NCBI RefSeq assembly: GCF_000002075.1
Contig: NW_004798019.1
Coordinates: 279,166 to 341,948, forward strand
Direction of reading: 5' to 3'
DNA length: 62,783 bases
Source: Aplysia californica
Taxonomy: Eukaryota
The notes beneath the pieces were generated by a model. The model worked only from the letters and a program-made list of their open reading frames with translations. It did no database searches and was not told the DNA's origin. This document shows, in pieces, positions 1 through 62,783 of the stretch (its first letter is position 1; every line of letters begins with the position of its first letter). The position numbers were made by a program, and so were the translations under genes.

Positions 1-58
1 AAAAAAAAAAAGAAACACCCCCCCAAAAAAAACCAGAAACTTTTGTTTTGTTCATCAG

Positions 59-168
59 GGTACGCTGAACAGATTCGACATTTCCGAGATTCGCCAGAAC
101 GCCAACTGCCCGGAGTGCGACCTGACGGGTAGTCATATTGAAGCAAACAAACCCGTGGCGGTATTCAG
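59..168 (+). CDS. Internal exon of an IgGFc-binding-protein N-terminal-domain gene (gene starts upstream of the window)
   Basis: Acceptor ttcatcag at 51-58 and donor gttggg at 169. Translates GTLNRFDISEIRQNANCPECDLTGSHIEANKPVAVFS, which matches the DLTGTxVxSxKPVAVFSG motif of the FCGBP N-terminal domain. Confidence 0.8.
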
Positions 169-898
169 GTTGGGACATAATAAATTTCTAACACTTTCCG
201 CTTACTTTGTGTAGTCGAACCTGCCCTTTACGACCGCCTGTATAAGACACAAACGCCTGTATAAACGACCGCTTCCCACCTTTCCCTTGATCTTTAAAGC
301 CATTTTAAGAACACCGTGTAAAATGTCCACCTGTCTAAGACGGTCATTTTTCTCTTCGACAATAAGTGGCAGCCTTTGACTGCACTTGAGTAAAAGTAAA
401 CTTTAGCCCTGTTTTTAAAGTATAGTTTTAGTCATAGTTTTACGGCACCAGGCAGTATAGTTCACTGACGTCCAGGAGTGGGCGATTTGGTCATTTTGTG
501 GGCGGTGGGGATCACCTGGCGAGTGACAAGTCTTATATCATGCACTCCTCCCTCCTCACCCCCATGGAAATAATCTTGGTGGGTGGTACAAACATTTTAT
601 TCTCTTAAAGTCTTAAAGAAAGCAAAAGTGGACATGGGGTATTAAAGGGTTGACAAGCAGTGCACCACACCAACCGAGCGAAAGGTGTGCCCAGTTGCCG
701 CTTTATGGAACTGACAATCTATCACCGAACAACAAATTATTGTAACTGGTTTGATAATTTCTTCAAAAAATCTGACAAGCTTTAAAAAAAACAACCAGAA
801 ACGCTTTAGAACATTTTGGACGTCCGGATGAATTTCCTGTGATTCCCACTGTTTGAATACAATGCACGATTGTGATTAACGTAGCCTTGCTTCCCCAG

Positions 899-919
899 GT
901 GATGATAATGATGATGATG

Positions 920-982
<63 letters not shown>
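899..982. repeat. (GAT)n microsatellite
   Basis: Read directly from the sequence. Confidence 0.95.
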
Positions 983-983
<1 letters not shown>

Positions 984-2844
984 GTCACAGGGTGGGATAA
1001 AGAAACAGTACGTGGCTCGCTCTATTGTTCGTTCGATCCTGTCTCAAAGGAAAAATTAGCTTTAGATATTCAGTCAGGGTAGTGTGACCATTAGCTTACG
1101 AGCCCTATACTCATATCTATTCTGTCTCATTCCACACCCTTATGTAAGATTCACCATGCCAGCCTACATTAATGTGTAACAGATCAGATCATGCTGCTCA
1201 AATCTGACTTGTAAAACTTGAAACAGACGCGATATGCCTTTTCAAAATATCCTATTCTGACGACAATGGCAGAGCGACGCAACTGCACATTTCGTGATTT
1301 TGAGAAAAACAGAGACACATTTTGTATTTTTAAAAAAATTCTTGGCACTTATTATTGAGACCCCTAAGTAACGTGGCTTTACGGCTTTGAACCTTACTAA
1401 TCCGGATGAAAATGACACGTTCTTTCTTTGACATAAGCAGGATCGGGCAAGACTGGTGTAATAAACAAATGAAACAAACAAACATTTATTAAAAACACAA
1501 TAAAAGACCGCAGCTCCGCAGTTTTGTCAGTTACGTTGCTCTGCCTTAGGACGGCAGTACTTTGCATCTAGCAGGACGCAAAACAGCAACGAAAACGAAG
1601 TCTAGATATGAACTGTCAACTGTCAGGGAAAAACGCTCTTTTATAATTGTCTTCGATCTCGTGTCCCGATTTATTTTGCCCAGATATGACTTGCCAATAA
1701 GATATTCAAAAAAACAACAAAAAAGACAAAACAAAACAAAAAACAACCCCCCAAAAAGGCAACAACAAAAGCAACAACAACAGCAACCAAAAAGCTGGTT
1801 ACACCGATACCATTTTCCTTGTGAGATGGTTCTGTCAAGCACACTCGTGCGCGCTCCTAAACAGCTGGCAGACGACACAGTGACTCACCTAGAAGGATGC
1901 TCCCCGCAGTTTTCGCTGACTCAGCTGTTCCGCGCACGGGTCTTGGCGTGTGACCTCTATCCCTCTCATCCCCTTGACCCGGCTCTGGGACATTGGACAA
2001 GCCTGTTGTTTACGCTGGTCGTACGCTCGTGATTTTCATGTGGTGGAAACTTTTAGACATCCACACCGATAAAGTTTATACATTTCTTGTACTTTTATAC
2101 AAAATGTATACGCTTTATTATTCATTTACTTATTTATTTATTCATTTATTTATTTATTTATTTATTTATTTTACGTATCTGTTTATTTATTTAATTATTT
2201 ATTTACTTTTCATTTATTTATTTATTGGGGGGGGGGGCGTAACTTTGTGCCCCGATCAACTTCATTAAGACCATTTAGGAGGCGGGCTTCGACTGTGCCA
2301 GTCAGGGTCAACCCGGGCTGAGATAGATAAAATGTTCTAGCAGGAAAACAGAGAAGATTGATAGCAATTCTCCCCACACATGATTACATCTATTGTAAGA
2401 ACTTAGTAACATGGTTTTGTGCTTTTTGTTTTGTTTATATTTGACGTTCGACTTGTGAATTTTCTCCCGTTGTCTTGGAACTGTTATTAGGGTTGATAAG
2501 TTATCCTCCTCAAGGTATCAATGTCATGTCATGACAACATTATCACACACGCTACCCCCCCCCCCCCCCCGAAAAAAATCCTCTTGCTCTCCCTTTTGTT
2601 TTGAGTGCTTAATTGATGCTCAGATGGGGGTCTTTTCCGTTTGGAATGTATACACATGTATATGTATTTCGTTTCAGTGTATCTCTCGTCCTCTTTTTTC
2701 CCTTTCAAGCAAAAGTTTATGCTGACATACTTTAAATTTCAAATCAGTTACCTTTTTACATCATTCACTGTCAAGTGTTTTTTTCCTTATTCAGTCTTTA
2801 ACTAATCCTACGCCCGCTTGTCTTTTCCAATATCCTGAATTCAG

Positions 2845-3074
2845 TAAATGACACGCTGATATCCGAACTGAGCCCGTGGCAAAATATGGGCAAAACTGGG
2901 TTCGTGGTGGCAAATGTGGCAATACAACGGCCAGGCTTCCATCGTGTGCACAGCTCAACGGAAGCGTCCCTGGTCACTGGTGGACCAGTCTCTTTCGGCG
3001 GCTACGTGTACGGACATGGTGACGTCACCGCCTACGCTGCGCCTTTGGCTATGGAAAGCGGTGGTCATGTTGAG
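2845..3074 (+). CDS. Exon encoding the C-terminal end of the IgGFc-binding domain
   Basis: Acceptor ttcag ends at 2844, donor gtcaga at 3075. Translates NDTLISELSPWQNMGKTGFVVANVAIQRPGFHRVHSS...SFGGYVYGHGDVTAYAAPLAMESGGHVE, matching the G-H-x-I...FG-x-x-VYG...SY-x-x-P-x-G end of the domain. Confidence 0.8.
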
Positions 3075-3159
3075 GTCAGAAGTTTATGCCCGTTTTGTTT
3101 TTGTTCTACTGAAATTGTTTAATTGCTTTAACTTTTCAAGCTTTCAATGCTTTCATTTC

Positions 3160-3432
3160 GTCTTGTCTTTTCTACTATGCTGTTGCCCTGCCTTGTCTTT
3201 TTTTGCCTTGCCTTGCCTAGCCTTGCCTTGTCTTCTTTAGCCGTGCCTTGTCTTGTCTTCTATTACATTGTCTCGGCCTATCTTGTCTGATCTTGTCTTG
3301 TCTTCTTTTGTTTTGCCTTCTTGTCTTGTCTTCTTTTATCCTGTCTTACTTTGCCCTGTCTTGCCCTGACTTGTCTTGCCTTGTCTTGTCTTGCCTCGTC
3401 TTGTCTGGTCTGGTCTTGTCTTGTCTTGTCTT
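3160..3432. repeat. Degenerate (CTTGT/CTTGC)n pentanucleotide repeat
   Basis: Read directly from the sequence. Confidence 0.9.
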
Positions 3433-3701
3433 ATAAGCCCCCAGTCTTCAGGGAACCATCTTGATGGTTTAAATACAGTGCCAAACTATTCCAACATACG
3501 TTGTGTTAAGGTGAAGGCCTGGGTCCTCTGCAAAAAGCTTCTCTGTCCACTCAATTAAATACATGTACGAATGCTATCTGTCCATTCCACTCGGTTGTGT
3601 TGTGTGGCTGTTAACTCTCACCTTCTTTTCCTTTATTGTTGTAAGAAGGTCTTTTTAAAAATGTATCTGTTTTTACTCCCCATGGACATAATTTAGATAA
3701 C

Positions 3702-3890
3702 TTAAAAGGCAGGGTTACGACACTGCCCGTCAAGACCAAACTGGGCTGAGAGGGATACAGCATCACAGTAGAAAGACCAAGGTGCTCGATAGGCCTGAAT
3801 GTTTAATATTGTCTTCCTACTTGGAAAACGAACATGGGTCTCCTGAATGCAACAGCGAAGCGCCTAAACGCTACTGCACAGACTCCGGTG
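3702..3890 (-). mobile_element. tRNA-derived SINE (same family as 27944-29820; further copies about 11980-12130, 44635-44822, partial at 2274 and 45447)
   Basis: Shared blocks tttaggaggcgggcttc, gatacaacatc..agaaagac and cctaaccg.tac.ccacagac.ccggt; A/B-box-like head on the - strand. Confidence 0.6.
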
Positions 3891-4016
3891 AGAAGGTCTT
3901 CGTGTGTATGTGTGTGTGTGTGGGGGGGGGGGGGGGGGGGTTGTGATGGGTGGTCAGGCTAACCTCTTCATTCCCTCTTGACAAGTTCCAAGAAGTAGAA
4001 GATGTCCAAGATGATA

Positions 4017-4095
4017 TAGTGACATCACATTTCTAGGACCCACGTCTTCTTCTCCTAGTGACATCACATTTCTAGGACCCACGTCTTCTTCTCCT
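4017..4095. repeat. Perfect 39-bp tandem duplication
   Basis: tagtgacatcacatttctaggacccacgtcttcttctcc occurs twice in succession. Confidence 0.95.
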
Positions 4096-4860
4096 CAGCT
4101 GTACAGTAGTTAGGAACCACATTACGTTTCACAATAACGCCGTGTTGATGTTGTAATCTCTCATAATGATCTCCGGTCTGACTAGTACAGGTGCTATCAT
4201 TTAAATTCTAAAATCGCCTGGAGAAACTTCAAAGGAAGTGTGCCATTTCATCCTGATGGCAAAATATCTGGTATCGCCAGATATCAGCCCATTGCCAGTG
4301 AGGACTTTATATCATTGTGAGAACTCACAATACAACGTGAAAGATCTGAAGCGATGAAATGACTGATGAGTATCGGGTTTGGTTTTTAAAAAGTACATCT
4401 ACAGGGTCATTGACACATAATAGCATAGCTTCTGATTCGGAAGAAATTTTAAATTTGAATTTATATAAAGTTCAGCTTGAGCTGTACACTTCACTAATTT
4501 GGTTGCTGCTCGTTTTCCCCCTGCTCATGGCAATCGCGCAAAACAGATCTATAATCTAGAACAAGATATGTATAGTATGGTAACAATTTTTCTCTTGTCT
4601 CTACCACTATTCAAGATGACAATCGATGCCATATTCCGCTACACCGCCGGCTGCATCACCTACTTCATGTTCGCCCCAGTATAGGCGGTATAATGGGAGT
4701 TGACTGTATAATAATATTGTATACTAATGGGGGAATTAGAATCTGATATCCTGTTTGCGACATCGAAGCACCTTACAACTACACCACAGATGTCGGTCTT
4801 CTTTGTACTTTTTAATGATTTATTTCTAAATTTATTGTTGTTGTTTTACTGTTGTTTCAG

Positions 4861-4921
4861 ACCATGTTCTGGGCAGACTGGCCAGTGGTGAAAATGCACG
4901 AGCAGAACCAGATGAAGTCAA
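4861..4921 (+). CDS. Short linker exon of the IgGFc/PAN gene
   Basis: Acceptor tgttgtttcag, donor gtttgt at 4922. 61 nt, phase 0 in and phase 1 out, exactly bridging exon 2845-3074 and exon 6012-6274. Translates TMFWADWPVVKMHEQNQMKS. Confidence 0.6.
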
Positions 4922-6011
4922 GTTTGTATCAGTCTTATTATCTTTTTAGTAAGAGTTTTACGGCACTTGCAGAGCAATTATTAACTCATAAATTGTCGAA
5001 GAACAGTGGTGGTGCAACGGTACAAGAGAGTAACGAACACAGTAAGGGAGGAGAGATTATAAGAACGATAGATGTTTGATTTAGGAAAGAAGAAGGAGTA
5101 AACCACACAAGAGAAGTGTTGTTGTACTTGCTGGCAGCAGCAGTATGATGCGATAGAATACAATGGAACCTGCTCTAACGACAATCTGTCAGATTACATC
5201 ATGTGTATTATGACCACTTAAAATTTACCTGAATAATGACACTGTTCAACTGTCTGAGATAACCACTAGTGTATACTGTAAGATGACCACTTTAATTGTC
5301 CTTGATAATAGGTGGTCGTCTTGTACAGGTTCGACTGTTGTAGTTACTGCAGTAGTGCATGTTGTTTTAGTTTTAGTAATAGTGTTACGGCACTTGCAAC
5401 ACAATAAGGTCATCATATAGATTTTCTAGGTGCCACAGATTAGAGGTGTTACATGAAAATAACAAACACAAAATAGAAAGAGGAGAGATCAGGACGATAA
5501 ACGTTTGATAGGGAAGTAGGATGTTGTTTTTGATTTCGGGAGTCTGCACGATAACATTAATAACAGTCACATCGCACAGCCCCCCACCACCACCAGTACA
5601 GTACAAAGCTAACTTACGCCTTTGGCAAACAAACGGACAGAAAAACCAACCAAACAACAACAACTACAAAAACTCTATAAGATTTAAAGAAAACTGCAGT
5701 TAGTTACGCTTTGAGATATTACCATTGAAGACCTGAAACGTAACACGGTGATCAGGAAATNNNNNNNNNNNNNNNNNNNNNNNNNNNNNNNNNNNNNNNN
5801 NNNNNNNNNNNNNNNNNNNNNNNNNNNNNNNNNNNNNNNNNNNNNNNNNNNNNNNNNNNNNNNNNNNNNNNNNNNNNNNNNNNNNNNNNNNNNNNNNNNN
5901 NNNNNNNNNNNNNNNNNNNNNNNNGTTAAAAAAAAGTGGAAGATACAATGCATTATAATTATAATGGCCTTCATAAAAGTGGGTTTTCCCTTTCATTTTC
6001 ATCACATACAG

Positions 6012-6274
6012 CACGCATTAGACAACAGCTATGGAGACTCGTGGAAAGGGACGTAATCTCACCCCAACCTCCTATCGAAGTCAGCGAAGTTGTGTCCCCT
6101 TTGTCGTGTTTGGGAAAGTGCATGGGGAACCCAAAGTGCAAGTACGCTTCTGTACTGGGAGATAACTCCACTCACTCATGGTTCTGCCACTTACTAGACG
6201 ACAGAGCCATGTGTGGAGACAGGCTCGCATCTCCGAAAACAAAAACGTATCTGCTGAGGACACGCAGCGACTGA
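6012..6274 (+). CDS. Terminal exon with a PAN/Apple-like Cys domain
   Basis: Acceptor acatacag ends at 6011, stop TGA at 6272-6274. SPLSCLGKCMGNPKCKYAS...WFCHLLD shows the C-x3-C-x5-C...C-x-L PAN spacing. Confidence 0.65.
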
Positions 6275-6459
6275 AAAAAAAAATATAGCAGATTTTGTTC
6301 CTGTCATGTTGTAAAAACCAACACTATAGTGTGTTTTACTAGAAGAGCTAGCATTTCAAAGGCTTCTTTGTCCCATAAACTCAAGAAAGAAAGAACAGAC
6401 ATATAATATTCATTCGTACCAACTGCAGTGAGGTTTTTGAACACTCAGTGCTACAAATG

Positions 6460-6558
<99 letters not shown>

Positions 6559-7551
6559 ACGGAGGAGGTTGTCCCAGCATGTGAGACATGTATTTACTTG
6601 GCCTAATGTCCTGTCTTGTTGTGCGTTTGCGTGAGTGCACCTTTAAGTCGAACTTTTGTAACGTCTACTGACATTGTTAACGACCAAGACAAATTTCTCC
6701 CTGCGAGATGAATAAAGATTGTCATTGTCATTGTCACTCTCAATCCAAACCTTGATATGCTCTCAAAATCAGTAATAATCTGAATTACTTTATCCTCTTA
6801 CTGATTTGAATAAATTGTGCGGTCGGTCGTTACATTTCTAGTATTGGTTATGCATTAGCAGTTTTTATCTATGCCAAAATGTAGCCACGAACACGTTATT
6901 GTATTTTCTCCAGGTGCTAGCATTTTATTGACTGCTTTGGCCGTCTAAACTCTTCTTAAGCTAATTGTGTTCTAAGCAGCTGGAACTATCTTACTTTCCT
7001 TGTACTTCTAATGTTTTGAGTAACTTGTGTCGTCAGTTTTTACACTTTTAACACTTTTAGTACTGGTTATAAACTTAAAGTTTTTGTTCATGTCAAGATG
7101 TAGCCACCAAAACGTTACTGTGTTTTCTGTAAATGCTAGCATTTTATTGACTTCTTTGGACCTCTAAGCTCTATCTTAATCTAAATGTGTTCTGAAAAGC
7201 TGGAAACATCTTATTTTCCTTGTACTTCTAATGTTTTTGAGCAACTTGTTTGGTCGGTCGTTACACTTTTAATAGGGGTTATAATCTACTAGTTTTGTTC
7301 CTTCCATGTTGTAATCACCAACACCATTGGGTATTTCACTAGAAGAGCTAGCATTTCAAAAGTTTGTTTGTCCGATAAACTGTATTCAAATATTGATTTT
7401 TCTTCTCAAAATCAGTAACCATCTTAATTACTTTGTCTTTTACTGTTTTGATTAAATTATGTGTTCGGTTGTTACACTTTTAGAAATGGTTATTAGCTAT
7501 TAGTTTTTGTTTCGGTCACGTTATGAACACAAACACCATAATGGGTTTAAC

Positions 7552-8376
7552 CAGGGGCGGCTGGTGGGGCTAAAAAGTGGACGTGCACAATTAAGCTATC
7601 ACATGCTGAAGATAGTCAAGGGCATAGTAAATGAGACGGTGTATAATTTTAGGATCTTTGGGTTGGTGAGGGAGGACCTCGTTCTTTTATTTTCATTATT
7701 TTTACTTGTCGCTTTGATTTCTAGTACTAAATTTGTTTGTTAGCCTAACATCAATTTCGTTCATCCTGTAGATCTATTTGAACTGAACCCTCAAAACCAT
7801 TCAAAGTACAACTCATAGGACGGTCACATTCACCTCCCTCAGGTTCACGGTCACAGAGTCACTTAGAATAGTGGCAAGACAGACAATGAACCAATCACAA
7901 TTCACTTGAGCGCTCTGCTGGATTGCTCCGGGGCTCACATGCAAAGAATAGCGTACGGTCTATCGCGTTTATTTTTAGACTGCCTACTGTGGGCTATGTT
8001 TCGGCATTGTTCGGCAGGAGCACATTTGAGATGTGCCGTCTTATTAATATTAATGTACCGCCAAACTCGCTACGAGTGTCGTCATCGCCTGGGTTATCCC
8101 CAAGAGCGATTTATAGGTCATGTTACACTTTTGAATATCCTATTATGTTTAGCTAAAGCGCGTGGACTTTGGCATGGCATAGTAGATGTTTTACGGCGCT
8201 CTAGACACATAAATTCCAGTTATGGCGCCAGTGAGGACCTTGTTTTGATATAATATTTGGCTAGTGTTTGTTTCTGGCTTCTTTTATTTTATTATTGTGA
8301 GTGTTTTTCGTAGCAGAACATAAAAATTTTTTTGGGCGGCACTGCACGACCGTGCTCAATGGACGAACCGCGCCTG
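7552..8376. mobile_element. Non-autonomous hAT-type DNA transposon
   Basis: Imperfect TIRs CAGGGGCGGCTGGT / ACGAACCGCGCCTG. 8-bp TSD ggtttaac (7544-7551) and ggtttaat (8377-8384). The satellite monomer resumes across the insert. Confidence 0.8.
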
Positions 8377-9022
8377 GGTTTAATCAAAAGAGCTATCACT
8401 TCATAATCATAGGCTTCTTTGTCCAATAAACGCTATTCAAACTTGGATGTGTTCTCAAAATCAGTAATTATCTGAATTACTTTTTCATTTCGAGGTTTTG
8501 AGTAAATTGTGTAGTCAGTTGTTACACTTTTAGTATTGATTATAAATTAAAGGTTTTTTGTCCATGCCAAAATGTAGCCACAAGCACTTTATTGTGTTTT
8601 CTACAGGTGCTAGAATTTTATAGACTTCTTTTGCCGGTTAAACTCTATCTAAAGCTAATTTGGTTCTAAACAGCTGGAAATATCTTATTTTGCTTGTACT
8701 TCTAATGTTTTGAGTAACTTGTGTGGTCGGTTGTTTCACTTTTAGTAGTGGTTATTTTCTATAAGTTTTTTGTTCCTGTCGAGTTGTAAAAACCAACACC
8801 ATAGTGTGTTTTACTAGAAGTAGAAGAGCTAGCATTTCAAAGGCTTCTTTGTCCGATAAGCTCTATCCAAACAGTGATACGCTTTCAAAATCAGTGGTCT
8901 TCTAAATTCTGAATTTCTTTATCCTCTTACTTTTTTAAAGGAAATTGTCCGGGCAGTCGTTACACTTTTGGTATTGGTTATAAATTAAAAGCTTTTGTCT
9001 AAGCCGCAATATAGCCACTAAC

Positions 9023-9875
9023 CTAGCATCTGCGTTTGCGCGGCCGCGATTTTTGGCATTTTTTGGTCCGCGAATAGCGGCCGCGATTTTTGCGTTTTTC
9101 AAAAAAAAAAAAAAAAGACAAAACAACAAAGCTACTTCATAACATATTAGACATGTATTTTGACAAGTTTTAAGATGTCCGTCTGTCTATTTTCATGCGG
9201 AGAATATAAGTACATTACATTACATACTATTTATTATATTGCTGTTTGTCTTATTTTTCCCTCTTTGTTGTGTTTTAATTTGTTGGTGTGTTAGTTTTTC
9301 AAAAAGATTGTTCTGAGGATTTGTTTTTCTTTTTTTGTGTGTTTATACAACGTAAGGTCATTACTTTGATGCTGTTCCTACCCTTTCAAAAATATAATGT
9401 GGTATGTTAGAGCGTGTCTCCACAAAAACCGAATGCTGACACAGGCAGGGCCCTTGTGTGTGATTCCATAATTTACATGTAATATCCTGTAGGCCTAATT
9501 TTTCTTGAATTACACACGTTTAGGGTTAAAACAGCCAATCTTCGGATAGGTGGACACGTGCCCTAATTTGTTAATTGTTGTGGTTATGTCATGTATCCGT
9601 GCTGTTCTAATTTGGATTTCATTCTGTTGTTAAACCTTTATTTTTCACGTTTTTACCCTCTGGGTGACTACAAATGATATTCTGGATGCTCAATACAGAG
9701 CACAAGAAATTCTGGTGCTTTAGATTGTTACCTCTATCAACATATTGCTATATATGCGTCGTCACAGAGAGTTGAAAGCTTGAAAATGAAAATTAAAGGC
9801 AACTTTGTTGGAAACTTTTGCCACTTTTTGTGGCAATCTTTGGACAACAAAAATGGCAACAAACGCAGATGCTAG
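9023..9875. mobile_element. Non-autonomous TIR transposon with 6-bp TSD
   Basis: Perfect 16-bp TIR CTAGCATCTGCGTTTG / CAAACGCAGATGCTAG. TSD actaac at 9017-9022 and 9876-9881. Confidence 0.85.
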
Positions 9876-11035
9876 ACTAACACGTTATTGTGTTTTCTAC
9901 AGGTGCTAGCTTTGTATAGACTTCTTTGGCCGGCTAAACTCTGTCTTAAGCTAAATGTGCTATGAACAGCTGGAAACATCTTACCTTCCTTGTACTTCTA
10001 ATATTTTTAGCAACTTGTGTGGGTGGTCGTTACACTTTTAGAAGTGGTTATTATCTATTAGTTTTTGTTTCTGTCACATTGTAACCACCAACAAAATAAT
10101 GTGTTTTACCTGAAGACCTAGAATTTCAACGGCTTCTTCGTCCGATAAACTCTTATCCAAACCTTGATATGCTCTCAAAATCAGTAATCATCTGAATTAC
10201 TTTGTCCTCTAGTTTTGAGTAAATTGGGCGGTCGACGACATGAAGTGGCCCATTCAGTACTATTCGTTTAGTTTTAGTTGAGGTTTTACAGCGCTCGCAA
10301 CCGCATAAGGTCATATGAGCGCCAGAAGATTAGAGGTGTTACAATAGAGTAACAAACATAAAAAAGAAGAAGGGGAGATAAGGACGATAGGTGTTTGATA
10401 GGAAAGAAGAAGCAAACCACATCAGAGCACCCGCCAACCACCCACGTATTATTCTCCAGAGATCAGCAGCAACTCTCACGAAGCTGACACATTATGCCAG
10501 ATCAGCAAGAGACCAAAGGCAGAGTTGTACAACATTTCATCCATCATACACAAATCAGAAACACAAATTTGAACATTTCATACTAAGCATGCTGTGGCCT
10601 GCATTTCTATGTCACAGTATAACACGGATAGGTCGGAAACAGAAAACTCGAAATCACACATCCGTCGAACTGTGCTAGCCTGTTTTTTTCTTCTTCATTC
10701 TTTGTAAGATATGCCTCGAACTACCGAGGCGGGTCGCGACGAATTCGAGCTATCCGTGTTATACTACAGTAGTAAAGAAAACAAGAGTTGAAAAATTCCA
10801 TTTTAGTATATTAGTAAGGGTTTTACGGCACTTGTAACACAATAAGGTCATACAAGTGCCGAAGATTAGAAATGTCACAAACAAGCGGGTAGCAAAAGCA
10901 AAAAAGGAGGAGAGATAAAGGACGATAGCTATTTCATGGGAAAGAAGGAGCAAACCACACCAGAGCACCCGTCATCCACCTGCCAAAAATCGGTATGAGT
11001 GATGTGAAGTTATGCTTCTTTGACTTTGAGTATAT

Positions 11036-11068
<33 letters not shown>

Positions 11069-12309
11069 ATACAAGCATATATTCATTTGAGAAAAAGGCA
11101 TAGAGAAAATAAAGGGTTTAACTTCAATTAACTATTGTACGTAAAATAAGGACTGGAAAATCAGACAGAGGTAGTTTTTAAAAATCTTTTTTTGCTTTTT
11201 AATGAAAGGGCTCATTATTTCTAGCCTCTTGCAGAAATAACAGAAAACAATAGGTCTACTAATACTAATACATGTATGTGAATAAATCTGTCAAAATAAT
11301 TATATTATACCTTTATCAAGGTCAAGACATTTTGCAGTATGAAATCAAGTCATTGTATATGAAATATAAACTTACCCAATGTTATAAGAAAAATCTCTTA
11401 ACAACAGTCTTTTTAAAAATTACTTAAAATCTCTCTCGCTCCTGAAACAAAATAATAACAACTGAACTGAAAATGAAACATGCTTCAAACACAGACACTT
11501 TGAATACATTATATATATATAATCTCATTCAAATTATCCAATTCCTTAGCATAAGAAATAAGATTCTATGCCGATTGCTGATGTAACTCATCATCAGGGT
11601 ACCCGTAGATAAAATTAGATACGGTACATGGAAAGGCACTGAAATCTCGGGACTTCACACAAAACTTTGAACCACAGAAGAGATTTAGTTTTTGAGTTTT
11701 AGTAAGCGTTTTTTTTTTGGCACTTGCAACAGAGGTCGTATAAGCGCCAAAGATTAAAGGTGTTACTAAAGAATAACATAAAAAGAAAAGGAGGAGGAGA
11801 AAATATAAGGATAACAGGTGTTGGACAGGAAATAAGGGACAAATCACACCAGAGCCAACCATCCACACAGGCGAGCAAGACCTTTACAATTATATATTTT
11901 ACTTGATTACACAAAGAAACTCTCAGTAGTCGTATGTGTATTATTGTACTGGTAAATGCCCACTTCAACACAAATTAGGTCATTTAAAAGACGCGGGCTG
12001 CTTTGATCCTGTCTGCCAGGGCTAAAAGGAATACAACATCTTTAATAGAAAGAACCTCTCCACATGGGAACTGAACTTGTGTTTTCTGTGTGCCATAGTG
12101 AAGCGCATAATTGCTACACCTCAGACTTTTCAGTAGTTGTACAATGTCAATCAGACAGGGGCAAACAAAAAATTTTTGTCCCTCGAACTTGAATCAAAAG
12201 GTATGCTGTAGAGGGGGGTGGGGAAGGGTTTTAGTACATTAACCTTCACCTAATCTGTGGTATGACTTACAGTGAGGCAAGGGCACCACTACAGAATTTA
12301 CAACCACTT

Positions 12310-12570
12310 TCTTCATTCTTCCACTCCTCTTAGTTCTCAGCTCTCTATGTTCCAGTTTCAGTTTTTTTGATGTTGTTTTCTCATCCTTTCCTTTGTTTGC
12401 CTCTTCATCTACTTCTTGCTTGTGATGTTCCCTGCAGGATATCCTTGGCCAATCTAAAAACCGTGTGATGTGCTCATACCACTTCAGTTTAGTTTGCGTT
12501 ATTTCACTGAAGTCAGGAGGTCTTCATGCTGCCCAACGACATTTCCAAATCTGGTTCTCATTATCTCACT
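12310..12570 (-). mobile_element. Decayed 3' fragment of an RTE-clade LINE
   Basis: The - strand reads KLKWYEHITR, followed by frameshifted remnants of the ILQG..RRRGR.RK.WE.NI C-terminal RTE motif. Confidence 0.55.
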
Positions 12571-13229
12571 GTACATAACTACATTAATAAGGTCTCTATT
12601 GGGGGTGGGGGAGGGGGGAAGAGGAGAGGAGTGTTAACAGTGGCCTTACACAGGCCTTGCAAGTTAGGGCATACAAGTACAAGTAGTAAATGAGCAAATG
12701 TAGTGTCAGAAGGATGACTCTGGCCAAGGCACATTTGTGGAGGGTTTCCAGAGTGGACCAAGGTCAGCTTTTATTTCTAGCAGCTCCTGCACGATAATGA
12801 TTAGTCCAGGGGCCAAAAACTTCATATCTTTTTAAAGAATACTGTTAAGAAATTTCTAGAAAGAACTTCAATCATGTGTCCCCCCTAGCTCACAAGTCCA
12901 TATTTCTTGAATTAGTTGCATAGCTGCCAACTCTTCAAACCCACCAAAAAATAAAAAAGACTGCATACATGGTGGGTCAAGATGGTAGATATTGGCTGTG
13001 ACACCACACTCCAAATCCTTCACATACACCTTTCTGCATTCAATAAATGCAAGCTTATTACAGAAAACCTGCACCAAAGGATCTCTCCAATTGATCCATG
13101 GGCTTCATTTACATTATTACTCACGTATCTAGTCTTGAAATTTCTTAATTTTTCTTTACAATCAGCAAGTCTGTTAGGAGCAATACTAGAAAACAGAGAA
13201 TACGAACTTTCTCGACATGGAAACAGAAT

Positions 13230-14151
13230 CAGACCTGCCACTCTATGAAATCTAAAAATCAGGATCTCAGTGGGAAAAAAAATCAGGTCAACAGGCAAAT
13301 CACCAAGGTGGCTACCAAGGTGGCTACCAAGCTGACTTAAAAATTTTCCAGGGGTGTCCATAAATACCTCCATGTATATGCCCTGTGTGTGTATAGGTGT
13401 GTGTATACGTGCGTGTGTATGTGTGAGTGTGTGCATGTGTGTGTGTGAGAGCTTGTTTTATAATTATTTTTTAAAACCCTGAAGTATCAGATAGTTAGTC
13501 CAAGTGTCTAACCTATCCCCCCCCCTCCCTAGTAAACCCGAAAGACGCTTCAACTCACGTGCATGAACTTAAGTAGACCCTGTCGATGGACGATCCCTGA
13601 CACACGCGGAACTCACACGGCGTAGTCATGTCACATGATGCGAACATGCAACTGAAACAGTTTTACTGACGGGCCCAACTAACCAGAACTTAGACAAAAC
13701 TTGTTTTGAAAGTAACAGCACAACCATAAATAGTATTGATTATTTGTATGTCGCACTTGAAACAGTTATAATCAGACCACTATCGGAGAATTCTGAGTGG
13801 AAACAAAAGTGAGAGCAGATCTTGAGAAGGTCCAAAGTCGGAATGCCAAATCAATACTGCTTCCATTATAGTATAGTTGAAATAACACATGGAAGCAAAG
13901 ATCCAATACAACTTTGGGGCGACTCAACTACTAAATCCGGCATCGATATTTAGGAAAATAGTGCTCAGAGTTCCTGTTGACAAAAAGTTTAACAGGTGCT
14001 TCCCCCTACAGAGAAGAAGGAAGAGTAAGTTTTAAAAAAAATCCAGCCCAACAGACGGCACAAAAAGATTGGGATCCATGCGATTGAACAGGAAAATCGG
14101 AAAGCTTGAGATCGGGATATCCCGATAAAATCAGGATTAGTGGAAGGTCTG
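13230..14151. mobile_element. Non-autonomous TIR transposon with 6-bp TSD
   Basis: TIR CAGACCTGCCACT / AGTGGAAGGTCTG (12 of 13). TSD cagaat at 13224-13229 and 14152-14157. Confidence 0.75.
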
Positions 14152-14690
14152 CAGAATTCTGTACTCCGAACCTCAAAGATGGGTTGAATACCTTTATAGA
14201 AACAAGTTATATAGCTGTTAAAGGAAGATCACATTTCATGTTTTGAGTGAGATTTGTTTTGTTCTAAAAATAGAGATGAGAGGAATTCATACAATAACAC
14301 AACCAGAAACTTGAAAGCACATGACAAAAACAGTAATCACTATGATAATCTTGTATATTTGATTACATATATGGCAAAATAGACAAGTGCAATAACTTTA
14401 CATAAATTTCATCATACGACACACAATCAGCAATTTGTTACTATGTACCAGTACCGACTGTTTTCGCATGCCTAAACCACTTTGTAATCAACCCGCTGAG
14501 CAGAGATCATGTGTGCCTACAAAAAATGTTCAGTGCAAGTGTGAAAAGCAGTGCGTAAACATCTCAACTGTGCTTTACTTGAGCTTGTAATTTCTCATTC
14601 TTAAAATTTGTATAACAAAAACAATAACAATCAACAGAAATATCTCTGGCAGGACAAACAGGCAACCAGGCCATGTCACCCTAAAAGACT

Positions 14691-17600
14691 TTACAACTTG
14701 CTTGGGCTACCAGGTTTTGGACCTTCCCACTTCAAACCTGCAACACAGAAAACAAAAGATAGATTAAGAAGCAAGTCAGCCTGCCAAAAAATACAGTAAA
14801 AAAACATAAACAAAGATGTTAAGTGAGCACCAGGCTATGTCACATTAATCCTATGACTTGGCCTGTTTCAAGCTTCTTTATGACAGATTTATTTTGTCCT
14901 TAACTTTGTATTTCAAACTTTTTAAAGATGGGCTTCGTTCTTAACTTTACTAACTTATCAAAAAAAGTTTGTAAATGACTTCATTGATTTTTCATTTGAC
15001 TGGTTTCACATGGATATTCTACATTTATTGTTGTAAGTCAAGTGCTAGTACTAGTATTTTTTTCTCTAAAAATGGACTTATCCTGGTTTTCATTAGACTG
15101 CTTCAAATATATATAACTTGTAGCAAAACATGTTCTAACCACATATTTATTCTGATCACAGCCGGTGCAACTGAAGCTGTAACTGATTTTTATATACATG
15201 GCAAAGTTTCATACTCCTATTTTTCATAGACCCAAATCCAAAGTGCATCATGTTCATTATTTTGACTGACAACAGTTTCCTCAGATTTTGAATTGGGTAT
15301 CAACAGTCGACTACGGATGAATTGTCGTCGTTGGGAGAGTGTAAAAAAGGTAAAAACAACCAAAGTTCGACTCAACAGTTGGGGACTGTAAAGAATAATA
15401 GGTAGGTACAGGGACACAAGCAAAAGATCAACATTACTAACGGTTAACTCAAGCAAGTTCAACACAGTGGAGTCGACTGTATTTAGAATTTATGCTGTGT
15501 GTCATCATTGCTATCCTACTACTATAGGCTCTTTCATACCTTTCACAAAACAACTTTTTTTACTTGAGGTATAGAAGCTTACAGCAGCTGGACCACATAC
15601 CACCCACCACACAGAAATTGGAAAACAGCCTTCTCTTACATTTAGTTTTAGTACCAGCCCTCCATAACCTCAGTTGGTATCATGCTGGACTACGGAGCAG
15701 ACAGTCCTGGTTCAAATCCTCGTAGGGGGATTCTTGAACTTGGGTCATTTTGTGGAGTTTTCAAGGCTCTTACCCTATTTGGCTCTCTCATATCAGAGTT
15801 GAATGTTTAAATTCGGAGGTCCCACTTCATACATAACCTTACTGTTCAAACGAGGGTCATTGAACCCGTACACTTACTTACTAACTTACACATACGACAG
15901 GAGTGATGAAAAGGGCAACTAGCAAAGAGGACCTCAGTAATTTTCTTCTTATCTAAAAATAGGTTACGTGCAGTTCAACTCTTAAACCTCTGTACATGAT
16001 CAAATCGGTTTAAAAACTTTTCTGGCAACCCGAAAAAAATAAAAAATCCAGAAACATACCCATCATATGCGCCATAATGGGAAACCTGTCACAGCCAAAG
16101 ACCCATTCTTTCTGACCATTCACATCAAACACGATTATGGGAGACCCAAACGCCTGAAAATAAAACACAAAATATATTGCCATTAGCTGAAAATCGAGTC
16201 CACGAAAAATACAATGTTTTAAAGAAAAAAAAAGAAAAAAAAAAGGAAACATGGTCACAATTATCTCCTAATATGATCATTATCCTTTTGCTTAACTATC
16301 CCAGATAGAGATAAAACAAAGAAATTGAAATATAGATAAAAGGACAGGAAGGAGAGAAAAAAAACTTATTACCTTAAGGTTATGTCACTGCTTCTGAGAA
16401 AGAACATGTTACTGTACTAAATTATTATTGTCATAAGGTGAGAGTGAGACTCATTGGACTGGTAAAAAGTAAACAGAGTACTTTCATCAGCTTCTGCAGA
16501 AAAAAAGTAAATAGTCTAGTACACACATAGCAAGATTGGTGAAACATGGAAATCGTTTTGTTATGTTACGAATTTGGCTATGTAGGCCTATGTGTTTCAA
16601 ATACACAAAAGATATATATACATGTAAGAAAAAATAAGGGACCTGAAAGTCTGTTTGCTATTATGTGCATGTTTTGTTACATGCATGTTCACTATGTACC
16701 TGCTAGCATGTACAAAGTATTATACTAATCATCTCAACACAATGCAACAAAACATGCATGTTTATATATATGGATACAAGTAGACACATTTTTAAGCATA
16801 CCCACATCCAACCAAAGACACCCATCCTCATTCGTGGGTGGTTGGCAGGTGCTCTGGAGTGGCTTGCTCCTTCTTTCCTATCTAATATGTATCATCCTTA
16901 TCTCCCCACCTTCTTTTTTTGTGTTTGTTACTCTCTTATAACAATAACGCCTCTAATCTTCGGCCCTTATATGACCTACTATGTCGCAAGTGCCAAAAAA
17001 CTCTTACTAAAACTAAAACATCCCCATTCATCCCTTTCTCACAGCCCTAAACTCATGAAAAAGTAAATTGTAAATCTATGGACACATATAAAGTAGGTCT
17101 ATATTACATGAGCGAAATGAAATAAAGAGAGTGATGTGGACACCTTATTTACAGTTTATAATAGAACTCATATGATTCATCGAAGCAGCAGGTTCAACCC
17201 AACGACAGCACTGGATGTGTTTCACTGGACTTGTTGTCAAATGGACTGAATGTTAATATTACTGTAATAATGTTCTGAAAATTGTTAAACTGTGGGTCTC
17301 TGACTTAAAAGCCTGCACCTTTGGCCAGTTTACGCTCAAGTTTTACAGCATTTGCAAAACAAATAGGTCATATAAATACCGGGAATGATAGGTGTTACTG
17401 GAGAGTAACAAAGAAAAAAAGGAGAGATAAGAAAAATAAATGTTTGATATGAAAGAAGATGCTATACCTGCATGGAACATTGTATCTGACTCCATCATGA
17501 AATGGTCTTGCTTACCCCCAAGTCCAAAGCCTCTTGTGTTGTATCCCTGAGTCTCTTTTTCACTTCGTCACTTTTAACTCGGGACAAAAAGGACTCTGTG

Positions 17601-20600
17601 ATGTCTTTAGGCAAACCGGCTGCTGTTGCTGCCTGAATTTAGAGACAGAAAAAAACATTAACTATCAAACAACTTAGTATTCGATAAGTATGAAGAGGGA
17701 AGAGTTTTTTCTTTTTTTCTTCTCCCCCCCCCCCCCCCCGGCAAAAAAAAAGATAATTAAAAAAAAAACAAAAAAACTTTAATGAAGAACGTGATCACAA
17801 AAAGGTTCCTGTAGTGAAATATGAAATAAAATGTTTTCAACCATTCTCTTTACACACGAACTGCCTCTCCTATAAACTTAATCATTACCAAATAATTGAA
17901 TGAAAAACTGGTTTCTCTGTGCTCGTGAGGTCTGTTTGTCTTGCTTACCTCCATGCCTCCATGAAGGGGGGAAAAAACTTGGAATATGTGTTTGTGGCGT
18001 GCTCAGCCTCATGACTTGGTCACCAACATATTTGGTTGCACCTTACATGATAAAACTATTCTATTAAAAATCACTCACTTTTTCAATGACTAGTTGGTTA
18101 ATATGATACGCTTGTTCTGTATTTTAAAAAAAATTATTTTGCATTTTGTGTACCGGTATTGATAAATCAATAGTTTGGTTGTCTTTATTTTTGTATGCAT
18201 TCGGTGTATTGTACTGAGCAAAAAAGTTATCCAGCCCACACTTGTCATCCTCTTGATTATCTGGCCCATTTTTCAAAAAGTTTCGTGACCCCTGGAATAA
18301 TAAATGACTGAAAACACACATTCATAACATACATACAGTTGTTATTTTCTCCACCTTGCATCCCATACAAATAAAAAATCAAGAAAAAGTGGGACCAGCT
18401 GAACAATATGCTAAAAAAAAGGTCACGGCAAAACAACGGCTGCTTACTTTGAAATCACATTATGGCTCAACTTCACTTTAGTGAGAACTGAACGAGCAGT
18501 TGTCGGTTGGACTGATCAATCCAATTGGTCAGAACATGGCACAATTATTCAATCTTGTATTTTGGCAAATCTGAAATCCATCCATTTCTTTTCATACTAA
18601 CTCTGCTTTTCAACTTAAAAGAAAAAAACCAACCCCCCCCCCCCCCCCAAAAAAAAACCCACCTCCAAAATTAAATGATATATGAATGCAACCAATCACA
18701 GACTTGTAAACTCTCATGAAACACATGTGGCACTACGTTTTTAAACTACAGTGGAGTCTGCTTTAACCGAAATCAGCGGGGGCGGCAGGATTGTCTTCAG
18801 TTTAGCCATTTTTTCGTTTAGAAAGATTGCTAAAAAACTCCAAACTAGTGAGGAAAAATTGGGGATTCTATTTTCTTTTGATTTACCCCTGTTTTTGGAT
18901 TAACCATGTTCAGTGTTCTATTTAAGCAGACTCCTCTTTATACCAACAAATTCGGATTGAAAAATTCTTACTGCGGCTATTCCATCAGGCTGAACGATGT
19001 CTTGTTCCTGCAAAAAATAAAAACAAAAACCATATTACCAACAAAAAAATCTACTTTTCACAATACTGTTGTAATTGATATTCTATATTTGGATTACACG
19101 CTTTTCAATTCTCACATTACTGAAAAAAGATTCAATACGCAAAGTGAAAGAAGTACTTTCAATATTTAAGACTAGTTTTTTTCTAAACAATTCAATTTAA
19201 CAAACCAGAGATGTTAGAAATTCATAAAGACTTACAAGAACATCTTATAATTTTCCCGCAGATTAAAGTTTCTTGCAACCTGCAACTTTTACCAACAAAG
19301 CGTAAATCGTTATTCCAACTAAAAAGTAACGTTTTTATAGTCAAATTGTGTATGATGTAAACAGTGTAAACTACTACAAAGCAACATTATAGTCTAACTA
19401 CCGCTGAAGAGTAAAATGTGCATGATTTTGGTAAGTTATTGACTTTTATCAACATAGCACTAAATGTATCTTTTGCCACAAACCTCAAATCTGTTTGTTT
19501 GGAGAATGACTCGACAACGGTCTCTGGGACTTCTCTTTTTAAAACAAAGCAGACAAAAAAGTGGGACATTTAAGAAGTTGGACCTACCAGTTGCATCTTC
19601 GAAACACCCTCTGGCCCAACTTTGCTTTCTTTTTCTTTTTTTTTACTTCAGAGCACAACAAATAAGCTAGAACACAGGTGTCAAATTTAAGGCATGTGAA
19701 TTTTAGGTAGCCCATCCTGAGAATTGCTGTAATGCATGACCTTACTCCAAACATTAACAAACTTATTGCAGCTCTGACATATGGTATGCAACGCTAAAAT
19801 TAATATGCCATGATTTGAACTTTATTTTATTATTTCAACCTTTGCCTGTCTTAATTCATATCACTGTTTAAAAAATTGACTTTGGTTCCCTGGGCAATAG
19901 AGGCTGACACTCCTGAACTATAACAATCACACAAACTTGAAAACAGAGACCTGAAGAAAGGAAAGCAGGCAGGCAGACAGGTTGAGGCAGTGAAACACCA
20001 CCTGTGCCACCATTGGACTAGATAAACTTAATTTAGGTTTCTTAATTTTAGAAGCACTTTGCTTCTTTCCACACTTTCTTTCTTTTAACTTTGTCTTTTG
20101 ATACAGGCCACAGAAGGGATGGTAATCATATCACAACTTCTATTTTCAGAACTTAAAAAAGTTTCCTCATGCAATTTTCTGACACTGACACAACACACCA
20201 CACATAACTGTTCTCATTCACCTACACAGAATGTCAAAAGGCCGAGTTAACAACCAAAAAGGTCACACAAACCCAATCATAATCTATTTAGTTGTCACTG
20301 AAACATAACACATCTAATGAAGTCTTCCAGTCCCCCCCCTTCAGTTTTGTTGAAGGTACCACATTCAATACAGTAAGTACAAAAGTACCAAATTATACTG
20401 ACCCTTGCCCAAGCACGCATCCATAGCTCGCGGGTAATTTGCTCCAACATTTCCGGACGCTCCATGTCAACAAGACAAAGAAATCTCTGTGCAGTCATAG
20501 ACCCATTGTTAAACATGAAGTCAGTAGGATCCTGCCAAAAATAAGAAACACGAGAGTTATTCCCAATATAATATGGGTCCATTCGCTGAGATATAATTGA

Positions 20601-23600
20601 AAAATAATAATCTTTTATTTTCAGGAGCCTTGGAAATCGAAGCTTGCTGCTTCACACGCAGATGGAAAAAGTAAAGTTATTAGGCAGAGGCAGGATTGCT
20701 TAGCTATCAAGTCTACATTTGGATTCACAGAAAAAAAGTCAATGTAAGTTGAGAGACACTTCACCCACCAAAAATCCCACTTTACTCACATCTCTCACAG
20801 CACTACAGCAACCCACCCATTCACACATATGCTTACACTTTCTTATGTGTTTATATATAAAACTGAAAATTTACCGGGGGCACTTTGTATGGAACATCAA
20901 AATACTTGGCTATTCTTTCAGAATCTTTGAAAGTGTAGATCGCTTTGTTTGGGTTGGCAGCAGGTGGTTTGTTCCCTGGGGAAAAAAAAAAAATTCATTA
21001 AAATGAAGCATCAAAAGAAACAATGAATCAATTACTAGTCTGCTTTACAGAGCGGAAAGGACAAGAATCTGCTGGGTGGTGAACCTGTTGAGGGTGCACA
21101 ACACGTTGTTGTTGTTGAGGACTGGAGTGTCTGTCTGCCTACCCAGAGAAGAGGCCATGCATGTTGAGGATAGGAGGGTACAAGGGTTTTCATGAGACTA
21201 AAAGACCTGACCGCTCTGTGACCATGTAGTTCCAGTAGGGTTCAGACTGCCCATTTCCTGCCACCAATGACTACTGGCTATAGTTGTCCACTCTTGCATG
21301 AGGCTTCGGTGAAGGGGAAAGTCATTGGATGGTCACGTCCAGGGTCATTGTGCCTTTAAAAAGAGGACCATGGTCAGAAAGAAAGTCAGGCATTCTGCTC
21401 AATCCACACAGACATTCTCAAACTGGCTGGTTCCTTCTCAGCCACAGAGGGTGTGCTGATAAAGAGTAGTAGAGTTTGAGACCTCTGTGTTAGATGATCA
21501 AACCTACGCTTCAAAGATATATGTTGTGTAAGGAAGTCCAAAAGCTGGTGGAGATAAACAATTTTAAAAAGCTAGCAGTCCAGAGTTGACGGCGGCACTG
21601 CATGAACCTAACAACAATTTCCCATGGCATAAGACGAGCAGAGAATAAAAAGAATAGGTAGGCAGGAGAAAAGGACAGCATCAAAACATCACAAAACTAC
21701 CCACTTCTTCAACCAATGCGTCAGAGACTGCAATGATAGGGACAGGCTATACGACCACTTCAGGAAATGAGCTTTAAGATTGTGACAAGTGACCAGTACA
21801 GCACAGCATACCAGCATCTCATGGGATGAACAAATGCATCTTCATTAAAGCAAAAAAAAGTTTATAACTTACTCAAATTCAATTATGTGCACCTATCTTT
21901 CCATGTCCTCCCCAGATGCTAAGAAAATGATATTGTGAAATCAGGCTCTTGTCAAAATGAAACAAAAATAACGACATTTTTCCATCTACAGGGCTAATTT
22001 TCACCAGATTTTTTTCCCCTCTAGCACAACACCTTTAATGTCCACATTTGAGTGTGGATTTTACAGAAACCCGTTGATCTTTACTTTATTTTTATCCACC
22101 GCTTATACCCTTTTGGGTGTAGCCGGAAGAAAGAGATGTCTCTCTGCAACCAGTCGGAGAGCTTGGGTCAGGGGGATGCATCGAGTTGTTAATGTTTACC
22201 CGACTCCATCTATCCAGTTCTTTCTAGGTCGCCCTTTAGCCTTGTTGCCATTGAATTTTTTGATGTAGGCACGTTGTACTGGGTGGTGTGTTGGTAATCG
22301 CATGACATGCCCGAAACATTTGATTCTTTGGTGTTGGAAGTGATGCATGTTGATCAAAGGCACAAAAATGTAACTTTGCACTTTCCAAGTACACTCAAGC
22401 TTTGTAAGTTTCAAAACTTTGAAGGCCATTTACTCTCTAATTTTATCTCTCACGTCAGACAACCCCATTCCCTTCAATCACAAATATCTTGATGTCTATT
22501 CAGATAGAGAGATAAGTATTTTTTTTCATCAAAAGCTAGACAAATGAACAGCGTGCCCAGAAATTGACGATAGTCTGAAAAGTTACGTGACACATATTGA
22601 ACAGAGTGTGAACAGATAGCTTTTAACAAAAACTTAATTTTCATTTCACAGAGTAATTAGAATATTAAAAAAAGGCATGCAACATGAACATTATGCCTAC
22701 TATATAATGTCTACAACAATGATCACCTGAGCCTTGCATTATTCCTCCCAGAAAGAAAGGACGCCATTTTATGTCCAGGTTCCATACGTTCTTGTATCTG
22801 CATAAGACCTGTGAAGCGGAAAGACACTTTAAACCACTAACTAAGATTAAAACACTTAAAATGAAATTTCCAAACTATGGCTGATAAAGACACCTCTTTT
22901 CTTCGAACAGTATGCATGTCGGTATAAATGACTAGGGTACATATATTCCTCTCCAAGTCACAACAGACACCCATACCGAATCATGGTAATCACAGTGACT
23001 GACAAGAGATGGAGAAGACAAAGCCAGAGCCTTTTATCTTTAAAACGGAAAAGAATACAACTGCAAAGCTCTGGATAATTGTTAGAAATACAATAATGAT
23101 GCCTACACAAGTTTACGTGCTCAGTGCCAATTTAAAATACAAATCGAAGTTTAACTCCGCCTTACAAATGTATTCACTCCCCCAAACTCCTTTCTCCCAC
23201 GGATGTGACAAAATAAATTCATTCCACACAGATATTGATCTCATATTTTCTGCATGTGATGCTCATACTTTACTGCTACACTACAGACTGTGGCTTTGGA
23301 CACATGCACAAAATTTTGTTTTAACTAAACAGTCTCGTTCTTGCTGGTGCTCAGAAACAATCTGACCCAAGCACTGTAGGTTACTAAAATTTAACTTCTA
23401 CTTTTGAGCTGCTTTAAATGAGACTTCTCAGTCCCCAAAGTCAAGGAAGTTACAGTTTAGCCTTAGCATGACCATGGTGAAACCAGCAGGATGCGGAAAT
23501 CTTTTCATTTTAGTTTTAGTAAGCTACGGGTTTTGCTACATGTTTTGAAAACAAAGTCAAAGAATAAAAGAAATATATATAGCCTACATAATGCAAATTT

Positions 23601-25752
23601 GATACATACAAAAATATATATATTATATTGTGAAAGTTCGTCACTTTGGTCACCTAAGACTTCCGAACCACTTAACTTTCGAATTTGAAAAAATTAACGG
23701 TGGTTCAGAATCATTTATAGGGTGCACAGTTATATTAAGGAGTCTGAAGTCACTGTAGTTTAATTTTCATTTTTCCATTAGTTTCGTTTAGATTTAATTT
23801 AGGAAAAGTCTGTTTTCTAAGACGCAATAGTAAACAAGTGAGGCTTCTGTTCACAAGCAGTGTGCACTGTTCCACAATGACTTCACAATTGATTCTTTTG
23901 AGTCCGTTCATTGAACCGGTACCCAGCTCGTATATATATACATAAATATAATTTGATTATTTTACAAAAATGAAAAATTGCAACCTGAAATTCTGTTCCC
24001 CGTGTGCCTGTTTCACTACGTCCATGTCCCAATGTACGTAGAGGGCCTTGAAGTTGTGTTTGCAGCGACAAAAGGATCAGAATTTATTACAAAGTTGAGC
24101 TTGGCTTGCTTGAAGGTGAAAGAATCCCAGCTTTCATTTTTCAAGCTTTCATTTTTCACATTTGTAGCCTTGCTGAATGGGTTTTTTTGTGTTTGTTTTT
24201 GCTTTTTTGTGTGTGTGCGAGCGCGTAGGCCTACAGTTACTGCCATATTGACTACTCAATGCAAGACTCCATTATATCATTACTTTTCAAAATGGTGTAT
24301 GACAGAGTTAAATTACACTTACAGTCAAACCTCATTTTATACTGCCCACCCCCGCTTACCATCAGGTATTCCAAATGTACGAAAAGAATCCCCTATATAA
24401 GCAGTTAACATATTATTTGTGCCGCCATCCACCAACTGTCTCAGTTGTACGGTACTTATAAACTACTGTAAATTTACCACATTGTATCGCCAGTAAACGG
24501 GCGGCCAGAAGTGCACAGTACTCACAAGGCTATATTAAGGTGCATGGCACACCAACTCGGTGGTTACTTTACACACAAGTCTCTACGCGCAAGGCCAAAG
24601 TCTAGGTCTAGATCAAACGCTTTTCGGCGATTTTCTCCCGCCCCGCACACCCCACCTCCTCACCTTTGTCTTGTAGATTTCCAGCAATATGGATCTCCAG
24701 TGATGTGGTGTGTCACAAGCGAACACAATACAATGTGTAATTTAGAAGAGTACAATTAAAATAAAAACATAACTTTGTAATTCAGCATCAAACTTCGTTC
24801 CCTGTGTGAATTCGAAGACTAAATTTGATGCACTGATTACGAAAGAGTTATTATTTTTAGGCGTTAGTCAAAAAAAATTGGAGTAAAAATTAAGTCCACT
24901 TTAAAGCCATCTTGGCCCCCCGGCAAAATGACTGGCATCGCCAGATATTAGCTTAATAACTTAAAGGCTGATGATTGCCCACGGGGCTTTTATTTACTGA
25001 GGACTCAAGTTCAAGTCGAAGTGACAGTTCGAAGGAATTTTTTAACTCATTTTAATTCATCTAGATAGTAATTGGTAAACAAGTTTCCTTGATGTTGGGT
25101 AGTCGGTGCTACCACCTGTAATTAACAAAGGACATGAAAACCTCGTTGTACACCAGTTCAGCTGTACTCCCAACTTCATGCTTGTCCAGGGGTATAGGTG
25201 GTATAAAAGGGGTTCGACTGTTATTTAATACGCAGTCCATATTATAACTTATTTGTGACCAATTATCCAAAAGAAGAAAAAACGGAAGGACTTCCGTAAC
25301 GAGCGACCACCCCAACAAACACAATTAAGAAGAGACCTGACCCTAATCCTGACTCTGACCTGACCCTTGAACCCCTAACCCTACCCAATCCCAGCCCTAA
25401 CCCTCTAGGCCTATTTTACTTCGTTTCATTGTGGTTGCTCGTTACAGAATTCCTCCCGAAAAAAAATTTAACAGTTGTAAAAGCTAAGTAGGCTACTCTA
25501 GTTTTTAAGCCTACAGGGAATCCTATCTCCTTGCAGGGTCCAGAAGTAGAACAAAGTTGCAACTGCAATAAATGCTGTTTTTTGTTGTTGTTTTTTTAAA
25601 TAAAAGCTACTGGGCAATTTGGAACTTCTAAAAAACCTGCAAAAATGTTTCCACGAAACTGATTTGATTTAGTGGAAAGTACGTACCTCAAAAGCAAATA
25701 GGGAATAAGGTGACACAACATCATAGAAAAACTGAACTGTTCTTTTCGACAT
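14691..25752 (-). CDS. GSTK1: Glutathione S-transferase kappa 1, 8 coding exons: 25752-25687, 22808-22727, 20975-20875, 20531-20403, 19007-18972, 17632-17516, 16153-16060, 14737-14691 (672 nt, 223 aa)
   Basis: All introns GT-AG and phase-compatible. Protein MSKRTVQFFYDVVSPYSLFAFEVLCRY..WRPFFLGGIMQGSGNKPP...GSMTAQRFL...TTQEALDLGAFGSP...FGCDRF...WEGPKPGSPSKL* has the DsbA-like GST-kappa motifs (SPYS, GAFGxP, FGxDR). Kozak-like caccATG start. Confidence 0.96.
15655..15835 (+). mobile_element. tRNA-derived SINE in GSTK1 intron 7
   Basis: A-box-like taacctcagttgg and B-box ggttcaaatcc. The 3' part (aaattcggaggtcc) is shared with the element at 30660-30850. Confidence 0.5.
22075..22500 (-). mobile_element. 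3' fragment of an RTE-like LINE in GSTK1 intron 2
   Basis: QRIKCFGHVMRLP..PVQRAY..KFNGNKAKGRPRKNWIDGV is the typical RTE C-terminus; related to 50700-50950. Confidence 0.7.
25283..25458. mobile_element. Small inverted-repeat element with an internal degenerate (CCCTAA/CCTGAC)n tract
   Basis: About 28-bp imperfect IR cggaaggacttccgtaacgagcgaccac / gtggttgctcgttacagaattcctcccg. Confidence 0.7.
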
Positions 25753-27572
25753 GGTGGTGAGGTTTCTGTTCTAAGTTCACTTCTAGATCTAGATCTAGAT
25801 CTAGATCTACCTCTGCCAGAAAATGAAGACTGCAACTGCAAGAGACTGAGGCTGCAACAACAGCAACTGAGGCGAAACCGTTGACACTTCTTGCCCTACA
25901 GCCTTGCCTTATTCTACGATCACAAGCAAACTGCACCAGCACGGGACCAAAGTAGGCGACCAAGAGCAGTTTTTATGTTATAGTTTTAGACAAAGTGCAA
26001 CTTTGACTGAGGAAAAAAAGAAAATGAGTTTCTTCACTTCAGGTCGAGAATTGGGCTTTGGCCCGTACCGTAGGAGGCACTTTGCACTCTGAACGGGGCG
26101 GGTGGGTGTGGACTTCGGTCAGAGGTCGGAGAGCCCCACCAGGATTGCCAGGTCTCTGGACTTGCGCCAGGCCAAGGCTAAAACATTTGCCAAATTTCAA
26201 ACTGCAACGTCAAATTCTCTCATATTTCCCCTGTCCAATTCAATTAGCATCAAGTTCAAATTCAAGTTCTACAGTTTAATATCGTTCCTGTTCTATGGTA
26301 TCTTTTCTAGACATCAGCAGTGCTGACTCTATTTAGAATCTGCGGCGATGACATTTCATTTTGAGAAAGACAGACAAACTAAAAGATGATATTATAAAAA
26401 GACAGTGGAAATTGCTGTGCTAGTAACACATCACGTAGTAGGCCTAGGTCCACATATTATAGATCTGCATTTTTAATTCGACACTCATAGTATAGGCCAG
26501 TGCAATTTTGTTTACACGATCTTCATATAACAAGAGCGCCAAAGATAACATAATCTGAGATAAGCAAATACATTTCTAGAATTACCAAAATATTACCAAA
26601 AAGAAAAAAAAAGAAACTTTCACTTGCTTTCACTTTCGGAGGTTGATTAAAAATAAAAAATATTACGTAACGTTGTTTTCATAATTGTAGCCTATTCTTT
26701 TCAATTGCACAGTTAAAGGACTAACACTGACACAGAATGTAGAGACGAAGGCGGTATAATTCAGTCTCAGCTTTCTCAAAGCAAGTTCGCCCCCCTCTTT
26801 TTTAATATTGAAAGTAATGAAAGCCGGCGTGCACGAGTCTCTAGCCTATTCCAAAAAGAGTAAAACGACAGACTATCATATAATATCATTATATGCAAAA
26901 GCTCCAAAGCTCACACTGATCGACACCATGATCACAAACACTTTGACAAACAGTGCAACGAACGGGTGATGATAAGTTGATAACCCCCAGCCTTCTTGTA
27001 GCATAATAGGGGAGAGAGCTCCGTTAATTGTTATTGTGTTTTTAGTAGGGTGGCAGATTGTTCCCCTTTCATAACAGGTTTTCTTCCGTCATTTCCCGTT
27101 AATTAAGCACATAATTTAGGCCTAGAAACCCATCTATACGAGTTATCTAAAAACAATATATTTTTTACCTATTTCTGACTCTTTTGCCTACTTTTTTTTC
27201 AATGAGAAAAGGGTGTTTAAGGCGTTATATCGATTCAGGTTCCATAAGATCCGCATTTGTATCTTCATACAAATGTCTTTAAAATAATGACCTTCCCACA
27301 TAAGCCTACTGGCTTCTTCCCGCATTACATACAGCCTTATTCACTTTCTTTTTCTTCTCTAAAATCCTCAACAGTTTTTAAATTAAAGAATCATATTGCT
27401 GTTACCTGTAGTTAAGTTTCCCTGTTTTAAACAATTGTTCAATATTCACAGCCACCGTATAGATCTATATTAAGTTGGGTAGGTTAATATATAAGCTGCT
27501 CTATTTGAAATCCGATACTAAATGGTATTGATGGGATCGTAAAAATACCTGAATGAAAAACTGAGTGGCAAG

Positions 27573-27574
27573 CA

Positions 27575-27625
<51 letters not shown>

Positions 27626-27681
27626 GCACACACACACATCACACACACTGTCTCCCCTTCCCCCACCCCGCTATCTCTCTC

Positions 27682-27728
<47 letters not shown>

Positions 27729-27751
27729 CTCCCCCCCTCTCTTTCTCATTC
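27573..27751. repeat. (CA)n and (CT)n microsatellites next to an assembly gap
   Basis: Read directly from the sequence. Confidence 0.95.
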
Positions 27752-27943
27752 NNNNNNNNNNNNNNNNNNNNNNNNNNNNNNNNNNNNNNNNNNNNNNNNN
27801 NNNNNNNNNNNNNNNNNNNNNNNNNNNNNNNNNNNNNNNNNNNNNNNNNNNNNNNNNNNNNNNNNNNNNNNNNNNNNNNNNNNNNNNNNNNNNNNNNNNN
27901 NNNNNNNNNNNNNNNNNNNNNNNNNNNNNNNNNNNNNNNNNNA

Positions 27944-29820
27944 TTTAGGAGGCGGGCTTCCGATCCAGCCTCTCAAGGCCGCTGGCCCTAGAGGTATACA
28001 ACATCCCAGCAGAAAGACCGAGATAGGCCTACTTTATAAAAATGTATCCCTACTCGGAATCGACAACAAAAACTCTTTCAGGTAGGTTCAGCAAGCCCAC
28101 TCTACCAGTGAAAGACAGAGGGAAAGATTATCATGAAACCAGAAGGGCAATTTAACCGATGGAGAGAACACTTTGATCAACTCTTAAACAGACCACCTTC
28201 AGAAAACCAACCAGAAATTCTTCCAGCCAGAAATAACCCCCCAGTAGTTACGGAACCACCTTCGAGAGAAGAAATTGCTGCAGCTAAAAAAACATACCTG
28301 AAATCCCACAATGCAGCTGGTCCCGACCATAACACCGAGAACCCTTAAGGCAGATAACGATACATCAGTGAGAATTCTCTATACTCTCTTCGAAAAGGTT
28401 TGGCAAGAAGAGGAAATACGATCAGACTGGAAGTCAGTGGAAGGAAGGCCACCCAACCAAGATACCAAAGAAGGGAGACCTCAGCAATTGTAACAACTAC
28501 TGAGGTATAACATTCCTGTCCGTACCTGAGAAAGTCTTTAACAGGATACTCCTGGAAAGAATCAAGCTGGCAACAGACGAGAAGCTCCGAGGAAACCAGG
28601 CAGGATTCCGAAAAAAACAACAACCGATCATGTGTGGACCAGATCGCTACTCTGCGCATCATTGTTGGGCAGTCACTTGAACGGAATTCACCACTCGTGG
28701 TCAACTTAATTGATTATGAAAAGGCGTTCAACAGCATAGAAAGGGAAACTCTGTGGAAACTCATGCGTCATTATGGAAAGCCTGACAAAATCGTCAAACT
28801 TGTGAAGGCCACCTTTGATGGAACAAACTGCCAAGTCTTCCACGAAGGACAACTCACAGAACCATTCCAGGTACAGACAGGAGTGCGACAAGGATGCTTG
28901 CTCTCACCTTTTCTCTTCATACCGGCAATTGACTGGGTCTTGAAAGAAGCCACCAAAGGCAATCGTAATGGAATACAGTGGATTCCTTGGCAGCAGATGG
29001 ACGACTTGGACTTCGCCGATGACCTTGCACTGCTCTCTCACACACATGCTCAGATGCAAGAAGAGACTACGGAACTCAACGGCCTATCAAGGATTGTTGG
29101 CCTACGTATACATCCAGGCAAGTCGAAAGTAGTGAGGCTAGGAAAAGTTTCAAGTCCTTCTGTGACAGTGGAAGACACTCCCCTGGAAGAAATGGACTCC
29201 TTTACCTACCTTGGAAGTGACATCGATTTTAAATGCTTGATTTAATCACTTATCAAAAGTCTGGAAAGCAAGCAACATCTTACTGCGCACCAAGATTCGA
29301 CTCGTTAACTCCAATGCCAAGTCTGTGCTCCTCTAGGGCTGCGAAACTTGGAAAACAAAGTACTGAATAAAGTCCAGACTTTCATCAACATATGTATGAG
29401 GAGTATCCTAAGAATTAAGTGGCAGGATAGAATTAGAAATTAAGAGCTGTGGGAAAGGACAGGACAAAATGATAAGTAGAAATAGGACTAAGAAAGTGGC
29501 GATGGGTGGGACACGCCACACCTTCAGAAAGCCTAGCGGAAACATCACAAGACAGTCGCTGCAGTGGAACTCACAGGGAGCAGTAGGCAGGGATAGTCCA
29601 TGTGAAACACGGAGGAGATGTGTGGAAAGGGACCTGAGAGAGATGAAGCTTAGTTGGAACGAGCTTGGAAGGATGGCCCAGGACAGAGATAAATGAAAGG
29701 AGCTTGAATGTGGCCTATACCCTGCCAGGGGTGAAAGGCATTGATGATGACTCAGGAATCGAACTCGGTTCTCCTGCGAGCGACAGCGAAGAGCCTAACC
29801 GTTACACCATAGACGCCGGT
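27944..29820 (-). mobile_element. tRNA-derived SINE split by the RTE insertion (head 29820-29750, body 28063-27944)
   Basis: Head has A box TGGTGTAACGG and B box GAGTTCGATTCC. The body matches the intact copies at 3702-3890 and 44635-44822. Confidence 0.75.
28064..29749 (+). mobile_element. 5'-truncated, frameshifted RTE-clade LINE (reverse transcriptase pseudo-ORF)
   Basis: DQIATLRII, IDYEKAFNS, GVRQGCLLSPFLF, LDFADDLALL and FTYLGS motifs; several stops and frameshifts; (GAT)n 3' tail. TSD actcggaatcga (28052-28063) / actcaggaatcga (29750-29762). Confidence 0.92.
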
Positions 29821-30597
29821 AAACTTTGTTGGGTCATGATGAAAGTGATTAACGACAAACAGTTGCAGAGACACGTACGACCTTGTCTCCAAGAATCTAC
29901 CCACTTGGCAAAAGGCACGCCACAGGGAAAAGAGTTGGGAATTAAAGTAACAATGAGAATCCCCCCCCCCACCCCCAAACACACACTTGCCCTCTCCCAG
30001 ACACACATTCTGGGAAAGTAAAAATATATAACAATGTATGTAATGTATGTTATATTATATGCGAATAACATTTTAGAATAAGTTGATTGACTGTAAAGGT
30101 CTTAAAATGTATTAGCCCATCGACATAATATAATGTAGACCTATACATCTATAAACTGTATAAATGTGTACAGTCGAACATGGATCTAACGGCCCTGTAT
30201 AAGATAAAGACAATCACCTGTAGAAATGGCTATTTACATCAACACTATTAGGTTATTTAAGGGGCGGGACCTCCTAGTTTAACGTCCGTCTCCGATAGGA
30301 CCGTGTTCGCCATTCCTTGAAGACTGTAATAATAAAGCGTATAGAGCATGCTGTAGAGCATGAAATGCGTTCTACACGTCACGTGGGCCTATACAATTTC
30401 TGGTATTATTATTATTATTATTATTATTATAGTTCTGTAAAATAAACTACTTTTTCAGGAATCAAGCCGACGTCTTCCGTGTGTCACAATATTAGGAGTC
30501 TATCCATTAGCGTACACCATACAAACTGATGCAGGTACATACTGTAATCACCGAAAAGGTTTTTTTTTAAATACCGTGGCATTTTTTTTGTGTGTGT

Positions 30598-30628
<31 letters not shown>

Positions 30629-30659
30629 TTAATATATCTTTCGACCCTTAAATACGTGA

Positions 30660-30850
30660 GGTTTTAAGGGGTGGACCTCCGAATTTATCAGGCCTCTCCG
30701 AAGGGATCTTAGTAGCCAAAGGGGAACAATCACATAAAGTGCCCTTCTCAATGGCACAATGCCAGACGGCAATGAACCTCGGTGGACCCCTGAACCCGCA
30801 GCCTCACGATTACGGGTCCCACAGCCTAACCAACCATTAGACTATACGAA
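30660..30850 (-). mobile_element. tRNA-derived SINE
   Basis: The - strand has tagtctaatgg..ttaggctg, gcgggttcag and ttgtgccattgagaagggcacttta (CORE/V-like central block). Confidence 0.55.
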
Positions 30851-31312
30851 CATAACACGGTTTGTCACACATCCTCTGAATTAGACAAGCTTTATGCAAT
30901 TTGGAAACTGTAACTTCAGGCAGAAGAGCTAGAACCCAGATGGCCGCTGGATTGCTGGATCGGAAAAGTAATAGTTTGTAAAAGTAAACTGTAACAATTT
31001 TGGCTCAGCGGTGACTTGTAATTGGGGTTTAATGTCTTGAGCAAGACATAACAAAATGCCTAAGCCAAAGAGAACGTTCTGTAGACGACAACAAGAGAAA
31101 CACAATTGGTATCTAACTCGATAAAATCCTCTTTTCTCTGTGTTGTTTGAGTAAAAAGAAACACTTTAACACAGTAACGGATATGGTGCAGGGAAGAAGC
31201 AAGACAAATAGAGAGAGACAAGAGATGGAAAGAAAATATGTACATGTATATATACATGTAGGACCTACCAGTGGCGCCCTCCAATCACGCTGCTTGTGTT
31301 GTGACAACTTAA

Positions 31313-31552
31313 CCCTATCCGTACACCCTGGGGTCATGTTGTACCCCTGGGCTTGTATTATTCACATTTTAGAATACTTCTAGTACTAAGATCTCGAAGA
31401 AACTTTTAGTATTTCTCAAAAAATCATTTTGACAGACTGCTAGGCAAAGGGTACGGATTGGATTAACAAGTAAATTTCCTCTTTGGAAAGTAGTGGCAAA
31501 GAGTTCCACACATCGTATGGATACGATAATAAAACACGACGTACGGATAGGG
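31313..31552. mobile_element. piggyBac-type MITE
   Basis: TTAA|CCCTATCCGTAC ... GTACGGATAGGG|TTAA: perfect 12-bp TIR with TTAA TSD. Confidence 0.88.
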
Positions 31553-33398
31553 TTAAGACTTACTTGTACTTCATTTACAGTACAGAATATGACATATCAG
31601 TGGTGTTCTGATCGGGATCTTTGCCAACCAAAACACTTTGAACCTAAGGGTTAAATTCTCTCAAGGAGAAGAAATTTCTTAGGGTTTAGAGTGCCTCCTT
31701 TAAAAGTACAGCCTCAAAACAGCCCAAGATAGTCCTGATGGACAGGTCAAGACAGATCACCATCTGTGGACCTAAATTGTGTCATGGTCATGTTTCTTTG
31801 CTAAAAGTAAAAAGAAACATAAGTCATTCAGTGCGAGGAGCAAAAAGCAAGTTTTCTTTTAGTTTGTTTTACAACACTTGCAACACAAAAAAATCAGCCA
31901 CAAGAAAAAAAAAATAGGAGTAGGGATCAGGACGATACTTGTTTATAGGAAAGAAGGCACAAACCACACCAGAGTACCCATCAATCACCCATGAGAAAAA
32001 ATACAGGTCGAAAGAAACAACACACTAAAAGCAAAGGAAGAGTAGGACTTAGGCTACCGACCAGCAGCGTGCACTAACCATCTGCACTGTGTCAAGGGCA
32101 AAAAACATAAAAATTAAAAATATTAACCTAAATTCCAATGAAGCAACACCAGAGAATGCATTCACAACATATTATATTGTGTTTTTGTCATGTGGAGAAT
32201 GGACGTGTACAAAGTAAACGACAGTAATATATTGACAATGGCAACATTAGAATTGAGTGTGACACCACAGTAGTCAACATGAACAGTAAATGTTGTTCTC
32301 CTCACTATAGTGAAGACTCTTCACTAACTAAACAATATAAACATTGTGTCTGTGGAGAATGGATTACTACAAATTCTACATCACAACATATCAATTTTAA
32401 CAATGACAAACACAAAGTCACCCCCGGGGCGGTGCTCCATACTGAAGTGTCTTTAGGCCATTTCCAAAGGGGGGACATAAGCCTGTTCTTATGCACAATA
32501 GAATTGTAAATGGGCTGATTCATCGATGTCATGCTCATAACTGTGCCCGAACTGCAACAGGGAACTGTTGCTTTTTCTTTCCTAATCCTTACTATTGTCA
32601 TTTTTCTCAACTTTTTTGTATGTTTGTCACACTCTTGTGATCCGGTATTTCCGGGGAGCCTTGATAGTGATAGTCGAAGCAGACTTTGTGCTGTTGAAGC
32701 TAGAGAAGTGAGAAGAATAAGTCTGATTCCTTGTGAGGACTTCTCTTTTGATATCCACCCCTTGGCGCTTATATGACCTTATGCTGTTGCAAGCGCCGTA
32801 AAACCTCTACTAAAACTATAACCCCCCCCACCCCCCAAAAGTAAGACACGACTGCAGTCAACACGAGCAAGTACATGATGTTGTATACTCCTCGTTATAG
32901 TGGAGACCCTTCACTAACGAAACAATATATCTGTCTGTGGAGAATGGATTCAATACAACTTCTACATTACAACTACAACAATATTAATAGTGACAAACAC
33001 AAAGTATGATGACATCCCTGTTATCAATACAAACAAGTACAATGTATACATATTTCTATAATATGTTGTATGCCTCATTTCATTATAGTGCAGTGGAGAC
33101 CCTTCGCGAACTTAACACTGTGTCTGTGAAGTATGGATAAATACACAGATGTGAAATGTGCTGACAAAATGAGTTACGGTATTTCTCGCAATCCACAAAT
33201 TGAGATTGGCCAAAAATTGATACTAAGGTCAAATTTGTATTTTTTATTGATTCCACATTCTTTAAGTATAACATGCCATTTACAATTTCATACTTATAAA
33301 CAGTAAAAACTATACCTATAAGCGTGATGTATCTTATTTCCATAGGGCTCGAATCCGAGACTCAACTCATTTAGTCAGCATGTTTCACATATTGACAT

Positions 33399-33839
33399 AT
33401 GTGAGGCAGCGTGATGGAATCAGGCTCTCGTCAAATAATCAAATTGAAGAAACCTGCATTTTTCCGCAGGTTTGTGAATTTTTATCTAGTTTTTGTTTTT
33501 TGGCTCAACACCTTTCATGCCCATTAAAGAACTTATTTCTGTGTGGAATTTTCTCAAAAACGTTGATTAAAGGCACAAAAAAAGTAAATGTTCAATTACC
33601 ACGGACTCTTAAGCTAAGGAAATAACCAATCTTTGGCGGCCATTTTCTGACTAATTTTTCCTCTGAAAACAGGTGACCCCCACCTCCTTCATTCGCAAAT
33701 ATCTCCACTTGTATTCAAGATAAATGGACAATTTTTCATCCAAATAAAGACAAGTGAACAAACTTTAAGATGATACCAATAACTCTACATACATGCCCAA
33801 AAATAGACGAGAGCCTGATTACACCACGCTGCATCACAT
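33399..33839. mobile_element. MITE with ~35-bp TIRs (second copy 59631-60075, TIR remnant about 59497-59531)
   Basis: atgtgaggcagcgtgatggaatcaggctctcgtc / gacgagagcctgattacaccacgctgcatcacat. Internal sequence is colinear with the 59.6-60.1 kb copy. Confidence 0.85.
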
Positions 33840-36439
33840 TATATATATATGACAATGATTGTCAAGGAGTGTGACAATGCTGTAGTCAACAAAAACAAAT
33901 TCCTTATTTGAGACTATCCACTAACAAAAAGTACTTGGTTTCGTTTTGGTAAGAGTTTTATAACACTTGCAACACAAACGCATCTGACAGTCATATATAA
34001 ATGCTGAAGATAGAAGGTGTTACTAGTGAGTAATATACAAAGAAAAGAAAGAGGAGGGATACGGAAGACAGATGTTTGAAACGAAAGAGGGAGTTGAAAG
34101 AGATGTTTTAAGCCTACACAATTTGCAAAACATTGGTAGAATTGTAATTAATTCATCAAAACATTTTCATAGATTCCAATTCTGAACCCTGAGAACTCTT
34201 ATCTCAGAATTCATAACCACACTGTCAATACATTGTATAATAAACAAGTGTTAAAAGAACTAAAACGTGGATAAAAGTTTTTCAAACCAAGAGCTCAAAC
34301 TAATTTGACTTTAGGGCATACATCAGCTCTCCAATTTGTTGCAGATATAAGACAAATCAATGGCAGTAGGGTATTTGTACAGTAAACTCACTGTAGCATG
34401 ATAGACTTCTTTTCAGAAACAACAAACAATGAAAAATACTCCAGTACAATCCGCATCAATCTAAAACACACTTTGATACCTCTCTTGAAAAGGTAAAATC
34501 CTAACAACATGTACAATGTTGCCAAAGGCAGATTTCAATGTAGTCATAGATTCTTTTGGTAAAAATGGTAGAAATATAATTTTTTATAAGCCAAAATGAT
34601 ATGGGCTTTAAAAAAAAAAATATTTCTCTTTATCTCCCTTCTCCTTCTACTTCTTCACTCTCTCTTGCTTTTAAAAGAATTTTACAACTAAAACTAAATG
34701 GACTTGTTCACAAAATGCTCAACAGATGAGAACAATTGTAATCCTCCACTCACCTTCATCCTCACCTAACTGCTAATCAAGCGATGCTGTTTTCTACGAC
34801 AAACTTTCAACTTGAATGTACACCTATAGATTCTACATGTATCTACAACCCTGAGAAATTCTGACGAAACTTCTTTTCAGATAACTTGAATAATGTATTT
34901 GACATAATAGCTGATTGCACATCGTAAGGTCAGATCTATCACGGCTATAAAAATCTATAGTAATATTTTAATCAAGTTAAAATCATTACTCCCGAATATA
35001 GATCTACCTGTCTACAAACAGAAAGAATTCTGTTACCTGTTGCTTACTTAGTTCAAAGAAAGTCCAATGAATGAATGAATGGCTAATCTTTACAATTTAA
35101 AGAAATGCATTATTGTAAAAGCAAATAAATTATTTTGTTTAACCACTTTGAGAGAGCTAAAATTTAATGCCAAATAATTAACTGAAATGCTGGATGGTAC
35201 CACCTCCTACATATATGTGTGTGTTTTGCCAGGAAGACATTGGCCAACATATAATTTGAAAGTCTTGTCTTGATGAAAGATCTCTGGCTTCCTGTTTCCA
35301 GCAATCCAGTACATGTATTATTTTAGTATGCAAGCAACTCCCAGAGCCAAACTTCAGCGGTCATATTCTCTTAGAAAGGCAATAAGTATGAAAATCTGTG
35401 GCTGTTTTCGAAGTTCATAAAATAATTTTGCTAGGTTAAGTTATGGTTGCCATGCCATTTATAAGCAAACAGATAAGGGAACATTAAAAACCAGCTGTAT
35501 ATAGCCCGATTGTATGTTTGTCACATAGATCAAGTAGCAAGGAAATAATATTGTTCAGTTCATGTAAGTAAATGCCACCACAACTGTTTGTTAACATTTT
35601 GACCAAAACATCAGGGTAGTCAACAAAAAATAAATGTATAATATGTAATTAATTATAAATTCTTTCTCCTCAGAGTTTTACTGCTAAGAAAAGTTGCAAA
35701 TACTTTCCATGACAGATACTCAGAATCAGATCTACGAAAATGTAATAATTGAAAAAAACCCAACTATTCACAAAATGCTGAAATATTATTTATAGAGATC
35801 ATGTAGATATCCATTTTACATATAAATTTATAATTCTAGATATCTGCTGGCCATATGTGAGATTGAGTTTCTGATCCACCTGTCCGACGGGAAGCCATCT
35901 GCTCCAACATCTAAAAAACCTACACTGTTTCACAAAACATCAAATATTAATTACAAAAATGAACAAACAGGGGTGTCTGTCTAACAGCAACCGACATAAG
36001 AAGCAAGCTTTCCTTGTTCTTAGGCGGAGGTTGTTGCTATGCTGATGACTGAATTATTTTCAATTTTTTCAATTTTTTTTTTTGGGGGGGGGGGGGGGAG
36101 TTATCTGCCATAACGTCAGTGAACTGACTGCCACAGAAGTACACACCGCACATGGCGCACAACACCAACAGGTTGGCTACTTGATTATCTTTCTCCCATG
36201 AGAAAGGCATAGAAATTTGAAATAGAGAGAGAGAGGACTCTTGGCTCTGAATACATGAGCATGTACATGTATATCACCAAGAAAAAGACAGTTTTCAGAC
36301 ACAGATCACACAGCAGAATCATGTTCCTAGACGGTGACATTGGGCAGTCGGGGCAATACAACAGAGGAACCCCTTTGATTTTGAACAGCCAGCCCCACTG
36401 TGCCACCAACTTCATGCCCGTCCCAAGAGGGGAGGTATA

Positions 36440-36514
<75 letters not shown>

Positions 36515-37350
36515 CAAGGTTTGACTGTATTAAAATCAGCCCCAAATTTTGAACATTTGTTAATTGCAGTTTTTTAATCTGTGGTATTATTTGCAGAGTG
36601 CTCAAGAAATATTTTTACGAAATTCACACTCTTAAAGTTGAAGAAAAAAAAAGGCAAAAGAAATAACATAATTTTGGTACAATTGTTAAAAGAATAAAAC
36701 AGTTTTTTCCTCTCTCCTGTAAAATATTATGCTTTCTCGGCCTAGTATATTTCAACATCCTGTCGATGATATGCATCCTTGACTTTACGGTACTTTACCA
36801 TATTCATCCGTGCCAAACTTTTTAGTTCAAGAGTCTTTGTTGCCTGACAAAACAAAGGAAGAACCAGGAATACACAAATTGCACAATTGGAGCTCTACAA
36901 GCACACTCCGAGTCTCTCTCTCTCTCTCTCCTTTTCACTCTCAAAAATATGCCCAAGCACGTGTATATCACTGATATGAAGAATGTCATAATGGTAACTG
37001 AAAACAGTTCCCTGGACTGTCAATAGAGTATTCTGGCATTAAACACAAAACTTGATACATGTAGAAAAATGACTTGTTATGTAAAAGGTACCTAGGCCTA
37101 TTACATATATATATACACAATGTTCGACATTTCACAAATTTGAGCTGATAAAGTTGATCTATTTATAGCACATTAGGTTTACTTGAACAGTGAGTAACAA
37201 AAGTCTATCCCTGAGCAAAAAATGCTAAAAATAACCTGAATCCAGCAGTGTTTACCACAATTTCTACATAGTTATAAAAAACAATATCTCATTCTCAGTC
37301 TTATCAACTGTTTCTGAGGAGGCATACTTCCCTTTGGCTTTCAAAAATCT

Positions 37351-37498
37351 TTAGGAAGTAGGATAGTAGTAATTCAAATTTAAAGTGCGCATAGCTTGAT
37401 ACACAGTCATGTTTGGCTCATACGCTGCAGGATCAGTAGCAGGGTTCTGAGGGCGTTCATAGTATTCCAAGCTGCGGTCGTAGCGACAGTCATTCTGG

Positions 37499-37531
<33 letters not shown>

Positions 37532-40083
37532 TGTTGCTGTGGCATATCAAACACAGAAAGAACTCTCTGGTCTTTGAGCTCTGTCTTATGTGCCAAATGG
37601 GCCTCACTTTGCTGACTGTCGAGAGCATCAAACACAAGAGGCCCAACAGGCATGGCAACAGACATTGGCAGAGTTGTAAGTACCTTATGATCCTCCATTA
37701 AAGTCAGTGGTCCATTTGGCTGGAATTGCAATGGTGGTTGGGACGACTGCGGAGGGGGAGGAGGTGGTGCAGGAGGAGGAGGAGGAGGAGGAAGCGACGG
37801 TGGAGGAACAGAGTGCGGTGGAAGAAGAGATGGACCAGGAGCCTTCATGCTATTGCCAGCAACTTTCCTAGTGGCAGCAGCCGCAGTAACCGGCAGCTTG
37901 CTCAGATCTCCAGAAAGGGCAGCCTGAGGGTCTTGTATGCCATGAGTTCGGCGTAAGTGTTTGTTCTTTCCATACGTGGTGGTGAAGCCTGCATCACAGA
38001 TTGGGCATTTGTGCGGCTTCTGTCCTGTATGCTTGAGATTATGTTTGATGAGATTGCAGCGCTTCGTACAGCTATAACCACACGCTGTGCACTTGAAGGG
38101 GCGTGGCCGGTTAGCATCGTGGATTTTCATGTGTGCAGCGAGTGCAGGTTTTGTTCTGAACCTTGACGAACACGTAGGACAGATGAAAGGCTTCTCCCCA
38201 CTGTGCTTCCTCACATGGTTCTCGTAGGGTTTTTTACTGATAAAGCATTCGCCACAAGTATCGCACTTGTAAGGAGCCTCCCCAGCATGCACTTTGAGAT
38301 GAAGGTTAAACGTCTTCTCCTTCTTGAAGCTCAGATCACACTTGTCACACTGATATGGTTTCACTGAACTGTGTTTGCTTTTGTGGTCACGAAGATTGCA
38401 CCGGAAACGATAAGCTTTCCCGCACACTTCACATACAAATGGTTTGTCTCTAGCCTTTGGCCCATGTCGTACCTCTTTGTGGTAATCATATTTCTTCTTA
38501 CTGACCAGAATAGCCCCACAAAGTTCACAAGGGTACCTCTGCCTGGTGTGCATTGACTCGTGCTTATGAAGGGTACCTGAAGACTTGAACACTTTTCCAC
38601 AGAAGGTACACACTCCTCCTAAATCGTCCGGCATGGTTTCTTCGGGATGCTTTTGAAGGAAATGTTGCTTCAGTACACATGGCCAACGGAATGGTTTGGC
38701 ACAGATTGCACATTCATAATTGTATTTTTTTTCCTTGTTCTTCTTGATAGGGAGCTTCATTCCAAGCTTCTGAGCCTTCAGTAGAAGTGCTGCTTTGGAC
38801 TGGAGCTGTTTCTTCCTCACTTCTTCAGCACTCACGACTTCTCTTTCTGTTGTAGATTGGCTCTCCTCAACCCCAGTATCATTGAGAGTATCACCAGAAT
38901 CATCTTCTTCATCAGAAATCACCTTATGGGTACCTTCTTCTTCTTTGTCGTCTTTCCGAGGATGACTCAACAAGTCTGCACTTCCGTTTTCCTTAACAGA
39001 ATTGACTGGTTCTGATAATTTTAGTTTATGTCCATTAGACGCTTGGGAGGAATTTTCTGAAATTGTGACAGACAACACATTCAGGCTGTGAACAGACTTA
39101 AAATGGGAGGCGAGATCAGTTTCATCCATACACAGAGTTGTGCAGATGTGGCATTGGAAAAAGGAATTCTTCTTTGCCTTTTGGGATAATGTTCTCTCTA
39201 AAACAACAGAGGGATTCATAGCTGCTTGTTTACTGTCTGAAGCTTTTCCTCCTCTTCGAGGATACTTTCGTTTCACAGGGCTCACCTGATCTGCAGAACA
39301 CTTTGAAACACCTAGCTTTGCCTTAACTTGGGGTCTCTTCCTCAATCGCTCTTTCCTCTTTGGCAGCTTTTGAGTCTCATCCTCTTCTGTTTTAACTGCA
39401 TCTGGATTTGTAACTGCCTCAGTTTTTGTTTCACCATTTTGTAATTCTGAACTGAGAAATGATGAATCTTCCTCAATTGAGTCTTCTAATTCTCCTTCTT
39501 CACCTTGTGCATCAAGCCGCTCTGACACTTTTTTTTTCACACATCCAAAGTTTACTTCACAGCTGCCATCTTGACAAACACCCTTTTTCTGACAAACATC
39601 AAACACATCTTTGAGATCAGGGAACTTTGTCTTCAGCAAAATGCTCAGAGATTCATTAGCAATTCCTCCGATGATTCGATCTCTCAGCTGTAGAGTCTTC
39701 AGCTCACAGAATTCAAAAACTCGAATCAAGTCTGCTAGGAAACTGCAAATACATTCTCCTTTCTTCTGAGATATGGAGAAGAACTTATATCTCTCGTACA
39801 GCAGAATGAACTTGGGTAAACAAGCACTGCTGATTTTTTCCAGGAGGATATTGGCAGCCACATCTTGGTCATCACTATAAGTGGCAAGGGACTTGACCAT
39901 CTCTACGACCTGCTTGCCTCCGAGGTAAGACAAAAGTGACTTTTTTCTTTGACGACCCTTCCCAGGCCCTTTAGGAAGCAGCTTGTCGTAACTGTTAAAC
40001 CTTTGGTTCAGGCTGTGCCAATTTCCAAGAGTTAGTTTTGCAGACTCTTCGAAATCAGACGGTAAAGGTACCATGAACTCCAT
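37351..40083 (-). CDS. Gag-like (Ty3/Gypsy capsid-derived) domain plus C2H2 zinc-finger protein, 910 aa, single coding exon
   Basis: Uninterrupted ORF with Kozak-like caccATGG and an upstream acceptor at 40164-40165. One isolated finger plus 9 clustered C2H2 fingers (about 38720-37942) with HSGEKPF/HTGQKPH linkers. aa 20-165 show the retroelement Gag pattern. Poly-P and poly-Q tail. Confidence 0.93.
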
Positions 40084-41121
40084 GGTGTCTCAAAGACTAA
40101 ACTGAAGGTTAGATGATTTACCGCTAAAAAATAAAGCTCAGAACTTGTCCATTGGTTTGATGCCTGAAAAAGAAAGAAAAACAAAAATGTGTGACATATG
40201 CAGGTCCAGTCCAATCATAAACAAATCTAAAAATTTACAAAAAAAGAACGAACAAATGTTGAGGTGGACATTAACCATGACCGAGAAACGTGCTTAGAGC
40301 ACAAACAGTTCTAAACAGTCAAGTCCCCAGAAGTCGATGATAAGCAGGCTGTAAGTGTATAACAGAAAGTCCAAGAAGCATACCAGAATTTATAAGAATT
40401 TTATCCTGCAATGGGCAATCTCCAAAAGCCAAAACGCATTCTGTTCACTTTGGAAACTTAAGCTCCTAAAGTCTCAGGCAAGATTAGACTAACCTTCCCC
40501 TCACCCGTATTCCAAAAATACTAAATTTGATATTAAAATTCACAGTAAAATTAGATTCAATCTAAGCTTATGCAAAATATAGGTTAACCACGTGAGACAG
40601 CTATGCCACACAGCACAGAGAACATAATATTGAGCACCAGTGCATACATCATTCACAATGTCAATTTGATTTTGATTCAGACGGCTAGCCACATTTTCAT
40701 TTTCTTTTGTATGGCAAAAAAAAAAAGTGACCATTTTGGCACAGTGCAACTGAATTCAACTTAATTCGACGGTGATCTTTAATATTAAACATGCTTGTTT
40801 GTAAATGTTGCGGGTCGAATCCGTCAAAACTGGTGGTTAAGATTTTTTTTTTTTACTTCAGTGCCCCCCCCCCAAACGGTCCAAAGTCAAAGCGCGCAAA
40901 TAACTACATGGTGTGATGCAGCTCGATCAAAAACCATCAAATCATCAAATATTTTTTAAAACTAATTAACGACGGAAATGAAGTTGATATTCTCGTGTTC
41001 AGTGCATCAATAGATCTTGATCTAGATAAGTATAAGATAGATATCTAGCAGAAAATGGACAACTGGTACCTAAGCTTGTGACGGGAGGGAAAGTAAAAGA
41101 ATGCAACAAAAAATCAATAGT

Positions 41122-41500
41122 AATTTTTATTGAAGTGACTATTTCTCCGAACGCTAGGGAAAATAAACTTGACCTCTATTTCCCCAAATGGTTTCTGTTC
41201 TCGAAATTTTTTGGTAATTTGAGAGATTTTGGCGTCATCTTTCATTCTGCGAGGACTCGGAGGAAGCATTTTTTTGCATCATTTTCAATTTCTAGATCTG
41301 GAGTTCTTTAAATGTCTGAATATTCAGACTTCAAATTGAAGTTCAATTGTGGTAGAGGCAACGTTCCTGGACTTTACTTCATTTGAAAATGCCTTCAAAA
41401 AAACGTACTGCAGGAGAAAACAAGACCGCTCGACCTTAGCAATAACCTATTTTGCATTTAGTCACCCCTAAAGCAAAAACAAAAATCCTTCATGTAAACA
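41122..41500 (+). repeat. Dispersed ~380-bp repeat (inverted copy at 58520-58862)
   Basis: gaagtgactatttctcc.aacgct..ggaaaataaa ... ttttgcatttagtcaccc..aaaatccttcatgtaaa matches the reverse complement of 58520-58862. Confidence 0.85.
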
Positions 41501-42109
41501 AAAAAAATCCCTCCACCCCCCCTCCCCCCACACACCTATACTCCTATACACACACGTACTCACTCTCACACACATACGCGGGCCACTCCATTCGCAAAAA
41601 AAACAACAAATCTCGAGAACGTAAACCACTCGGAGATTCAGAGAAATACAGTTCAAGTTTATTTTCCAGAGCGATAGATCTAGATCTAGATCCGGCCAAA
41701 AAAAGGCCAATTTTTATTAGGGTTAGGGCAAGGGGTAGGCAGTCTACTCTAAATCTAGAGAAATAGCAGAGTGAGAGGGTCACAATCATCATAATCATTC
41801 ATTAGAGTTTGGGCTAGGGGAAGGGGGTAAGGGTTTAGGGGTAGGATTGCAGGATAGTAATAGTAGTAGTAGGGTTGTATAGATCTAGATCTAGATTCTA
41901 GGGATTGTTGGGGCCAGTACCAGATTATTCTCGTTCATCAACTTTCATTCATCACACAGTCACACAATCACCGAGCAGCAAGATTCTATTTCTTTCAGAA
42001 ATTTTCTTTCTCTTCGAAAGACTCAGGCTCAGGACTACTAAGATAGATCTAAACATCTCTATTTTTTGCGTGCTATACCTTACTAAAGTGACCAAAGGCT
42101 AAAACTTAC

Positions 42110-42230
42110 AGAAAAAAATCCACAAATGGAAAGAAATGTTCAAGTACTTTTATTTGTTTACAGTCGAGTCGGTCAGCCAGGAAACCAGGAAGGACGCCAT
42201 CTTTGCCAGAGTTTTCTGAGAGTACAGAAG
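42110..42230 (-). other. Probable non-coding first exon of the Gag-ZNF gene
   Basis: Donor GTAAGT at 42109-42104, YY1-like AAGATGGCG at about 42203-42195, and TAGATC tracts just downstream as at the other gene starts. The 5' boundary is a guess. Confidence 0.55.
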
Positions 42231-42713
42231 TTGGTACCAACCAACCAGGCTAATTCCATGATAATGTTTCGTTAAAACCGCGAAAAGTTCTGTGACCTGT
42301 GTAACATGCGATTTTTCATCTTACAACGTAAGGGTTGCAATAACGAATTATACTTGTATCATGATTACAAACAAAAGAGAAATAACAAATTATTGGAAAT
42401 AACATAATAGGCTAGGCCTACCAACTTTTCATTTTTGTTGTTGTCGGGCCTCCAGTTGTCTTTGATTACTTGCCTACTATACATACTGTTTGCACCCAAA
42501 CCAGTCAGTCCGGGGCATACGTGGGAGGAGGAGGAGGGGGGGGGGGGGGGGGGGGGGGGGGTACATCGATCTGTTACTTCAGTTCAGTAAAAGTAAAAGA
42601 AACTTTCCAAAAGTTGACTCGATTACAAGTGACACAGAAATAACGCGTGTGATTCTACAGTATTGTATTGATGAGTATAGACAGAGCAATAGTGGACCGT
42701 GTGTGTGTGTTTG

Positions 42714-42894
42714 TTTTAGTAAGAGTTTTAAGACACTTGCAACACAATAAGGTCATATAAGTATAAGTGCCGAAGATTAGAGGTGTTACAAGAGAGTAAC
42801 AAACACAAAAAAGGAGGGGAGATAAAGACGATAGCTAGACGTTTGATAGGAAAGAAGAAGCATACCACACCAGAGCACCCGCCAACCACCCACG
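42714..42894 (-). mobile_element. Best copy of a high-copy ~170-bp SINE-like or LINE-3'-end repeat
   Basis: About 15 copies in the window. The sense strand ends in the stem-loop cggcRctt..atgacc..aagtgccg followed by an (ACTAAA)n tail, resembling 3' ends of I/Nimb-type LINEs. Confidence 0.8.
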
Positions 42895-42911
42895 TGTGTG
42901 TGTGTGTGTGA

Positions 42912-42968
<57 letters not shown>

Positions 42969-43110
42969 TATGTGTGTGTGTTAGAGCGAAGGCGTACGTG
43001 TTTGCTTATTTGTGTGCGTGTGTGTGCGCCTGCGTGTTTGTGTTAGCGTATATATATGGTGCATGTGTATAAAATTTGTGTGCGTGTGTGTGCGTGAGCG
43101 CGTGTGTGTT
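42894..43110. repeat. (TG)n microsatellite region
   Basis: Read directly from the sequence. Confidence 0.95.
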
Positions 43111-46100
43111 AGCAGCATGCGTAGCTTAGTGTAGGCATGTATTCTGTGCATGTGAGAGCCCGCGCGTGCGTGTTTAAATCATGTAGGTGGGTTTCCGACC
43201 CTGCCTGTAGTGTCAGGCCCAACGGTCCCAGGTTGAGAACGATGCAACACCTAAACAAAATGATCGAAATAGCCTATTGTACTCGATTAGAATTCCTCGG
43301 CTTAAAAAGGTTTCGCCCACTCGGGTACCGACCTCGGCTCTCCTGCTTACAACAACGATTTCGAAGAGCTTAACACTTAAACGCTGCACTGTGCTTTTCT
43401 GACTTGTGTGCGGCGAGCGGGAAGCACACTTTGAGTAACCTTGTGTTCAGGCTTGCACATTTCTCCAGTCGATGACACGTTTGTTGAACTTAAACTTAAA
43501 CAGAAGCAGACATAAGCCCTGGGCATCTCTTTCGTGGATGTAAAGAACAAGAACAGCATTGACTCGAGTGAGTCTCTCTCGCTGCATCGCATAATTTCTT
43601 ATATGACATTTTTTAGTGTTCTCCTCTTTAGTTTCAGGGTGCTAAAGTAGAGTTCCGCTTCTGTGGATGTTACAGATCCATGTCGTGTGAACAATCTTCT
43701 TCATCATACAATGGAAATCTGATATAACCGTCAGGGATGGTAGGACCAGAGAAAAAGCCCTGTTTCTGTTACATTCGATCCCTGTTAAATCAAAAATGCA
43801 GGGGAAGTAAGCATTTGTGAACTAATCCAGATGTATTTATTCATGGGTAGTTTCCCTTGACACAAGTACCCAAGCACAGGGGTTTTTGCCTCGTGGCAGG
43901 CCTGCGCTTGACATATTATGCGTGCGTGTAGCTAGGCTTAGGGCTAGATTGAAGTCTGTCGCACACCGCAGCCCTCTCTCGCTTCACCCGCTGCATGTGC
44001 TTGCAGTTGCAGTGGCGTGGGCTTGTTCCATCATTACTCTCTCTTACTTTTTACACGTTGTTAACGAGCCTTGGTCCCTGCTATAACCCATTGGGTTCCA
44101 ATGAGGCCCTTTTATTGCCGATCACTTTCAATAGAGACAAAGAGTAGCAAAAAACGGGAATTAAAAAAATACCTGTCATTACTGGATCCCTGTTATTACC
44201 AGGCCTGTTATATAATATATGGTTTCCACTGTACATACCATGTACATTTTGTGGATTTCTTTTAAAAGTATCCTGCAGACCCATAGACATACAGTCATGC
44301 AGTTGAACCTGTTAGTTCAAATAGCCACCAGTGCAAAAGGCCACTACCCATTCCTCCTTGCATTTTAAAAAACATAATTTATAATGACACTGTCTTAGAC
44401 AACCACCTGTCCAATACATGTACAGCCAATTTTTAACTCAACAATGGATGGCTGTTTTAATAATACAGTTTCCATTGTATTCTCAGCAGACACAAAAAAT
44501 TAGTGAAGAGATTAGACAGTTCAGTCTGTGCTCTACATGAACGAAAAAAAATTAATTGTGTACAGAACGTACCAGCCGTACCTTACTCAGAAGTGGGAAC
44601 TACTTCTTTTCTTAGGTATGTGTACAATTTAGATCTTTTAGGAGGCTGACTTTGGGACAACTCGGACAGAGGATACAACATCCGAGAAGAAAGAAAGAGA
44701 CTTAGAAACAAGTAGCCTACTTAGTACTGTATTCTATAAAAATTCTCCCCACATGAAAATCGAACAAGGGTTTTCTGTGTGCCATGGCGAAACACCTAAC
44801 CTCTACACCACAGATGCTGGTTCCTCACGCTGACTGTCTATCTGTGACATTGACAAACCATTCAACCGGCCGTTGTCTTTCACGAACTTGACACTGTTGC
44901 TGTTACCATAGATGGTGACTAGCAGATGTTAGTGGTTTCATCTTCTGACGCTGCGATGAAATCCGATTTTGCTATTGATTCTTTGAGATCTTCAAAGTAC
45001 ATACATGCTTCCAAAGAACTAGAAACAAGTTTACGTTTTAGTAAAGTTTAAGGCACTTGCAACAAGAGAGGGAGAAATAAGGACGACAGATGTTTGAAAG
45101 GAAAGAAGGAGCAAACCACAACAGAAAAGCCAGGATTTCCTTTTGTTCCTGACTAATGTTTACCTAGCCACATATATGCAGTTTCAAACTATGCCCGTCA
45201 ATCTGATTTATCTTGTGTACACTGAAAGTGATCAAACCAAGAAAACTCTCTTGTTACTATAGGAGATAAAACAGATTTATTGTGTCCTCCGAGATGCAGC
45301 TCGAGGAAACCACAATATTTGATGCCTTCAATAATCTCTGTTTGAAATATGCCTGTTTTCCTTAACTTGCTTATTGTGAAGTTCCAGTGATAGCTGATGA
45401 CCTTCAAGTATTTGAGATATTTTACGTGTCCACTGACACAATTTCACTTAGGAGGCGGGCTTCGGCCTAGCAAAAGCTGTCAATTCAAAGCTGAAGAGCA
45501 TATGGAAAGATAACTACCCCTGTGCTTTCCAGATGAGGCTGTGGAGGCAGGAATCTTGCATACTGCCTACCAAGTCAAGAAGAATATTCTGAATTAATTT
45601 GTGATCCACTCTCATCCACATCACAATAGACAGCAGTAGTAGCCCTAAATCAAGAAAACGGTATCTCTAAAGAGAAAATGAATAATGGCATACAATGAGG
45701 AACACATGAACAAATTAGGAGAGAGGAATGTTTTATTCCTTTCTGAAAAGAGAAACTTCATAAGCTAAGTGAATAAGAAATCCCCCCCCCCCCCCAACCT
45801 ATTCACTTCTCTCTTCATTTTACATATATCATAAAAAATATTCATAATCATTGCACATCTAAACTGACATCCTTTTCAAGCATTCACTTAGCAACTGAAA
45901 GTACTGAAAGCAATAGATAAAGCTATTTACAACCAACGCTTCAGCAGTTTACATGGTAATGGTAAAAAAGTGTTCATATTTATATGAAACGGGCAATACA
46001 GTCTGTGAGAAGTTTTTGAAATGAACAAAATGAATGAAATTTGCTGCCTTAACTTGAAATTCAAGCATCTGAACAGAGCTTAATTATCAGTTGCTGAAGC

Positions 46101-46425
46101 ATTTCTAAGTTGGAAAAAAGCTTTCTTGTTTAACTACTGAGTGTCAGTGCTACCCTCACTATCAAATACTCATGCTGTACAAACCCACAATATACATGTA
46201 TTGCATGAATTTACAATAGAGGAGGTTTCAATGAATGATTTTTATTTTCAACGTATCAGTATCATATAATCCTCACACATCAGTCACACACACACACACT
46301 ACCAAATACACACCTTGCTTCTCTTTCTCAGCATCAAAATACTCACACAAGAAGAAACACTAAATTGCAATATATTACAAAAAGACACTGAAAAACAAAT
46401 ATACAACATACATACAAAAGAAATG

Positions 46426-57461
<11,036 letters not shown>

Positions 57462-57900
57462 TTTCGACGTATTCCTCAAAAATGTTGTTTCTATGACTGA
57501 AGAGTCTGAAGAGTCCTTGAAAAGTTGAAATGGCGAAACGATACGAGTTTCATTCAAGTGAGACAGACTTGTCTCGGCTATACGGAAACTATCTGAGAAT
57601 CTGATTTGTTTATCCCCCCCCTCCCCCCAAAACCCCCAAACAAACAAACAAACTATTTCATCAAAAAAGATCTTTAGATATTATGTTCATTCTTGAAGTT
57701 TTATTTTTTTACTGATCGCTCTTTAGGCTATGCAGAAATTTTCGAAACTACATAAATTCGCTGGTTTTTCATGGTAAGTTTAGCGGGGTTTTCAGTTGCT
57801 GTCAAAGCGACATAACTCGCGATTTCTTTTGTACAACTGACTGCTGGCTGAATAAACAATGAACACTGACTGTACTGATGTTTTAGTACACAGCTGTTGT
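57462..57900. promoter_or_regulatory. Probable bidirectional promoter between YEATS4 and the SLC7-like gene
   Basis: YEATS4 ATG lies within a YY1-type AAAATGGCGGC motif. A CpG-containing + strand segment at about 57890-57992 ends in the donor AG|GTAATG. Confidence 0.5.
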
Positions 57901-59019
57901 CTGAAGATGCCGGCGACGGTCTGAGTCGCGGAGTGTTGACGCGTCAAGTGAAGCTATTAGTAGAATGATTGGGCTGTGACGCACACAACAAGGTAATGAT
58001 TAGTAAAGAATCTGCATTTATTGAGATAGAGACTGCCATAAAGCAATGCCACGTAATGCCAAAACAATAAAATAACCCTGACGGCACGGTGGTAACGACC
58101 CGGTCTGATGGATCTGAGCCTGAGTCAGAATTTATTTTTCACACAAGAATCAAGTTCAAGAGAATAAAGTGCCAGATCTGGTAAAGCAGACATATCGGCA
58201 GTCGTGTTTCACCGTTACTCAGTCTACTCTTAAAAAGCACCATTCCAGCCTTATTTTATTATGCCTTATATCATCTGGCCCTGGCCATTCTCCGTCAACA
58301 GTCTGTTGCATTCTACTGAGGCTACATTAAAAGCTGTCTATAGTATAAATAGGCTATAAGCTACGATGAGAATCCTCAGATTGGCTATGGATCACAAATA
58401 ATTTAAAAGGAAAATTTAGGTGATAATGATACATGATACGAATACATGATGTTACATTATATATGTCTCACAGATTATAATTTGTTGCCAAAATAATTAT
58501 AATAATGAGTGATTTTTTTTTTACATGAAGGATTTTCGTTTTTGCTGGGTGACTAAATGCAAAATAGGTTACTGCCAAGGTCGAGCAGTCTTGTTTTCTC
58601 GCAGTACCTTTTGAAGGTATTTTCAAATTAAGTATTTTCTGGGAACGTTGCCCCAACCACAACTTAAATGTATCTGAATATTAAGACATTTAAAAATCTC
58701 TAGCTCTAGAAATCGAATTTGATGCAAAAAATGCTTCCTCGCAGAATGGCAGAATGAAAGAATGACGCCTAAATCTCGCAAACAACCAAAAAAGCTTGAG
58801 ATCAGAAACCGTTTGTAGAGTTCTGCTTTATTTTCCTGAGCGTTGGGAGAAATAGTCACTTCGTAATAATAACTGCATTTATAGAGTGATAAAATCTACG
58901 CTCTACACCATGCTGCATTGCTATGCATGGGGCAGTATGAGCTTTGCAACACTCCAACAGACTATTAAAAGAACACTCAGAAATATTCTTGGCCCTAGTT
59001 TTTTTTCTCGGCCTTCCTT

Positions 59020-59228
59020 GCTGGTGGCAAGCAAGCTGCGGATTACGTAAGTGCTCATACACTAACACGTTGACAAGATTTTTCACTGTCAATAGTTTGG
59101 TACCCATTCCCATTTCGGTGAAGGGAGGAAAATTCGTGTAAAGTCCCTTTCCCAAGGACATTACGTGGGGTCCCTAATGGATTCGAACTCATGACCTTAC
59201 CGTTGTGAGTACAAGAGCCACTGACGCC
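59020..59228 (-). mobile_element. tRNA-derived SINE, same family as 62677-62783
   Basis: The - strand reads ggcgtcagtggc..ggtaaggtcatgagttcgaatcc..gtccttgggaaagggactttacac. Confidence 0.75.
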
Positions 59229-61085
59229 AAATAATATCATATTGGCCATATATATATAATATTTTTATGTCTTTATTTTATTTGTTCTGCATTTGGACAA
59301 CTGTCTCACTATATTTATATTTTGTTCTGTGTTAAGGTGTTCTTCAGAAATATGGACAGACTTAAAATTACATCACTATTTTTTTTATTATAGTAGAGGG
59401 TTTTACGGCGCTCACAACTGCATTAGGTCATATGAGCGCCAAATTACATCACTGATTGTCGAAAGAATACATATATCATATGTCTGATAAGTTTGTATGA
59501 CGAGTGCCTGATTTCACCAAATGCCACACATTGTGACATTATCACAATGGCACTCCAAGGTGTCCACCTGTCAAAGACAGCCACTTTATCGTTGACAATA
59601 GGACAACTTCTAAACATATTATAGTTGAAAGTGAGGCATCGTGGTGAAATCAGGCTCTCATCAAATTAATGAAATCAAAGAAATCACCTTTTATTTGGCT
59701 GATGGTCAATTTTTACATAATTTTCTTTTGTTAGCTCAGCTCCTTTCATGTCCATTTAACAACACCTTTTTTATGTGGATTTTACTAAAAAACATTGATT
59801 AAAGGCACAGAAAAGGTAGGGTAAATTTTCAGTTTCCAGGGACACTGAGGCTATGGAAGTTACCAAACTTTGGCGGCCATTTTCTCACTAATTTCTCCTC
59901 TGATACCAGGAGACCCTGACCTCCTTCAATCGCAAATATACCGACTTCTTTTCTACATGGATGGATGTTTTTTCACTAAAAGGAAGGCAAATGAACATGC
60001 ATTAAGATGATACCAATAGCCCCATCATATGTCCAAAAATTGACGAGCGCCTGATTCCACCACGTTGTGACACATATATTATTATAATAAAAATTAAAAT
60101 CCTGATGACACCAACTTTTTCAGACCAGGGAATTTCTGTGTGTAAAGCAAATTTCATGTTAGGGAAGGTGCAATACCAAGTATTAAAGTTAAAGAGACAG
60201 AAAAAATGGGGAAACTCTTCTTTTGTGATTTCAGAAATTTTGTATTAAATGGCAAAAATACTACTGTTATGCATGGACCCACATGTACATGTTTACNNNN
60301 NNNNNNNNNNNNNNNNNNNNNNNNNNNNNNNNNNNNNNNNNNNNNNNNNNNNNNNNNNNNNNNNNNNNNNNNNNNNNNNNNNNNNNNNNNNNNNNNNNNN
60401 NNNNNNNNNNNNNNNNNNNNNNNNNNNNNNNNNNNNNNNNNNNNNNNNNNNNNNNNNNNNNNNNNNNNNNNNNNNNNNNNNNNNNNNNNNNNNNNNNNNN
60501 NNNNNNNNNNNNNNNNNNNNNNNNNNNNNNNNNNNNNNNNNNNNNNNNNNNNNNNNNNNNNNNNNNNNNNNNNNNNNNNNNNNNNNNNNNNNNNNNNNNN
60601 NNNNNNNNNNNNNNNNNNNNNNNNNNNNNNNNNNNNNNNNNNNNNNNNNNNNNNNNNNNNNNNNNNNNNNNNNNNNNNNNNNNNNNNNNNNNNNNNNNNN
60701 NNNNNNNNNNNNNNNNNNNNNNNNNNNNNNNNNNGCGGGGATATGCGCTATACAAATGCTATCTATTATTATTATTATTATTAGCTGTTGCTGCTGCTTC
60801 AGGAACATAAGTAGGACAACAAAAACAACTACCCTATTATCTATTTTGAACTCATGGTTTTGATCACTCGATTGTGAATGTGTACAATTTATTTGTATTT
60901 TTCTTCCAAAATGTATGGCAACAGAATGACAAAGCTTGGAAAGAAGCACACAGCAATTGGAATGATCAGACAGGTTTCAGAAAAGGAAGAAAGATTGACC
61001 TTCATTAGGAAATTCATTAGACAGCCATTGTACTCACATAATTAGCAGATCGGTTTGTAGACAGAATTATATGACATATTTTCAG

Positions 61086-61207
61086 GTCCCTCCGTCGTCA
61101 TTTGTTTCCTGGCAGCCATTTTGGTCACCCTCGTAAACGCCCTTGTGTATGCAGAGTTCGCCTCCCACGTTCCACAGACAGGGGCTTTGTACATCTATAT
61201 ATACAAG
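61086..61207 (+). CDS. Internal exon of an SLC7/APC-family cationic amino-acid transporter-like gene (continues beyond the window)
   Basis: Acceptor ttttcag, donor gtaaag. GPSVVICFLAAILVTLVNALVYAEFASHVPQTGALYIYIYK matches the CAT motif GPAxVISFLIAA...LCYAEFGARVPKTGSAYxY. Confidence 0.85.
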
Positions 61208-62676
61208 GTAAAGTAACCCAGGTTCATCCTTTTTTTTTTTTTTTCTTTTTCTATCAGGGGTGGTTGGAAGGTACCATAGATAGACTAGTACTAATTAATA
61301 AAATTGGATAACTAATGGAAATTTGAGATACTATGGTCTGTTGTCTGACAAATAAGTAGGTTTTACTTTTAATGATCACCATTATTCATAATGTTGGAGG
61401 GGTATTGGATTTCATGTCAGTCTACATTGGGGGGAGGGGGGGGGTGTCACCAAACTATGATCTCTCTCAGTTTATCTCTCTCTCTATTGTCTCATTATTG
61501 TCAACTGTCTTCAAGCTTATGTAACCTATCTGCGCATCCTTTGACTTCCATCTGAACAGTTAATTGTTAAAGATGAGTGAGAGATATAGCTTCAATTGAA
61601 TTATTGCATGCAGCTTTACCCAGAGATGCCAATTTTCCAGGTAGTTCCGGAAGTCGGGCTTTCTGAAATTATCGGGATATTGAAATTTAAATATTTTATC
61701 TTTTAAAGTTGTCTTGATACAAGAAGAATACAGTATACAATATGATCTGTAATTTTTGAGTCCCCAAGCACATGATTCTATGGGATCCAAAAAGTTCAGA
61801 ATTTTTTTTCATAGCCAGTTGGCTTGTCTGCTGTTTATCTCAGTTCTTGACCTTCAAGTGTATAGGTTTTTGTTTATCACCATTTTTATAACCAGTGCAA
61901 AAATTATATGATTATAACTAAAGCCACCTGGCAACCTGTGGCTCTTGTGATTAATTCATGAATCCTGAAATCTTTGAATAATTACTTTGTTAAAATATGT
62001 AGATAGTGCTGAAATTTAAGTTTTATTTTGGGTGATGAAGGTGAATTGGCTGGCTGAACTGAATTCATGACGTCTTTGTTATGCACATAATTCATCAGTA
62101 AGTGTGGGTGATGACTGTATTTACATAAATTCTTAACAGGGCCTTGGTATAACAGTAAAGTTTATATCATAAACTGTAACAGTATTGCATCCATTGTACC
62201 AGATTCCCCATCATTATGGGCTATGAATTTTCCCTCCTTTAATGATGTAAATTGGTGTGGGGAACAGCAGAAGAGATTCCTCTTGAATTATGTAGTACTT
62301 TATGCAAAGTTGCCAGTATTTGTGAGACTCGCTGACGTATGTGTGTAAAATATTTAGGTTGAATTTGTACAAAATATCAGAATGAAATGATAAAAGACAT
62401 CATGTTTTACTTGAAGAAAATGGAATCTAGATGGGTTCTCCATCTCCATTCGCTGATTGTGAGAAGTTACTCATTTTGTCAGCGCGCCTCACATTTGGCA
62501 ATTCACCTACATGTCATCTGTCCCTTTAGTTTAACAGTTTTTTGGTTTGTCATTAGGCCTTTACTTTGATGATTTTGATTGTAAAAGCACTATATTGAAG
62601 ATGAGGATGAAAAAAGTGAAGAAAGAAGGATTATGTTGCAATTAATTTATGGTAGTTAGAAATAAACCTTTGATGT

Positions 62677-62783
62677 GGCGTCGGTGGCCTAGTGGTTAGG
62701 CTCTCGGACTCGCAACCGTAAGGTCGTGGGTTCGAATCCCGTGAAGGGCCCGACGTTGTGTCCTTGGGAAAGGCACTTTACAC
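62677..62783 (+). mobile_element. tRNA-derived SINE head (runs off the window end)
   Basis: A box TGGCCTAGTGG and B box GGTTCGAATCC, followed by gttgtgtccttgggaaaggcacttta instead of a tRNA acceptor stem and terminator. Confidence 0.85.

What the first reader, a model, noticed from the sequence alone, without database searches (positions are those of the whole stretch)
37351..40083. Domesticated LTR-retrotransposon Gag (capsid) domain fused to a 10-finger C2H2 zinc-finger protein
Seen: aa ~20-165 (nt about 40026-39589) read NWHSLNQRFNSY...KKSLLSYLG...LLEKISSACLPK..LYERYKFFSISQKKGECICSFLADL.RVFEFCEL...LRDRIIGGIANESL..LL....L..V..VC. Established knowledge: this follows the Gag pattern of metazoan Ty3/Gypsy elements (NW..W...F..Y; LL...G; F.PK.N...ERYKF..R.Q..GE....F...L..LA..CEF; IRDRIV.GI.D..L...LL). 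Seen: there is no CCHC knuckle, protease, RT or integrase, and I saw no LTRs. The same intact, intronless frame continues into an acidic/basic linker, 10 C2H2 fingers and a Pro/Gln tail, and the gene has a spliced 5' leader. Inference: an independent invertebrate exaptation of Gag as the N-terminal effector or oligomerisation domain of a zinc-finger transcription factor, convergent with the vertebrate SCAN domain (itself Gag-capsid derived). It could be one member of an undescribed Gag-ZNF family.
Basis: partly seen in the sequence, partly recalled or inferred. Interest (0 to 1): 0.9.

Follow-up and report, generated by a model that had tools for sequence, protein, structure and literature searches.

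The report
Sea-hare zinc-finger gene with retrotransposon capsid
This Aplysia gene encodes a zinc-finger protein whose front end is a capsid domain taken from a Ty3/gypsy-type retrotransposon, and it belongs to a previously unannotated family of such fusions found across sea slugs and snails, an invertebrate parallel to the vertebrate SCAN zinc-finger proteins.

Summary
Residues ~5-167 are a retroelement Gag capsid (CA) domain, followed by a linker, 10 C2H2 fingers and a Pro/Gln tail. It has no CCHC knuckle, protease, RT or integrase, and there are no LTRs.

Pfam misses the CA domain, but an exhaustive HMMER search gives 738 relatives. These include Ty3/gypsy-type Gag-Pol proteins carrying the same domain at their N-terminus (order CA, CCHC, protease, RT, RNase H, integrase). 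A profile-profile comparison gives 99.9% probability (E 2.5e-34). The AlphaFold model has eight helices in two lobes, and its best fold matches are all retroviral or PNMA2 capsids, at weak E-values.

The window is Aplysia californica. At least 12 clusters of CA + C2H2 proteins occur in euthyneuran gastropods (Aplysia x3, Biomphalaria, Physella, Candidula, Elysia, Plakobranchus; Lymnaea contributes a CA-only fragment). Their CA domains form one clade (bootstrap 53/60). All CDSs checked are intronless. A syntenic Biomphalaria orthologue pair has dN/dS 0.06.

This is a domesticated Gag-ZNF family, independent of SCAN. What the CA domain does (oligomerisation versus anti-element defence) is inferred, not shown. 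Expression and the spliced 5' leader were not tested.

The parts
37351..40083 (-). Complete intronless CDS, 910 aa plus stop (CA-C2H2 fusion gene of Aplysia californica)
39583..40071 (-). Gag capsid (CA)-derived domain, aa 5-167
   Evidence: HMM envelope; phmmer hits to Gag-Pol N-termini; hhalign 99.9%; AF2 pLDDT 84; Foldseek top hits are all CA
39775..40029 (-). CA N-lobe, four predicted helices (aa 19-35, 43-69, 77-88, 91-103); holds the family-invariant core at aa 88-102
39583..39750 (-). CA C-lobe, four predicted helices (aa 112-126, 130-140, 144-150, 157-167)
   Evidence: modelled alone it gave no informative fold match
39154..39582 (-). Linker aa 168-310: Cys-rich stub, an acidic stretch, then a Lys/Arg-rich stretch that looks like a nuclear localisation signal (inference)
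   Evidence: translation; not alignable with paralogue P0003
39088..39153 (-). Isolated C2H2 finger 1 (aa 311-332)
   Evidence: collinear with a finger in P0003
38713..39087 (-). Acidic/Ser-rich spacer aa 333-457
37942..38712 (-). Tandem C2H2 fingers 2-10 (aa 458-714)
   Evidence: 58% identical to P0003 over this array
37354..37941 (-). Pro-rich and poly-Gln C-terminal tail (aa 715-910) with a short C-terminal motif shared with P0003
40084..40165 (-). Candidate 5' leader segment after a polypyrimidine/AG acceptor-like site (AG at 40164-40165); contains a 4-codon uORF (40138-40152)
   Evidence: sequence read; no transcript evidence

Best explanation
Shown: the gene is a domesticated retrotransposon gag. 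An ancestor of euthyneuran gastropods kept the N-terminal, two-lobed capsid (CA) part of a Ty3/gypsy-type Gag-Pol ORF, including its original start. Everything from the nucleocapsid knuckle onward is replaced by a linker and a C2H2 zinc-finger array in one intronless ORF. The fusion then duplicated and diversified; Aplysia has at least three paralogues. The family has stayed intact, and where a close orthologue pair is available the whole gene is under purifying selection. Inferred mechanism: the protein is a nuclear, sequence-specific DNA-binding factor. The ten fingers read DNA and the basic linker imports the protein. The CA-derived domain serves as a protein-protein interaction module, giving self- or paralogue-association and/or partner recruitment, as the CA-derived SCAN domain does for vertebrate zinc-finger proteins.
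For: Identity of the domain:
- phmmer E 1e-18 to 1e-10 to other CA+C2H2 proteins, and E 7.6e-16 to Gag-Pol proteins.
- Those Gag-Pols carry RVT_1, RT_RNaseH_2, Integrase_H2C2 and rve, and in one the matched region overlaps Pfam Retrotrans_gag.
- Their order is CA 4-166, CCHC ~225, protease motif ~284, RT motif ~560.
- The family profile against the element-Gag profile gives 99.9%, E 2.5e-34, over 169 columns.
- 11 of 69 relatives hit Pfam PNMA or Retrotrans_gag.
- AF2 gives eight helices in two lobes, and every listed Foldseek PDB hit and the best-ranked BFVD hits are capsid or Gag.

Domestication:
- No LTRs, pol or NC.
- Single copy: the cluster has 1 member on 1 contig.
- It sits beside a YEATS host gene.
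- The 21 family CA domains form one clade among 145, bootstrap 53/60.
- Members occur in Aplysiida, Sacoglossa, Hygrophila and Stylommatophora.
- Paralogue P0003 is collinear over CA, fingers and tail, while the linkers are unalignable.
- The B. glabrata / B. pfeifferi orthologues are syntenic. They differ at 8 synonymous and 2 non-synonymous sites (omega 0.06, p 8e-5), and the CDS is 99.5% identical against 90-96% in the flanks.

DNA binding: ten C2H2 fingers with canonical spacing.
Against: - No expression, localisation, DNA-binding or oligomerisation data exist for any member.
- No close orthologue of the window gene itself was available, so constraint on it is inferred from the family.
- dN/dS for the CA part alone has no power: 3 differences in Biomphalaria, and 0.16-0.82 in the Elysia trio.
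- Fold matches are consistent but individually weak (E 0.04-0.2, TM <=0.43), and the C-lobe alone matched neither CA-CTD nor SCAN.
- In some pairs CA diverges faster than the fingers, which fits the defence rival as well.
- One close relative (P0002) has the CA domain but no fingers.
Confidence: 0.6

Rival explanations
1. Anti-retroelement defence factor. The CA-derived domain binds the Gag of related, still-active Ty3/gypsy elements, as a capsid decoy or dominant-negative in the manner of Fv1 or enJS56A1. The finger array may also target element DNA for silencing, as KRAB-ZNFs do. The family would then diversify in an arms race.
For: - The CA domain keeps the residues that are near-invariant in element Gags (G56, R98, F101, Q106, C126, D135) and both lobes.
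- Finger number varies from 6 to 16 among members.
- CA diverges faster than the fingers in some pairs, and both non-synonymous differences in Biomphalaria lie in CA.
- The family is lineage-restricted and expanded.
Against: - Among the relatives whose source organism was looked up, the element Gags come from arachnids, insects and a coral at 26-31% identity, not from gastropod elements, so no cognate target is in view.
- Whole-gene omega in Biomphalaria is 0.06, which is not a sign of positive selection.
- Deep paralogues keep 58% identity in the fingers, unlike fast-turnover defence ZNFs.
Confidence: 0.2
2. A Gag-like protein that still self-assembles, with the C2H2 array standing in for the lost CCHC nucleocapsid as the nucleic-acid-binding part. 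This would be an Arc/PEG10-like carrier rather than a transcription factor.
For: - The layout of CA followed by zinc-binding nucleic-acid binders mirrors CA-NC.
- Both CA lobes are kept, unlike SCAN.
- The best TM-score among the top-ranked full-length matches is to the PNMA2 capsid protein.
Against: - About 740 residues, largely low-complexity, follow CA, which would be bulky for a shell subunit.
- Canonical tandem fingers with TGEKP-like linkers are typical of DNA binders.
- There is a nuclear-import-like basic stretch.
- No direct evidence supports this reading.
Confidence: 0.07
3. No function: a decaying gag fragment that happens to lie in frame with a zinc-finger exon, or an assembly or annotation artefact.
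For: - Pfam sees no domain in aa 1-175.
- No transcript evidence was obtained.
- The assembly has gaps elsewhere in the window.
Against: - It is a single 2733-nt ORF in raw genomic sequence.
- The same architecture appears in at least 12 clusters from at least 8 named gastropod species plus unnamed samples, all with intact frames.
- The CA domains are monophyletic.
- A family orthologue pair is under purifying selection.
Confidence: 0.03

Closest known systems
Vertebrate SCAN-domain zinc-finger proteins (SCAN from a Gmr1-like Ty3/gypsy capsid; Emerson & Thomas 2011, as summarised in PMC8321522)
   Same: An N-terminal domain derived from a Ty3/gypsy Gag capsid is fused to a C-terminal C2H2 array. 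The family expanded by duplication within one animal lineage.
   Different: - SCAN is the capsid C-lobe only and is tetrapod-restricted. Here both lobes (~165 aa) are kept and the lineage is euthyneuran gastropods.
- No Pfam SCAN match even at E<=10, and no SCAN structure among the fold hits.
- No KRAB partner, and the whole CDS is intronless.
- Dimerisation is not shown here.
Stand-alone domesticated Gag genes: Arc/dArc, PNMA, RTL/SIRH, beetle Crtg1 (PMC8321522; PMC10516033)
   Same: A co-opted Ty3/gypsy-type CA with both lobes, and loss of pol and LTRs. PNMA2 capsid is among the best structural matches. Six relatives hit Pfam PNMA.
   Different: Those genes encode Gag alone, or Gag plus a protease remnant, and several still form capsids. 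This one replaces NC and pol with a long DNA-binding C2H2 array. It was not found by the Pfam-HMM-based survey of 2,011 eukaryotes, and the domain is invisible to those models.
Ty3/gypsy-type Gag-Pol polyproteins labelled 'K02A2.6-like' (e.g. in the pseudoscorpion Cordylochernes scorpioides)
   Same: The CA domain is homologous over its full length and sits at the extreme N-terminus in both.
   Different: The elements continue into CCHC, protease, RT, RNase H and integrase and are multicopy. The window gene has none of these, has no LTRs, and is single copy. Identity is only 26-31%.
KRAB, ZAD and BTB zinc-finger families
   Same: The general plan is an N-terminal protein-interaction or effector domain plus a C2H2 array, with lineage-specific expansion.
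   Different: The N-terminal domain here has a different fold and origin. There is no KRAB, ZAD, BTB or THAP match in Pfam.

Membership tests
Retroelement (Ty3/gypsy-type) Gag capsid domain | Significant sequence homology to the Gag region of Gag-Pol polyproteins | tested here: met
   phmmer E down to 7.6e-16 to Gag-Pol proteins with RT, RNase H and integrase. hhalign family profile against element-Gag profile: 99.9%, E 2.5e-34.
Retroelement (Ty3/gypsy-type) Gag capsid domain | Two-lobed all-helical CA fold | tested here: met
   AF2 gives 8 helices in 4+4, pLDDT 84. Every listed PDB hit and the best-ranked BFVD hits are CA or Gag, prob 0.9-0.99, but E is 0.04-0.2 and TM <=0.43. The C-lobe alone was uninformative.
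Retroelement (Ty3/gypsy-type) Gag capsid domain | Match to a curated Gag model (Pfam Retrotrans_gag, PNMA, Arc_C and similar) above threshold | tested here: not met
   The window domain has no hit at E<=10. Family members reach only E 0.06-0.08 to Retrotrans_gag. More distant relatives do pass.
Autonomous LTR retrotransposon | Flanking LTRs | tested here: not met
   No direct repeat of 60 bp or more within 33000-45000.
Autonomous LTR retrotransposon | Nucleocapsid knuckle, protease, RT, RNase H, integrase | tested here: not met
   Pfam finds only C2H2 families. No CCHC motif. No gypsy pol similarity anywhere in the window.
Autonomous LTR retrotransposon | Multiple near-identical copies | tested here: not met
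   The cluster has 1 member on 1 contig. The nearest relative is 36-42% identical in CA. A direct search of the whole Aplysia genome was not possible.
SCAN-domain zinc-finger proteins | SCAN domain (Pfam PF02023; capsid C-lobe only) | tested here: not met
   No SCAN hit at E<=10. The domain has both lobes. No SCAN structure among the fold hits.
SCAN-domain zinc-finger proteins | Capsid-derived N-terminal domain fused to C2H2 fingers | tested here: met
SCAN-domain zinc-finger proteins | Domain mediates homo- or hetero-dimerisation | not testable with these tools
   No multimer prediction or experiment was available.
Co-opted (domesticated) gag gene | Orthologues or paralogues retained with intact frames across distant species | tested here: met
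   21 intact family sequences from four euthyneuran orders, monophyletic with bootstrap 53/60.
Co-opted (domesticated) gag gene | Syntenic orthologues and purifying selection | tested here: inconclusive
   Met for a family member: the Biomphalaria pair is syntenic, omega 0.06, p 8e-5. No close orthologue of the window gene was available. CA-only estimates lack power.
Co-opted (domesticated) gag gene | Expression as a host mRNA | not tested
   No transcript data in the tools. Short Logan contigs show no poly(A) tails.
C2H2 zinc-finger DNA-binding proteins | Tandem C2H2 fingers passing curated thresholds | tested here: met
   zf-H2C2_2 90 bits, zf-C2H2 75 bits; ten motif matches.

The most novel reading that the evidence does not exclude
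Euthyneuran gastropods evolved their own capsid-based regulatory system. A full two-lobed Gag capsid is wired to programmable C2H2 arrays. The capsid domain either recognises the capsids or Gag of active retroelements directly (a combined capsid sensor and DNA-targeting silencer), or still builds higher-order capsid-like assemblies with the fingers acting in place of the nucleocapsid. Either would go beyond what SCAN does in vertebrates.
Probability: 0.12. Interest if true: 0.9.

Novelty: new variant of a known kind. Interest (0 to 1): 0.72.

Why it matters
Few domesticated gag genes are known in invertebrates, and the only well-known capsid-to-transcription-factor fusion is the tetrapod SCAN family. 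This would be a second, independent capture of a Ty3/gypsy capsid by C2H2 proteins. It keeps the whole capsid and has lasted across the split between sea hares and pulmonate snails. It therefore offers a natural replicate for asking why capsid folds make good partner domains for zinc-finger proteins. It occurs in two laboratory animals, Aplysia (neurobiology) and Biomphalaria (the schistosome vector). It also shows that Pfam-based surveys miss such genes: wherever a source name was retrieved, it was just 'zinc finger protein' or 'uncharacterized'.

Tried and rejected
- Direct Pfam scan and PDB sequence search of aa 1-175: nothing.
- The family-only profile against PDB also gave nothing.
- The mixed profile against PDB hit retroviral proteins only through the CCHC part that the window protein lacks, plus a marginal dArc1 match at E 0.78. 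I did not use this as evidence.
- The three word-index protein searches were nearly blind. The N-terminal region found only itself. The finger region was flooded by generic ZNFs, with only paralogue P0003 at 58%. The family profile found one 113-aa fragment. So absence outside Euthyneura is not established.
- The C-lobe alone, modelled and fold-searched to test SCAN likeness, gave only chance-level hits.
- Synteny with YEATS was looked for in Plakobranchus, Physella and Elysia loci and not seen. These are probably not one-to-one orthologues.
- dN/dS on three ~97%-identical Elysia sequences had too few differences.
- Poly(A) tails on the short Logan contigs, as a proxy for expression: none.
- BTB, ZAD, THAP, KRAB and SCAN identities for the N-terminus are rejected.
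- An active-element reading is rejected.
- The RT fragment at 28634-29245 is a different kind of RT and is unrelated to this gene.
- No exon joining was needed because the CDS is intronless.
Full report
**Observation**

window:37351-40083 on the minus strand is a single 910-aa ORF. In-frame stops lie just upstream of its ATG. A polypyrimidine tract ending in AG sits at 40164-40165, 80 nt upstream.

Pfam finds only C2H2 families in the protein (zf-H2C2_2 at 90 bits, zf-C2H2 at 75 bits) and nothing in aa 1-175. A motif scan gives ten fingers, one at aa 311 and nine between 458 and 714, and no CCHC knuckle. No direct repeat of 60 bp or more lies within 33-45 kb. The window holds no second copy of the N-terminal domain and nothing resembling a gypsy-type pol. 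The description in the finding is accurate.

**What the N-terminal domain is**

A PDB sequence search found nothing, and a word-index search found only the protein itself. The exhaustive HMMER scan of 1.84 billion representatives with aa 1-200 gave 738 hits at E<=1e-3 and 22 at E<=1e-10. The hits fall into two groups.

The first group is long polyproteins with the domain at residues ~4-166, followed by RVT_1, RT_RNaseH_2, Integrase_H2C2 and rve.
- Motif positions give the order CA, CCHC (~225), protease (~284), RT (~560).
- That is a Ty3/gypsy-type Gag-Pol.
- In one of them the matched stretch overlaps a Pfam Retrotrans_gag hit above threshold.
- Sources name them 'K02A2.6-like' from the pseudoscorpion Cordylochernes. 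Shorter relatives come from beetles, a hoverfly and a coral.
- Of 69 short relatives, 6 hit Pfam PNMA, 5 Retrotrans_gag and 5 zf-CCHC.

A profile of gastropod fusion proteins only (A3) against a profile of 64 element-type Gags (A4) gives hhalign probability 99.9%, E 2.5e-34, over 169 columns.

AlphaFold2 with a 69-sequence alignment gives pLDDT 84 and eight helices arranged 4+4.
- Foldseek against the PDB returns retroviral-type capsid proteins for every listed hit, namely lentiviral and deltaretroviral CA and the PNMA2 capsid (TM 0.42). Probabilities are 0.9-0.99 but E-values are weak, 0.04-0.2.
- The viral model library also returns Gag proteins first.
- The fold evidence is consistent but individually weak. 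The assignment rests mainly on sequence homology.
- The C-lobe modelled alone (aa 105-175, pLDDT 80) found neither CA-CTD nor SCAN. A specific structural likeness to SCAN is therefore not shown.

**The family**

The second group of hits is proteins of 600-1200 aa with the same domain at the N-terminus and 6-16 C2H2 fingers behind it. The window is Aplysia californica scaffold KB942145.1, with a YEATS-domain gene upstream.

Members named by their sources are:
- two further Aplysia paralogues, on other scaffolds or contigs (XP_005111353, 'uncharacterized'; XP_005095953, 'zinc finger protein 708')
- Physella acuta
- Biomphalaria pfeifferi and B. glabrata (two loci)
- Candidula unifasciata
- Elysia crispata and Plakobranchus ocellatus
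- two finger-less entries that group with the family: a 167-aa partial CA-only fragment from Lymnaea stagnalis and a 509-aa Elysia marginata protein

Several unnamed assemblies also contribute members. All named species are euthyneuran heterobranchs. No retrieved source name mentions Gag.

In a neighbour-joining tree of 145 CA domains, the 21 gastropod sequences form one exclusive clade, recovered in 53 of 60 bootstrap replicates. This argues for a single capture. The caveat is that no gastropod element Gags were identified in the sample.

Every family CDS whose genomic span I could check against its protein length is intronless.

Aplysia paralogue P0003 is collinear with the window protein. 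CA is 35% identical, the finger array 58%, and a short C-terminal motif is shared, while the linkers do not align. The fusion therefore predates an old whole-gene duplication, and CA has been conserved where the neighbouring linker has not.

**Constraint**

The B. pfeifferi and B. glabrata orthologues are syntenic, with the same ceramide-kinase-like gene downstream.
- They differ at 8 synonymous and 2 non-synonymous sites: omega 0.06, Fisher p 8e-5.
- Coding identity is 99.5%, against 90-96% in the flanks.
- Both non-synonymous differences fall in CA, and CA alone has no statistical power.
- Three ~97%-identical Elysia sequences give a whole-gene omega of 0.40-0.54, with too few differences per region to interpret.
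- No close orthologue of the window gene itself was found, so its constraint is inferred from family behaviour.

**Mechanism**

What is shown is the architecture and its history: a full Gag capsid, starting at the element's own N-terminus, with nucleocapsid and pol replaced by a C2H2 array. The gene is single copy, lacks LTRs, and sits among host genes.

What is inferred is the function. I take it to be a nuclear DNA-binding factor in which the capsid-derived domain provides protein-protein contacts, by analogy with SCAN. The Lys/Arg-rich stretch in the linker looks like an import signal.

The rivals are:
- A defence role, in which CA engages the Gag of active elements and/or the fingers target element DNA. 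It is favoured by the variable finger number and by CA diverging faster than the fingers in some pairs. It is disfavoured by low omega and by the lack of a close gastropod element among the relatives seen.
- A still-assembling Gag, in which the fingers replace the nucleocapsid.
- Non-function, which the family data largely exclude.

**Comparison with known systems**

The closest analogue is the tetrapod SCAN-ZNF family (summarised in PMC8321522). This is not a member of it:
- there is no SCAN model match
- both lobes are retained rather than the C-lobe alone
- the host lineage is different and there is no KRAB partner

It belongs to the broader class of co-opted gag genes (Arc, PNMA, RTL, Crtg1) but differs in being fused to a long DNA-binding array. 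The Pfam-HMM survey of 2,011 eukaryotes lists only one new invertebrate case, in beetles, and no mollusc gene. The domain here is invisible to those models, which explains the miss. Five full-text searches found no description of a Gag-C2H2 family in invertebrates. That library is incomplete, so prior description cannot be excluded.

**Limits and rule compliance**

- Expression, splicing of the leader, localisation, binding and oligomerisation are untested.
- The GSTK1 neighbour was not checked.
- Absence of the family outside Euthyneura is not established. Only the best 150 of 738 hits could be inspected, and the word-index searches were insensitive.
- No exon joining was needed.
Consensus lines printed by hhalign and HMMER were not used.
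- A particle-assembly test is outside what this report may propose.

**Verdict**

This is a new variant of a known kind: an independent, invertebrate, full-capsid counterpart of SCAN-type zinc-finger proteins, with a family behind it.

Noticed in passing
L010:464-2923 (Logan SRR32535475 contig; protein P0002): The closest CA relative of the window protein (36-42% identity, sharing the invariant core at aa 88-102) is an 819-aa ORF with no C2H2 motif in any frame of its 3949-bp contig. The capsid domain may therefore also occur with a different, non-finger C-terminal part.
   Followed up: partly
window:28634-29245 (+): A 203-aa ORF with a Pfam RVT_1 reverse-transcriptase match (E 1.6e-18) lies next to an assembly gap at about 27.75-27.9 kb. 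It shows no similarity to the gypsy-type pol of the CA relatives, so it is an unrelated retroelement fragment.
   Followed up: partly
window:40138-40152 (-): A four-codon upstream ORF (ATG to TGA) lies in the putative 5' leader between the acceptor-like AG and the main ATG.
   Followed up: no
window:37354-37450 and 37540-37580 (-), aa ~848-858 and ~886-901: The C-terminal tail has a poly-Gln run and a short motif that is also present near the C-terminus of paralogue P0003 although the surrounding tail is not conserved. It may be a short linear interaction motif.
   Followed up: no
window:36330-36520: A long (TA)n-type microsatellite (it translates as Tyr-Ile repeats) lies about 0.8-1 kb downstream of the gene's stop codon.
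   Followed up: no
window:~46426-50083 (-) (= L001:1-3658): The 3' part of a YEATS-domain gene (Pfam YEATS and pYEATS) lies in the same orientation, about 6.3 kb upstream of the CA-ZNF gene. GSTK1 was not checked.
   Followed up: partly
window:~60290-60750: A second run of N (assembly gap or masked stretch). It was left as it is.
   Followed up: no
L008 and L009 (Biomphalaria pfeifferi and B. glabrata loci): Synonymous divergence in the CA-ZNF orthologue (dS about 0.02) is several-fold lower than the divergence of the flanking non-coding DNA (4-10%). This suggests constraint beyond the protein level or a locally low mutation rate.
   Followed up: no
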